Shown here one piece after another: positions 1-64,000 of a stretch of 64,000 nt of DNA (the first letter of the stretch is position 1; every line of letters begins with the position of its first letter). Where the stretch lies: the UHGV virus genome UHGV-1332848; one strand, written 5' to 3'. The notes beneath the pieces are model-generated. The model saw only the letters and a program-made list of their open reading frames with translations. It was not told the DNA's origin and made no database searches. Source of the stretch: a virus. Position numbers and translations under genes: made by a program.

Positions 1-184
1 TGCCAATTTCTCCAAGGGCAATTCGAAAATAACCTCTATTGCAATTTGCGTGAACGTACTTACCATTATCATTCCATATGTATTGATTAACATTTGGTGC
101 AACGCCCTCTGTATATGTTAAATCTCTAGTTATACAGTTTTGAAATTCTTCTTTTTTTACTAAACTAAAAACCCTAATATTCAT
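1..184 (-). CDS. Partial CDS, N-terminus only, continuing past the left edge; function unknown (possibly lysis or tail associated)
   Basis: ATG at 182-184 (minus) immediately after the stop of the upstream GDPD tail gene; N-terminus MNIRVFSLVKKEEFQNC... stays open to the window edge. Confidence 0.3.
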   Translation of the reverse strand, partial: MNIRVFSLVKKEEFQNCITRDLTYTEGVAPNVNQYIWNDNGKYVHANCNRGYFRIALGEIG

Positions 185-2137
185 TTAAAAATCACCACCT
201 TCTATTAAAAAATCAGTTGTCATTAAATCAACACCCAAATCCATTTGATCTCTAAATTGCATTATTGATGTGGCACTGTAAGATATTATTGCAACATTAT
301 TATTGTGGGCATACTTAATTAAATCTTCAGTTACATAATTGGTTGGAGTTGATATGAATGAGTTTCCTAAAACTATACAATTATCAATATTTGAGTTGCT
401 AATGTTTGCATTATAACCCAACATTATGTTTTTATCTTTATTTCTTATCTCACTCAATAATGTGTAGTTAAAGGATAAAAATACTACTTTATCTCTAACT
501 TTATATTTGTCTATAATAGCGAAAAGTTTATCGTAATTATATATAGTCCCTTTTAGTTCTAAAAATAAATATTTATTATATCTTTGAAGTATTTTTAATA
601 AATCTTCTATTTTGGGTATTCTTAAATCAGTATAATAGGAAGGATTGCCATCGCCCCCATCTATTTTTAGGCTACTTATATAATCATAATTTAAATTCTC
701 AACTCTACCAGTTCCATTAGTTGTTCTATCTAACGTATCGTCATGTATTATTACAAATTCGCCATCTCTCGTTTGATATATATCAACTTCAACCCCGAAC
801 ATCCCAATTTCAAAAGCCTTCTCTACTGCAAATGCTGTATTTTCTGGATATATATGACCTAATCCCCTATGTCCTATTAATTTAGATTTGGAATTTTTTA
901 TAATATTAAAAAAATCTTTTTTATTTTTTTCATTTATTATATTACCAATCTCAATAGTATTTTCATTGATTCTCTTATCAATATCATCAATCTTTTTAGT
1001 TAATTTTGTAGTTCCATCCTGCATAAATACTGCATCTGAATCAGTAACTGGATTTTCTAACAAACCATTCCCATCTTTTAATCTAACTTTTTTTGTATCA
1101 ACGCCTATACTATCACTAGCAAATTCTTCAACATTAGTTCCAAATAAAGCATTACCTTGATAATAACTAGCCGAAAGTACCACTTTTATATTTGGGTGTT
1201 CAGCACTATTCCTTATTAAAATATTGTTTTTATCAATTATCTTACAATCTGGGAACAACAATTCATCCAAAACACTATCATACATAACTACATGTAGTTC
1301 TTTACTATTCATATTATGTGTCCAAGTATATTCATTATTTACAAATTGAGATGCTCCAATAATTAAACTTTTATTTCCTGTTGCATTAATTTTATCTACA
1401 GAATCTTTTCCACTCGCAATTGTTTGTTGTAATACCAAGTTTGTCTGTGTTGCCGATTGATTTGTATTTGATAAGGTTGTGTTTGTATCCGTAGCACTGT
1501 CTATAGATTGGTCTAAATCTTTTTTCTTTTGTGTAGCGGTATTGTTTGCATCAACTAGACTAGGTAACAAAGTATTGCCTTCTTGTATATTTTCTTTCAA
1601 ATTTGTATTTAATGGTGTTCCTACCCTTATGTCTTCAAGCAAATTTTCATGTAATATAGTACCAGTTTCTATATCTTTCTCTAATCTTTTTAATATAGTT
1701 ACAGAATCTCCAAAGAGTTCCAAAGCTCTTAATCCCTCGTATCCTTTATCTATCAACTCTTGAAGTATTCTAACCACGTTATCTTTATTTTTATAGAATA
1801 TTCTATTGGTTGAAAGTAAAGTTACTCCTAATGAGTTGTATCTAAATTCCAGCGTTCTTCCCTTTAAATTAGGATGAAAATAAATTAGCCCATCTTTTGT
1901 TATATAATAATTATTTTCACTCTTATATACATCATCCAAGTTGTCGACTTCCATCATATTATCTCCATCAACTATTGTCACCCCTTGATATGTTTCTGGT
2001 GTACCAGTTAATTGTACGAGGTTTTTATCAGATGAAACTTGTTGTTGTTCCACCATTAATTTAGCATAAGGTCTATCGTTTTCATCTAAGAACCATCTGC
2101 TTATAATGGAGTTTTCATATCTATCCTCTATACTCAC
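185..2137 (-). CDS. Tail-associated protein with a C-terminal glycerophosphodiester phosphodiesterase (GDPD) domain
   Basis: 650 aa. C-terminal 230 aa carry GDPD motifs (HRGLGHIYPENT...EVDIYQTRDGEFVIIHDDTLDRTT). Last gene of the tail module. Confidence 0.6.
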   Translation of the reverse strand: MSIEDRYENSIISRWFLDENDRPYAKLMVEQQQVSSDKNLVQLTGTPETYQGVTIVDGDNMMEVDNLDDVYKSENNYYITKDGLIYFHPNLKGRTLEFRYNSLGVTLLSTNRIFYKNKDNVVRILQELIDKGYEGLRALELFGDSVTILKRLEKDIETGTILHENLLEDIRVGTPLNTNLKENIQEGNTLLPSLVDANNTATQKKKDLDQSIDSATDTNTTLSNTNQSATQTNLVLQQTIASGKDSVDKINATGNKSLIIGASQFVNNEYTWTHNMNSKELHVVMYDSVLDELLFPDCKIIDKNNILIRNSAEHPNIKVVLSASYYQGNALFGTNVEEFASDSIGVDTKKVRLKDGNGLLENPVTDSDAVFMQDGTTKLTKKIDDIDKRINENTIEIGNIINEKNKKDFFNIIKNSKSKLIGHRGLGHIYPENTAFAVEKAFEIGMFGVEVDIYQTRDGEFVIIHDDTLDRTTNGTGRVENLNYDYISSLKIDGGDGNPSYYTDLRIPKIEDLLKILQRYNKYLFLELKGTIYNYDKLFAIIDKYKVRDKVVFLSFNYTLLSEIRNKDKNIMLGYNANISNSNIDNCIVLGNSFISTPTNYVTEDLIKYAHNNNVAIISYSATSIMQFRDQMDLGVDLMTTDFLIEGGDF

Positions 2138-2236
2138 TTATCTCATCACTCCTAACACTTCTATATTTTTACATAAATAAAACAGCCATAATATTTTACA
2201 AATCCTTTACGATTCGCTTAATAAAATGACTGTTTT

Positions 2237-2470
2237 TTATCGTTCATTCTTTTCTAATTCTTCAATTATTTCTTGGAATGTGTTTATTTCGGTTTCTAAA
2301 TTCTTATTTAGGTTTTTTAAATTTTGATTCATTTCTCCTACTTCTTTTAAATCCTTTTTCATATCATTTATCTTTATCTCTCTATTTATCAAATAAACAC
2401 CAGCTATTAAAATGCAAACTACTATTAAAAAATTTCTTATAGTATCTATTTTGTTAATACTTTTTTTCAT
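2237..2470 (-). CDS. Small membrane protein (one TM segment plus coiled coil)
   Basis: 77 aa. Hydrophobic stretch FLIVVCILIAGVYLI followed by a charged coiled-coil tail. Lies between the two tail genes. Confidence 0.4.
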   Translation of the reverse strand: MKKSINKIDTIRNFLIVVCILIAGVYLINREIKINDMKKDLKEVGEMNQNLKNLNKNLETEINTFQEIIEELEKNER

Positions 2471-2540
2471 AATACTCTCCTCATATAACCTTTATACTAT
2501 TATAGTATGTCTTTTGGCTATTTATGTCAACTATTACTGA

Positions 2541-5500
2541 TTAAAAACCAACAAACATCTTTGAAAATACTGTTAATTGTAATCTTCCTAATGTAGAGCT
2601 TGTTATTTTAATTTTATTAGCTTTTCCTATTGTTAAATAATTCTTTATATCAATAGTTATATCAGAATTTATTCCACTTCTAACCAATACATCATTTACA
2701 TAAAGAGAACAATTTGAAGGTTTCGAACCCAGATATATACCCTGAACCAAAGTGTGATTATGTGTTGTGTCTATTGTTAATGAGTGCCTGTGATCTGGGA
2801 TAACCACACTATGTTCATGTAGTGGGATTTCTATTTGGATGTCATGCCAGTGCTTTAGAGTTTCCCTAAATATGTAATGATAATGCCTTCCATAATAGTC
2901 TAAATTCTCGCTTGGAGAATCTATTGCATATGGAGTAGTTGTTGCAATATCTCTATCTGAATTATATTGCAGGTTTTGCGTTGATCTAGTATCATAGTAA
3001 TACCCCCCCGCACCACTTGTACCAGTATAACCACCTCCACTGGATGACGTTTGGCTGACAGAAGCCCCCCCGGAATTTAATGATTTCACTGTCGCTCTAA
3101 ATTCTTTAAAAGCTAAAGATATTGTTGTTTTTCTAATTTCGTAAACTCCCTCATCCACTATATGCTCAAATTCTAAAGGATTACTTGAATCCAAATCATT
3201 TGAATATATATATTGGTTTGTTTGTATTATACCATTTTCATCCAAAACTACTGAACGTCCAGTCTTATCATATAAAGTTAACCCAGCTTTTCTATTGCCA
3301 TTACCATCATCAAATAATCCTAATTTAACTCTAACTCTTTTAAATTCATCATATATAGTTAATCCATCACCAGTTATCTCAAAAGCGCCCGTATCAGATG
3401 TAGCTATTAGTTTTTCCCCAAATATTATTTCGCCCCATAAATTTTCAGCGAAAATACCATCTGGACTAATAGCAGTCTTACTGCTTGCAAATCCATCTGT
3501 TGATATACATATAAGTCCACTTCCAATATATAAGCATTTATTCATATCACTTTGGTCATATAAATAAATTCCAGCTTCACTAATGTCTATAAAATTACTA
3601 ATTCCGCGACCCCTGGCAATATATGCAGATAAATCCAAGCCATTCTTCAATACCTCACCAACAAAGTTATTACTTAACATAGCATCATCTATTATTGGTC
3701 TTAAACTATTTAATAAATTATTTGATGAATTAGCTTTTTTCCCTAAATCTGCTAAACTTTTCGCAACATTATATCTATGTGTTTTATTAGTAAAAATTAG
3801 ATTGCTTATTGTATTTGTCTTAGGCTCATATTCATAACCAATAAACCTAACTATATCCTCACCTAACTCTTCCTTTAATTCAGGTTCATCAAACTTAAAT
3901 AGACTACCTAACTCCAATATGTAATTCCAGCCACGTTTATTTTGAATTACTTTACATAAATTAACACAATTAATATCAAAATCAAGTTGAGGTTTAATCA
4001 TTTCCTCCAAAACCTTTTTAGAAGCATTTAATAATGAAAAACTATTACTATAATAATCATCTTCATATACCCCAAATTGTTCTATATCATTTAATTCATC
4101 TAAATCATTATCAGTAAATATTTTACCCTGATTATCCACAACAACTTTTCTATCAATAGATGAGCTTATAGCCATTAACTCATTATTTAAGTTTTCTATA
4201 TTATGAGTATAGCTTAATCTTAAAGCTAAACATTGGTTCAATCTCGATTCTAGTCCATCAATTTCGCCCTTTATTCGAGCTTGGTTAGTTGTATCATTTT
4301 TAGACATATAATCTGCCAATATACTCTTTAAATCTTTTACCCTTAATTGTAGAGATTGCACTTCACTATCAATCCTTACTTGCTTTTGTTTCTCTGTTAT
4401 TACATTATTTTTTATTCCCAACCATTCCTGTTGTTTAGTGGTTAGTAGCGTTTCATATCTTTTTAAAGCTAACTGTAGTTCATCTGACATATTTCCAAGC
4501 CTTATATATTCACTATAATTTCTGACTATATCATCCCCATAAATATTTTCAGAAACAATGCTTAAACCATTTTTCCCCATAACTTTTAATCCAGTTACAT
4601 AGTCACTATTTTCAGTAACATTAATATCTATAATTGCATTATCATAAGTTAATATATACGGCTTCTCTTCTCCTAGGTTATCTCTATGTACTACGCTTAC
4701 TGTTTTATTATAACTATCAAATAAAAATACACTTTTAAAATTATCTTGTAAACTTCTTAACGCTTCATACCAATCCATATCAAGATTTTCTATATTTATA
4801 TATTTTACATTCTCAGTTTCTATAATATTACCCGTTTCCCAAGTCAGTCTTATGTTTTCACAACTAAAAGTTTTATTAATAATATTTGTAAAAACCGCTA
4901 TTCTTTCAACTCTAGTATTATCTGTTAAGGTGAATACATATTTAATGCCATATCTATTACCTACATCACTATGATGATAAGCTTGTACCTTCTTTATGTT
5001 AGTATATAATGCATCAGTTAAAGTATTATAAATAGTAGGAGTATCAATTAACAATTTACCATTATCATATGTCTTAAAATTACTATACTCAAAAGATATA
5101 TATAAAGGTCTATTTTCATCTATTGTAGTCGTTATATCTTTCTCAAATAACAATTCACCTTCCGTAACATTAGTTGGCTTGTTATAATTCTTAAACAAAT
5201 CTACATTAATCTTTTCAGTAGTAGACATTAGTTCGGTTCTTGATTTTGGATCTACATAATCTACGCCCCAACCAGTTTCTCTTGCAAATTTATCTAACAC
5301 TCCCTCAGCTATATGCACATCGTCTTTTTTTAACTGGATAACCTTGCCTTCAAAGCTAGTCCTTTTTTTCTTTAATGTATATTCAAACGACATAGCCTTA
5401 AAGGTTTTAGAGCCATTGTTCTTACTTATACTTTTACTCGGTTGTATTAATACAAATCTTTCTTTCTTTTCAATACCATCCACAACAGTAGTAACTATAA

Positions 5501-5735
5501 CATGTTGCATAGGCTTTATTTTCATGTACAATGGCGTTATCTTTTTCTTATCCTTGACTTGAATATACTTAGGAATATTTATTTCAAACTCAGTAATAGA
5601 TTCTAATTGTCTTTTTACATTTCCTATATAATCATTTGGTATATCATCTATTTTTTCATGTCTATTCCTATATAGCTCGGCTCTAAAGTCTTCGCCTGTA
5701 TTCTTTATATTAATCTGCCTAAATATTTCTCTCAC
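2541..5735 (-). CDS. Tail-associated lysin / tail endopeptidase-type minor structural protein (Tal-like)
   Basis: 1064 aa, immediately downstream of the Dit-like gene; Gly/Ser/Tyr-rich C-terminal stretch (SSSGGGYTGTSGAGGYYYD); position typical of siphovirus Tal. Confidence 0.5.
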   Translation of the reverse strand: MREIFRQINIKNTGEDFRAELYRNRHEKIDDIPNDYIGNVKRQLESITEFEINIPKYIQVKDKKKITPLYMKIKPMQHVIVTTVVDGIEKKERFVLIQPSKSISKNNGSKTFKAMSFEYTLKKKRTSFEGKVIQLKKDDVHIAEGVLDKFARETGWGVDYVDPKSRTELMSTTEKINVDLFKNYNKPTNVTEGELLFEKDITTTIDENRPLYISFEYSNFKTYDNGKLLIDTPTIYNTLTDALYTNIKKVQAYHHSDVGNRYGIKYVFTLTDNTRVERIAVFTNIINKTFSCENIRLTWETGNIIETENVKYINIENLDMDWYEALRSLQDNFKSVFLFDSYNKTVSVVHRDNLGEEKPYILTYDNAIIDINVTENSDYVTGLKVMGKNGLSIVSENIYGDDIVRNYSEYIRLGNMSDELQLALKRYETLLTTKQQEWLGIKNNVITEKQKQVRIDSEVQSLQLRVKDLKSILADYMSKNDTTNQARIKGEIDGLESRLNQCLALRLSYTHNIENLNNELMAISSSIDRKVVVDNQGKIFTDNDLDELNDIEQFGVYEDDYYSNSFSLLNASKKVLEEMIKPQLDFDINCVNLCKVIQNKRGWNYILELGSLFKFDEPELKEELGEDIVRFIGYEYEPKTNTISNLIFTNKTHRYNVAKSLADLGKKANSSNNLLNSLRPIIDDAMLSNNFVGEVLKNGLDLSAYIARGRGISNFIDISEAGIYLYDQSDMNKCLYIGSGLICISTDGFASSKTAISPDGIFAENLWGEIIFGEKLIATSDTGAFEITGDGLTIYDEFKRVRVKLGLFDDGNGNRKAGLTLYDKTGRSVVLDENGIIQTNQYIYSNDLDSSNPLEFEHIVDEGVYEIRKTTISLAFKEFRATVKSLNSGGASVSQTSSSGGGYTGTSGAGGYYYDTRSTQNLQYNSDRDIATTTPYAIDSPSENLDYYGRHYHYIFRETLKHWHDIQIEIPLHEHSVVIPDHRHSLTIDTTHNHTLVQGIYLGSKPSNCSLYVNDVLVRSGINSDITIDIKNYLTIGKANKIKITSSTLGRLQLTVFSKMFVGF

Positions 5736-6536
5736 CTACCTTAATGCCACTGGCAATTGATACTCTACTTTCAATCTACAATCACCTATTATTTTAATTC
5801 TATTAACTCCATAATCAATATAAGGGAAACTATTGTATTCTAAACTCTTAAACATATTTTTAGTTGGCATAGTCAATGACTCTACTTCAAGAACACCATC
5901 GCCAAGAATTCTCACCACCTCACCAACTTCCATATCTTTGACCTTAAATTTCCTTCCATTTTTAAGATTTAAAATTTCTACACTCCCTACATTTTTATGC
6001 TTTTCTATATGAATATCCAAATAAACTTTGTCATTTAGATTAGATTTATTTTCTAATTCAATTATTTTTTCACCGACTACTTTTATATTGGAAGTCATAA
6101 TTGGTGTATAAGCATAAGGGCATATACTCTCAAATTCTAATTTAATTATTCCTTGTCTATGAGGATTATGGAATTCAGTTGCAGATACAAATTTACCATA
6201 ATGAATTAACCCATCAACCTCTAGTTTGCCAACACCTTTAATCATTAGCCAACCAATTATTCTATCATATTCTTTTTTACTCATTGGCAACACATCATTC
6301 CAACTATTTAGCCTCATTATCTCAACTGGGAAACTATAAGTATTATTCTTTTCATCTATGTATAGTTTTTTATCACCTATTCCATCTTGAGTTTGTACTG
6401 TTTTATTAACACCAAAAATTCTTTCAGTGTTATTACTATCTGTTGTAACTATTGATATTCCAAACATATCTGAACTAACGCCATTAAACCTAAAGTAAGA
6501 ACTATCTATAAATTGTGCCATTATTATCACCTCCAC
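5736..6536 (-). CDS. Distal tail protein (Dit-like)
   Basis: 266 aa, directly after the tape measure gene, start/stop adjacent to the Tal gene; conserved synteny. Confidence 0.45.
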   Translation of the reverse strand: MEVIIMAQFIDSSYFRFNGVSSDMFGISIVTTDSNNTERIFGVNKTVQTQDGIGDKKLYIDEKNNTYSFPVEIMRLNSWNDVLPMSKKEYDRIIGWLMIKGVGKLEVDGLIHYGKFVSATEFHNPHRQGIIKLEFESICPYAYTPIMTSNIKVVGEKIIELENKSNLNDKVYLDIHIEKHKNVGSVEILNLKNGRKFKVKDMEVGEVVRILGDGVLEVESLTMPTKNMFKSLEYNSFPYIDYGVNRIKIIGDCRLKVEYQLPVALR

Positions 6537-6568
6537 ATATAAAATAAGGAGGGTATAAACCCCTCCAA

Positions 6569-9500
6569 TTATCTAGTACCAGCTAATTCACCTATTTCTC
6601 TCATTGTTTCATATTTTGCCTCCTTAATCATCTTTTCCACTTTCGGCAATACATCTTCATTCATATTCCCTTTAACAATTAATTTATATTCTAAGTTAAT
6701 ATCACCAATTTGTTGTTTAGAGTTTGCATTACTCATATTTCTATTTACATTTGAATTTAAATTCAAGTCAACCGTACTAATGCCTTTCAACTCAGTTATG
6801 AATTTATCTAGGTTTCCTAGCCAATCATTTTGAATTATATCTCCAACATTTGTAAATGTAGATGTAATACTTTTGTTTGCATTACCTACGCTATCTAATA
6901 CTGAGGATAAATCTCTAACACCATTCTGAACCATTTTAAGAATTTCTTCGTCTGTTAATTTACTATTAATTTCATCAATTTTATTTTGAGCATTCTCTTC
7001 TATCCTTTCAAGTTCTTCATCGTATCTTTCATTAGCCTTATCTCTTTCATTATCTCTAATGAAGCTATTTATATCTTGCTGTGCCGATTCAATTTGCTTT
7101 TTAATATTAGCTATTAATTCCCCATCCGCCATTCTCATGGCATCTTGAAGTTGAGATTCTAGATCAATTAAACTATCTTGACGCTTCTTTAACTCGTCTC
7201 TATAATCATCTTCGTCCCATTCTTTATTTCTTAAATCTTTCCTTTTTTGAATAGCTTTTTTTAATGCATCAGTTTCTTTGTTAATGTTTTCTATATATGA
7301 ATCTTTTTGCTTTTTAATTAACTCTACTATTTCTTTTTGTGTATCTATTGTAGTATTTTTTAAGTCTAATATAGCATTGCTAACTTCTGGTATTTGATTA
7401 AGTAAAAGGTCATTATATCTTTCTAAACTTTCAGCAATAGCTTTGGCATTCTTTTGTGCATTTTCTCTGGCATCTCCGCTTAAACTATTAGCCCAGTTAG
7501 TAAGAGCGTCAAGCCTGCTATTAGCATTTGTTATCCTGCCACTACCATCAGCATTGAATCCATTGGCAACTAACGAATTCTTTAATTCAGATAATTCCTT
7601 CTCTTGTTCTTTATTTTTATTTTTATATGCCATTTCTTGTTTTTTAATTAATTCTAATTCTTTCTCTAAGTATTTTAATTTTTCTTCATCTGAAGTGTTT
7701 TCCATTAAAATTTTATTTCTATCTAATTCATTGTCTAATTCCTTTAATGCATTATTTACATCCCTATATCTATCAGATAACTTCTCCATGTTGGCAATTT
7801 CTTTTTCAGCCTTATCTTTAGAACCCTTATCCCCTATTAATGAGCTTCCTCGTCCAAACGTTGGCGAAGAAGTGTTAAAACTGGCGTAAAATTCATTAAA
7901 AGCAGTATCTATTTTTGCCTTTTCAGTTTGTATAGTTTTTATTTGTTGTAGTGCTTTGGTTGCAAATTTTTCATTATTAAGTGCATCTATAGACGTTGCA
8001 GATTCAACAGACTTTTCAGCAAAACTGTTTAACCTACTTTCAGCCTTACTTATCTGTTCGTCTAGTTTTGCAAGAATTTTACTCTTCATTTCAGCCCAGC
8101 TACGTGCATTAGCTAAGTCATCTCTGTAAGTTTTCGCACTTCCCCCAAGTAAATTTGCTAGAAAATCAGATAAAGGTTCAGATAGTTTCGTAATAAACCC
8201 AGCTTTTGCTTCGTTTAAAGTAGCAAAATTATCTAAATCAAAATCATAACTTTCACTATTTACGTCCACAAATTGACTAGCAAATTTATCAAATGCATTT
8301 TGAGCCTCAGAGCTATTTTTAATTTTTTCAGCATAGTATTTTTGATCATTACCTATCATTACTTGATATGCTTCTTGTTGTATTGCCACTTGATCTTGAA
8401 TCTTGTTATTTAAATACTCTTGAACAGCGTTAATATCTGTAATATTCCCACCTAAATCAGAATAGTTTTTAGCAAGTTCAGCTACTATATCAGGTGTGAG
8501 TTGTTGCTCCTTATTTATCTTCTGTAGTAACGTGTCAAGTTTTTCCACTTCTTCAACTGCTTTACCATAGTTTTGAGTTGCTTGTTCTATTGATACTTCA
8601 GCAAATCCACCAACTTCGGCATCAACATTGTCTTGTTTTGCCTTAGTATTTTCTTTTGTTGCTTCTGTTGCTTTATTTACAGAATTTATATAATTATTAA
8701 CAGCACTCGTGTCGAATCCCATTTGAGTTAATTGAGAAGATTTATATCCATTATCTAACAACCATTTTATATGAACTTGAGCTTGCGATGCTTTTAAGGT
8801 TGTATCCTGTATTTCCTGATTGAGCTTGTCTAAATCAGATTGTGTTACTTTTTGAGAATATGTACCAGTTGTAGTTTTACCTCTTTCAGTGTAAGATACC
8901 TGCTTTGTGTATTCTTCTCCTTTTATCATAGCAAGTTTCATTTCTTCATATTGCTTTTTCTTCTGTTCCAAAGCATTTAGTTCATTAGTCAATCCTCTGT
9001 TCGTTTCTATAAACCCTAAAGCTTCAATTTCCATTTGTTCTTTTTTTAATCTGATCTGTTCCTCAATTAACCCATTGTTTTGACTTATTGCATCTCCCTG
9101 TAAGCTAAAACCACTAGCTGACTCAGGGAGTACACTTGCCAGTTGTTTTTCTATCTCAACTAGTTGAGATTCCAAATCTTTTCTTTGACTTAAATTTGAA
9201 GTATTTGTTATTTGTTGTTCTAGCTTTGTTTTTTCATCAAGTAATTTTTGTGCTTGGGTTATAGCTTTACCACTATCTGTAATAAAAGCAGTGGATTCAG
9301 CATTCATTTCTTTCATCTCTTCTTTTGTTACTATTAATTTGTCTATAAGTTTAGTTACGCCAGTTATTATTCCAGTTATAGCAAAACTCAATCCTAAAGT
9401 CATAGTTGCTGTAGCCAAAGCAGATGCGACTTCAACAGCTTTAAAACTAACAGCTAACGCTGTATTTTTTGCACTTAAAACACTTGCTTTAGCACTAGCA

Positions 9501-11734
9501 TTAGTCATACCATCAGCAAACTTGTTAAAAGCACCAGATATAACTCTACCTATACTCATTTGAGTAGCTTTAGCAAGATTGTCTATTTTTAAAGACATTG
9601 ATCCGACTATGGGAATTCCCTTGGAAATCCCCATATACATCTCTTTATTAAAAAGAACTAATGCGGTTGTAGCAACCCCTATTGTAGCAGGTAATGCTCC
9701 AAACGTATTAGCCATTCCACCGAATACTTCTAGTGAGGTTGTACCTAAATCCACAACGTTTTTTATAGTGTCCGAATTAATTGCATTAACCCACACAGAC
9801 TTCAATGTTTCAGAAAACTGATTCATTTTTCCCTCTATTGAGTCCATGAACCTCTGTTGTTCGTTATAAGCTGAACCAGAGCTTTCCAGTGCACTATTAT
9901 AAGCTTCGATACCCTCTTGCATATTTTTCATAGTTCCCGAGAAGACATTCCCCTGTCTCTGACCAGCTATAACATATTGCAAGTATGCTCTTTGCCCATC
10001 GGTCAATTTAGGATATACCTGTGCAAGTTCAGTCATTTGTTCATAAGTTGATTTAAAAGTATTGTCATCAACCATTATGTCAACCATTTGTCCAGCAGAA
10101 GCAGTTAGTTGTTTTATTTCATCTCTTAATTTAGAAACTGGAACAGATGTTTCGTCTATCTCTGTTTTCATTCCACGTAATCTCATAGCGATTGTCTTGA
10201 GTGCTGTTCCTGTGACATCAGCATCTTGTATTGAAGCGTTTCCAGCAACAAATATTCCAACAGCTTGTTCATAACTGTTTCCAGCCTCATAAAGTGCATT
10301 ACCCATTTTTTGCAATCCGTCAGCTACATCCTTGGTAGAACTTGAAAATTTATTTCCAGTATTATTAGCAACATCAATTATTCTAGTAATATCTTCTAAT
10401 GTGTTTAAATCAAAACCCTTGCTTATAGTAATAAGTGCCTTGGAAGCCTCGTCAATTGACTGGAAATCTCCTACATTTTTAAAAATTGTCGCTTGAGACG
10501 CTCTTTTAGATGCCTCATCAATAGCATATCCTAATTTTGAATAATATTCAGTTGCTTTAATAATATTTTCCGTACTTGTACCCACTTCTTTAGCCATATT
10601 ATTAGCAACAGATGTAAACATATCTAACTGTTCTTGTGTAGCCTTAGCCACCTTTGCTAAGTCCCTCATAGCAGTATCTAGCGAAATTATATCATTTATT
10701 CCTTTTCTTACTTCCGCTATCCCATTGTAAATAATGCTTCCACCAAAGGCATACATTCCCATTCTCTTAAATAAATTAGAAAATGAGGATTCATATTTAA
10801 CTAATTCGTTAGTTTGAATCCTCATTTGACTTATTGTTGAATTTATTCTATTTTTTTCAGCAGTACCTAGTAAATTATTTTGATTTTTCAAACTCTCTAT
10901 GTTAGATATTTGTCTAGATATTTCATCATTTAACCGTTTCTGCTCTGTGGGTTTACCTCCACCTTTGTTATTAACAGCTTGCTGATATATCTTTAATTTT
11001 GCTATTGTTTTATCCAAATAATCATTCTGCTTTAATAAATCTTGATTAAATTTATTTATATTGCCAGTTTCAATTTTAGACTTAGCTATAGCATATTTGT
11101 CTTCAAGTATAGACCTTTCTTTTAATAAATTATTATATAAGGTTTCATCAGCTAAGTTGGATTTACTAACACTACTTACACTTTCTTTGCTTATTTGTTG
11201 AGTATAATTCAATTGTTCTTGTAATACTTTTGCATATTCACCATCAGCAGTTAGTAACTTTGTTTTTAAATCATACTCAACTTTTTGTAATTGAACTATT
11301 TCTGAATAAGCGTTTTTCTTATTCTTGTCTACATCTCCAATAATACTAATATCTGTATTGCCATTGGTTAGATTCTTAACCGTTCTAACAGTTTCCTTTA
11401 ACTGATTATTTATATCAGTTACAACTTTAACTTCCCCATCTGACATTAATTGAATTTTATATTTAGACATTCCTTGAATTTCTCTTAGTGTTTTCGCTAA
11501 TTTTTCTAGCGATTTTTCAGATGAGAGCCCGTCAATATCAAGTTTAGAACCACTTAGAGTTTTAATTTTTTTATTTATCTTATCAATATTTTTATCAAAA
11601 TTCATAAAATCTACATTTGTAATTTTTAAGTTTATTTGCTTAGAAACACTATCTAATATTCCTTGTGCTTCTTTCTTTAATTGATCAATAGAGTCGAACT
11701 GAATGCCAGAAGATACCATTAATCGTTTAGCCAT
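6569..11734 (-). CDS. Tail tape measure protein
   Basis: 1721 aa with extensive coiled coil, a central block of hydrophobic TM-like helices (GALPATIGVATTALVLF...) and Gly/Ala-rich segments. Largest gene, preceded by the chaperone pair. Confidence 0.8.
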   Translation of the reverse strand: MAKRLMVSSGIQFDSIDQLKKEAQGILDSVSKQINLKITNVDFMNFDKNIDKINKKIKTLSGSKLDIDGLSSEKSLEKLAKTLREIQGMSKYKIQLMSDGEVKVVTDINNQLKETVRTVKNLTNGNTDISIIGDVDKNKKNAYSEIVQLQKVEYDLKTKLLTADGEYAKVLQEQLNYTQQISKESVSSVSKSNLADETLYNNLLKERSILEDKYAIAKSKIETGNINKFNQDLLKQNDYLDKTIAKLKIYQQAVNNKGGGKPTEQKRLNDEISRQISNIESLKNQNNLLGTAEKNRINSTISQMRIQTNELVKYESSFSNLFKRMGMYAFGGSIIYNGIAEVRKGINDIISLDTAMRDLAKVAKATQEQLDMFTSVANNMAKEVGTSTENIIKATEYYSKLGYAIDEASKRASQATIFKNVGDFQSIDEASKALITISKGFDLNTLEDITRIIDVANNTGNKFSSSTKDVADGLQKMGNALYEAGNSYEQAVGIFVAGNASIQDADVTGTALKTIAMRLRGMKTEIDETSVPVSKLRDEIKQLTASAGQMVDIMVDDNTFKSTYEQMTELAQVYPKLTDGQRAYLQYVIAGQRQGNVFSGTMKNMQEGIEAYNSALESSGSAYNEQQRFMDSIEGKMNQFSETLKSVWVNAINSDTIKNVVDLGTTSLEVFGGMANTFGALPATIGVATTALVLFNKEMYMGISKGIPIVGSMSLKIDNLAKATQMSIGRVISGAFNKFADGMTNASAKASVLSAKNTALAVSFKAVEVASALATATMTLGLSFAITGIITGVTKLIDKLIVTKEEMKEMNAESTAFITDSGKAITQAQKLLDEKTKLEQQITNTSNLSQRKDLESQLVEIEKQLASVLPESASGFSLQGDAISQNNGLIEEQIRLKKEQMEIEALGFIETNRGLTNELNALEQKKKQYEEMKLAMIKGEEYTKQVSYTERGKTTTGTYSQKVTQSDLDKLNQEIQDTTLKASQAQVHIKWLLDNGYKSSQLTQMGFDTSAVNNYINSVNKATEATKENTKAKQDNVDAEVGGFAEVSIEQATQNYGKAVEEVEKLDTLLQKINKEQQLTPDIVAELAKNYSDLGGNITDINAVQEYLNNKIQDQVAIQQEAYQVMIGNDQKYYAEKIKNSSEAQNAFDKFASQFVDVNSESYDFDLDNFATLNEAKAGFITKLSEPLSDFLANLLGGSAKTYRDDLANARSWAEMKSKILAKLDEQISKAESRLNSFAEKSVESATSIDALNNEKFATKALQQIKTIQTEKAKIDTAFNEFYASFNTSSPTFGRGSSLIGDKGSKDKAEKEIANMEKLSDRYRDVNNALKELDNELDRNKILMENTSDEEKLKYLEKELELIKKQEMAYKNKNKEQEKELSELKNSLVANGFNADGSGRITNANSRLDALTNWANSLSGDARENAQKNAKAIAESLERYNDLLLNQIPEVSNAILDLKNTTIDTQKEIVELIKKQKDSYIENINKETDALKKAIQKRKDLRNKEWDEDDYRDELKKRQDSLIDLESQLQDAMRMADGELIANIKKQIESAQQDINSFIRDNERDKANERYDEELERIEENAQNKIDEINSKLTDEEILKMVQNGVRDLSSVLDSVGNANKSITSTFTNVGDIIQNDWLGNLDKFITELKGISTVDLNLNSNVNRNMSNANSKQQIGDINLEYKLIVKGNMNEDVLPKVEKMIKEAKYETMREIGELAGTR

Positions 11735-11800
11735 AAATCACTCCTCCTTCCATATTATTTTTAAAATAAAAAGAACCACAAGAAGTGATTCAAAATAACA

Positions 11801-12244
11801 TTATTTATTTTTCTTTTCCAAACCATTTATTTCTTTTGCCTTTTTACTCATAGCATTTATTCTTGTTATAGCTTCTACTTGAATTAATTTTAATTCGGTA
11901 TCCATTAACTGTGCTATATTATTCCTCAATACACTTTTGATGCAATCAGAAACAACCTTGCCTATCTCAAAACATATGGTTTCCATCTCGGATGTTGGAT
12001 TATGATAACATTCCATAAATTTAAATTCATTTATATTTTTTACCTCTGGAACATCACTTACTACTAACTTTTTGAAAAGCATATAAATAGCTTTTGGGTT
12101 ATCATAATCTATATCTCCAGTTTCAGTCTTGGCAATGCTATTCAGTTTTTTTATTAATTTATTAGTTTCCTCTAAATTAGGAATCTTAATTTTAACACCT
12201 TCCAAAATCTCTCTTTCTTCCTCTCTTTTTAACATATATTCCAC
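11801..12244 (-). CDS. Tail assembly chaperone (second ORF of a G/GT-like pair)
   Basis: 147 aa acidic protein between the major tail and tape measure genes; 5-nt gap to the upstream ORF. Confidence 0.4.
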   Translation of the reverse strand: MEYMLKREEEREILEGVKIKIPNLEETNKLIKKLNSIAKTETGDIDYDNPKAIYMLFKKLVVSDVPEVKNINEFKFMECYHNPTSEMETICFEIGKVVSDCIKSVLRNNIAQLMDTELKLIQVEAITRINAMSKKAKEINGLEKKNK

Positions 12245-12249
12245 TCCCC

Positions 12250-12726
12250 CTATTTTATTTCAAAATCTATATTATTCTTTATTGTTTTAACAACTATATC
12301 ACTTTCATCTATTTTCTTTTGAGTTATTTTAGTAAAAGGTCTTGGTAGCTTCTTTTTATATATCTCAGAATTTTTCCATGTATATTCTCCATATTCCACC
12401 ATTTCATCTATATAACCACTAGTGCTATTAGGATAATCAGGGTTCCCTCTTGTATCATTTGTTATATTCACTTGTATAGAATCTCTTGTTTCTACATAAT
12501 CAGCAACCATATTATCTCTTGACATCAAACCTTCCTCGCCATTGCTCTCCTCACTTCTTCTATCATAATAACTTGGAGTGTAAGTATCTAATACAACTTC
12601 CTGAATTGTTTCTTGTTCCACCTCTTTTATTGCTTCCACAACCTCATCCTTCATAACTTCTTTAATTTCTTTTTGTACATATTTCCATAAAGATTCTAAA
12701 TCATTAAAAACCAATTTATATATCAC
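12250..12726 (-). CDS. Tail assembly chaperone (first ORF of a G/GT-like pair)
   Basis: 158 aa acidic protein; position relative to the tape measure gene. Confidence 0.4.
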   Translation of the reverse strand: MIYKLVFNDLESLWKYVQKEIKEVMKDEVVEAIKEVEQETIQEVVLDTYTPSYYDRRSEESNGEEGLMSRDNMVADYVETRDSIQVNITNDTRGNPDYPNSTSGYIDEMVEYGEYTWKNSEIYKKKLPRPFTKITQKKIDESDIVVKTIKNNIDFEIK

Positions 12727-12793
12727 CCCACTTATAATTTAAAATAACAAAAAAAAGAGCCTGATAAAATATCAGTCCCTTAATTAAATAACA

Positions 12794-13234
12794 TTATTTA
12801 TTTTTAGTTTCTTCAACCATATCAAAAACAACACCAGTACTATCTATAATAAGCAATGGAATCTCTTTATCTGTTTTTGAACTTTCTTTATCAATTATTA
12901 CTATTTCATACCCAACGTCTTTTATATTGCTTGAATCTGCAAGGTTTTTAACATCATTATATAAACTCAAAGCATTTTCCCTTAATATAACCCATTGTTT
13001 ATACACACTGTCTTTTGAAACAGCATCAATTATCGTGTCTTTACTTAAATAATCTGTAATTCTTATGACATTTCTATCTTCTCTATATTCAACATCATAC
13101 TCCACCATATCTTGTAACACTTTTACAAATTCCGGTATTTTTGTTTTACTACCCGAAGTCGAACAACCTATCATAAATACAAAAGTCAAAATAAAGTTAA
13201 TAAAAATTATTGCATACTTCTTTTGATTCCACAT
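12794..13234 (-). CDS. Lipoprotein (signal peptide with lipobox MIGC)
   Basis: 146 aa. N-terminus MWNQKKYAIIFINFILTFVFMIGCSTSG is a classic Gram-positive lipoprotein signal. Embedded in the tail module. Confidence 0.5.
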   Translation of the reverse strand: MWNQKKYAIIFINFILTFVFMIGCSTSGSKTKIPEFVKVLQDMVEYDVEYREDRNVIRITDYLSKDTIIDAVSKDSVYKQWVILRENALSLYNDVKNLADSSNIKDVGYEIVIIDKESSKTDKEIPLLIIDSTGVVFDMVEETKNK

Positions 13235-13478
13235 ATAATTTACCCCTTATATAAAATATTATTTATATTTTATCATATATGAGGTTATAATACCATAATT
13301 TAACTATGAAAAGAAGTATTTTATCTATTATTTAATCCGAAAAAATAAGGGGATAGAAAGGATTTTTTTACTTTTATCCCCACTATCCCCTTTCTATATT
13401 TTCAATAAAATTCCACTTTTATTTAATTAATTATTATAATAATGCACACCATTTATAGATGTGCATAGGTTTTAATAA

Positions 13479-14234
13479 TTAAACAGCATCTGGAACTAAA
13501 GCCCAGTTAACCATTTTCTCTAAACTATCACCTAATATATCTACTTTTAAGCTGAATGGTGATACATTTTCAGCATCAAATGTAAATGCATTTTCAGCAA
13601 GAGTTGTTACGTTAGGGAATGTTAATTGCATATCAACAAAAGCTCCTTCTGCATGTGTTTTACCCTTACATCTTAATATCATAGTACATGATTCAGATAA
13701 TTCATTTGTTGCTTTAATAGTAAAGTTTAAGGCTTCTTTTGAAGTGTAGTATGTGGCAACAATTATATCTCCCTTTTTAGCTCCAGTTAGTGTCGCACTC
13801 TTTCCTGATGTAACTTGTGCTGTTGAAAGTTCCCCTATCTTTGTTCTTCTGTCCTTTTGTAATTTATAGAACTTAACTACACCAACAGGAGTTTCTTTTA
13901 AAGTGACTACTTCGTCATTTGTTGTAACCTCAAACTCATCACGATTATAGAATTTAACTGCTGATGTTTGTAATTGGCTACCATTAGCAAATGACATAAC
14001 TTCTAAAGATGTTAATTCTAAATCAAATGTACCCTCACCTTGCTTTGGCTGGTCAAAAGAAACCATGTCGCCACCATTACCTTTTGCTTTAACAGTTTCG
14101 CCTGTTGCCGAAAATTCAAATTTGTTTGCGAAATTTATATATACTTTCTCTTCATTTGTCTTGTTAGATATAAATGAAATTCTTCCAACATCTTTTATCG
14201 CAAAAATACCTACATTTTCTAATCCACTATACAT
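13479..14234 (-). CDS. Major tail protein (probable)
   Basis: 251 aa, Thr/Ser/Val-rich beta-type composition, located upstream of chaperones and tape measure gene. Confidence 0.45.
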   Translation of the reverse strand: MYSGLENVGIFAIKDVGRISFISNKTNEEKVYINFANKFEFSATGETVKAKGNGGDMVSFDQPKQGEGTFDLELTSLEVMSFANGSQLQTSAVKFYNRDEFEVTTNDEVVTLKETPVGVVKFYKLQKDRRTKIGELSTAQVTSGKSATLTGAKKGDIIVATYYTSKEALNFTIKATNELSESCTMILRCKGKTHAEGAFVDMQLTFPNVTTLAENAFTFDAENVSPFSLKVDILGDSLEKMVNWALVPDAV

Positions 14235-14280
14235 TCATTTTCCTCCTTTTAATTAATTTTTATAAATATGGCATTACCCA

Positions 14281-15090
14281 CTATTCATCAATAATTCTTT
14301 CGTTAAACCCTCTAGTGTCCATCTTTTTAACATCGGATAACATTCCACTTGATAGTAACCTCATGTCGTATCTATACTTCTCTGCCTTATTTAAAATTAT
14401 ATATGTATTATAAAGTTGATACAGGTTGAAGCTAAGTGGCTTTTCATAATCAACTGAATTTGAAGCATGACAAACATAATTAAAGACACTATATAAACTT
14501 AGTGCCTTCTTGTTTTTACTATCTTCTTTTTTATTTTTATTATAAATTGCTAACTGATACTCTCTTTCTCTTCTATCCTTAATATTCATTATCTGTTCGT
14601 AAGTTAGCTTTTTTTCTTTCTTATCTTTATTTATATCATTTTCTGTCACTTTTTTTAAATGACACATTTTCTGTATTATTTCAGATAACTGTTCAAATTT
14701 AATTTTATCCAGCCACAACATATCATCAATAACTATCTCTTTATGAACTTCGTCAGGCTTATCATCATTAGGCATATAATTTAACTTTACATTATTAGTT
14801 TCAAATACTATTTTTAAAAACTCTATACAATAATCTATTTGAATATCATCAGTTGATAAAATATCTAGTAGAAACCTTTCCTCTCCAATTGGTGGTTTGC
14901 CTAATAATGCATCTGAATTCAACCTAAATGGATTTACTAATGAATTATAGACTTCTTCGCTCATAGTAAAAACATCTTTAACTTTAATGTGATGTAGATG
15001 TTTATTATAGAAAGGTATTGGTAATCCAGTTAAACATAACCCCTTTAAATATTCACAATACTCTTCATCTTCAATATTATATAAATCCAT
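14281..15090 (-). CDS. Head-tail joining / neck protein (unassigned)
   Basis: 269 aa ORF in the operon between the capsid and major tail genes. Confidence 0.3.
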   Translation of the reverse strand: MDLYNIEDEEYCEYLKGLCLTGLPIPFYNKHLHHIKVKDVFTMSEEVYNSLVNPFRLNSDALLGKPPIGEERFLLDILSTDDIQIDYCIEFLKIVFETNNVKLNYMPNDDKPDEVHKEIVIDDMLWLDKIKFEQLSEIIQKMCHLKKVTENDINKDKKEKKLTYEQIMNIKDRREREYQLAIYNKNKKEDSKNKKALSLYSVFNYVCHASNSVDYEKPLSFNLYQLYNTYIILNKAEKYRYDMRLLSSGMLSDVKKMDTRGFNERIIDE

Positions 15091-15096
15091 AATTTA

Positions 15097-15591
15097 TCAC
15101 CCTATTTCGCCTTTAAAATCACTAAATTTAAACTGTAACTCTATAGCGTAATAATCTTTTCTGCTTGTTATTTCCTGAAAACCATTCATATAACACTTAC
15201 CAACCCAATTGCCATATGAACTATCAAAGCTTTTCATAAGTTCATCACAAATACTTATAACCCTTGTGTCACCATTTTCTAAGGAGTAAATATCATTGTG
15301 CGATATTACATAGAAGTACAAATACACATCTGCAAAGGCTGTATTTACCCTATTTGGTGCTACTCTAAAATTAGTTAATAAAAATGTCCTGACTTCCTGT
15401 ATTGTTGAATCCCAAACAACAGGATTTAAGTATATGTAGTTATTAAGCAAGGATTGTGGGTCATCTATGTCTGGTAAATCAAACGGATTTTCCTCATTAT
15501 AAACTATCATTTTTAATAAATTTTGATTTGATAATAACCTTTCTTTTATAATAGATTTTAAATCATTAATTTTTTTAAATATTGTATCCAT
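15097..15591 (-). CDS. Head-tail joining protein (unassigned)
   Basis: 164 aa; stop/start overlap with the neighbouring gene. Confidence 0.3.
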   Translation of the reverse strand: MDTIFKKINDLKSIIKERLLSNQNLLKMIVYNEENPFDLPDIDDPQSLLNNYIYLNPVVWDSTIQEVRTFLLTNFRVAPNRVNTAFADVYLYFYVISHNDIYSLENGDTRVISICDELMKSFDSSYGNWVGKCYMNGFQEITSRKDYYAIELQFKFSDFKGEIG

Positions 15592-16562
15592 TATTTAGTT
15601 AATCCCACCTCCTGACTTACATTAACTACACCATTAGAGAAATTTATAATTATCTTGTTTAAATTTTCACCTTTTAGATTTCTCATCTTTATACTATTAC
15701 TAGCCTTACTTTCCACACTAATATGAGATGAATCAACACCATTGTAATCAATAGATATATCCCAATTTCCTGTATCCGCAATATTGTCCTTCATTACAGT
15801 AAATTTAGACGAACTATATTGTCTCATATCAAAAGCACCTAAACTAGATGATATTGAATAACCATTTTGAGGTCTTATCTCAGGTTCTTCTTCACCTGAT
15901 AAGAATGCATTGTAAGCAATATTGTTTACCAAGTCATCTTTGCCATCGAAATGCTCAACCTTTTTCATTACTATTTTATAAATATTAGGTGTAGATACAT
16001 TCTTAATAGAAATAGTCTCAAACTTCATCATTGGGTTGTGATTAAATATAAATTTCATATTCTGTTTTATTTGATTTGTGGTAGAATTCACAGGGACAAA
16101 ACACGCAATCTTCCCATCAACCATCGAGAAGTAATCTAAGTTAATTTCGCCTTTGTCATTATAAGCTGTATCTTCGCAAACACATGGTATAGGAGCAGAT
16201 AACCCCTTCCAATTCAATGTTTGGTTACAATATTTTGCGATAGAATACGGAGCAATTGTATTATCACTTTCACACTCAATTATTAAATATGATTTATCAT
16301 TATATTTTATATAACTACCAACTTCTATATTGGAATCAGGTAAAAATACTATTCTTTTTTGAGCGGTTGTTCTTTCTATGTTGGTAACCCTTACATCCAT
16401 TATTGTCTCTGTTAAATCTAATTTTTGCAAAGTAGCTTGTCTATATGAAGGGTCATTTTTAAATTCTCTAATAAAAAGCTCTTTAGAGGTATTTAATCTA
16501 GCCTCACTAACATTAGAGCCTTGATTATTCATTTTCTTTTTCCAAATATCATAATATCTCAT
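15591..16562 (-). CDS. Structural protein (unassigned, 323 aa)
   Basis: Overlapping start/stop in the late operon. Confidence 0.3.
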   Translation of the reverse strand: MRYYDIWKKKMNNQGSNVSEARLNTSKELFIREFKNDPSYRQATLQKLDLTETIMDVRVTNIERTTAQKRIVFLPDSNIEVGSYIKYNDKSYLIIECESDNTIAPYSIAKYCNQTLNWKGLSAPIPCVCEDTAYNDKGEINLDYFSMVDGKIACFVPVNSTTNQIKQNMKFIFNHNPMMKFETISIKNVSTPNIYKIVMKKVEHFDGKDDLVNNIAYNAFLSGEEEPEIRPQNGYSISSSLGAFDMRQYSSSKFTVMKDNIADTGNWDISIDYNGVDSSHISVESKASNSIKMRNLKGENLNKIIINFSNGVVNVSQEVGLTK

Positions 16563-16987
16563 TATTTAAACCCAACCTTAGACAATCTAGTTAAGTTATA
16601 TCTTCCTATCCAATACTGAAATTCTTTTTCGGCATCAGATTTTAACTCTCTAAGCTCCCTCAAATGATTAGCTTGACTATAAAAGTTAAAATCCTTAGAG
16701 CTTAATGATTGTTTTAATAATTCTATATTATTTATCTTTGGTGTCAACCAAGACACGACCATCCCATAAGCTAGTATTTCTACTTCTAAATCTTCCAATT
16801 CTCTATTAAAACATCCCATATCATAATCTGCAACTAAATCATTTCTACTTATAAACTTTGAAATCGAAGTCTTTAAAAGCATTTTCAGTTCAATATTTAA
16901 TTCCTCTTCCGTAAGGTTAGTATATTCACTTAAAGTCGTTATCTTTGACAAAAACACAGCAAAAATATCTTCAAAATAAGTTCCCAA
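16562..16987 (-). CDS. Head-tail adaptor-like protein
   Basis: 141 aa, operon position after the capsid genes. Confidence 0.3.
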   Translation of the reverse strand: MGTYFEDIFAVFLSKITTLSEYTNLTEEELNIELKMLLKTSISKFISRNDLVADYDMGCFNRELEDLEVEILAYGMVVSWLTPKINNIELLKQSLSSKDFNFYSQANHLRELRELKSDAEKEFQYWIGRYNLTRLSKVGFK

Positions 16988-17001
16988 TTATATCTCACCA
17001 C

Positions 17002-17712
17002 CTATAATAGCAATGTAGTGCCTAAAATTTCTTCCAACTTTCTTATTAAAACAATATCTCTAATTTCGTTGTTATTTACTTTTGTAAAAATAACGCCAGC
17101 TAAAGTTTTTTTGTATTCATATGGAGCTTTATTTATCACTTCTTCAATTTCATCAACATTCATATCTAACAGGTTATCAACATCTTCCATTTGTTCAATT
17201 ACTTCATATAAGTTCTTTAGCCCCAACGCCTCAATCACTTCTTCATCATCTACAATCAACCAAGGTGTATTTAAGAAACGTCTAGATGTACTATCCATAG
17301 TTAAAATTTCATCAATAGTTAGCACTTCTTCATCTCCAATTGCCATCCATTTATATAGAGTATTTGTTTTCGGAGATTTAAAAGAAACAACTCCCGCTAC
17401 ACTTCTTACAACAACTTCTTTATCTTTAATTGTTCTTAAATATGATTTTGTTATTTTTTTAGGTCTCTCATTGTTTTTATGTGAAACTTCTATTTCGTTT
17501 AATTTATTTTTATCTTGCATTTGCTGAAACATAGCAAACATTTGATTCATTAACTCAGGTGGTATATCATTTATAGTCAACTCTTTTTTAGAGTTGAGTT
17601 CTTCTTTAACTACCTCTTCTTTCTTTTTAGGAGTTGTTTTTCTATTAGTCGTTTTCTTTTTTTGTTCAACTTCCCCTATAACATTTATATCCTCTTTTTT
17701 CTTTACACCCAT
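17002..17712 (-). CDS. Late-operon protein with a Lys-rich N-terminus (236 aa)
   Basis: N-terminal 45 aa strongly basic (KKKTTNRKTTPKKKEE), acidic C-terminal half. Confidence 0.3.
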   Translation of the reverse strand: MGVKKKEDINVIGEVEQKKKTTNRKTTPKKKEEVVKEELNSKKELTINDIPPELMNQMFAMFQQMQDKNKLNEIEVSHKNNERPKKITKSYLRTIKDKEVVVRSVAGVVSFKSPKTNTLYKWMAIGDEEVLTIDEILTMDSTSRRFLNTPWLIVDDEEVIEALGLKNLYEVIEQMEDVDNLLDMNVDEIEEVINKAPYEYKKTLAGVIFTKVNNNEIRDIVLIRKLEEILGTTLLL

Positions 17713-17742
17713 TTTATATTCCTCCTACTAGAACTCTTATTA

Positions 17743-17952
17743 TTATGAAAATTTAATGTCATTTAATTTATTTAATTTTTCATGAAAGTAATCATCTACA
17801 AGAAAGCTGTAAGATATCAACCCTTCATCATCAAATTTATAATATTTATATCCTATATAATTCAAAGCATAAGCTAATGTTTTACTTTTAGTTTGAAAGT
17901 ATTTGTTATTCATATTACACCCCATTAAATAAAAAGTAGGGCAGTAAACCAC
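17743..17952 (-). CDS. Small hypothetical protein (69 aa)
   Basis: Short ORF in a 55-nt intergenic slot after the capsid gene. Confidence 0.25.
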   Translation of the reverse strand: MVYCPTFYLMGCNMNNKYFQTKSKTLAYALNYIGYKYYKFDDEGLISYSFLVDDYFHEKLNKLNDIKFS

Positions 17953-17967
17953 CCTACCTAAAATTCA

Positions 17968-18987
17968 CTATTCTAATTCAATAGAACCAATCATTTTATT
18001 GTAACCAACTGAACAACCCGCTTTAAAAGTAACAGCAGTTTCTAAACTTCTATCTGCATTATCAGTTCCATCAGAAACTTCCTTAACTTCAGTGTCTCCC
18101 TCAAGTAACATTTGGACAACCTTTGTATTGTTTCCACAAACAGCATAAACTTTATTTGTAGGCATAGTAAAGTCTAATGTTCCAACTTTATGCCCCTGTG
18201 CTATTTCCATACAAGTATATCCATTCCAAACTGGTAAAATAAAATCTTCATTTCTTTGGTCTTTCATCTTGTCTGAGAACTTAGTATCTACAACACCTTG
18301 AAGTTTTCTTATTGCGGTAGCTACCCCTACTAATATAGGTTTTTCGCCATTACTAGCTTCTAAATGGGTTAACATAGTTAATATATTGTCTTCGTTATAT
18401 GTACCCGTAACCTTAAATGTAGTTGGCAACTTATCAATAGCAACAGCAAAAGTAGCTTGTGCAATTTCAGCTAGTTTTTTATCAATAGCTATAGCAATTA
18501 ATGAAACCAACTTATCAATAGAAGCTCTACCACTTGCCACTCTCTCATAGTATTCATAAACTTTTATACCAAAATCCTTCATAGAAGGAGTGAATGATTG
18601 TCCAACATCTACTCTTTGTCTTCTTAAGTCAAAATGTGAACCAGAGAATTCAGAAACAATTAATTCATTTCCCCCTTCTACATAGAACTCAGGCTTGTCA
18701 CCCAAAGCTAAATTTCTAACTTCTACAAACTGGTTGAAGAAAGCATTCTTTTGATACTCTCCATCAACCATTACTTGATTTGCGACTTCTTCTATAATCG
18801 CATAAACCTTGTATTTATTTTCATTCCAAGCCCTTCTAAAAACCTTCTTCTCAAACTTCTCTATTCCCAATGCATTTAATAATTCCGTCCTAATAGCTTC
18901 TTCTCTTTCAGATTTTGAAACTGAAGCATATTTTGCTGGAATTTCACCCTTGTATGTATCATATATAATTTTTACTAAATCGTTCAT
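17968..18987 (-). CDS. Major capsid protein (probable)
   Basis: 339 aa. RBS AAAGGAGG preceded directly by the AATAATTAATTAAAA motif. Position downstream of the portal and scaffold-like genes. Confidence 0.4.
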   Translation of the reverse strand: MNDLVKIIYDTYKGEIPAKYASVSKSEREEAIRTELLNALGIEKFEKKVFRRAWNENKYKVYAIIEEVANQVMVDGEYQKNAFFNQFVEVRNLALGDKPEFYVEGGNELIVSEFSGSHFDLRRQRVDVGQSFTPSMKDFGIKVYEYYERVASGRASIDKLVSLIAIAIDKKLAEIAQATFAVAIDKLPTTFKVTGTYNEDNILTMLTHLEASNGEKPILVGVATAIRKLQGVVDTKFSDKMKDQRNEDFILPVWNGYTCMEIAQGHKVGTLDFTMPTNKVYAVCGNNTKVVQMLLEGDTEVKEVSDGTDNADRSLETAVTFKAGCSVGYNKMIGSIELE

Positions 18988-19016
18988 ATTATTTCTTACC
19001 TCCTTTTAATTAATTA

Positions 19017-19625
19017 TTAAGCTATAACTCTGACTAATTCTAGTTGAACCATCTTATAATCGGTTGGGAACATTGAAGCTGTAGCACTACCATCAGTGTA
19101 AACATAATTAGCTATGTGCGAATTCACAACTCTAACAACTTTAAAATAGAAACAAGTTTTAGCTAATAATGGTGCATCTGTTGAGTATTTTAACTGAGTT
19201 CCAGCTACAGCATTTGCTTCTAATGTAAACTTGTCGCCAACCTCGACCTCTTTTGTTTTTCCTGAAACCTTTCCTGTTAAATCAAAGTAATCGAATGATA
19301 AATCTATACCATCTAATTCTTCTAATGGAACAACTGGAAATGCTTTGTTTGCAGGATTCCTAAATATCCCTATCGCATTGTCAACTTTTCTATCTTGCTT
19401 ATAGTTTATTTCTGGTTTCATAACTATGACAGGCATTTTAGCTTTCACCAATTCTTCTGTTGGTGCTAAAAATTGTCTCACCTCTGTTGAACCCTCAACA
19501 AAATCACCTAAATACCCCAATACCCCATTTGGTATTTCTGTATTAAATTTAGCAGAGTGTAATCTTCCCCCTCTGTTAGTAGCCTTAACTTGTGATAAAT
19601 CACATCTAAAATATGTTTTAGCCAT
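19017..19625 (-). CDS. Capsid-associated protein (scaffold or decoration, 202 aa)
   Basis: Immediately upstream of the putative major capsid gene. Confidence 0.3.
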   Translation of the reverse strand: MAKTYFRCDLSQVKATNRGGRLHSAKFNTEIPNGVLGYLGDFVEGSTEVRQFLAPTEELVKAKMPVIVMKPEINYKQDRKVDNAIGIFRNPANKAFPVVPLEELDGIDLSFDYFDLTGKVSGKTKEVEVGDKFTLEANAVAGTQLKYSTDAPLLAKTCFYFKVVRVVNSHIANYVYTDGSATASMFPTDYKMVQLELVRVIA

Positions 19626-19645
19626 ATATTAATTCCTCCTTTAAT

Positions 19646-21145
19646 TTAATTATTTTTTATATACTTGTCTAAAATACACCATGCAGTGTCAGTATTTGAT
19701 TCTTTTTCCATATTAACTACAGGAACTCTTACAATATTCTTAGAAAAGTCTCTCTTATTTTTAGAGTTGATATCTATATTGTTATCAAACGCTAAAACTT
19801 TAAGTGATTTAATTAATTCTTCTTTTTCTAATTCATATCTTTTTTCAAATAACTCATTATATCCCACAACTTTATTCAAGGCAGAATATTCAACAAATAT
19901 TGAATTCAACTCAGCATCCTTTTGTTCTTTTTCTATTTTTAATTTAAATTCAGCAAGTTCCTTGTTTTCTTCTTGCAATGATACATATGTAGAATTTAAA
20001 TCGATATATTTGCCCTTCATATCTCTTAGTTCATCATCCTGCTTCGAATACTTACTATTATATTCTTCTACTTTTTCTTTATTATGTTTTATTTCTACTT
20101 CAAAAACGTTACTAACAACTTCTGATTCACCCTCGATATATTCTCTCCAGTCACCCCTAATATATCTCTTAAACTCATCTAAATTTAAAATTATTCCATC
20201 ACCTTCTAATGTGTAGGGAATCCCATAATATCTATACCAACATTCAGAATCTTCGCATATTGCAATGTTTTCTGTAGGTAATATATCTATTAAATAGTAT
20301 TTTTGACACTCATATGTATCTCCCCACCAATCAGTATGAGTATGTGTAATTTCTTTTAATTTTTCTCTTATTTTTTTGTCTAAATCTTCAACACTTAAAG
20401 TAAATAATTTTTCTTTTAAATCATCAAAACTTAAAGATTCATCATTGATTACAGTTTCATATTTTTCAGATTTAAGATATGAATATTTTTTTATCAATTC
20501 TTTCTTCTCATCCAATTTATTACCCCCTTTACCAAAATTTATATTTTTAACCTCTTCAAGCAACATAGAAAATTCTTTTTTGTAATCTTCTTTATTAAGA
20601 GAATATACTACTTTTGCACTAGGGAAGCATGGTGCAGTATTTTCACCAAGTATACAAATTCCTGTAAAATTAAAATTATTTATAACCATTACTTGATTCT
20701 CATCCTCTTCGTAGTCTAAAACAGATATCTCCATAGATTGATTATTTAAGTTCTCCATGACCTTTTCTGCTTCAGGATATCTGCTAGTCCAAAGTATCCC
20801 ATCACAAACTAGATATTCAATTCCACTTTTATCAAATTCCCATCTCGGATTACAATTCTCAGGAATAACGCCATATGCTTTAGTTGTTTCAATAAACTTA
20901 ATTCCATCATCTGATATTTCTAGCTTTCCACCATGCCCCTTAAAATCCTCGATACTTTCTGACCATTCGCCTAGTATTGGAATATTATATAAACTATTCA
21001 TAGCGTTTTCAAAAGCTTGCTTTGTTATATTAGAGCCATTTGCATTCTCGCCGTAAGTTGCAACCCAAATATTAACCTTAGTAAAGTCAGGATGTTCAAA
21101 TTCTTTTACTTGTTCAAATTTAACACTCAAATTTAATTTATTCAC
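19646..21145 (-). CDS. Head morphogenesis protein (protease/scaffold-like, 499 aa)
   Basis: Globular N-terminal domain plus a long C-terminal Glu/Lys-rich coiled coil; follows the portal gene. Confidence 0.35.
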   Translation of the reverse strand: MNKLNLSVKFEQVKEFEHPDFTKVNIWVATYGENANGSNITKQAFENAMNSLYNIPILGEWSESIEDFKGHGGKLEISDDGIKFIETTKAYGVIPENCNPRWEFDKSGIEYLVCDGILWTSRYPEAEKVMENLNNQSMEISVLDYEEDENQVMVINNFNFTGICILGENTAPCFPSAKVVYSLNKEDYKKEFSMLLEEVKNINFGKGGNKLDEKKELIKKYSYLKSEKYETVINDESLSFDDLKEKLFTLSVEDLDKKIREKLKEITHTHTDWWGDTYECQKYYLIDILPTENIAICEDSECWYRYYGIPYTLEGDGIILNLDEFKRYIRGDWREYIEGESEVVSNVFEVEIKHNKEKVEEYNSKYSKQDDELRDMKGKYIDLNSTYVSLQEENKELAEFKLKIEKEQKDAELNSIFVEYSALNKVVGYNELFEKRYELEKEELIKSLKVLAFDNNIDINSKNKRDFSKNIVRVPVVNMEKESNTDTAWCILDKYIKNN

Positions 21146-21350
21146 ATTATCACCTCCTTTGCTAAAAATAAAGCTTGTTTGTCTTATAAACTTTTATGTT
21201 TAATTTATTAAAATTTAATTTATTATCATTTTCAAAAACGTAAGCAAATTTATCTCCTATTTGGTTTTTACAAATAAATTTATAACCATTTAAAATCAAT
21301 TTTTCTCTTTCACTCTCGCTGAATACGTAAATAAACATCTAAACCACCAC

Positions 21351-22895
21351 CTAAATATCTCTATCATTACCATCACTATCACGTGTAACTTCACCCTCAT
21401 CCGATATTTTACTATCATCAACTTTTTCTCTACCACCTTCACCTGAAAGATCTGAACTTGACGTTGTATGAGAACTAGCTAATGGCTTCCATTCTTCCGA
21501 TAGATTCAATATATTGTCTTCAAGGAAAGTTAATCCCCTTTCTACCCCCTGAGTAACTCCACATAATGCAGATAGCTGTAGTTTAACAGGAACACCATAT
21601 TGTGCAAGTTTTAAAAGTTGAGTAATTGTTTCATCTAAGTTAAATACTGTTACATCTAAAAGCTTTATTGTAAATTTACCATTATATTCTCTTTTAAATT
21701 TTCTATTTAACCAACGCTCAAACTGCCTATATATCTTAAATATCCTAGCTGAATCAACTAGATTTGATGATTTTAATCCTGTACTTGTAGTCGCACCTTT
21801 ACCAAAGTTTACTGGACTTATACCACTTGATGTAAATACATTATCTTCGGCTCTATTAACGTTATCTTTATCAGATACAACTCCACTTCCAAAGTTTATA
21901 TCTTTAAAATCAGTAACAGATAAAAAAGCACCTATACCTTCAGGTAGATTGTCTAATAACATACTGTAGAATTGTATAGCAGTATTTGTATCAACTAAGA
22001 AATCATCAACTTTCCCACTATTCTTATTTAATGGTATTTGCATACCTATAAATTTATAGTTATCAACTTGTGTTTTTGTTTTAGTTAATTCTTTGTATGT
22101 TGCTAAATCTGATAAGTCATTAAATAAGCTTGAAAATGGTGGAAATACAAATGGTAATTCCTCAAGCATTTTTATACAAATAGTATTTTCTTCACTCAAT
22201 TCTTGCCACTTCATATTTGTCTTATCTTTTAAATACTTAGAATAACAGCTCCTAAATTCTTCTGGGTATGTTTTAATTAATTCTTCATCAACACCTTTTA
22301 TTTTCTTGTTCTTTTCAAAATAACTGAAATCAAATTGAAAATTAAAAACTCCATCTGTTATAGATGATATTCTACAATAATCACTATCAAGTTGCTGTAT
22401 ATAAAAACTATCAGTTGTTTCATGCACATAACCGTAAAATACATCTTCTCTTACATTAATACCTAGTATTCTTTGGAATTCATGTGCTATATTTAACTTC
22501 TCTAAGTTAGAGATAATTTTAAAATACTCTTTCTTTAGTTTTTTCTTATCTGAAATATCACCATTAGCAGAACTAAATTTATCTACATTAGGCACAACAA
22601 TAGGAATAAACTTACTAATAGAAGGAAGGTAATTCACTACTTGCTGATATTGTGGAGATAATGTCGTTAATACAGTAGATAAATTTCTTAATTTTGCTTC
22701 ATGCTCTATTGGGTTCTCTAAGAACTTTTGAACATTCTCTTGAGTAAACTTATCTGAGAATGGTTTCTTTTTTTGAGCTGTAACAAGAGTGTTAGCAACA
22801 CTACTATTTAATTTTTGTGCAAATTCTAAGAATAATTTAGTATTAATTTCATCTTTAATTTTATTAACTTGTTCTTCTGTGTATGTTTTCTCCAT
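21351..22895 (-). CDS. Portal protein (probable)
   Basis: 514 aa immediately downstream of the large terminase gene; acidic C-terminal tail (SDEGEVTRDSDGNDRDI). Confidence 0.5.
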   Translation of the reverse strand: MEKTYTEEQVNKIKDEINTKLFLEFAQKLNSSVANTLVTAQKKKPFSDKFTQENVQKFLENPIEHEAKLRNLSTVLTTLSPQYQQVVNYLPSISKFIPIVVPNVDKFSSANGDISDKKKLKKEYFKIISNLEKLNIAHEFQRILGINVREDVFYGYVHETTDSFYIQQLDSDYCRISSITDGVFNFQFDFSYFEKNKKIKGVDEELIKTYPEEFRSCYSKYLKDKTNMKWQELSEENTICIKMLEELPFVFPPFSSLFNDLSDLATYKELTKTKTQVDNYKFIGMQIPLNKNSGKVDDFLVDTNTAIQFYSMLLDNLPEGIGAFLSVTDFKDINFGSGVVSDKDNVNRAEDNVFTSSGISPVNFGKGATTSTGLKSSNLVDSARIFKIYRQFERWLNRKFKREYNGKFTIKLLDVTVFNLDETITQLLKLAQYGVPVKLQLSALCGVTQGVERGLTFLEDNILNLSEEWKPLASSHTTSSSDLSGEGGREKVDDSKISDEGEVTRDSDGNDRDI

Positions 22896-22911
22896 AATAA
22901 ATTCCTCCTTT

Positions 22912-24753
22912 CTATATAAGTCTATTTGATTGTTTCATTGGTGATTTGTATTGTAGTAGTTGTGAAATGTCAATTTTAGGTCTTTCCTTATTTACTATCC
23001 CGTCTCTTCTCATCTCTTTTAAATACCAAGCCAACATACAAAAAGTATACGCTCTATCATCATGGACTGTGGCTTTTTTGTCTTGTGGCAAATCATATCT
23101 GTATCCACTACCTGTGCTATCAAATCTATATGTCAATACTAATTCTTCTTTAGCTAAATCTATATTTTTTAAAGCTAATTCCTCCTCAAAAGCAAGGTTT
23201 ACCTTATCATAATCAATATTTCCATCATTACCTTCTATTGGTATATTAATAAAACCTTTCATATCGTATGAATCTGTAAACTCAATAAGACCTAAGTTTA
23301 ACATTTCTATAAAAGCATCGTACATTTCAGTTCTATATTTTTTAGGAGAAATTAATCTTAGCTTATCTAAAGCATTTGGGAAGTTTGATAAATAATCAGA
23401 AGATTCAACATTATCTATAATCCCTTTATGTGCTACACCTTGTTTGTCAGTCCAATCCTCCATGAAATAATCTGCTATATTTACCCCTGCACCACCTGCA
23501 CCACTATCAATTAATAAACCTTCTATATTTTCATAATCTGCAAAGCCTTTTCCATTATATTTTAAAATCATATCTTTAACATATTCCACCTGTTCAGGTG
23601 TTCTCATAGGAGTTCTATTTTTCTTTCCTATATCAATTAAACTCACACAGTTTTGTATTTTTAATTTTAAGCCTACATTTTCATCATTTATTAATTCTCC
23701 AACTGATACAATAGAATTGTCATAAGATCTTGCTGGATCATATGCAAGAATAAATCTTCTACTAGAATTGTTATCATTACACAAAACTGGTTTTCTTACG
23801 CTTGAATTTTTAATTATTTCAGCTCTTTTAATAGGTTGATTACTTCCACCTTCAGTAGTAAATTTATTATAATATTCTCTAAGTGCTTTTTCTCTATTCT
23901 GTCTCATTGCATCATCAACCTTATCTTTAGTTAATAATGGTACGAATAACTTCTTACCCCTATTGGTTGCATTTATTATAACTTCACAATCTAAATCTGC
24001 AACAAAATGATTTTTACTACCTGCAAACATCATTTTCGAATAATTCTTGTATATATTATAAAAATAAGAATCTACACTAGAAGCAGAAGAACAGAATAAT
24101 AATTGGTTAGGTATATTCCTAGCCAATGTTTCCATATCTAAATCTTTACCAAGTTTAAAGTCAGCATTTTGCAAACAGAAACCTGCTGTTGTAACTGCAT
24201 AGTTTTCTGAAATCCAACCACTTTCATCGTATAAATTTAATGACGATCTTTTTCCTCTAATATTATCCTCAACACCTGATAGTGATGTTACTTTACTACC
24301 ATTAAACAACTCGTACTTAAAACCTTGTGGAGAATGAGTGAATCCATCTGTATTAGATGCTGATTTAACTATTTCATTATAGTAAATATCAGTTAAGCCA
24401 GTAAAAGATTCTATCTGCTTTTTTGCTATCTTCTCCATTTTCATAAATGTATCTTGAGATTGTGCAGATGTTGTAGAAAGTATATAAGATTCAAAATTAG
24501 GGAACAACATCATTTTAGTCATAATAAATGGTGCTGAAAGTGTTGATTTTCCACCATTTCTACTCATAAGCCAAAGAACAAATTGTTTGTCCCAACTTGA
24601 CTGAAAACAATATCTCTGATAATCCATGTATTCTACGCCTAGAAACATCTCGCTAAATGCAACAGGATTTTTTCTACCCCATTGTACTATTTTTGACCAT
24701 CTCAAGTAAGATTCTAGTTTCCTTTGTGAGAGATTTTCCTTATTTACACTCAT
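22912..24753 (-). CDS. Terminase large subunit
   Basis: 613 aa. N-terminal Walker A LMSRNGGKSTL. Upstream of the portal gene, stop/start overlap with the preceding gene. Confidence 0.6.
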   Translation of the reverse strand: MSVNKENLSQRKLESYLRWSKIVQWGRKNPVAFSEMFLGVEYMDYQRYCFQSSWDKQFVLWLMSRNGGKSTLSAPFIMTKMMLFPNFESYILSTTSAQSQDTFMKMEKIAKKQIESFTGLTDIYYNEIVKSASNTDGFTHSPQGFKYELFNGSKVTSLSGVEDNIRGKRSSLNLYDESGWISENYAVTTAGFCLQNADFKLGKDLDMETLARNIPNQLLFCSSASSVDSYFYNIYKNYSKMMFAGSKNHFVADLDCEVIINATNRGKKLFVPLLTKDKVDDAMRQNREKALREYYNKFTTEGGSNQPIKRAEIIKNSSVRKPVLCNDNNSSRRFILAYDPARSYDNSIVSVGELINDENVGLKLKIQNCVSLIDIGKKNRTPMRTPEQVEYVKDMILKYNGKGFADYENIEGLLIDSGAGGAGVNIADYFMEDWTDKQGVAHKGIIDNVESSDYLSNFPNALDKLRLISPKKYRTEMYDAFIEMLNLGLIEFTDSYDMKGFINIPIEGNDGNIDYDKVNLAFEEELALKNIDLAKEELVLTYRFDSTGSGYRYDLPQDKKATVHDDRAYTFCMLAWYLKEMRRDGIVNKERPKIDISQLLQYKSPMKQSNRLI

Positions 24754-25853
24754 TAAATCACCTCACTAATTTCCTCATCTTTATTGAATTTTATTTTTAA
24801 CAACCTTAATTCTTCTTCCAATCTATCTTTTTCTCTACTTAACTTATACAATTCATCCTTTTGCCATGCCACCATATCTGCGTAGTCATTTTCATCAAAT
24901 TGCAGTTGTTCCATAATACTTTTATGTGACATATCAGCTACCTGTTTCATTCCTTCTGAAGTTTGTATATCAAAAAGGTTTACTTTAGATTCATCTAAAT
25001 CTAATTCGCCTAATTTTTTAATCATTCCTGTTAATGTTCCTGAGCCTTTAGACTTATTTGTATTAAATTTAGTTGATATTCCATTATCTTCGCAAGTTTT
25101 TAATATAGTTGCCATTAGTTTTTGTTTAGTCTCTATTAACGACTTCATGCCACCATTGTTATCACTTAAAGCGTTTATATTTGATGTTATTTTAGCTATA
25201 GCCATATCAACATATTCAACCTGATTAAAGCTTTTTACAATAGATATAACCGACATTAGTTTCACATTATCCTCTACTACAGAATCATCTAACATATCCA
25301 CAAGCCTATTAAATAAGAATTTTCTATCTCTTTTATTCTCATTCTCAAATGGATCATAACCTATTATTCTTATAACATCTTTTTCATTTTGAAAATCTCT
25401 TTCATTTACATCAACTTCTACAATGTCATCTTTTATTGCTTCTTCTTTTAAGCCATTATCAATACTATCTCCATTTTCAAATGTATAAGATGAGTATTGT
25501 TTTAAACTATTTATATTTTTTATGTATACCTTAAAAACATTTGCATTACTTTTTTCAGCCTCATCTATTGCTGATTGGAAAGGAACTTCTAAGTATGGAA
25601 AGTCCAATAGTCTACATAATCTATAAGTTGCGATTTGTTCATTGCCACTTGACTGTTCAACAAACTCATCAAATAATTGCCAAATACATTCCTTGCATAC
25701 AGTTTGCTTCCCTATACTTTTATTTAAAATTGAATTGGATACATAAAATCCAATCTTTACATCTTTTTCTTTACCACAACAGCTACAAGTCATTTTGGGC
25801 TTTTCAACCTTATCCATAGCTTTTGCAGTTTTTCTAGTAGCCATTATGTTCAC
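24753..25853 (-). CDS. Putative terminase small subunit / DNA-binding zinc-ribbon protein
   Basis: 366 aa. N-terminal CxxC...CxxC zinc ribbon (MTCSCCGKEK...VCKEC). Translationally coupled (ATGA overlap) to the large terminase gene. Confidence 0.35.
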   Translation of the reverse strand: MNIMATRKTAKAMDKVEKPKMTCSCCGKEKDVKIGFYVSNSILNKSIGKQTVCKECIWQLFDEFVEQSSGNEQIATYRLCRLLDFPYLEVPFQSAIDEAEKSNANVFKVYIKNINSLKQYSSYTFENGDSIDNGLKEEAIKDDIVEVDVNERDFQNEKDVIRIIGYDPFENENKRDRKFLFNRLVDMLDDSVVEDNVKLMSVISIVKSFNQVEYVDMAIAKITSNINALSDNNGGMKSLIETKQKLMATILKTCEDNGISTKFNTNKSKGSGTLTGMIKKLGELDLDESKVNLFDIQTSEGMKQVADMSHKSIMEQLQFDENDYADMVAWQKDELYKLSREKDRLEEELRLLKIKFNKDEEISEVI

Positions 25854-25961
25854 CCCTTTTTTTATTTTATTTAACTACCTACCCATACAGATAAGCACTA
25901 GAAATACAATAAAGACTAGGCAGAAAACCACCTAGTCAATAAAATTACATTTTTATTAAGT

Positions 25962-26594
25962 TTAATTAATTTTTATAATTGAATTACTAGCATCAATTAC
26001 ATTATAATCATCAATTCTAAGAGCATCATATACAACTATGCCAAATCCTCTAATATCCATATAAATAGGCACTTCCTTATTATAATTCAGTATTTCTTTT
26101 ACTTTATTAGTCATAACGTCAGCATTGTTAACTTTAATTAATATTTTTTCTCCCTTGAAGTAAATACAAACACTATCTCTATCGACCTCTACATACGCTT
26201 TCTCACATTTAGTTATACGTTCCTCATTTTTTATTTCAAATTTTCTATGATTCTTAATTTCAGATCCTTTTTGTTCCCACACAGCAACATATTCTTTATC
26301 TTCAGATGAATATTTACTCCACTGTTGACTCCATTCTTCTCTTTGAACTAAACCTGCAATCTCCTTTAAAGCTAATACTAAATTCTTATAAGTTCCTATA
26401 TTATCATCATCTAAAGCTTTCTTCATCTTTGATAATAATAACTGTTGTTCATTTTTTAATGCTGATAATAAATCTAATTGAAATTTGTGTGTATGTATTG
26501 GTAATTCGTCATTTGATTCATCAGGAACTTCCCAAGATAGATTTCCATTATATACTTTACTCATATTATATTCTCCTCCGATGTCAGCCATCAC
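25962..26594 (-). CDS. Hypothetical protein (210 aa)
   Basis: ORF with plausible RBS; no motif recognised. Confidence 0.35.
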   Translation of the reverse strand: MMADIGGEYNMSKVYNGNLSWEVPDESNDELPIHTHKFQLDLLSALKNEQQLLLSKMKKALDDDNIGTYKNLVLALKEIAGLVQREEWSQQWSKYSSEDKEYVAVWEQKGSEIKNHRKFEIKNEERITKCEKAYVEVDRDSVCIYFKGEKILIKVNNADVMTNKVKEILNYNKEVPIYMDIRGFGIVVYDALRIDDYNVIDASNSIIKIN

Positions 26595-26701
26595 CTTTAA
26601 ATTTAAGGACTAAAAACCTTAACAACAATCACCGTTTGAGATGATTGCTATAAGGATTTTATTTAATTTTATACTTATTTACGAGTACATCACTTAAGGA
26701 A

Positions 26702-27910
26702 CTACAATTTAATTTTATATGTACATTCCCTACCTTCTTCATTGTAAATCATCAAAGTTTGTGAAGGTTTATTACTCTTTCTAATATGTTTTGCGTATTT
26801 ATCTACTCCACTTGCTGTTCCGTTTACAACAACAGACATATCATGTTCCTCTTTCTCGTAATGGCTGTGATAATGTCCCATATGCACTTCCGTTGGGAAA
26901 ATCTTTAACATATTAGACAAATCATTAATAACTGTTCCGACTTTATCTTCATGTCCATGCACGGCAAATATAGTCTCATTTAAAAACTTATAAACGATTA
27001 TGTTATCATCATACAGATTCTCGCAAAATTCTATATTACCAACACCATCTAATCTTGATTTTAAATACCACGGTATCATTCTTTCAAAATTTTCAGTATC
27101 AATTGAATCTTTTGCATTAGCCACACATCTTCCATGATTTCCAGTTGCAGAATATATCTTAATTTTATGTATATTTTCGGCTAGATTTTTAATCATATTG
27201 GCTAATATTTCAGCACATATCATGGTCTGTGATATTACATCTTCCTCATTTGATACTCTAGTTCCTAAATGAATTATTCCATTAATCATATCTCCCAAAA
27301 CCTCTAAATGTAACGTAGAGACTTCGTTTTGTTTGCAATATTTAATAATCTTATTCTGTAATTTCTCTATTCTTTCTCTTAATATTTCTACACTTATCTC
27401 ATTCCAGTAGTTCTTCTCTTTTATTCCAGTATGCCAATCGCTTACAATTGATACCGCTTCATTATTGCTGTGTTTTTCAGGTACTCTAAACACTCTCAAT
27501 GGTCTTATTTCATTTAATTTTTCAATTTCTTCTTTCATCGTTGAAACTAAATGCTCAAATCTTGCATCAGCTCTTAAGTAGTTTCTATATTCTCTTTTCT
27601 GATCTTGGAATCTTATTTTTTCTTTTTCTAATTCAATTTTTTTAGCCTCAATTTCTTTTAATATAGAATCTTCTTCTATGTTTTCAATCTTTTCATTATC
27701 CAAAATCTCTAATATATTTCTTGCCCCGTAAAACATTCTTCTAGCAACATCACTAGAATATTCTTTACCGAATGCTAATAGAGACAACTCGGTATAATCT
27801 TCGTCTATTGTTTTATCAACCAACTTTCCATATACTATTCTTCTTATATATTCAAGTCTACTTTCATCATCTCGCTTCTTTAAAATATCCTCTCTCATAA
27901 CCCACCTCAT
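26702..27910 (-). CDS. Calcineurin-like metallophosphoesterase
   Basis: 402 aa carrying all phosphoesterase motifs in order: SDWHTG (DxH), LGDMINGIIH (GDxxD), ATGNHGRC (GNH), VHGHEDK, MGHYHSHY. Confidence 0.6.
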   Translation of the reverse strand: MRWVMREDILKKRDDESRLEYIRRIVYGKLVDKTIDEDYTELSLLAFGKEYSSDVARRMFYGARNILEILDNEKIENIEEDSILKEIEAKKIELEKEKIRFQDQKREYRNYLRADARFEHLVSTMKEEIEKLNEIRPLRVFRVPEKHSNNEAVSIVSDWHTGIKEKNYWNEISVEILRERIEKLQNKIIKYCKQNEVSTLHLEVLGDMINGIIHLGTRVSNEEDVISQTMICAEILANMIKNLAENIHKIKIYSATGNHGRCVANAKDSIDTENFERMIPWYLKSRLDGVGNIEFCENLYDDNIIVYKFLNETIFAVHGHEDKVGTVINDLSNMLKIFPTEVHMGHYHSHYEKEEHDMSVVVNGTASGVDKYAKHIRKSNKPSQTLMIYNEEGRECTYKIKL

Positions 27911-28083
27911 TATTTAATCTCTATTAATTGTTCAGCTTCGCACTTTATATTTGGACACATAATTACAAGACCACATTTTGTCTCCTCAACATAACCTTCT
28001 TCCTTTAGTTCTTGTAAGTTATATCTTTTTCCACAATATTTACATGTAAAATCTAAAGCTTTTTTAACTCTCTTTTCTCCCAT
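27910..28083 (-). CDS. Small zinc-ribbon protein (57 aa)
   Basis: Found by hand; not in the ORF track. MGEKRVKKALDFTCKYCGKRYN...CPNIKCEAEQLIEIK. Its stop overlaps the metallophosphoesterase start (TAATG). The motif lies just upstream of its RBS. Confidence 0.4.
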   Translation of the reverse strand: MGEKRVKKALDFTCKYCGKRYNLQELKEEGYVEETKCGLVIMCPNIKCEAEQLIEIK

Positions 28084-28153
28084 ATGTCATTCTCTCCATT
28101 TATTTAATTAATTTTTTATAATAAAAAGAGTGGCAAAACACCACTCATATGTA

Positions 28154-28999
28154 TTAACTAGCTAAATTTACACCATCTTTATAATGCTTAATCACATCAG
28201 AAATATCAATATTCTCTTCATTGCACATAGAAATAATAGTAGCTATTGCATTTGGAATTTCACTATCATCCAACATATCAAGTGTTTTTGGTTTAGTTCG
28301 CTTTCCAGTTTTATTTAAATAATTCGTAATTCTACTGTTTATATTTATTGAATGGCTATATAATAAATTCTTTTTATATTCAGTCCAAGCACTACCAAAA
28401 TCACCTTTAGCATATCTTCTAACTAATGCATTTATTAGGTTTCTATTAGCCCAACTAAACACTTCTCCACTCAATAATCTTTTTTCAATCGATATAGTTT
28501 CATTTTCTAAAAGCAACTTTTCTTTTTCTTCTTCGGCTTCAACAAGCATCAATAGAGCCTCTTTAAAATTGGTCGGAAGTTTATATTGCTGTTGTTGGAT
28601 TATTTCTCTCATCCTGAAATATTCTTCTATTATAGAATCCATAACTTCCCACTTCTTATCGTTTGAATTATCCATCATTGCAACCAGCTTAGTATATCCT
28701 CTTTCAGATAGTAAAAATATATTTTTTGTTCTATTGTTAGTAATTAATCCATTTTCTTTAGCAAAATCTCTTAAACCTTCTGAAGGTTTTAGAAAATCCT
28801 TCAAATCATTATTATTAAATCTGTTGATATTATTGTTTATTAATGTATTTATTTTATCTAGCCTTAAATCATGTTGTAGTGCAATATCACTAGCTAAAAT
28901 ACATTTTTGATTTTCACCAAAACCACCTTCGACAACTTTTACACTTTTGCCATTAATTTCTTTTGTACCATTAATTTTGATTAACTCCATATATCTCAT
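28154..28999 (-). CDS. Phage antirepressor-like protein (Bro-N/KilA-N-type N-terminus)
   Basis: 281 aa. N-terminus INGKSVKVVEGGFGENQKCILASDIALQHDL resembles antirepressor DNA-binding domains. Confidence 0.4.
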   Translation of the reverse strand: MRYMELIKINGTKEINGKSVKVVEGGFGENQKCILASDIALQHDLRLDKINTLINNNINRFNNNDLKDFLKPSEGLRDFAKENGLITNNRTKNIFLLSERGYTKLVAMMDNSNDKKWEVMDSIIEEYFRMREIIQQQQYKLPTNFKEALLMLVEAEEEKEKLLLENETISIEKRLLSGEVFSWANRNLINALVRRYAKGDFGSAWTEYKKNLLYSHSININSRITNYLNKTGKRTKPKTLDMLDDSEIPNAIATIISMCNEENIDISDVIKHYKDGVNLAS

Positions 29000-29995
29000 T
29001 ACCCTTTTGACCGTTCATATATTAACTCTTACAACTTAATAAGAAAAGGGCATGCCGTGGTCAATGTAAATTGCCTCATCACAACTTACCCGTACAACCA
29101 AGTAACATCACTCGGATATTTTAATTAATTATTATTGTTGTCTGTAGCCATTTAATGCACTATAGAGTTGATTTTGATAAAGGAGCTATTCTAACTCCTA
29201 TCTACAGAATGTAGCTATCTATATTCAATTGTTCATACAAAGATACAATCAAATATATCCTTGGATTAACAATTGATAAAATAGGTGATTTAATTAATTA
29301 TTATACTATATGTGCTACTTACGATTGTTCTACAATCCTAAATCGCAGTACGTCTACCACTTGCACATATAGTAACCACTATCCCACTCGTGAATAATAT
29401 CTTTGTCTTTTTAAATGGAGCTATACTCCGTTGTTTTACGCTGTCCCCTTGGACGAAATATATCAATAGTCAAACCTCATACAAGTGTCTGCTAGCTATT
29501 TATTAAAACGATTTTGGTAGGCTTCGCAACCTCTATTAAAACAATTTTGATAGGCTTTGCAACCTCTATTAAACTGATTTTATATTCACAAGTCGCTTCA
29601 AATCAATCCAGAAGCAATCCGAAATAAAACCCTTCACACTATCAGTAGAGCCCAATAATATTAACGTTAGCACAGCTAGAATACCTCCAACTTCCATTTA
29701 TTATTATCTACCCTCACTCGACAACTACGGCGTACCGCCTATTTCCTCTATGTTGTATCAACTACGCCCTCATAAGCTGAAGAAGTAATTAAACTTGAAT
29801 TCGCATCAGTAATCCCAATGAGAATTATTTCTCACATTCGGTAAAGAGCGACTTTACCTATCTATTTTTCTTTCCAGTGGTAATAGAAACCAATTAAATC
29901 ACTGGCGTAAAGCCTATAATATAAATCAATAGTCAAACCTAATATAAGTGTCTGATATATATTTATTAAAACAATTATTTTATGTATTTAATTAA

Positions 29996-30190
29996 TTATT
30001 CTTCACTGGGGAAGTCTTCTACTTTTCCCATTTGTAAAGTAACGCCTTCTATTTCTAAAAATTCATTCAGTTTTTCAGTTAAATTATATACCTTTTCATT
30101 GTCCTTAGTTGTTTCTACTATAATAAAATCTCCATCTTCATTTTTGCTTATACAAGCATTTGCGAATTTTAATGTAGTTGATTTCTTCAT
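29996..30190 (-). CDS. Hypothetical protein (64 aa)
   Basis: Short ORF downstream of the HU gene; RBS present. Confidence 0.3.
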   Translation of the reverse strand: MKKSTTLKFANACISKNEDGDFIIVETTKDNEKVYNLTEKLNEFLEIEGVTLQMGKVEDFPSEE

Positions 30191-30201
30191 AATTCACACT
30201 C

Positions 30202-30477
30202 CTACGCTAAATTTTTCATAAGACTAGTCTTTTTAATTTTAATCTCATCATGTGCTGGAGTTGAATATTCTCTTCCTAAAGCTACTCCTGTTTTCCCTTC
30301 AACGTGTTTCTTTTCTAGCGTAAAGTATTGTCCAATCTTAACTTTTTCATCAACTTCTAAAGCTTCTGCTATTGATTCAAATGCTAAGTCAATCTTATCT
30401 AAAAATTCACCTGCTTCTTTCTTAGTTTCAAAACCAAGTTTTCCCTTTAATAATTCTACTAATTCTTTTTTATCCAT
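30202..30477 (-). CDS. HU/IHF-family nucleoid DNA-binding protein
   Basis: 91 aa. MDKKELVELLKGKLGFETKKEAGEFLDKIDLAFESIAEAL...GREYSTPAHDEIKIK matches the HU beta-arm architecture. Confidence 0.65.
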   Translation of the reverse strand: MDKKELVELLKGKLGFETKKEAGEFLDKIDLAFESIAEALEVDEKVKIGQYFTLEKKHVEGKTGVALGREYSTPAHDEIKIKKTSLMKNLA

Positions 30478-30741
30478 AATTCTTATCTCTCCTTCATTCT
30501 CTCTTTATTTTTTAATTAATTATTATATAAAACAGGTTTCTCACGCCTGTATTTAACTTTTTATTCTCATTATCATTCCCTAATGGACAAGGCTGAATAC
30601 TCAGCCAAGCCACCAGAGAGATTGTATGAGAGGTGGATATTATTTTCTGATATTCAGAAAATCGGTAGAATTTCCTTCTCTACCTTATGTAGGAAACTCA
30701 ACTTTCTCGTTAAGTGGCTATTTTACTAGGTTTCAAATAGA

Positions 30742-33474
30742 TTATAAAATCATTTTTGTGGACTTTTTGTACGTTTTTTCATATATTTTTAATTTATTAT
30801 TTAAATTTTCATTATCCTCAGTTAATACTTCAACGTCACCTTTTAACTGTTTGAATAAATTTAAGAATTGATTTTTGTGTGCTAAGAATAATATATTTAA
30901 CAAAATAAGTCCTATTCTTTTTAAATTCCCATACTTATCATTATACTCACTCCCCAGCCTATATATAAGTGTTGTAAAAGTTTCATCTGATATTTTTAAC
31001 TTAGATATAAAATCAACAATCTTCTCTTTTTTTATTACTGAATACCTGATTTTATCTTCATAACACATGTTACTAGCCCATACACCATTTATCTCATTAT
31101 TTAATTTACCAACCTTATTTATTATATTTTGCATCTGTTTCCTATCAGATTTATGATTGTTTCCATCTACTAGTAAATCAGTTAAACTAATAGTACTATC
31201 TATACTCTCTATTTTAGGCACTTCTTTGTCTATTATTTGTTCTAGGTAATCCATAGGTGTATCTTTTTTAATAAACTTATAGTTTTTCCCCTCACCTACA
31301 AATTTAAAAAAGTAAGGTCTGCACATAGCTTTTCTTTTTCTCTTATCTCTGATGATTTCACCATATGATATATATTCTCCATCTCTAATTGTTTTAAGCT
31401 CTATATCAGAATCAACAACAGATTCTTTTTTTGCTTTATCTATTTCTATACAGCTCATTACATCTAACTGACTTATAATTTCATATAATCCTTCTAATGA
31501 TTTTCCTTTTTTAAACCTATCCCAATATTCACTATTCAATATCTGAGATAAGTTTATGATTTCACCAATAAGATTCTTACTTGTTTTAATATCTAAATCT
31601 ATTTTATCTTCAACACTATTAGTCCTATTAACTGTTTTTTTAGGTGTAAAATCTGTAGGCACTAAAAATTTACCATATATCTTTTTCGCACTATTAACCA
31701 AAATTTCATTATCTGTAATTAATATCTGATCAGAGTCAAAATCAGCCCCTGAGAGTCTTTCTAATAAATTATTACCTATGCTGTTTACATGAATTATAAA
31801 ATTGCTAGTGTTAAAGTATTTATCTAATAATTCATTATATTTGTTTTTACAACACCATACATTACCCATCGTGACATGAGGAGACCTTATTCCTATTAAA
31901 TATATGTTATATCCGAAAGATTTAACACTTACCTCATCTATCCCCAAAGTACTATCACCATAAAACATACCGCAAGAAGCCTTTAGCATCTCATAACCAT
32001 TTCCAAATAAAACACTATAATTCCCATTTATTAAAACGTGTCCTTTTCTTATATTGTTCTTGTATGACTGTATTAAATTATCTTTGTACTTTCTAAATAT
32101 CTTTGTATTTGCAAAGTTATCATTAATCATTAGTAATCTATAGACCAGTTCATCGCTATTAGTAAAATCGAACCTTTCGTCTTCTAAGTCCCATTTCTCA
32201 ATTTTTTCCAAGCTTATTCCTATATGATTTCTAAGCACTGCCAAATCATCTTTTAATAACTTTATGTAATCTAAGCTAGGTCTTAACAATTCCCTCATGT
32301 CGTCATAGCTTAATGGTAATGTATTTAGTAATTGATAATGTGTTTGAACCATCTCGTGCATATTGGTTGGTGGTTTCTCATATTTTACCACACCAAACCT
32401 TTCATCTGAATTAGTTATCCAATACTCTAAACATTTGTCTCTATCATCACCAAAAGTTTTATAATTTTTGAATTTTAGATACTTTATGCTACTTGGAGTT
32501 GTTATTAGTTTTATATCCTCAACCTTTTTAGCTAAAGTAAAGCCTTTTAACTGATTAATATTATATACTTTGTTATCTTTAAAAAACTGTTGAATATTAG
32601 TATTGAAACAAGCTGATTTAAAAAATCTATTTCTTAACAACAAAAATCCTTTATCTTTATATTTCTCTTCAAAAACACTTGCATCTAACAAAGATTGACC
32701 ATCCCAAATACTATTAGATATTATTGTTTTCTTTTTTGAAGTAATTAATTTTTGTTCTTCCTCACACCATTCTGTAGCCATTACTATATCCTCAAATTGA
32801 CTTTTAAAATCTTCAATTACTAATATAGATTTTGGATCTATATGTATGGTGTCTATTATTGATGATGTTGTAAGACTTATATATGCCTCCATGGAAGCTA
32901 AATCCATTTTGTCGTTCTTCCCATACTTTAACCCCATATAAGACCATTCCATCATGTTTTTGTATAAATCTTTTCTTATAAATAGGCATTTCCCAACCCT
33001 ACTTGAGCCACTGCTTCTTTTAAATCTAACATAATGCTTGCCATCTAATTTAAATCCATTTTTATAAAGTTCCTCCCTAATTTCTTTTGTAGTCATGTCT
33101 TTATGTTGATACAATCCAAACGCTATATCACTATCTTCAATCCTTTTACCATTTTCTCTTTTATATGTATAACTAACCCTATCGAAATTCTTATTGTTCA
33201 TATCTTTTTCATCGTTTATGTCTAAATCAATCTTTTTATTTCTATTACCATAGTTAAAAGTAACATTAACAACTGCCTTAGTATACTGTTTACCCTCTTT
33301 TTTATAAAATAATTTATTGTTAATTTCACTTATCTTTATAGCTTCTAGACTATAATCTAAGCTACCTTTAAAAAGATTATTTTTATTTTTTGTCTCATAA
33401 CCTTTTTTATTTTTTTGGGAATTTATAATATCTTTCCCTTCTAAGCTTATTATATAAGTATTAACCTTCTCCAT
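30742..33474 (-). CDS. Single-subunit RNA polymerase candidate, YonO / RdRP-like two-barrel type
   Basis: 910 aa. Residues 529-539 IRSPHVTMGNV match the beta-prime R-x-P-T-L-H-R...G strand. Residues 574-584 LSGADFDSDQ match beta-prime NADFDGDQ (the three Mg-binding Asp are kept as D-x-D-x-D). Spacing about 45 aa, as in beta-prime and QDE-1. Confidence 0.5.
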   Translation of the reverse strand: MEKVNTYIISLEGKDIINSQKNKKGYETKNKNNLFKGSLDYSLEAIKISEINNKLFYKKEGKQYTKAVVNVTFNYGNRNKKIDLDINDEKDMNNKNFDRVSYTYKRENGKRIEDSDIAFGLYQHKDMTTKEIREELYKNGFKLDGKHYVRFKRSSGSSRVGKCLFIRKDLYKNMMEWSYMGLKYGKNDKMDLASMEAYISLTTSSIIDTIHIDPKSILVIEDFKSQFEDIVMATEWCEEEQKLITSKKKTIISNSIWDGQSLLDASVFEEKYKDKGFLLLRNRFFKSACFNTNIQQFFKDNKVYNINQLKGFTLAKKVEDIKLITTPSSIKYLKFKNYKTFGDDRDKCLEYWITNSDERFGVVKYEKPPTNMHEMVQTHYQLLNTLPLSYDDMRELLRPSLDYIKLLKDDLAVLRNHIGISLEKIEKWDLEDERFDFTNSDELVYRLLMINDNFANTKIFRKYKDNLIQSYKNNIRKGHVLINGNYSVLFGNGYEMLKASCGMFYGDSTLGIDEVSVKSFGYNIYLIGIRSPHVTMGNVWCCKNKYNELLDKYFNTSNFIIHVNSIGNNLLERLSGADFDSDQILITDNEILVNSAKKIYGKFLVPTDFTPKKTVNRTNSVEDKIDLDIKTSKNLIGEIINLSQILNSEYWDRFKKGKSLEGLYEIISQLDVMSCIEIDKAKKESVVDSDIELKTIRDGEYISYGEIIRDKRKRKAMCRPYFFKFVGEGKNYKFIKKDTPMDYLEQIIDKEVPKIESIDSTISLTDLLVDGNNHKSDRKQMQNIINKVGKLNNEINGVWASNMCYEDKIRYSVIKKEKIVDFISKLKISDETFTTLIYRLGSEYNDKYGNLKRIGLILLNILFLAHKNQFLNLFKQLKGDVEVLTEDNENLNNKLKIYEKTYKKSTKMIL

Positions 33475-33512
33475 TAATTCACCCCGTCATTTTTAATTAA
33501 TTATTATATCTA

Positions 33513-33743
33513 TTAAAATACCCTTATTACAAGACAATACCCTTCACTTATTACTTCATAATCTACAAAATAATCATAGTTTTCTGTTATGTAATCACAC
33601 ACCATTATAGCTTTTCCTTCTATTTTCTCGACATCTATATATGTATTAAACTTCTCACTAACTAGTTTATCTTCCCTTATCTCAAAACCTAACTTATAAT
33701 TTTTATTTAATTCCCCTTTAATTTGTTCTAAATCTTCTCTCAT
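33513..33743 (-). CDS. Hypothetical protein (76 aa)
   Basis: RBS AAAGGAGAGAG immediately preceded by the AATAATTAATTAAAAA motif. Confidence 0.35.
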   Translation of the reverse strand: MREDLEQIKGELNKNYKLGFEIREDKLVSEKFNTYIDVEKIEGKAIMVCDYITENYDYFVDYEVISEGYCLVIRVF

Positions 33744-33834
33744 ATCTCTCTCCTTTTTAATTAATTATTAAAATTCAAATTTTATCAACTTATTCCGTTA
33801 TTTATATGTATTTTTTCTGAATTGCGAAATATGG

Positions 33835-34020
33835 TTAAGCCAAATAATATTTACGTTCCTTAAATTTTTCCCACTCTTTAATGTTATTAAATATTCTTGT
33901 ATCAATCCCTCTACTTCCCCAACAGATGGTATTAAACGTTACTTTTATCTTATCAATACCATCAATTTTAACACCTTCAATGCTTATAACATCTTCTATC
34001 CAAACCTCTAATAAATTCAT
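33835..34020 (-). CDS. Hypothetical protein (61 aa)
   Basis: Short ORF downstream of two tandem motif copies. Confidence 0.3.
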   Translation of the reverse strand: MNLLEVWIEDVISIEGVKIDGIDKIKVTFNTICWGSRGIDTRIFNNIKEWEKFKERKYYLA

Positions 34021-34321
34021 TTATATTCTCTCCTTCTAATTCGTAATAATTTCAAATAACTATTATAAGACTTTTAAGCCATTTAAAGCCCCTTATTTTT
34101 GATTTCAATTCTTACCCTATAACTTATACCTCTAACCTCCCAACTCTATTCCTAGAGTCAAATTTTGCACTCAAAGTCTATAATAATAACCTTACATATA
34201 CTCACCCCCTCAAATATAGCTCTTAACCTTTTTAATTAATTATTTTATGTGTGGAATTTTTATCCACAATCTTATTGTACATCTTATTCCAAATAATTGC
34301 AATAGTTTTTAATTAATTATT

Positions 34322-35083
34322 TTATAAAGATTTACTAATCAGTTTCCAACCTTGATTTTCCCAATAAAATAAGGATTGCTTTAATCCATATTTCAATTCA
34401 TCTTCATTAATAGCATATACATTTGGTGCTTCCATTATAATTTTATCTCTTTTTATTTTACCTATATTGCCATAGTGTATTAAACCTAACTCCTTTAAGA
34501 ACTTCAAATATGTATTAAGTGTCTGTTTAGATATACTTAAATCCTTAGATATATTATCTTGTTTCTCCCAAAACACTTCAGCCATACCACCAGTTATACT
34601 AATATTACTTATTCCATCATTTCTTTTTATGATTCTAGCCAATATGTAAAAATATATATTAATTAAAGTCATTTTGTTTAGTTTAGTTTCACTATCAATT
34701 ATTTTTAAATAATTATTCATATCTAAAGAAAACCAATTAATTTTATGTCCTTTTTCGTTAAGATCATATGGTAGTATTACTCTTCCTTTTAACAATTTTG
34801 TCAGATTAATCTTGTCAATGTTAGTATTCAAATTTAATAACTCGTAATCAATCAACTTTCTTATGATATTTTTAAACTTTTCATTTGTCCTATTTGCTCC
34901 AGTCCTTAAACTACACCCTGATGTTATTATTAAATCTTCTAATGAGAAATAACACTTTTCTAATTTATTTGTTGTACACATTAAATAGCTAATAACATAT
35001 GGTAATTTGTAGTCAAACTCCTTTAATAAATTTTTATCTAGTATTATCTTCTTTGGTATCATTATAAATCCATCCATCAACAC
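34322..35083 (-). CDS. Putative replication-associated protein with a C-terminal HTH
   Basis: 253 aa. Helix-turn-helix-like LSISKQTLNTYLKFLKELGLIHY. Adjacent to the rep/iteron region. Confidence 0.3.
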   Translation of the reverse strand: MLMDGFIMIPKKIILDKNLLKEFDYKLPYVISYLMCTTNKLEKCYFSLEDLIITSGCSLRTGANRTNEKFKNIIRKLIDYELLNLNTNIDKINLTKLLKGRVILPYDLNEKGHKINWFSLDMNNYLKIIDSETKLNKMTLINIYFYILARIIKRNDGISNISITGGMAEVFWEKQDNISKDLSISKQTLNTYLKFLKELGLIHYGNIGKIKRDKIIMEAPNVYAINEDELKYGLKQSLFYWENQGWKLISKSL

Positions 35084-35747
35084 ACCTCCTTTTTCTCTTG
35101 GAATCTAATTTTGGTATTGTTAGCAGTACATATTTAAAGTAATTTGTAGAATATTTGGTATCCCTAGGAGTACCAAAATTAGACTACTAATAATAAAGAC
35201 TATAACTAAAATAATAAAAACTAAATATTCTACTTGCACCATTAACGATGGCACAAGTAAGTTTTCGCTTTAGCTCCTTCTCACCCCTTCTTATTTTATT
35301 TTAATTAATTATTTTACTATTGTCAATATTTTCTTTTTCTGGTACGGTATATAAAAATAGCAGGAATATTTATCTACTCCTGCTAATATAAATATATCAA
35401 TCCACTATTTTTATTGCATAGCTTTATTTTTCATTTAAAGCCATTCTAAGACGTTTTAATTTTAGACTATAACTTATTCGACTTTGTATTTAAAATCATT
35501 CCTAAAGCCTTGTAGTGAGTTTTAAGGCTATGTGTGTTTATAAATTATATTATTTTTGTTTTTACTATGCTATGCAACTTATTATTCTATGTCCAAATAT
35601 CTATTTTATACATAAGGCTTTTAATCACATTTAAAGGCTCTATTTTAGTTTTTATTTCTTGATGATAAATTGTGCCTATTGAGTGCTAGAAACGATTCTA
35701 GGTGACATTTTATGAGTTTTATCCCTATTAAAACCATATTAATATTT

Positions 35748-36020
35748 TATAGTGGTATTGAGTTCTAATCTAGTAATCAAATAGTTTGCTAAACTTTATA
35801 TTTGTAGTACTGAATTATAAAACTATACTCTATACTGAAAATATAAGCTACTTAATCACCATAATTATATCAAGTAACCGTGGTATTGAATGATAACTTT
35901 ATAGTTTTTTGGTGATTAATTAGCTTATCTTTAATAGAAAATAATACGTTTTGTGATTCTTTTTTTATATTCTTGTATACCATTTGCTCACTTTTCGAGA
36001 ATGTGGTATTCAATTCTAAA
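35748..36020. repeat. Dispersed iteron copies (GTGGTATTGA core) downstream of rep
   Basis: Copies at about 35751, 35878 and 36001, plus an internal copy at 36270; same core as the 22-bp array at 37234-37345. Confidence 0.5.
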
Positions 36021-37215
36021 TAATAACCTCAAATTCAGATACGTCGTATTTACCATATGGTAAACCTGCAAAAGTATAAGTTTTTATATTTTCAACAGCC
36101 CCTATACTATCTTTGTAGTCCACATATCTTAATAATGCTGAAATATATGACATTGTATCTAATCTGCAATATTTAGTTATGTCCTCATAATCTATACCAA
36201 TCTCTCTTAATCTAGCCACAATTTCCTCGTCTGTTGTATATTTGTTAAGTCCTTTGAGTTTAAGTCTAACTGTGGTATTGAATACTAAATTTATGCCATC
36301 GTTAGAATCTATATTATATGCTTCAAAGAATTTAACTGTCTTTAATTCTTCTAAAGCTTCTTTCAACCTTCTTATCCAATAGTAAGAATCTTGTTTAGTT
36401 TGTATTTGTATTCCCAAATAATCATATAATGTTTGTAATTTTATATATTTTTCATTACCATGTGACCACTGCGTTAATATTAATAGCATTTTTTTAGCTA
36501 TATTATTTTTCAATAACTTATATTTTTTATAATCATATAGCTTAAAGTAATTGCTAACTAAATTACTAAAAAAGAACTCATCTATTTGGACACTTTGAAA
36601 ATCCCTAATATCTTCATGATGTAGAAGTTCTCTACCTTCTAGTTTTCTAGTTTCAACTGAATAACTTTTGTACTTCGATATTATCCTACTACTCTCTTCT
36701 CCGTTGAAACTACTTACATAAGCACCTTCTTTTTGATTTCTGATTGCCTGTTTGCTATATATAGTTGTTTCAACCAAACATTTTATTGACTTTTCAAGTC
36801 TTTCTTTTGTTGCCTTTCCAAAACCCTTCAAACCCATCTCTTTTGCAAGTTCTCTATAGGTAAAATTAATAACATTACTCATATTTTCAACTTTATTATC
36901 ACTCGATACCACAATTTTATTATCCATATTTTTTGACTGTATTTTAAATAGAGCCATTAGTACATCCATTTCATATATAGTTGGGCATCCTAAGTCAGCA
37001 GATCCTTTTACTGTTAGTTCAACTTCTACGCCATTTCTAATCCAACGCCTAACCAGCATCTTTTCTTTTTTTCTTTTAAGAGATATAAAAGGCAATGTCA
37101 TTAAGTTGGATTCATTAAACGACTGATGAGGTTTTATAGTTATAACTTTTCCACAATCTGAATCATTGATATTATTAGCTTCAGCTATGTTTTCCACATT
37201 ATCCACACCTTTCAA
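36016..37215 (-). CDS. Replication initiator protein (plasmid-type Rep, RepA_N-like)
   Basis: 399 aa; flanked on both sides by iterons; N-terminal region with LMTLPFISLKRKKEK typical of Firmicutes RepA_N initiators. Confidence 0.5.
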   Translation of the reverse strand: MKGVDNVENIAEANNINDSDCGKVITIKPHQSFNESNLMTLPFISLKRKKEKMLVRRWIRNGVEVELTVKGSADLGCPTIYEMDVLMALFKIQSKNMDNKIVVSSDNKVENMSNVINFTYRELAKEMGLKGFGKATKERLEKSIKCLVETTIYSKQAIRNQKEGAYVSSFNGEESSRIISKYKSYSVETRKLEGRELLHHEDIRDFQSVQIDEFFFSNLVSNYFKLYDYKKYKLLKNNIAKKMLLILTQWSHGNEKYIKLQTLYDYLGIQIQTKQDSYYWIRRLKEALEELKTVKFFEAYNIDSNDGINLVFNTTVRLKLKGLNKYTTDEEIVARLREIGIDYEDITKYCRLDTMSYISALLRYVDYKDSIGAVENIKTYTFAGLPYGKYDVSEFEVII

Positions 37216-37233
37216 TTAGACTTTAAATATCAC

Positions 37234-37345
37234 CGTGGTATTGAGTGTTAATCATCGTGGTATTGAATGATAATGACTGTGGTATTGAATGTTATCCACA
37301 GTGGTATTGAATACAAACAATTGTGGTATTGAGTGTTAAAAAAAT
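37234..37345. repeat. Iteron array, five direct repeats at exact 22-bp spacing (putative theta origin / Rep operator)
   Basis: cCGTGGTATTGAGTG / tCGTGGTATTGAATG / cTGTGGTATTGAATG / cAGTGGTATTGAATA / tTGTGGTATTGAGTG starting at 37236, 37258, 37280, 37302, 37324; immediately upstream of the rep start codon. Confidence 0.75.
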
Positions 37346-37519
37346 TATGTTAAGCCTTATTATGACTTAATTTGACGATTTGTGTTACTACGTATATAGT
37401 TTCTATAGTTATATATTACATATGTATATAATTACAGGTAAGAGATACTATATATAAAACACTCAACACCATTTCTATTCAATTTATATTTAATTATAGC
37501 ATATTTTTACAAATTATGT

Positions 37520-38254
37520 TTAAATGTTCAATAATTTTCTAAACCAATTCTTTTTATTTTTTAAAGACTCTATTTCTTCTTTGGTTACATAACTAGTTTT
37601 AAAAGTTTCTTTGATTTCATTTAGTGAAGACTTGAAGTCATTTTGACTTTCCTCTAAGTTATTGCTAAAATTATCTAATAATTCCAAATCCCTATTTTTC
37701 TGATTAGTCTCAATATCATCCAAAAGTTTCTTTGTAGAAGATTCATGTCTTTCTAATTTAGAATCGAGGGATTCATTAAACTCATCTAATGCGTAATTTA
37801 GTTTTTGATTTTGGGCTTCAGCGTAAATTTCCATAAAGGTTTTTAAGCTATCTACTATTTGATTCCTCATAATTTCTAATTTTTCATCTTGTTTTTGAGT
37901 TATTTGAATAGCTAATGCTTCGAATCCCAATGGATCATTAGGATTAATTAAACCACTATTGTATTCACCAAAACTAAAACCACGTTTAGATATTATCTCC
38001 CTTATTTGTGTATAAGAATATTTCTTATCAACCAACTCCTTGATGAATTTCAAATTATCTATATCTTTTTTTGTATATTTCCTTCTTCCGTTTTCTCTCT
38101 TCAACTCTAATAAATCACCAAATGACTCATCTTTAGCCCAATTTCTAATTGTAGTTACTGGTTCATTTAGTATCTCCGCTACTTGTACTGCTGTATAATA
38201 AATGTCATCTTTTAATTCGGTATATGAAACATCGGTAAAATTTAAATTTTCCAT
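37520..38254 (-). CDS. tubY: TubY-like regulator (MerR-type HTH plus coiled coil plus Lys-rich amphipathic tail)
   Basis: 244 aa. N-terminal MerR-like HTH (YTAVQVAEILNEPVTTIRNWAKD), long coiled coil, C-terminus KNKKNWFRKLLNI. Divergent from tubRZ across the AT-rich centromere. Confidence 0.4.
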   Translation of the reverse strand: MENLNFTDVSYTELKDDIYYTAVQVAEILNEPVTTIRNWAKDESFGDLLELKRENGRRKYTKKDIDNLKFIKELVDKKYSYTQIREIISKRGFSFGEYNSGLINPNDPLGFEALAIQITQKQDEKLEIMRNQIVDSLKTFMEIYAEAQNQKLNYALDEFNESLDSKLERHESSTKKLLDDIETNQKNRDLELLDNFSNNLEESQNDFKSSLNEIKETFKTSYVTKEEIESLKNKKNWFRKLLNI

Positions 38255-38269
38255 AAGAATTTCCTCCTA

Positions 38270-38720
38270 ATCAAAATGGAATAAATTATATATATTATAA
38301 TTTTATATGTAAATTAGAAGAATTACAATAGTTTAATAATTTAATTATATTACTTAAATTTAGTTGAAAAGTTTTGTTATATAAATTTAGTTAAGTTTAT
38401 AATATTAATTTGTTTAGTTTAGTTTAATCTAATATATTTTAATTATACTTTAATAATTGTTTAATTACTATTTAATAATATATTAATGATAATTTAGTAT
38501 AAGTTTAATAATATTTTAATAATTAAATATAAATAAAGTTAATATTAATATATATTGAAAAAAATATTAAACTATAATGTAACATTTATTAAATGGTTAT
38601 AATATAATTATGAATATAAGAATAAATACTTATTAATATAATATTGTTTTATATTGACATTATATTTAATTTATAGTATTTTATTAATTATGAAGTATAG
38701 TTATAGCAACTAAAGTGAGG
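38270..38720. promoter_or_regulatory. Extremely AT-rich repeat region: putative tubC centromere and divergent promoters
   Basis: About 450 bp, almost devoid of G/C, with reiterated TTTAGTT and TTTAATAAT(T) units between the divergent tubY-like and tubR genes. Confidence 0.4.
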
Positions 38721-38728
38721 TGTAAAAA

Positions 38729-39061
38729 GTGGAATATGGTTCTATGTTTAATAAGAATGACTACGTTATACTTGAAATGTTAATTGCAGAAGAATGCAAT
38801 TCGCCATACAAATCATTAACAAAACAATTCATAATAAAACAGTCTGGATTTTCACATGTTAAAGTACAACAAGTTTTAAAATCTTTTTTGCTTGTTGGAT
38901 TTGTAAAAGAAGGTACAAAAGATGGTAATAACAAAACATATTATTATACCGACAAGGGGAAAGAACACTATATGCAGGTTTTTGAGTATTCAAATGAAGA
39001 TATAGAGATTTTAGTAGAAAATAATAAAGAGAATGAAAATAATAATCAGGAGGAAAGTTAA
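38729..39061 (+). CDS. tubR: TubR-like centromere-binding protein (winged HTH)
   Basis: 110 aa, directly upstream of tubZ and translationally coupled to it (TAAATG); small acidic HTH protein. Confidence 0.5.
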   Translation: MEYGSMFNKNDYVILEMLIAEECNSPYKSLTKQFIIKQSGFSHVKVQQVLKSFLLVGFVKEGTKDGNNKTYYYTDKGKEHYMQVFEYSNEDIEILVENNKENENNNQEES

Positions 39062-40165
39062 ATGTTAAAAGATTCTTGTGTATTTATAGGTGTAGGACAA
39101 TGTGGAGGAAATATAGTTAGACAATTAGAATTAAAAGGTGGGTATTCATGCTTTTATATTAACTCATCAACTGAAGATTTAGAAACTATAGGTACTGATT
39201 ATGATAAGCAACATCATATTTCAGAAACAAAAGGAATGGCTAAAGATCAAAAATTAGCTAAAGAAATAATAAACGCTGAAGAGAGAAATTATATAATTGC
39301 AGAAAAGATATATAAGAGATATGCCAATGCTACGATATATACATTTGTATTCTCAACATCTGGGGGAACAGGTGGTGGAATGTCAAGTTCTATAATGAAA
39401 GCTATGAAAGAATGGTATCCAGATAAAATAGTAAATGCCATTGCTGTTAAACCACATTCAAGCGAAGATATGATTATGCAATATAATTCATTGGAATGTC
39501 TAAAGGAATTAAAAGAGTTAAATAAAGATAACGTAGTAACTAATTTACAAATTGTAGACAATAATAAAAGAGATTTTAAGGATAAAATGAGAATAAATTC
39601 AGAAGTTGCATCTTTATTAGACGGAATAATGGCTTTTAATTCAATAACATCAGAAGGAAATTTAGATGAACAAGAATTAGAAGTAATATATTCAACAAAG
39701 GGCGTTTCTTTTATATGTGAGTTTGGTGGTACTGATTTTGTAAATGAATTAGATAAAGCAGAGCAAAAAATGGTATATGCACAATATTTAAAAAATGGTA
39801 CTGTGCATGGTCTTATTTTAAATAAAGATTGTAATACAGAAATAAATAGAGCTATAATAAAGGATGCATTTGGATATCCTTTAAAAACAATGGATACTGT
39901 ATGGGATGATGAAAGTAATATTGTTTTTGTAGCTGGAACTGAATTTAATGATGGAATCTTAGAAGAATTAAAAAAATCATATATGGAGATTAAAAAGAAA
40001 AGAGAAGAAGTTAACGATAAAGCTAAAGAAAAGAGTGAATCTGATATAAGTATAGATTTTAGTGAATTAGAAACAGCTTCTACAGTGATAAATACAAAAG
40101 TTCAAAGACCAGATAGAAGACGTAGAGTAGGCGTAAATGGTGAAATGAGCAGATATAGAAAATAA
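39062..40165 (+). CDS. tubZ: TubZ tubulin/FtsZ-like GTPase (plasmid/phage partition)
   Basis: 367 aa. FIGVGQCGGNIVRQ (nucleotide-binding T1 loop) and FSTSGGTGGGMSS (tubulin signature GGGTG[ST]G) at residues 99-108. Confidence 0.75.
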   Translation: MLKDSCVFIGVGQCGGNIVRQLELKGGYSCFYINSSTEDLETIGTDYDKQHHISETKGMAKDQKLAKEIINAEERNYIIAEKIYKRYANATIYTFVFSTSGGTGGGMSSSIMKAMKEWYPDKIVNAIAVKPHSSEDMIMQYNSLECLKELKELNKDNVVTNLQIVDNNKRDFKDKMRINSEVASLLDGIMAFNSITSEGNLDEQELEVIYSTKGVSFICEFGGTDFVNELDKAEQKMVYAQYLKNGTVHGLILNKDCNTEINRAIIKDAFGYPLKTMDTVWDDESNIVFVAGTEFNDGILEELKKSYMEIKKKREEVNDKAKEKSESDISIDFSELETASTVINTKVQRPDRRRRVGVNGEMSRYRK

Positions 40166-40171
40166 TTTCAA

Positions 40172-40203
40172 AGGCTAGGGTATAACAACCTTAGCCTATT
40201 TTA
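40172..40203. terminator. Bidirectional stem-loop terminator between tubZ and the convergent nuclease gene
   Basis: AGGCTAGGG-tataacaa-CCTTAGCCT (9-bp stem with one G-U) followed by ATTTTA. Confidence 0.4.
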
Positions 40204-40732
40204 AATATCCTAAATATCTCAACACATTGTCAGCATCACATATCTTACACATATCTACAAATCCGTTGATATCAACTAATTTAATATCAACTTTACTTTT
40301 CTCTGCCGTATCAATAGCATCATTTGTATAGCCACTTGTAGTTAAAAACAAACACTTATTAACTCCATCTGAGACCGCACTCCCAATCAATTTTAAAACC
40401 AATGGAGCAGTCACCAGATTTGAACTAGCATACCTTTTAATTTCCACATACATTTTGCCATCCTTAGTACTTAATATTAAATCCTTGCCACCATCCCTTG
40501 TTTTTGGTGTTTGTTCCGCTTTAAACCCCATTTCTTTAAATATATACTCAACAAAATCCTCAAATTCTGATCCATTCATTTTATTTACTGAAGAAATAAC
40601 TTTATCTATATAGACATTGATTGGATATTCTCTTTGCTCTTTTTTCTTGGTTTTTACTTTGTTTATTCCAAGCCCTACATAATAAAGGATTATAGACAAT
40701 ATACATATAGTAAAAAACTGTTTGTTATCCAT
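40196..40732 (-). CDS. Membrane-anchored Mrr-like restriction endonuclease domain protein (PD-(D/E)xK)
   Basis: 178 aa. N-terminal TM helix FFTICILSIILYYVGLGI. Mrr_cat-like core FEDFVEYIFKEMGF...RDGGKDLIL...YVEIKRY (D...EIK). Confidence 0.5.
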   Translation of the reverse strand: MDNKQFFTICILSIILYYVGLGINKVKTKKKEQREYPINVYIDKVISSVNKMNGSEFEDFVEYIFKEMGFKAEQTPKTRDGGKDLILSTKDGKMYVEIKRYASSNLVTAPLVLKLIGSAVSDGVNKCLFLTTSGYTNDAIDTAEKSKVDIKLVDINGFVDMCKICDADNVLRYLGYLK

Positions 40733-40956
40733 AAAATAATCCTCCTGAAATTTTAAAAATATATTTTAACATATATGTTCACATATATACTGTTAATACA
40801 TAGTATGTACTATAAATCAAAATAATATTCAAAAGGGAGCAATGAAAAAAAATGAAAAATAATTTAGAGATATTAAAATGTTTATGGTTATTACTAATAA
40901 ATGGTTTAAAAGATGTCAATACAGAATACAGACATCTAGGATAGGAGAGTGTGTTA

Positions 40957-41264
40957 TGTTAGCAAGAGAAAGAACATTGTCAAAAAAAGAAGTTAGTAAT
41001 ATTTTATCAGAAATAAATCAAAAAAAGATTATAAAAACTACCTCAATTGGAATTGTGGGACTAGGAGCTTTTAAGATTGTATATAAATATTCAAATGCAG
41101 TAGATAATTTTATATTTAGTAATTTTAAAGGGTTTTTATTAAATAGCAATTTCTCATTACTTGGAATAGCAATACCTAATTGGTTTTCAATAGCGTTATT
41201 ATTAATGGTTGTAGCTTGTTCATCTGTAGACATATACACAAAGATTATAAAGAAAAGTAGGTGA
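40957..41264 (+). CDS. Small membrane protein (two TM helices)
   Basis: Start chosen at MLARERT after RBS AGGAGAG (track ORF starts at 40878); hydrophobic helices GIVGLGAF and SIALLLMVVACS. Confidence 0.35.
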
Positions 41265-41268
41265 GAGT

Positions 41269-42924
41269 ATGATTTTAGAAAGTTTATTATGTGGAACAAC
41301 TGGTTATGCATTATATAGAATATTTGCATATGATAAACATGAGGAAAGAAGGCTTAAAAGTAAAGTGAAAAGAAACTGGAAAGTTTTAATGGATAGTATG
41401 GGAAACTCTGCTGAGAACAAGATACATCAAGAATATGAAATTTTAAATATATTCCCAAAGCATTACGGATTTGACATGGTTGTATCTATTCCACCAGCAA
41501 AGAAATTCTCTGATGTAGTAGATTTATTGCCTCTAATAGAGCATTTTTACCGTGCTAATGTAATGCTGAATATGTCCGAAAATAAGAATGCTGCTTATGT
41601 AAGAGTACATTTTTCAAATTTTGAAATTTCCCCTAAAGACAAACTTAGATTTGATTGGTTTAAAACATTTTATAACATGTCAGGCTGTATAACTAAGTCG
41701 GGTGAAACTTTGAATATAGATAAAATAAGTGAGATAAAATCACACGACAATGAATTAGTTGGCTATAAAATAATCTCTAAAATCCCACTAGGATTAAACT
41801 ACGATAAAATAAAAGATTCTTATGATACTATAACTAAAACAATGGGAAAGTGTTTCTTTAATTTCAACTACAAGGAAATGGTACTAGAAACATCTATAAT
41901 TCATAAAAGGATTGAAGATAATGTTAAGTTTACGCCATATAAAGTTAAACCTTGGGAATTATATATATCTATGGGGTATGACTGGAATCCTATTATACTA
42001 GATTATAGTATGGTTGCAAACTCATTAATAGGAGGTACTCAAGGTAGCGGTAAAACAAATGCTATATTTTCTGCTTTTATAAATCTTTGCAATCAATGCA
42101 ATGGTGATTACTATGAAGATGGATTTGACTTAATGGTATCTAATCTAGGCGAAAAGAATGATCTTAGAGTTTTTAGAGATACAAAGCAATGTAAATACTA
42201 TGCTAATAGTCAAGCTGAAGTATTATCTATGCTTAAGTATCTAAAAAAGGAAATGAATAGAAGGAATAAATTATTTGCTGAACAAGAATCATTTTGTTTC
42301 AATATTCACCAATACAATAAATTGATAAAGGACAAATCGAAGCAATTGAAAGTAATACACTTATTAGGTGATGAAATAGCAGACTTAATGAGTGAAGATA
42401 AAGATGATGGTAAAAAAGAAATTCAGGATATGTTGTGGGATATTATCAGGAAGTCAAGAAGTAGCGGTATATATATTACTGTTGCCACTCAACGTGGTAG
42501 TTTAGCAAATTTAAGTAGTGAAATTAAAGGACAACTAGCTAATAAGATATGCTTTAGTCAACCTAACACAGCATCCGCACTTACAATTATGTCTGGTGAT
42601 GATGTAGCAAAACGTGTTATGTCTTTAGAAAAAAGCAGAGAATGTTTAGTTGATTATGCAGAAGGAATTAAAGTAGCTAAGACGCTATACCTAGATGAAA
42701 GAATGATGGAAAAGTTATTAAAGAATTCTATAACAAAAGAAAATAATAAATTAAATCTTAACCTAGATGGTGATATAGTCGTTTCAGAACTCCCAAAAAC
42801 GATAGAAAACTCTGAAAATAATGATAAAAATACTAAAGAACATAAAGAAACTTCGAAAAAATCTAAAAAAAATAGATTTACTAATCTTATTGAGAATAAA
42901 AGCAAAAAGGGTGAAGAAGAATAA
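41269..42924 (+). CDS. FtsK/SpoIIIE-family DNA translocase ATPase
   Basis: 551 aa. N-terminal TM. Walker A GGTQGSGKTN, Walker B IHLLGDEIADL, and the ATQR motif in GIYITVATQRGS. Confidence 0.7.
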   Translation: MILESLLCGTTGYALYRIFAYDKHEERRLKSKVKRNWKVLMDSMGNSAENKIHQEYEILNIFPKHYGFDMVVSIPPAKKFSDVVDLLPLIEHFYRANVMLNMSENKNAAYVRVHFSNFEISPKDKLRFDWFKTFYNMSGCITKSGETLNIDKISEIKSHDNELVGYKIISKIPLGLNYDKIKDSYDTITKTMGKCFFNFNYKEMVLETSIIHKRIEDNVKFTPYKVKPWELYISMGYDWNPIILDYSMVANSLIGGTQGSGKTNAIFSAFINLCNQCNGDYYEDGFDLMVSNLGEKNDLRVFRDTKQCKYYANSQAEVLSMLKYLKKEMNRRNKLFAEQESFCFNIHQYNKLIKDKSKQLKVIHLLGDEIADLMSEDKDDGKKEIQDMLWDIIRKSRSSGIYITVATQRGSLANLSSEIKGQLANKICFSQPNTASALTIMSGDDVAKRVMSLEKSRECLVDYAEGIKVAKTLYLDERMMEKLLKNSITKENNKLNLNLDGDIVVSELPKTIENSENNDKNTKEHKETSKKSKKNRFTNLIENKSKKGEEE

Positions 42925-43523
42925 TGAGCATTAGATTTACAAAGAAAGTTAGGGACATTTTGGAGCATATAAACACCTACGGATTTATTACTAACAAACA
43001 ATGTGCTTTGATTTACTTTAAGGGAGCTAAACAACCATATATACAAGCACAGACAAAAATGAAGTTATTGTATGATAATAATATAGTAAAACGGACTGAA
43101 TACAAGTTAAATAGAGAGTATGTATATAGCATAAATAAAGAAGAAATAAGCGACCACAGAATGTATTTAATGAATTTATATGCATATCTATATAGTAAAT
43201 TTGAAATCATCTATTTTAAAGTTGAAGAATCTTGGCAATGCAAAAAGAGAAATGATGCACATATAATCATTAAAAAGAATAATGGTGATATGGTTGGCAT
43301 TCTATGTGAGATAGATTTATACCACAAAACAGGACAAGATAAGTTGGATAAGATGTATGAGAGTGGGGAAGTACACCAATGGTATAAGATTAATTATGAT
43401 GCCGACGGTTATTATCCATCTGTATTAATAGTTAATAGTTCTGGTAAGACGACAATTAAATCTAACCAATATGAAGTAGTTGCTGTTGATTTTGATTTTA
43501 ATGGGCTAGATAGTATCTTATAG
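42924..43523 (+). CDS. Replication-relaxation family (Replic_Relax-like) winged-helix protein
   Basis: 199 aa. N-terminus VRDILEHINTYGFITNKQCALIYF resembles Replic_Relax. ATGA overlap with the FtsK-like gene. Confidence 0.4.
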   Translation: MSIRFTKKVRDILEHINTYGFITNKQCALIYFKGAKQPYIQAQTKMKLLYDNNIVKRTEYKLNREYVYSINKEEISDHRMYLMNLYAYLYSKFEIIYFKVEESWQCKKRNDAHIIIKKNNGDMVGILCEIDLYHKTGQDKLDKMYESGEVHQWYKINYDADGYYPSVLIVNSSGKTTIKSNQYEVVAVDFDFNGLDSIL

Positions 43524-43589
43524 TGGGGAATGTGAAAATATCCCCCGCCCTATACATATAACTAAAGTATATAAAGGAGGATATTTAAG

Positions 43590-44147
43590 ATGAAGAATTT
43601 AAAAAGTTACATGAAAATTATGATAGTACCAATAATTGTAGGACTAGTGCTTTTGATTTGGTTTAGGAATACAGGCTCTGTATTTGAAAAGCTACTTATT
43701 GGATTTATAGCAATTACAGCTCTTATTCCTTTTGTTTTACAGCTATTAGCTATGTTATTAAATGGTGAAGTTAAAGATAATAAATTTAACACCTATAAGC
43801 AAAAGGAGAGTAAGAAAAGTGAATATATTATAGAGCCAATAAAAAATAAAAATAATACTAAAAATAGCAGTATAAAAGCACCTTATAAAGTTAAGACTAA
43901 TAATAATCCAACATACATTGATGTGAGAGATAGATTTAAGGACTTAGTTAAAAATGGTGATTTAGGGAGACAACAAATTTTACAATTCAAATCAGAATTA
44001 GATCATACTTTAGGTACTCACAAATACACTTATGATACTTTCAGTTTTGAGAATGATATGCATGAGATATATATTAAACTGAAGAGTTCTAAACTTACCA
44101 CAGAAGATTATGTTTACTTAAAAGGTGTTGTAGAAGATTTAATTTAA
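43590..44147 (+). CDS. Membrane protein (two TM) with a soluble C-terminal domain
   Basis: 185 aa; strong RBS AAAGGAGG; TM helices at residues 10-25 and 35-57. Confidence 0.4.
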   Translation: MKNLKSYMKIMIVPIIVGLVLLIWFRNTGSVFEKLLIGFIAITALIPFVLQLLAMLLNGEVKDNKFNTYKQKESKKSEYIIEPIKNKNNTKNSSIKAPYKVKTNNNPTYIDVRDRFKDLVKNGDLGRQQILQFKSELDHTLGTHKYTYDTFSFENDMHEIYIKLKSSKLTTEDYVYLKGVVEDLI

Positions 44148-44687
44148 TATTTTACTTGGCTAGTTTTTATATGTTTTGTTATATATTTAGTTGTATATAT
44201 AGAACATATAAAAATTGGCTTTAAAATTAGTGATATCAAGGCTTCATTTTTTCAATAAGAAATGAAAGCAATGGGAGAGGAATGAGAGTATTAAACACGC
44301 CAAAAAGCAAAACAAATCACAGCACACAAATAGTTATGTCTATTCACTTTTAGTATACACACAATCATATAAACTTATACATTTAAAAATTTATAGAATA
44401 TTACAAAACTAATGAATTTAATTATGAAGATAAAACAATAGGACTAGCCTATATACACAGTAGATTGATAAATTAATAGTTGATTTTTTGCTTTTGCATT
44501 AGCCTATTTTTATCTTTCTACTTTCCTTTTACATAAATTATACTCTTAAAATTATAAAAGACAGGGGTGTACGAATAGCTAATTGGTGATTAAAACTATT
44601 TTTTTGAATTTGACATAGCACCCCTGCCAACATTTTAATTATAGACCATAGTTGGAAATAATATACAAATAAAATAAATAATATTTA

Positions 44688-44727
44688 AGTGTTGCGATAG
44701 CGAGGTGTCGTGGCACTTATTTTTTTG
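44688..44727 (+). terminator. Rho-independent terminator ending the tubR to 43590 plus-strand block
   Basis: AGUGUUGCG / CGUGGCACU stem (with G-U pairs) followed by U7 run at 44720-44726. Confidence 0.5.
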
Positions 44728-45543
44728 TCTTAAATTATAGTTAGATAAGTATGATATAACCGAGATTGAGCTGATATTATTTGGCGATTTAAGATATCAT
44801 TTTAAAGTAGTAATATTAAAAAAGTAGGAGCATCTCGTTAAGACGTAGTAATTTAGATAGTTTAATCAACTATAATTGATACCAAGTTTAGATTTTTTAA
44901 TCGGAAATTATATGTAGACGTTGAGAATAGAGGGCTGAACGATAACGAATACGATAATGTTTCGAGTCGTATTTTTAAAATATTACATGACTCAATGTGT
45001 TATGGCAAACACACGTTCCCTTAATCTCCCCGAAAATGTTTAATATCCCCCTACCTATATAGTACTATTTACTATATAATACAATATAAATAACACGTAT
45101 TAAAGTACGATAATTACATAATTATAATACTTTAAGGCATGAAAACAATGTAAATGATAATAATTGTTGATAGGATAGCTCCTGGAATTATACAGTTATT
45201 GATACTGGATAATATAGTTATTGATACATGAGTTGATGCAGATTGGATGAAGAGTAGTCAAATATATTTTAGTAGTCAAATGTCGTTATTAAGTTTGGTT
45301 TGGACGGGAAACACTTATACAGTTTAATTAAATACAATTATCTAGAACTAAACAATAAATAATTCAATTACCTTCAATATTAAATATTGCTATTAATAAT
45401 TATTTAAAAACTATATACAATATCTACCACATATGATATAATTAATATATATAAATATAAAAGGAGTTGATACAATGAATAAATTAAATTAGGTTTAAAC
45501 AAACGATACAATAATTAATTAAATAATACAAAGGAGTGATTAC

Positions 45544-46749
45544 TTGAACAAAGTAACTATAATTGATTCTATAATGGGAAGTGGTAAAACTTCTTGGAGT
45601 GTAGGAAAAATGAATAATGATGATAATAATAACTACATATATATAACACCATATCTGAATGAAGTACAAAGGATTAAACAACAATGCAATAATAAAAGAT
45701 TCTATGAGCCGATAAATGTAGGCAATGGAAAGCTAGACAGTCTACACAACTTGTTATTGAACAGTAAGAATATAGCATCTACACATGCATTATTTAAAAT
45801 GTCTAGTGATGAGACTAGAGAGTTATTAAAGGCTAATAGTTATATATTAATACTGGACGAGGTAATGGACGTGATAGAACAAGTGCCATTAAAGAAGGAT
45901 GATTTAAAGCTATTATTAGATAATGAAATGATATATATAGATAAAGACAATAATAATATGGTAATATGGAACAATGATAAGCTAGAACTATCTACAAAGT
46001 ATGACGATATAAAACAAATGTGCTTAAATAGAAATGTCTATATGGTTAATAATACATTGTTTATGTGGACATTTCCAGTAGATATATTTAAAGCCTTTAA
46101 AGAAGTTTATATTCTTACATATCTTTTTGATGGACAAATACAAAGATATTATTATGATTTGTATAATATTAAGTATGAGTATAAATCTATACATAAAATA
46201 AATAACAATTATATTCTAGGTGAGTACATAGCTAATTATGACATGAAGAGTATTAAGGATAGAATAAATATATTAGATGATAATATTAATTTAATAGGTG
46301 AGAATAAGTTTGCCTTAAGTTCTAGTTGGTTTAAAAATGATAAAAATAAACTATTAATTAACCAACTTAAAAATAATACATATAACTATTTTACTAACAA
46401 AATACATGGACAAAGTAAATATAACATGTGGACTACATTTAAAGCAGAAAGAAGTAAGTTGACTGGTAAAGGATATATGAGGGGATTTGTAAGCTTAACT
46501 GCTAGAGCAACAAATGAATATGCAGATAAATATAATTTAGCTTATTTAGGTAATATATTTCTAAATCCATTAATTAAACAGTTTTTTATAGATAGAAATG
46601 TAAAAGTCAATGAAGAAATATACGCACTATCTGAGCTATTACAATGGATATGGAGGAGTAGAATAAGAAAGGACGATAAAGAATCTATTAATATTTATAT
46701 ACCATCTAAGAGGATGAGAAATTTATTTTTAGACTGGTTAGGAAATTAA
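45544..46749 (+). CDS. P-loop NTPase (Zot/helper-ATPase-like), TTG start
   Basis: 401 aa. Walker A IMGSGKTSW at residues 11-19, Walker B ILILDEV. RBS AAAGGAG 8 nt before TTG. Confidence 0.5.
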   Translation: MNKVTIIDSIMGSGKTSWSVGKMNNDDNNNYIYITPYLNEVQRIKQQCNNKRFYEPINVGNGKLDSLHNLLLNSKNIASTHALFKMSSDETRELLKANSYILILDEVMDVIEQVPLKKDDLKLLLDNEMIYIDKDNNNMVIWNNDKLELSTKYDDIKQMCLNRNVYMVNNTLFMWTFPVDIFKAFKEVYILTYLFDGQIQRYYYDLYNIKYEYKSIHKINNNYILGEYIANYDMKSIKDRINILDDNINLIGENKFALSSSWFKNDKNKLLINQLKNNTYNYFTNKIHGQSKYNMWTTFKAERSKLTGKGYMRGFVSLTARATNEYADKYNLAYLGNIFLNPLIKQFFIDRNVKVNEEIYALSELLQWIWRSRIRKDDKESINIYIPSKRMRNLFLDWLGN

Positions 46750-47108
46750 ACTTCCTAAATCAAATCTGAAAGCTAGTGATACCAACGGTTTCGAGAGTCT
46801 GCCCTTAATATAAAAGAAGAAATAATTAATTAAAAAGATGGATACAAAATAACCATTTATATTATTATATAATAGCGTTTAATAGCCAACTTTTATTACT
46901 TTGCTTATGCGAGCGTTCGCAACGCTTAAATAATATTTATTTCCTAACGTCAATAAAATTATTTAAATTATAATTAGATTTAAATAGTCTATAGAATGTA
47001 TAAAATATACAATAATGATTGTAATAATTAATTAAATACTTTACAAGTGTTGAAAATAAGAGTATAATAAATAGTATAATAATTAATTAAAAAGGTGGTA
47101 ATTTTAAA

Positions 47109-47297
47109 ATGAAAAATAATAAAAGAACAATAACAATTATGTTATTAATATCTATGTTACTTGTATTAGGAGCTAGACAATACAAAATAAACGCATTAAC
47201 AAGGGAATTAAGCACAACAGACAATAATATAAAAACATCTAAAGAAGAGTACAATAAGTTAAATAAAACAGTAAAAGTTAAAAAAAATATTATATGA
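47109..47297 (+). CDS. Small bitopic membrane protein (TM plus coiled coil; FtsL/DivIC-like architecture), possibly the 5' part of a frameshifted longer gene
   Basis: 62 aa, RBS AAAGGTGG preceded by the motif. Ends in an A8 run. The +1 frame stays open for about 68 further codons to 47502. Confidence 0.35.
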   Translation: MKNNKRTITIMLLISMLLVLGARQYKINALTRELSTTDNNIKTSKEEYNKLNKTVKVKKNII

Positions 47298-48118
47298 AAC
47301 AACTGACAATTTCCACATTGAAGAAGGGGAGATAGGGATTGAATTCACCGACGGGTCATGGGCAAGTATAAACCAAGCTAAGAATCAATATACTTTCCAA
47401 CCTTATGCGTTGGGCGATTGGAGTTATGATTTTAACAATATAGAAGGCTTTAAGAACTGTATTACAACTTATTTAAACATAATAAACGAGGGAACTTATT
47501 AAGAGGTAGAATTATTTCTATCTCTTTTTTATTTATTCAAGAATATATAATAATTATTTAAAAAATAGTTAGCAAACACTAGTAAATTAAAGAAAATAAG
47601 AGATAAACAAAGTCAATGTTTAATAATTAATTAAAATAGTTGAAAATAACACTTGTAATTATAATACTTTAAGCGTATAATATAATTATAGTAAGAAAAC
47701 GAACACAGTAACAAATATAGCAAGTCAAATAAATTAATTAAATATTTTCCTTAATAATTAATTAAAAAAGTATTGACAAATTATAGAAAAGTATGGTATA
47801 ATAAATTATAAGATAAATTAAAGGGTGGTTAAGTACCTACAACAAACTTAGCTAGACATTTACACATCTACAAAGTATATCGGCTTTTTGAAAACTACAT
47901 ATAGAGACATCGAAAAGGCTATCTTTAAGCCTAGTATATTTAAAAATTAATTAAATGTTTTTAGATTTAAGCTTATAAATAGTAAGTCGCATTATTAACT
48001 TAATTCCGAATTGCTTAGCATAGTAGGTTATATGTAATTTTAAGTATAAATTAATAATTCGCATCTTATAAGCTTATGTATAAAAATATAAAATAATTTA
48101 TAAAAGGGGTTTTTAAAA

Positions 48119-48418
48119 ATGGAAAATGTATTCATTCAAGCTTTAGAAAATGAAAAGAAAAGAATTGATAATATGCAAGGTAATTGGGGATTAAGTCAAG
48201 TTAGTAGATTAAATCATATACTAGAAGGAAAAGAAGTCTATATCAGCGATAATCTTTGGGATTTACTTATATTCAATGTACAAGATTTATATTGCAATGA
48301 TGGAAAAATATCAATAGTTTGGAGATTGAACCAAAAAAGTAAGAAAGTTATTAAGTTAATACAAGAAAACTACCAATTAATAGTAGATAATTACAAATAT
48401 ATAATGTTTGGTGTGTAG
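48119..48418 (+). CDS. Hypothetical early protein (99 aa)
   Basis: RBS AAAGGGG; first gene of a long plus-strand array of small genes. Confidence 0.45.
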   Translation: MENVFIQALENEKKRIDNMQGNWGLSQVSRLNHILEGKEVYISDNLWDLLIFNVQDLYCNDGKISIVWRLNQKSKKVIKLIQENYQLIVDNYKYIMFGV

Positions 48419-48430
48419 GAGGATTGGAAA

Positions 48431-48679
48431 ATGGGAAATACAAAAATTATAAAAGTATTAAAAGTTGACAATGATTATTTTACAACAAGAATAAATGGAT
48501 CAGAAAAGGAAATAATTGAATGCTATAATGAGTATAATCTATTATGCGACAATAAAGAAAATATTCAAGTTAAAGAAATAGAATTTAATTATAACGATGG
48601 CGGTTTTAGTGGTTTAATGGATAGAAAAGTTATTTACAATTTTATGTTTGACAGTAAATTAAATTGTTACCAATATTAA
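48431..48679 (+). CDS. Hypothetical early protein (82 aa)
   Basis: RBS GGAGG, 12-nt intergenic spacer. Confidence 0.45.
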   Translation: MGNTKIIKVLKVDNDYFTTRINGSEKEIIECYNEYNLLCDNKENIQVKEIEFNYNDGGFSGLMDRKVIYNFMFDSKLNCYQY

Positions 48680-48770
48680 TAAATAGGTTCTAAAGGGTTA
48701 ATCCTAAAAAGCCCTTTTCCAAAAAAAATAATTAAAATAAAAATTTTATAATTAAAGGAGTGTATTAGGT

Positions 48771-49331
48771 ATGTTAACATTAAAGGAAAAAGTAGCTCAA
48801 ATAAGAAAAGAATTAAAGGCTGAAGGGATTACAAATAAAATGGCAAATGTTAGAGGCAAATATGTGTTATATGATGAATCTATAACAATTACAATTAAAG
48901 ATATTACAGTAAGTAGGAAAAAGGTTGAAGAAATAGCGAAAAAATTTGAAGAAATAGAACGGGATTATTATGCAATGGAAATATTAGCAGGGGGCAACAC
49001 TTATGTGCACGTAGATTTTGATTGGCAAGTATTAGAAGAAGCAAAAAAAGATTTTATGGAGATAGCAGAAAAAATTTATAATGATAGCCAAAATTATGGA
49101 GAAAATGAATTATATAGAGTTGCAGAGAATAATAATAAAGTTGCATTTTATCAAGCACACTATAGCAATGGAAATCCTCCAACGATATCATTAAGCGAAA
49201 TAAAAGTCATTAAAGATGAGTATGGAGAGTTTAATTCTTATAATAGATTAACAGGAACTATTGCAACATGCACAGAAGGAATTGCATCAGCTTTAGTATT
49301 ATTTAAATATCAATATGGATTAGATATATAA
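48771..49331 (+). CDS. Hypothetical protein (186 aa)
   Basis: RBS AAAGGAG. Confidence 0.45.
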   Translation: MLTLKEKVAQIRKELKAEGITNKMANVRGKYVLYDESITITIKDITVSRKKVEEIAKKFEEIERDYYAMEILAGGNTYVHVDFDWQVLEEAKKDFMEIAEKIYNDSQNYGENELYRVAENNNKVAFYQAHYSNGNPPTISLSEIKVIKDEYGEFNSYNRLTGTIATCTEGIASALVLFKYQYGLDI

Positions 49332-49447
49332 TTATTGTTAGAGTATATAAGGAAATACTTTATATACTCTATAGAGTAATTAAAAACAAGTTTAAAATTA
49401 AGTCTTGTGTAATACTATACACGAGATATTAAAAGGAGTGTATTATT

Positions 49448-50218
49448 ATGTTACAAAATAGATTTGAAAAAGCCATTGAAAGAAAAAAATTAGAAATTAA
49501 AGAGATTGAGGAAAATATAGAACATGCAGAAAACAAATTAAAGTCATACAATTATAGTGAAATGTTGGTAAGATATTATAATAATTTTATAGAGGAATCT
49601 TGTAACAACTTAAAAAAAGTTGAAGAAGAAAAGGAATATTTAATCAATGTAAGAATTCCAGAATACATCAAAGAACATGAAGAAAAAACAATTGAACATT
49701 TCAAAAGACATGGATTTGCAAACTGCCTAGAAATAAGAAATAAAAACTTTTATGTAAGTTATAATAATGGGTGTTTAGAAATAGATGTAAAAAGCTTAGA
49801 CGGGGAACAAGTAACAATATTTAGAGAAAAAAACATAAACACACTAGAACAAGCTAAACAGGCTATAGAAAATGAACTATCAAAAGAAAACTTTAACATT
49901 GAAATTGATATAAGTTTTATAGAATCGTATTATATAGGTTGCAAAAATAATGATGTAGACATAGAGGAATTTTACACAATAGATAACAATAAGAGTAAGA
50001 TAGTTATAAGTAAAGATATGACAATTTTAGAATTATTAAATGATTATAATGTAGACTTAAATAAAACATTAGATAATATATATAGTAACTTTAAAAAGAT
50101 AAAAGATATATTTAATGTAAGTGATAAAATAAAAGTTAATGAGCTATTCCAATTTATACATGATAATAATTATAAACTTGATTTTAGAGAAAAATTTATC
50201 GCTGAATATATAAAATAA
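49448..50218 (+). CDS. Hypothetical protein (256 aa)
   Basis: RBS AAAGGAG. Confidence 0.45.
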   Translation: MLQNRFEKAIERKKLEIKEIEENIEHAENKLKSYNYSEMLVRYYNNFIEESCNNLKKVEEEKEYLINVRIPEYIKEHEEKTIEHFKRHGFANCLEIRNKNFYVSYNNGCLEIDVKSLDGEQVTIFREKNINTLEQAKQAIENELSKENFNIEIDISFIESYYIGCKNNDVDIEEFYTIDNNKSKIVISKDMTILELLNDYNVDLNKTLDNIYSNFKKIKDIFNVSDKIKVNELFQFIHDNNYKLDFREKFIAEYIK

Positions 50219-50352
50219 GTTTAATAATTAATTAAAAACTTATTGACTTTTAAATTGTATATGGTATAATTATATTATAGTAAACGATTAAGAAAACTTT
50301 AAAAGTGTTATAATTAAAGTAAATAAAATTAATAATTTAAATATAAAGGAGT

Positions 50353-50643
50353 ATGAGGAAAATGAAAAATTATAAAGAAATTAAAGAGGAATTATTACAA
50401 AATGAGAATATCTATAGAGTCAATATAGATAGTAGCAAAGAAAAGATTTTTATCAAACCAGTTCAAAATAAAGAGTTTTACTGGATTGGTGAACCTTTAA
50501 AGGAGTATGAGGAAGAGGAAGATACTAGAACTATATATAATATAGGTGGGAGAGAATTTAAGATTCATAGCTCAGAGAATTGTAACACAACTATATATGA
50601 AATAGTTTTAAAAGAAATTAAGAAGCCAGTAAAAGCAAAATAA
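50353..50643 (+). CDS. Hypothetical protein (about 93-96 aa)
   Basis: RBS AAAGGAG; preceded by the motif plus TTGACT-16-TATAAT promoter at 50222-50270. Confidence 0.45.
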   Translation: MRKMKNYKEIKEELLQNENIYRVNIDSSKEKIFIKPVQNKEFYWIGEPLKEYEEEEDTRTIYNIGGREFKIHSSENCNTTIYEIVLKEIKKPVKAK

Positions 50644-50951
50644 AAAGAGGATATACGAATATCCTCCTAATAATAACACTCATGTTACGGGTAATCTTAT
50701 TATTTAAAATATAATTTAAATACATTAAGTGTTATTAAATCAAGATTATCAAAGCAAACTATAAAAGTCAAGAGAAATTATAAATAAATATGGAGAAAAA
50801 TAAAAGGATTAAGTAGTTAAATACTTTCCAACTAGTTTATACTTTCTAGTCAATAAAAAAGTAGTTACATACATATAAAAAATAAATGAAATAATTAATT
50901 AAAAGAAAAGTTAATGAAATATTAGTTTTAAATAAATTGGAGGTTGTAAAA

Positions 50952-51272
50952 ATGAAAGTTGTTGAAAGAGGATTATTAAAAGGTGATGTTAAAATTCAAA
51001 TAGAAAACTGGAAAGAAGAATATCCAAACATATATAAAGAAGAAAATACAACACTTGTTGTATATCCTAAAAGTAAAGTATCTCTAAAATCTTTATGGGC
51101 AGGATATTACCCGAGAGAAAATGAACCTTTTAGATTTGAAATGTCATTTAAGAGTGAAAAAGAGTGTAAAGATGCTTTTAATTCATTAACAAATAATGAA
51201 AAGAAATTAATTGATTATATGGATAATTATTGTGGAACTATTAAAAAAGATGTAGTTGTAAAGTGTATATAA
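50952..51272 (+). CDS. Hypothetical protein (106 aa)
   Basis: Start moved to the ATG after RBS TGGAGG (track ORF 50937). Confidence 0.4.
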   Translation: MKVVERGLLKGDVKIQIENWKEEYPNIYKEENTTLVVYPKSKVSLKSLWAGYYPRENEPFRFEMSFKSEKECKDAFNSLTNNEKKLIDYMDNYCGTIKKDVVVKCI

Positions 51273-51306
51273 AAGAATAATTTTAAATAGTATGGAGGAA
51301 TGTAAA

Positions 51307-51552
51307 ATGGAATTTAAGCATATGGAAATAAAGGAATTTAATAATAAATATGGATTTAACTTAAAAGAACAATGGAATGATAATGGAGAATTTTACGATA
51401 ACTTATTAAAAACAATTGATAACCAAAACAACACATCTTACTTTAGTGCTAGTTTTTGTGATACAGATGTTATTGAAGATGTATTTGACTATCAAGATAA
51501 ATTTAATTTTAACCTAATTGAAATTGAAAATGTATATATAGCGTTATATTAA
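51307..51552 (+). CDS. Hypothetical protein (81 aa)
   Basis: Start at the ATG after RBS GGAGGAA (track ORF 51292). Confidence 0.4.
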   Translation: MEFKHMEIKEFNNKYGFNLKEQWNDNGEFYDNLLKTIDNQNNTSYFSASFCDTDVIEDVFDYQDKFNFNLIEIENVYIALY

Positions 51553-51604
51553 ATAAAAGTAACAATTTATAATGAAAATTAATTAAAAGAAAGAGGTAAT
51601 AAAA

Positions 51605-51841
51605 ATGGAAAAATTAGAATTATTAAAAGAAATCTGTAAATGGTACAACTACAATTTAACAATAGCAGGAGAAAAAATTATCAATGATAATACCAATAGT
51701 GATGAATCTGTTTATAGTTCAGTTGAAGAAGGTTTAAAGGATTGGCTTATAACACTAAAGGAAAGTAATAAATGTTGCATAGATGAACAAGTGCCTTTAT
51801 TATGGTCAAATGAGGAAATAGAACTAATTAAAAGTATTTAA
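51605..51841 (+). CDS. Hypothetical protein (78 aa)
   Basis: RBS AGAGG preceded directly by the AAAATTAATTAAAAG motif. Confidence 0.45.
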   Translation: MEKLELLKEICKWYNYNLTIAGEKIINDNTNSDESVYSSVEEGLKDWLITLKESNKCCIDEQVPLLWSNEEIELIKSI

Positions 51842-51933
51842 GTAGTTTGAAGAGCCTACATAAAGAAAAAAATTATGTAGGTTGGTCAAAACATTTAAAT
51901 AAAAATAAATTAAAAGAAAGAGGGAATTATAAA

Positions 51934-52233
51934 ATGGTAAATATAAAAATATTAAATTCAGAGATTGATTTACAAGATGAGGAGTTAACGATTTATCATA
52001 CAACTTTAGAAATTAATGATAAAAGATATGCCAATATAGGAAAAAATTTAGATAAAGAAAACTTTAATAATAGTTGTTTTTTAGTTATAACTTCTATGGA
52101 GGAAAATAAAGTGCAAAGTATGGATTTAAACTACGTTACTAACAATGGGAATATTGAAGAAATAGAACCTTTATTCAAAGGTAATGAATTAAGAAAGAGG
52201 GTTGTTGAGGATATAGTTAATAACTTATGGTAA
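51934..52233 (+). CDS. Hypothetical protein (about 99 aa)
   Basis: Start at MVNIKIL after RBS AGAGGGAA (track ORF 51847). Confidence 0.4.
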   Translation: MVNIKILNSEIDLQDEELTIYHTTLEINDKRYANIGKNLDKENFNNSCFLVITSMEENKVQSMDLNYVTNNGNIEEIEPLFKGNELRKRVVEDIVNNLW

Positions 52234-52293
52234 ATAGTATATAAAATAAGTATTTGATTAAGTATTATGTGAGAAAAAATAATTATATGGAGA

Positions 52294-52584
52294 GTGTATG
52301 AAATGGTAAAAATGAATAAGGAAATTTTAGAGGTAATCAATACTGTTATAAATTATAAAAAATATTTAGTGGGTTATCATGTAAGGATATTAAAAAATGA
52401 AGATTATGATTGTATGGCTGAAACAGAAAAGTTTTATTATTCTTTACCTTTGCCAAATGGTATGAAGAAAAATAATCAAGACTTTGAAATTATCTTGGAT
52501 TATTCAAGAAATAAAAATTTACTTGATGAATTGAACAAAACTAATTTTGAAGATTTAGACAATTATTACTGGAAGAAATTTTAA
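52294..52584 (+). CDS. Hypothetical protein (about 93-96 aa)
   Basis: RBS GGAGAG; true start probably the ATG at 52303. Confidence 0.4.
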   Translation: MYEMVKMNKEILEVINTVINYKKYLVGYHVRILKNEDYDCMAETEKFYYSLPLPNGMKKNNQDFEIILDYSRNKNLLDELNKTNFEDLDNYYWKKF

Positions 52585-52642
52585 TTAATAAAACAAGTGA
52601 TTTAAGTGTTATAGGAAAAAATAATTATATGGAGGTTTTAAA

Positions 52643-52831
52643 ATGAAATCGTTGAGTGAAAGATTAATTGAATTAGCAAGCAGAGTAGGTAAGTTAGAAG
52701 ATTTATATGACAATATTGATGAAGGACACGAGGATGAACAAGACTTAGAAATAGAGTTAGGCTCAATTGAAAGCTGTATAAATGATTTGGAGAGAGAAAT
52801 GGAAGATGTAAAAGAAGGATATGGAATTTAA
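52643..52831 (+). CDS. Small acidic protein (62 aa)
   Basis: RBS GGAGG; highly acidic (DEGHEDEQDLEIE). Confidence 0.4.
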   Translation: MKSLSERLIELASRVGKLEDLYDNIDEGHEDEQDLEIELGSIESCINDLEREMEDVKEGYGI

Positions 52832-52941
52832 TAAAGTACACTAGCCGAAACTACTCCAATGTGGAGTAGTCAATACAAGGTTACAACTTGTGTTCCGAAG
52901 ATGGCAAGTTAAAATAATAAATTAAAGAGAGGTGAATGAAA

Positions 52942-53118
52942 ATGGAGGAATTAATTAACTTTCAAAAAGAAATAAAAGATTGGGATATAGAAAAACTTTT
53001 AAAAGAAATTATGTTGTGTTACCATTACAGTATAGGTTCAATAAATGATGGAGTAAAAGAAGAGTATGAGGGAAAAATTTTATTATTAAAAATGGAAATA
53101 GTGTCAAGAACTAAATAG
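52942..53118 (+). CDS. Hypothetical protein (58 aa)
   Basis: RBS AGAGGTGA. Confidence 0.35.
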   Translation: MEELINFQKEIKDWDIEKLLKEIMLCYHYSIGSINDGVKEEYEGKILLLKMEIVSRTK

Positions 53119-53127
53119 AAGGATATT

Positions 53128-53292
53128 ATGAAACCTAAGTATAATATTGGCGAATTAGTGAGTGTTAATGGAATTGATATGTTTTACTTTATAGTAGAGG
53201 AAATACATATACTAAAAGAAAAAATTGTTTATACTTTAAATAATGGTAGCACTATTGGAGAATGGGAAGAAAAATATATTGATGTGATATAA
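53128..53292 (+). CDS. Hypothetical protein (54 aa), not in track
   Basis: ATG after RBS AGAAGGA; MKPKYNIGELVSVNG...; fills a gap between annotated ORFs. Confidence 0.3.
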   Translation: MKPKYNIGELVSVNGIDMFYFIVEEIHILKEKIVYTLNNGSTIGEWEEKYIDVI

Positions 53293-53389
53293 AATCAATC
53301 TTTTAATAATACATAAGAAAAAATTTTAAGTGATGAATAAAAATGATATAATAAATATTATAAAAAAAATAAAAGTGAGGTATAAGGTT

Positions 53390-53563
53390 ATGGAAGATAG
53401 AAAAGTTACATTGTTAAAGGCGTGTAGGGATTTATTAAAGAAACAAGAGGAAACTGGTTATATTATAGATTTACTTAGTGAAATAGTATTCTATGACGAT
53501 GCAGAATGTGATGGTACTTGTTTGCTTGAAGATATTGAGGCAGAACTTAAAATGAATGAGTAA
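53390..53563 (+). CDS. Hypothetical protein (57 aa)
   Basis: Start at MEDRKV after strong RBS GTGAGGT (track ORF 53330). Confidence 0.35.
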   Translation: MEDRKVTLLKACRDLLKKQEETGYIIDLLSEIVFYDDAECDGTCLLEDIEAELKMNE

Positions 53564-53621
53564 GAAGTATAGATTTGATATTAACTAGAATAAAAAATCT
53601 ATAAAAGGGAGTTGTTGAGAA

Positions 53622-53798
53622 ATGAATATAGAAATATCAAACGAAATCTATTTGAAATTAAAAAATGAAATATTAGAATGTTATCCTAAAATGAATGATG
53701 ATGAGATAAAAAAATATTTAGTTGATTTTATAAGTGAAGATATGACTGTAAAATACTTTGGTGGATTTGTATCTATGAAAGAAACAAGAAAAAGATAA
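53622..53798 (+). CDS. Hypothetical protein (58 aa), not in track
   Basis: RBS AAAGGGAG; MNIEISNEIYLKLKNEILE... Confidence 0.3.
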   Translation: MNIEISNEIYLKLKNEILECYPKMNDDEIKKYLVDFISEDMTVKYFGGFVSMKETRKR

Positions 53799-53900
53799 TA
53801 AAACTAGAATTTTAAATGTTAGTATATAGTTGGCGGGGGATTTAAATTCCTATCAATTATATACTAAAAAATTAATCAAACAATAAAGGGGTTGTTTTAC

Positions 53901-54215
53901 ATGGAATTGTTATTGTTGGAAAAAGATGTTTTAAAAGAAAAATTAAAATTAGGCATAATTAAAAAAATAAGAATAACGAATTTAACTTACATTAAAATAG
54001 GTAATGACTCCACAATAATAAAGAAGGATGACAGTATATTCATTAAGAATAAAGAAAATAAAGCGTATGAAAAATTAGGAATTTTATTTCATGATTTTAT
54101 GGATTATGAAGACGGTGATTATGATTTGATACAAGTAGAATACTCACCTAAAAGTGTAACAAATTATACTGACGCTAGGAGCTTAACTCTTTACATAAAA
54201 GAGAATATATTATAA
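53901..54215 (+). CDS. Hypothetical protein (104 aa)
   Basis: ATG after RBS AAAGGGG (track ORF starts at the TTG at 53892). Confidence 0.4.
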   Translation: MELLLLEKDVLKEKLKLGIIKKIRITNLTYIKIGNDSTIIKKDDSIFIKNKENKAYEKLGILFHDFMDYEDGDYDLIQVEYSPKSVTNYTDARSLTLYIKENIL

Positions 54216-54407
54216 TAGGAATAATTGTATGAAAACGAATCTTAAATATATAAGAAAAACTTATGGTTTAACAATGTGAGAGTTGGCAAAACATATTGTT
54301 GCAATGTTAGATGATATAGAAATAAATCAATTAAATGTATAAATATAATGTATAAGTGAAAAATAAAATTGAAAATTTTGATATGACATATAAAAGGAGT
54401 TATTATT

Positions 54408-54629
54408 ATGAAAGTAAAAAATGCAAAAATTGAAAATGCTCTAAGATTAATAAATGAGGATGAAGAAATTTTATTAGTTGCTGATAGGAGTGAAATAAAA
54501 ATAGTTACAAACGCGTTAGATTCCAATAAAGTATACACAGGTGAAGTAACATGGATAGGTGAGGATGCTATAGGAATAAACGGTGATGAAACGATATTTT
54601 TTGAATATATAGATGAAATAGAGATATAA
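54408..54629 (+). CDS. Hypothetical protein (73 aa)
   Basis: RBS AAAGGAG. Confidence 0.45.
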   Translation: MKVKNAKIENALRLINEDEEILLVADRSEIKIVTNALDSNKVYTGEVTWIGEDAIGINGDETIFFEYIDEIEI

Positions 54630-54762
54630 TTTATATAAAATGGATATTTTAAGTATTAATAAGGGGGATAATAACCCCTGAACGCACATAAGATAATTAA
54701 TTAAAAAACAAATGATAAAATATATGATAAGAAAAAAATATTAAAAAGCGAGGAATGATTGT

Positions 54763-54942
54763 ATGTTTTATCTAAGTGTATCAATTGGATTTATATTAAA
54801 AATGACTTGTATATGGTTGCCCTATGTAATAGGTGTAGTTTTATTACTTGTATTCATAACTAGCCTTAAAAAGGATTCTAACTGGCTTAAAAGAGTAATA
54901 CATAATTGGTATTTAACTATGCTAGGAGAAAAAATTTTATGA
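54763..54942 (+). CDS. Small membrane protein (59 aa), not in track
   Basis: RBS GAGGAA; two hydrophobic helices; stop overlaps the next start (ATGA). Confidence 0.3.
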   Translation: MFYLSVSIGFILKMTCIWLPYVIGVVLLLVFITSLKKDSNWLKRVIHNWYLTMLGEKIL

Positions 54943-55139
54943 GTATGTTTGAAATAGTGAAACTAATTGTAGAAAAATCTTATGATGGAAAACACTTAAT
55001 GTTTAGTGGATACTTTAGAAAAAGAATGTTTTTTGGATCAAATGAATGTGGAAAATTTAGAATAATAAATAATAATGACTTTTATGAATTTGAACAAGAA
55101 CATATATTAAAATATATCAATAATTATTTAAATAAATAA
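54939..55139 (+). CDS. Hypothetical protein (66 aa)
   Basis: Start at MSMFEIV after RBS TAGGAG (track ORF 54906). Confidence 0.35.
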   Translation: MSMFEIVKLIVEKSYDGKHLMFSGYFRKRMFFGSNECGKFRIINNNDFYEFEQEHILKYINNYLNK

Positions 55140-55211
55140 GGTTTTCTAAGGGGTGTTTTCCTAAATAAAGCCCTATCCAGTAAAAATAATTTAAATTAAA
55201 AGGAGATAGTA

Positions 55212-55541
55212 ATGAGTAAAAAAATGAATAAAGAGTTTAAGAAAAAAATATTGAACAATAAAGTTAAGGCGGAAAGTAGGTATAAGAAAAAAATTGAAAA
55301 TATTAAAGAGAGGAGTATTGTAACAGTAGAATTAGAAGAAAAGAATTTAATAGCAAAAGTAGATAGAGGAAATTTGTTTGTAAATGGAAACGAAGTAAAA
55401 GAACTAATTAAAGATATTTTCTATACAAATGCAGAATTAAAGGAAAATACTATTATAAACTTAGATAATATCTGCGATGTTTTCTATAAATTAAGCTATA
55501 GAGGGAAAATTGATAATGAATTGTTGTTTAGTTTATGTTAA
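55212..55541 (+). CDS. Hypothetical protein (109 aa)
   Basis: RBS AAAGGAG. Confidence 0.45.
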   Translation: MSKKMNKEFKKKILNNKVKAESRYKKKIENIKERSIVTVELEEKNLIAKVDRGNLFVNGNEVKELIKDIFYTNAELKENTIINLDNICDVFYKLSYRGKIDNELLFSLC

Positions 55542-55618
55542 AAAAGTTTGAAATATAGGAAAATTTTAGTTGAAATAATTAATTAAAAATAATATAATAT
55601 AATTAAGATAAAAATTAA

Positions 55619-56584
55619 TTGAAAGGAGTAATAATGGATACTGAAATAAGAGATAGATTCTTGATGAAGTTTGATAAACAGAATACCGTAAAAACCTATA
55701 AGGGTAATATAGATATCTTTTATGAATTTGTATTAGCTAGGAAAACTTTCGATACTGACAAAGATTTATTAGGTACTATAGGGTTTAATGATGTTGAAGA
55801 TTACTTTTATGACATGAAAAAAAATAATAAATACAAAAAAAGTACAATGAATTTAAAAATAGAAGTGTTGAATGAGTTCTTTGACTTTGCGATAAGAAGA
55901 AGAGTCATGGAATTCAATCTAACTGATACAATAGATAAATTTTGTAAAAGTGATATTAAAAAAGAAAAAAAAGAGAAGTATGTTCCCACTGTAGATGAAA
56001 TAAAAATGATATTAAATGCGACATATGAAAAAAAAATAGATGCAAGATGTCAAAGTTTTAATAACGCTAGAAACAGGTTTTTAATATCTTTATTATGTAC
56101 TACGGGTTTGAGGATAGAGGAAGCTTTGGGAATAAAAATGAATGATGTAGATCAACTGAGTAATGGTTTGTATATGATTGACGTGGAAGGAATAAGGGTA
56201 AAAAATGGTATAAACAAAAGAGTCCCTATTACAAAAGGAGTATTGAAGTATTTCTATGAATATGAAAAAGAAAGAGATTTAAGAAATAAAAAATTCGACA
56301 CAGATTTATTATTTTTCAGTATTAATGGAAAGAAACTAACTGGAAACAAAACAAATGAGTTGATAAGAGAACTATGTGCAAGAGCAGGAATAGAAGAAAA
56401 TATAACAAACCATTGTTTTAGACATTTTTTAACTACATACCTAAGAAGCAAAGGCTATGATAATGGTTTGGTGTATAAAATTATGGGTTGGAGTGAAAGA
56501 GGAATTGATACAGAATATGGCAAGGAAGCAAATAATAAGGAATATGACATATTAAAGTTAAAGATGTGCGATGTTTTGGGGTAG
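55619..56584 (+). CDS. Tyrosine recombinase (integrase / Xer-like)
   Basis: Active-site residues visible: R in TTGLRIEEALG, H-x-x-R in NHCFRHFLTT, probable Tyr in LVYKIMGWS. Preceded by the motif. Confidence 0.6.
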   Translation: MKGVIMDTEIRDRFLMKFDKQNTVKTYKGNIDIFYEFVLARKTFDTDKDLLGTIGFNDVEDYFYDMKKNNKYKKSTMNLKIEVLNEFFDFAIRRRVMEFNLTDTIDKFCKSDIKKEKKEKYVPTVDEIKMILNATYEKKIDARCQSFNNARNRFLISLLCTTGLRIEEALGIKMNDVDQLSNGLYMIDVEGIRVKNGINKRVPITKGVLKYFYEYEKERDLRNKKFDTDLLFFSINGKKLTGNKTNELIRELCARAGIEENITNHCFRHFLTTYLRSKGYDNGLVYKIMGWSERGIDTEYGKEANNKEYDILKLKMCDVLG

Positions 56585-56604
56585 CATATAAACTCCTACC
56601 CCAA

Positions 56605-56823
56605 TTAATCATTATGCTTGTCACAGTCGCAATATAATAAGTCTAAAGGACATACACCAAGAGCTTTAGCAATTATCTCTAGGGTTTGCATTGTTGGGTT
56701 AGCTATGCTATGTTTGGCTTCTAACTCCGAAATATAAGATTGTGAAAGTCCCGTTTTAAAGGCTAATTCTTCTTGTGTAACACCCTTTATGCGTCTTATG
56801 TTTTTTATGTCGAAATATATCAT
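56605..56823 (-). CDS. XRE-family HTH transcriptional regulator (Cro/CI-like)
   Basis: 72 aa. RRIKGVTQEELAFKTGLSQSYISELE is a canonical XRE HTH. Convergent with the recombinase gene, divergent from the downstream plus-strand genes. Confidence 0.6.
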   Translation of the reverse strand: MIYFDIKNIRRIKGVTQEELAFKTGLSQSYISELEAKHSIANPTMQTLEIIAKALGVCPLDLLYCDCDKHND

Positions 56824-57093
56824 TAGTTTTAATCACCATATTAATTATAATTAATAATTATATAAAAACAAATGCATAAATTTTTCCAAATTGGTTGATT
56901 ATTAGGGAAAATATCGTTGGTAGTGATAAGTATCTTTTTAATTTCATGTTATAATTAATTAAAAGTATTAAAATACGTTTTAAATAAAATATGTGTTGAC
57001 TATTTATGGGAAAGGGTATAAAATCATATTACAGTAATCGAACAGATGTTCGATAAGCATAATTCATTTTATTATAAATAGCAGGGGGAGAAT

Positions 57094-57366
57094 TTGATGG
57101 AGAAAGTGAATATGTCTATGAATGATGAGAAATTATTAATGAATACTTTGGTAAATAAAATGTTTAAAGAGAACAAAAAAAAGTTTAGAGAATTTATGAT
57201 TTATAATATTGATACAAATGTAGTTGTAAACGATGGTATAGCTACATATATAGTACAATTAAGAGGAAATTTGATAAATGAAGTGGAAAAAGTGTATTAT
57301 GTAGATGATGATTTAGCAAGTATTTTATTACATAATGGAAGACATATGGAAATAAGAATATTATAA
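57094..57366 (+). CDS. Hypothetical protein (90 aa)
   Basis: RBS AGGGGGAG; sigma-A-like promoter TTGACT...TAAAAT upstream at about 56995-57030. Confidence 0.4.
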   Translation: MMEKVNMSMNDEKLLMNTLVNKMFKENKKKFREFMIYNIDTNVVVNDGIATYIVQLRGNLINEVEKVYYVDDDLASILLHNGRHMEIRIL

Positions 57367-57471
57367 ATAAATTGACGGTTTTTATTATTTAATTAATTAT
57401 TTACTTTGCAAATACATACTAAATGTAGTATAATAATAATAAATTAATAAATTGAAAAGGAGTAATAACAA

Positions 57472-58854
57472 ATGTCAGAGATATCAACTTTACTTCCTAT
57501 GAAAAAGCTAGATGAAGAATTAATTAAAATAATAAATAAAGAAGTTAATAACAAGGAATTAATAAAAAACATTAATGCTATTTTCGCTAAAAAGAATCTT
57601 ACTTTAAAAACAGTTGCTTGTTTATTTAATGGTAGTAAATCAATTAGAGAGATAGACACTATGGAGAAAATAGCATTTACTTACGGATGTTATGAAACAC
57701 TTAAAGTTAAAAGAAAAAATAATAAAAGTTTAAAGGATGAGTATATTTATAGAGAAGAATTAGATCCAGGTAATTATTTTAGTGACCAAATATTAGTTAG
57801 ATATGAAATATTCATGAGTGAATCTGATGTTGTGAATATTGTTGAATTCAAGAATTTTATTATGATTGATGACAATAATAGTAGAGGTAATGTAAGCCTT
57901 TTAGATGTTTACAAGTATAGAAAAAATACATTGTGGTTATATAATAGGTCAACTCAAAGAGCACCAGAAATTGTTCCTATGGGTAATAGCGGGGAATATA
58001 CGTATAGAAATAGCGTAGATGAAAAAGCGGTTAAAGAAATGACAGAAGCTATTTTAGATGGTAAATTTGAAGAAACAGAAGTGATTTTAAACGTTAGGCT
58101 TATTCCAGATAAAGAGCCTGATGTAAAGGTAGTTACTAAAGGGAAATCTGAAGGAATTGCAGACATTATTGTAACTCCTAATTATGATATAAATAGTGAG
58201 AATTACACTGTGGTTGAAATATTAGACGGATATCACAGAATATTAGCAATAGAGGAAGCTGTAAGGATTTACCATGAAAGAACTGGCGAATGGTTAAAGG
58301 GTTGCATTGGTGTTAAATTGGTTTTTGCAGATGAGAAAAGAGCTTTAAGAATTGTTAGACAAACATTTAAAAGAACTGCTACAGATGAGCAATATCTAAA
58401 ATCTATAGAAGAAGATGATATTTCAATGTTTGTAGATAAGATTATAAATAAGAGTAGTATATTGAAATTAAACGTAGGTAATGTGTATGAAGAGTGTTTG
58501 GCTTTTGGGAAAATAACTTATAAGTCTTTATTAAATGATACAATTAGAAAATTAGGAATAGATGTAACAAAAAGATCTAGTGCAAATTTCACTTCTGATT
58601 TTTTAGCAAAAGGGATAGATGAAATTTACGAAATAATTAATGATATATATAAAGATGACAAGGATATTTTGTGCAATCCAAATATAATTGCGGGTTATGT
58701 AAAAGCTATTTATGAAATGATAAATAAAGAATTGGATGCTGAAGATATTATAGTAAAAGCTCTAAAATTAAGCAAAAAAGACATTAGAGATATGAAATTA
58801 AATAGTAGAGATTGTATCTTAGATAAGATATTAGAATATTTTGAGGTTATTTAA
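57472..58854 (+). CDS. ParB/Srx-fold protein with a DGQHR-type motif (DndB/DUF262-like)
   Basis: 460 aa. VVEILDGYHRILAIEEA at about residue 245 (nt about 58226-58240) matches the (I/V)xDGQ(H/Q)R box of DndB/DUF262/ParB-like domains. Confidence 0.4.
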   Translation: MSEISTLLPMKKLDEELIKIINKEVNNKELIKNINAIFAKKNLTLKTVACLFNGSKSIREIDTMEKIAFTYGCYETLKVKRKNNKSLKDEYIYREELDPGNYFSDQILVRYEIFMSESDVVNIVEFKNFIMIDDNNSRGNVSLLDVYKYRKNTLWLYNRSTQRAPEIVPMGNSGEYTYRNSVDEKAVKEMTEAILDGKFEETEVILNVRLIPDKEPDVKVVTKGKSEGIADIIVTPNYDINSENYTVVEILDGYHRILAIEEAVRIYHERTGEWLKGCIGVKLVFADEKRALRIVRQTFKRTATDEQYLKSIEEDDISMFVDKIINKSSILKLNVGNVYEECLAFGKITYKSLLNDTIRKLGIDVTKRSSANFTSDFLAKGIDEIYEIINDIYKDDKDILCNPNIIAGYVKAIYEMINKELDAEDIIVKALKLSKKDIRDMKLNSRDCILDKILEYFEVI

Positions 58855-58866
58855 AAGGAGAAAAGT

Positions 58867-64000: not shown

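Follow-up and report, generated by a model that had tools for sequence, protein, structure and literature searches.

Does a tubulin-like gene in the genome of a tailed phage serve to segregate that genome as a plasmid? The question is raised by a short locus in a 64,000-nt stretch of DNA (hereafter the window) that belongs to a metagenome contig of 130,278 bp, and for which a preliminary description had proposed a complete TubZ-type segregation system. All three open reading frames are as described, and each is homologous to a characterised component of the system of botulinum-toxin phage c-st (Table 1). We consider it very probable that the locus, arranged as tubY ← tubC → tubR-tubZ, is a type III (tubulin-based) plasmid-partition cassette on a circular gut-Clostridium phage-plasmid of ~130 kb, with its putative function assigned by homology. 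The cassette is a new and unsurprising relative of the c-st system.

Table 1. Features of the locus and its surroundings, in window coordinates.
Feature	Position	Strand	Basis or details
Putative iteron-type replication initiator (Rep), 399 aa	36016–37215	-	phrog_23878, 6.6e-55; own flanking iterons
Five tandem 22-bp iterons, core GTGGTATTGARTR; putative replication origin	37229–37338	+	followed by an A+T-rich stretch to 37519
tubY, 244 aa	37520–38254	-	MerR HTH, long helix, amphipathic tail, CST188 homology
Candidate centromere tubC with divergent promoters, 474 bp, 11.6% G+C	38255–38728	.	composition, repeats, conservation
Best tubY promoter candidate, TTTACA-17-TATAAT, 11/12 matches	38285–38313	-	30 bp upstream of start; consensus match only
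Repeat block A, TTTAATA/TTTAGTT cores	38332–38429	+	27-bp spacing at 38332, 38359, 38386 and 38413; further copies at 38418 and 38423
Repeat block B, eight consecutive 11-bp units, core TTTAAT(A/T)A	38438–38525	+	seven fit TTTA[AG]T, one (38482) degenerate
Best sigma-70-like tubRZ promoter candidate, TTGACA-17-TATTTT	38654–38682	+	consensus match only
tubR, winged-helix protein, 110 aa, putative centromere binder	38729–39061	+	homology to TubR entries
tubZ, tubulin/FtsZ-fold GTPase, 367 aa	39062–40165	+	profile, PDB, fold, motifs
Terminator-like hairpin, 10 pairs	40172–40197	+	between convergent tubZ and mrr-like genes
Mrr_cat nuclease-domain protein, hydrophobic N-terminal segment	40196–40732	-	Pfam Mrr_cat, 6e-26
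FtsK/SpoIIIE-like ATPase (551 aa) and overlapping 199-aa protein	41269–43523	+	Pfam FtsK_SpoIIIE, 2e-11

The 367-aa protein groups with TubZ and not with FtsZ, CetZ, PhuZ or eukaryotic tubulins. A search with tubulin and TubZ profiles had been suggested as a check on this assignment, and Pfam Tubulin matches the protein at 1e-15 (58.9 bits, where the cut-off is 33). A phmmer search of PDB sequences placed c-st TubZ first (4xcq/3v3t, E about 3e-33, 118 bits), the next match after the c-st entries being CetZ with 33 bits. The AlphaFold model (pLDDT 86) superposes on 3v3t with a TM of 0.92 and an rmsd of 2.1 Å, and in the fold ranking of this predicted structure the Bt and Bc TubZ entries stand above most FtsZ entries. 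Two previously reported motifs, GVGQCGGN and SGGTGGG, are present at residues 10–17 (T1 loop, 39089–39112) and 100–106 (T4 signature, 39359–39379), and are joined by a T7-loop motif that had gone unmentioned, GNLDEQE at residues 199–205 (NxDxxE, 39656–39676). The GTP-binding and T7 catalytic residues G12, Q13, G101, G102, T103, N167, D202 and E205 are invariant among 38 TubZ family members. From about residue 327 the protein ends in a basic, disordered tail. We also considered FtsZ proper for this protein and rejected it: the best matches are to TubZ, no division cluster surrounds the gene, and the gene is operonic with tubR.

The two other proteins had been named from position and architecture only, and direct homology to CST190 and CST188 of c-st now upholds both names. 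TubR is 42% identical to CST190, and its only PDB sequence matches are TubR entries, namely 6tey (2.8e-10), the sequence of which is a match to CST190, and 4asn (0.007); its PHROG match is phrog_17403 (4e-13). The family alignment gives it a C-terminal helical extension and an acidic tail. Its start is ambiguous, being either a GTG at 38729, 5 nt past a GAGGTG, or an ATG at 38744, which was picked by other gene callers and fits the N-terminus of the c-st protein. The tubR stop (TAA, 39059–39061) directly abuts the tubZ ATG, with a gap of 0 nt. The proposed translational coupling of the two genes therefore holds for the present allele, but not as a general feature: in six of eight near-identical relatives a TAG replaces a CAG 12 nt upstream, and the exact abutment is not conserved.

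TubY combines a MerR-type winged HTH (residues 20–91; Pfam MerR_1, 7e-13), a conserved linker, GLINPNDPLGFEAL, a region that AlphaFold predicts to be a single helix (residues 108–221) and an amphipathic Lys/aromatic tail (residues 231–244), in which LKNKKNWFRKL has the highest helical hydrophobic moment of the whole protein. Identity is 28% to CST188 (4e-19) and 34% to the product of the MerR gene adjoining tubRZ on the C. botulinum plasmid NZ_CP022401 (1e-42), and conservation extends to the tail motif KK-x-(W/F)(F/W)-x-(K/R)-L, which CST188 shares. A PDB sequence search with TubY returned chance matches only, among which the solved C-terminal domain of B. cereus TubY (PMC7762940) was absent. 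Of the earlier comparison with the TubY of c-st, the MerR HTH, the coiled coil and the Lys-rich amphipathic tail stand, but the divergent upstream placement of the gene is the arrangement of Bacillus systems and not that of c-st (PMC7762940).

The spacer between tubY and tubR holds no open reading frame of at least 40 aa, and its composition and TTTA[AG]T repeats bear out the A/T-rich repeat region that had been placed upstream of tubR. TTTA[AG]T occurs 15 times in the spacer, against 4.2 expected, and seven of these cores fall in one 11-bp phase (38438, 38449, 38460, 38471, 38493, 38504 and 38515); shuffled spacers gave at most three cores in the same phase, and five were reached in none of 2000 shuffles. 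Autocorrelation of the spacer yields z-scores of 4.5, 3.4, 3.3 and 4.0 at lags of 11, 22, 33 and 44. With two arrays of short iterated repeats preceding tubR, the spacer has the make-up expected of tubC, and we treat it as a candidate centromere.

A/T tracts phased with the helical repeat are a classic cause of DNA curvature, and the 11-bp-phased tracts would also fit a divergent, intrinsically curved promoter region that serves a regulator pair and a cytoskeletal protein and has no centromere function. Promoter-like sites on both strands agree with such a region, and palindromes and repeats are common at 12% G+C. We nevertheless regard this as highly improbable. The 11-bp phasing is present in six of six tubC-position regions, that is, the present spacer, the experimentally defined tubC of c-st (PMC6009700) and four further homologous loci whose core sequences differ, whereas none of nine other A/T-rich non-coding control regions of the window has peaks at lags 11, 22, 33 and 44. 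Moreover, the spacer is conserved as strongly as the coding cassette (98.5–100% in seven related contigs). Centromere and promoter roles are in any case not exclusive, since tubC overlaps the promoter in known systems. Promoter-like sites number 34 in the spacer region against 29 expected from shuffles, so the tubRZ and tubY promoter candidates are weak and should be taken as tentative. A TubR specificity shared with c-st was considered separately and rejected: the c-st iteron cores are not enriched in the spacer (TTGAC once, WTGAA four times), and specificity is therefore not transferable from c-st.

All complete loci examined contain TubR, TubZ and TubY together, and the identities of the three drop roughly in step. 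The cassette is 98.5–100% identical in most relatives, with tubY at 94% in L004 and L007. Megablast of 36000–41000 against phage and plasmid collections gave zero matches and relatives were detected by protein-level searches only; those collections thus contain no close sequenced relative. Public records label the cassette proteins only as 'hypothetical protein' or 'helix-turn-helix domain-containing protein', and NCBIfam profiles returned nothing for TubZ and sub-threshold noise only for TubR and TubY. In the 365-kb scaffold L007, the same cassette lies in a different context.

A tubulin carried by a phage might serve the lytic cycle, by positioning replicating phage DNA or capsids as PhuZ does in jumbo phages, and not the segregation of a plasmid prophage. 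In favour of this, the element is a phage, its TubZ matches the PHROG tubulin PhuZ family at 3.6e-11, and the fold search includes PhuZ structures among its matches (rank 28); yet that PHROG match is far weaker than those to phrog_17961 (3e-33, no functional annotation) and to c-st TubZ (118 bits). We know of no TubR, tubC or TubY in PhuZ systems, and here TubR, the tubC candidate and TubY are all present and co-conserved. Nor does the element resemble a lytic jumbo phage with a stand-alone tubulin, given its size of ~130 kb and its anti-repressor genes, and tubZ adjoins Rep and iterons, not a lytic replication module. The basic C-terminal tail is likewise that of plasmid TubZ (PMC7762940). 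Taken together, we judge a PhuZ-like role very unlikely and retain plasmid partition as the reading of the cassette.

The remainder of the window agrees with a phage-plasmid, in the sense of tailed-phage genes and plasmid replication and partition genes on one replicon. Portal, terminase, tape-measure and tail genes occupy 185–24753, the closest relatives of the portal being found in large phages of Bacillus and Brevibacillus and on Bacillus/Clostridium plasmids, and plasmid-type genes lie at 36–61 kb (Rep with iterons, tubZRY, Xer/MrpR-like recombinases and a MazF toxin). The element also carries lysogeny-type anti-repressor genes. The iteron Rep origin that had been reported next to the cassette is present with its five 22-bp units. 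For its core, GTGGTATTGARTR, the window has 10 matches where 0.44 would be expected, with extra copies at 35752, 35880, 36272 and 36900 (the last on the minus strand), placing iterons on both sides of rep. Other gene callers start Rep at 37197 (393 aa); the 399-aa form matches phrog_23878 and no Pfam or NCBIfam family. At the same position, relatives carry a Rep3-family initiator (L005) or a 386-aa protein (L004 and L007), each with different 22-bp iterons. The Rep-plus-iteron module has thus been exchanged three ways among relatives while the adjoining cassette stayed constant.

The form in which the element exists can be read in part from its assemblies. An element 96% identical to the present one was assembled twice. 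The two assemblies have the same sequence but are broken at points 62 kb from each other; their lengths are 133,323 bp plus 141 and 127 bp, respectively (133,464 − 141 = 133,450 − 127 = 133,323), which, with the differing break points, indicates a circular assembly. Identical TubZ sits at different positions in contigs of 128–133 kb. The window's contig stops mid-gene, 55 nt beyond the window end, and this end inside a gene, together with the sum 130,278 − 55 = 66,223 + 64,000, suggests that this contig is circular as well. Permuted or terminally redundant virion DNA would also assemble as a circle, and circularity alone is therefore no proof of a plasmid prophage. The element could accordingly be an ordinary integrating prophage, its circular contigs representing induced virion DNA and its cassette a dispensable or decaying passenger; the two tyrosine recombinases that it encodes and the 365-kb scaffold bearing the cassette are compatible with this. 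Integration as the only state had been named as the observation that would count against plasmid maintenance, and we saw no chromosomal flank in five contigs of 128–133 kb. The recombinases resemble Xer/MrpR proteins of multimer resolution rather than classic integrases (the Xer matches falling below NCBIfam cut-offs), and Rep, iterons and the MazF toxin are also present. Searches of the window gave no Rfam match and, with ARAGORN, no tRNA gene, and hence neither a tRNA-type att candidate nor a known RNA regulator; no other att-like feature was found there. The catalytic residues and all four parts of the cassette are intact and near-identical across samples, which argues for selection and against a passenger. 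An integrating prophage is, in our estimation, the least probable of the explanations considered here, with hardly any chance of being correct, and a phage-plasmid that is probably maintained extrachromosomally, presumably at low copy, accounts for the element better.

By homology with c-st, pBtoxis and pBc10987, such maintenance might proceed as follows. TubR would coat the 11-bp-phased tubC repeats, bending the DNA so that a segrosome forms, and would probably act as a repressor of the tubRZ promoter. GTP-bound TubZ would polymerise into treadmilling filaments, its basic C-terminal tail engaging the TubR-tubC complex so that sister replicons are pulled apart; the basic, disordered tail of TubZ and the acidic tail of TubR are indirect support for such a contact. 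Oligomeric TubY may use its MerR HTH to bind this intergenic region as well and activate tubRZ, while its amphipathic Lys/aromatic tail, at the membrane, could promote unloading of the segrosome and disassembly of filaments; the domains and the unloading model are those of PMC7762940. Rep and the 22-bp iterons would supply replication and the Xer/MrpR-like recombinases multimer resolution, allowing the prophage to persist outside the chromosome.

Whether the cassette extends further is less clear. The Mrr-like protein downstream is 42% identical (3e-23) to CST191, which adjoins tubC in c-st, and has a homologue in L017; the FtsK-like ATPase and the 199-aa protein have homologues in c-st (CST193 and CST194) and in L015 and L017. 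The latter two are distant lineages, L015 being without the Mrr-like gene. Together with these genes, the cassette could form the centre of a wider conserved island for maintenance, in which the Mrr-like, FtsK-like and 199-aa proteins act as accessories of type III segregation in spore-formers. We think this unlikely. Were it true, a plasmid-encoded translocase could secure the phage-plasmid in the forespore or clear it from the closing septum, and the three genes would then not belong to some separate module for transfer or defence.

The finding does not overturn current understanding; it extends the c-st paradigm, in which a tubulin-based spindle keeps a tailed phage as a plasmid, to an unrelated phage backbone of ~130 kb found repeatedly in gut-associated metagenomes of Clostridium. 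The tubY-tubC-tubRZ signature offers an annotation rule for plasmid prophages in Clostridia. The 11-bp phasing of tubC throughout the family, combined with cores that differ by lineage, provides a natural series for following the co-evolution of TubR-centromere specificity, and the association of one partition cassette with three Rep-plus-iteron modules, in which replication was exchanged and partition was not, bears on incompatibility.

Among known systems, that of c-st (CST189 TubZ, CST190 TubR, CST188 TubY), a phage maintained as a plasmid (PMC8026635, table), is alike in all three proteins, with identities of about 26% for TubZ beside the 42% for TubR and 28% for TubY. Both have, upstream of tubR, a repeat region about 0.5 kb long with 11-bp phasing, the TubY tail motif, Mrr-like, FtsK-like and CST194-like neighbours, and a large tailed Clostridium phage as carrier. 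In c-st, where tubC was mapped biochemically (PMC6009700), tubY lies downstream and co-directional, whereas here it is divergent and upstream. A C-terminal helical extension and an acidic tail are found on the present TubR but not on that of c-st (PMC6009700), TubZ ends in a strongly basic tail here and in an acidic one in c-st, the repeat core is TTTAAT(A/T)A rather than TTGAC and WTGAA, and the phage backbone, about 130 kb here, is unrelated.

In several of these respects the locus resembles the type III systems of Bacillus (pBtoxis, pXO1/pBc10987, pBM400 and pBsph), which share tubY upstream of tubC-tubRZ, a C-terminal extension of TubR, a basic TubZ tail and a TubY built of MerR HTH, coiled coil and amphipathic Lys tail (PMC7762940). 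The predicted TubZ fold is also akin to that of 2xka, 2xkb and 4ei7, at a TM of about 0.7. Sequence similarity to the Bacillus proteins is, however, marginal (TubR against 4asn, E 0.007; TubZ, 14–18% identity in structural alignments), TubZ has 367 aa where solved Bacillus TubZ chains have about 380–415 residues, and the replicon is a phage-plasmid and not a virulence plasmid.

The closest homologue in a finished genome is on the circular 210-kb plasmid NZ_CP022401.1 of C. botulinum Su0604, with the same divergent order of a MerR gene, a spacer, a small ORF and a tubulin gene (TubZ 40%, TubR 42%, TubY 34% identity). Its spacer is likewise 11-bp phased with a differing core of its own, AAAGCATAAT, its cassette genes all carry the label hypothetical or MerR family, and no Mrr or FtsK homologue lies within ~5 kb downstream of its tubZ. 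Finally, phage-plasmids of the P1 type (iteron RepA, ParAB-parS, Cre-lox) resemble the element in having an iteron-controlled Rep with iterons flanking the gene on both sides, an active partition locus, a tyrosine recombinase for multimer resolution, an addiction toxin and a tailed-phage genome. The motors differ, a ParA ATPase (type I) in P1 and a tubulin-like GTPase (type III) here, and the two systems are unrelated in sequence.

The three open reading frames of the partition cassette (244, 110 and 367 aa) have exactly the coordinates given in the preliminary description, and every hallmark of type III partition that can be tested from sequence is found there; judged on these features, the cassette is a type III (TubZ) partition system. 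The two motifs previously quoted for the 367-aa protein, GVGQCGGN (residues 10–17) and SGGTGGG (residues 100–106), were both confirmed by motif scan, together with a T7-loop motif that had gone unmentioned (GNLDEQE, of the form NxDxxE, residues 199–205), and the protein passes the tubulin/TubZ profile check (Pfam Tubulin, 1e-15). A sequence comparison with the PDB placed two solved structures of c-st TubZ first, 4xcq and 3v3t (118 bits, E ~3e-33), well ahead of the following match at 33 bits. An AlphaFold model built with 38 homologues (pLDDT 86, tail disordered from ~residue 327) superposed best on 3v3t (TM 0.92, normalised to target; 2.1 Å), followed by CetZ and Bacillus TubZ structures, and a PhuZ-type function for the protein is disfavoured. 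Because the residues for nucleotide binding and T7 catalysis do not vary among the 38 family members, TubZ would be expected to act as an active, polymerisation-dependent GTPase. Its tail is basic, with 9 K/R among the last 25 residues and a conserved motif RR-x-R-x-VGV...RYR.

Coordinates of the partition cassette and associated genes in the window
Feature	Position	Strand	Remarks
rep (putative)	36016-37215	-	399 aa
Iterons	37229-37338		five 22-bp units
tubY	37520-38254	-	244 aa
tubC (candidate spacer)	38255-38728		474 bp, 11.6% G+C
tubR	38729-39061	+	110 aa
tubZ	39062-40165	+	367 aa
Anti-repressor (Ant/Rha-type)	28154-28999	-	
Anti-repressor (Ant/Rha-type)	62973-63743	+	
Xer-like tyrosine recombinase	55619-56584		XerD/XerA profiles 1e-31, below NCBIfam cut-offs
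MrpR-like tyrosine recombinase	58867-60018		
PemK/MazF-domain protein	60176-60778		200 aa, about twice usual toxin length

Only two PDB entries matched the 110-aa protein, both named TubR (6tey, 2.8e-10; 4asn, 0.007); the sequence of 6tey matches the c-st TubR CST190, which is 42% identical to the window protein. The proposed translational coupling of tubR and tubZ holds for the window allele, in which stop and start abut exactly, and fails as a general trait: a codon near the end of tubR (39047–39049), CAG in the window and in L009, is TAG in six of eight relatives (L003–L005, L007, L008 and L010; locus position 9986–9988), placing the stop 12 nt earlier, removing the final four residues (QEES) and opening a 12-nt gap before tubZ. 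The TubY-type architecture suggested for the 244-aa protein was borne out by a MerR_1 HTH (Pfam, 7e-13), homology to c-st TubY CST188 (28% identity over 220 residues, 4e-19), and a model in which a winged HTH (residues 20–91) precedes one helix spanning residues 108–221 and short helices in the tail, matching the architecture described in the literature (PMC7762940). The highest helical hydrophobic moment falls in the amphipathic tail LKNKKNWFRKL, and window TubY ends, like c-st TubY and a C. botulinum plasmid homologue, in the motif NKK-x-(W/F)(F/W)-x-(K/R)-L.

The A/T-rich, reiterated spacer between tubY and tubR lacks any ORF reaching 40 aa and holds 15 copies of TTTA[AG]T against ~4 expected. 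Seven copies fall in one 11-bp register from 38438 to 38515, compared with at most three in phase in 2000 dinucleotide-preserving shuffles, and a second block has cores at 38332, 38359, 38386 and 38413, spaced by 27 bp. In c-st, the region upstream of tubR was mapped biochemically as tubC, with TTGAC iterons 'spaced by 6 bp', i.e. an 11-bp period (PMC6009700), which we confirmed (TTGAC at 3594, 3605 and 3616 of L001, the c-st locus). Autocorrelation of c-st tubC gave z scores of 5.6–6.5 at lags 11 and 22, and the window spacer peaks at the same lags (z 3.8 and 5.1, respectively), as do the equivalently placed spacers of the C. botulinum Su0604 plasmid and three other homologous loci (L014, L016 and L017), each built on a core of its own; the 11/22-lag signal was absent from nine further non-coding stretches of the window. 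Spacer identity among seven related contigs is 98.5–100%. Because the phasing is shared with homologous loci, the cores differ, the nine control regions are negative and the spacer is conserved, these patterns support its assignment as candidate tubC and suggest that TubR and tubC may co-evolve specificity; that the spacer is a mere curved promoter is disfavoured. By analogy with characterised systems, TubR would polymerise on the phased tubC repeats and bend the DNA into a segrosome, probably overlapping the tubRZ promoter; TubZ-GTP filaments would treadmill, carrying the segrosome via the TubZ C-terminal tail; and TubY would activate tubRZ and unload cargo at the membrane.

The neighbouring iterons reported previously are real, and adjoin the cassette; the window holds 10 copies of their core where 0.44 would be expected. 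Further cores lie downstream of and inside rep (35752–35764, 35880–35892, 36272–36284 and 36900–36912(-)), an arrangement that recalls the origin-plus-control iterons of P1 repA. Relatives carrying an identical TubZ share 98.5–100% nucleotide identity across tubC-tubR-tubZ and 94–99.7% across tubY, and no similarity to the window Rep gene and iterons was found in L004, L005 or L007. In L005 (6930–8460) the initiator belongs to the Rep3 family and is accompanied by about four iterons of different sequence; L004 (6872–8460) and L007 have a 386-aa protein in the Rep slot, next to which L004 carries about six 22-bp iterons whose sequence is different again. Three unrelated Rep-plus-22-bp-iteron modules thus fill one slot (window 36016–37519) beside a near-invariant cassette, which shows that replication modules are exchanged around a fixed partition module. 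The 399-aa protein matches no curated family; its positional equivalence to the initiator modules of relatives supports its identification as a putative replication initiator.

On the other side of the cassette, tubRZ is accompanied by genes (40196–43523) for an Mrr_cat protein whose N-terminus is hydrophobic, for an FtsK/SpoIIIE-like ATPase and for a protein of 199 aa. The same trio occurs beside tubRZ in c-st (CST191, CST193 and CST194; L001 1–3236) and in L017 (9120–12095), where the 199-aa counterpart has a faint Replic_Relax match; in L015 (1843–3848), only the FtsK-like and 197-aa genes were seen, without the Mrr-like gene. Linkage of tubRZ with these genes is therefore recurrent. Identity of the FtsK-like gene (41269–42924) in six relatives is ~84% compared with 93–100% in flanking genes, indicating a divergent allele or recombination patch within an otherwise conserved block.

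The window is identical to positions 66,224–130,223 of ENA contig NODE_1_length_130278 (21,104 bases compared), which stops 55 nt past the window end inside an ORF (L013 10789–11083) that looks DNA methyltransferase-like from its EPSAGKGDL motif; such a mid-ORF stop is consistent with an arbitrary break in a circular assembly having a k=55 overlap. A 96%-identical element gives stronger evidence, having been assembled twice, as k141_182725 (133,464 bp, tubZ at 75,046) and JAEXLD010000118 k127_1938060 (133,450 bp, tubZ at 12,795), identical over 21,101 bases compared. Their lengths are equal once k is removed (133,464-141 = 133,450-127 = 133,323) and their break points lie 62 kb apart, which mean a cyclic assembly graph without chromosomal flanks. 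In two further contigs (128,354 and 130,654 bp) tubZ lies at other offsets. Tail fibre, minor tail, tape-measure, portal and terminase genes occupy 185–24753 of the window, and the Rep gene and iterons, tubZRY, recombinases and a PemK/MazF gene lie between 36 and 61 kb; the Xer-like, MrpR-like and PemK/MazF genes are grouped together and probably serve the plasmid state by resolving multimers and by addiction. The anti-repressor genes, with a putative anti-repressor (CST184) also near the c-st partition locus, suggest that lysogeny is controlled by anti-repressors, as it is in other plasmid prophages. Among finished genomes, the nearest homologue, likewise divergent in layout, belongs to a circular C. 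botulinum plasmid of 210 kb, and more distant family members are on contigs up to 116–222 kb. Given circular assembly, phage and plasmid genes together and a homologue on a circular plasmid, the phage-plasmid lifestyle first proposed is well supported, although permuted virion DNA would likewise assemble as a circle; an integration-only prophage is disfavoured. Separately, L007 (ena:ERZ28604968 scaffold_9, 364,966 bp, range 314921–336024) carries an identical TubZ and near-identical cassette beside a different left flank, with HNH, small and large terminase genes within 8 kb; this scaffold may represent a different element of larger size, a copy that has integrated, or an artefact of scaffolding.

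An identical TubZ in NCBI, assigned to 'Clostridium sp.', is labelled hypothetical. Our identification is useful for annotation, but will not surprise specialists, since c-st and other TubZ-bearing plasmid prophages are already known (PMC8026635, PMC6009700). The window TubR bears a Bacillus-like C-terminal helical extension and acidic tail that c-st TubR lacks (PMC6009700), the basic TubZ tail differs from that of c-st and resembles Bacillus systems (PMC7762940), and the upstream, divergent tubY is the Bacillus arrangement (PMC7762940). On account of these three Bacillus-like features, the window system is c-st-like in sequence and intermediate in organisation.
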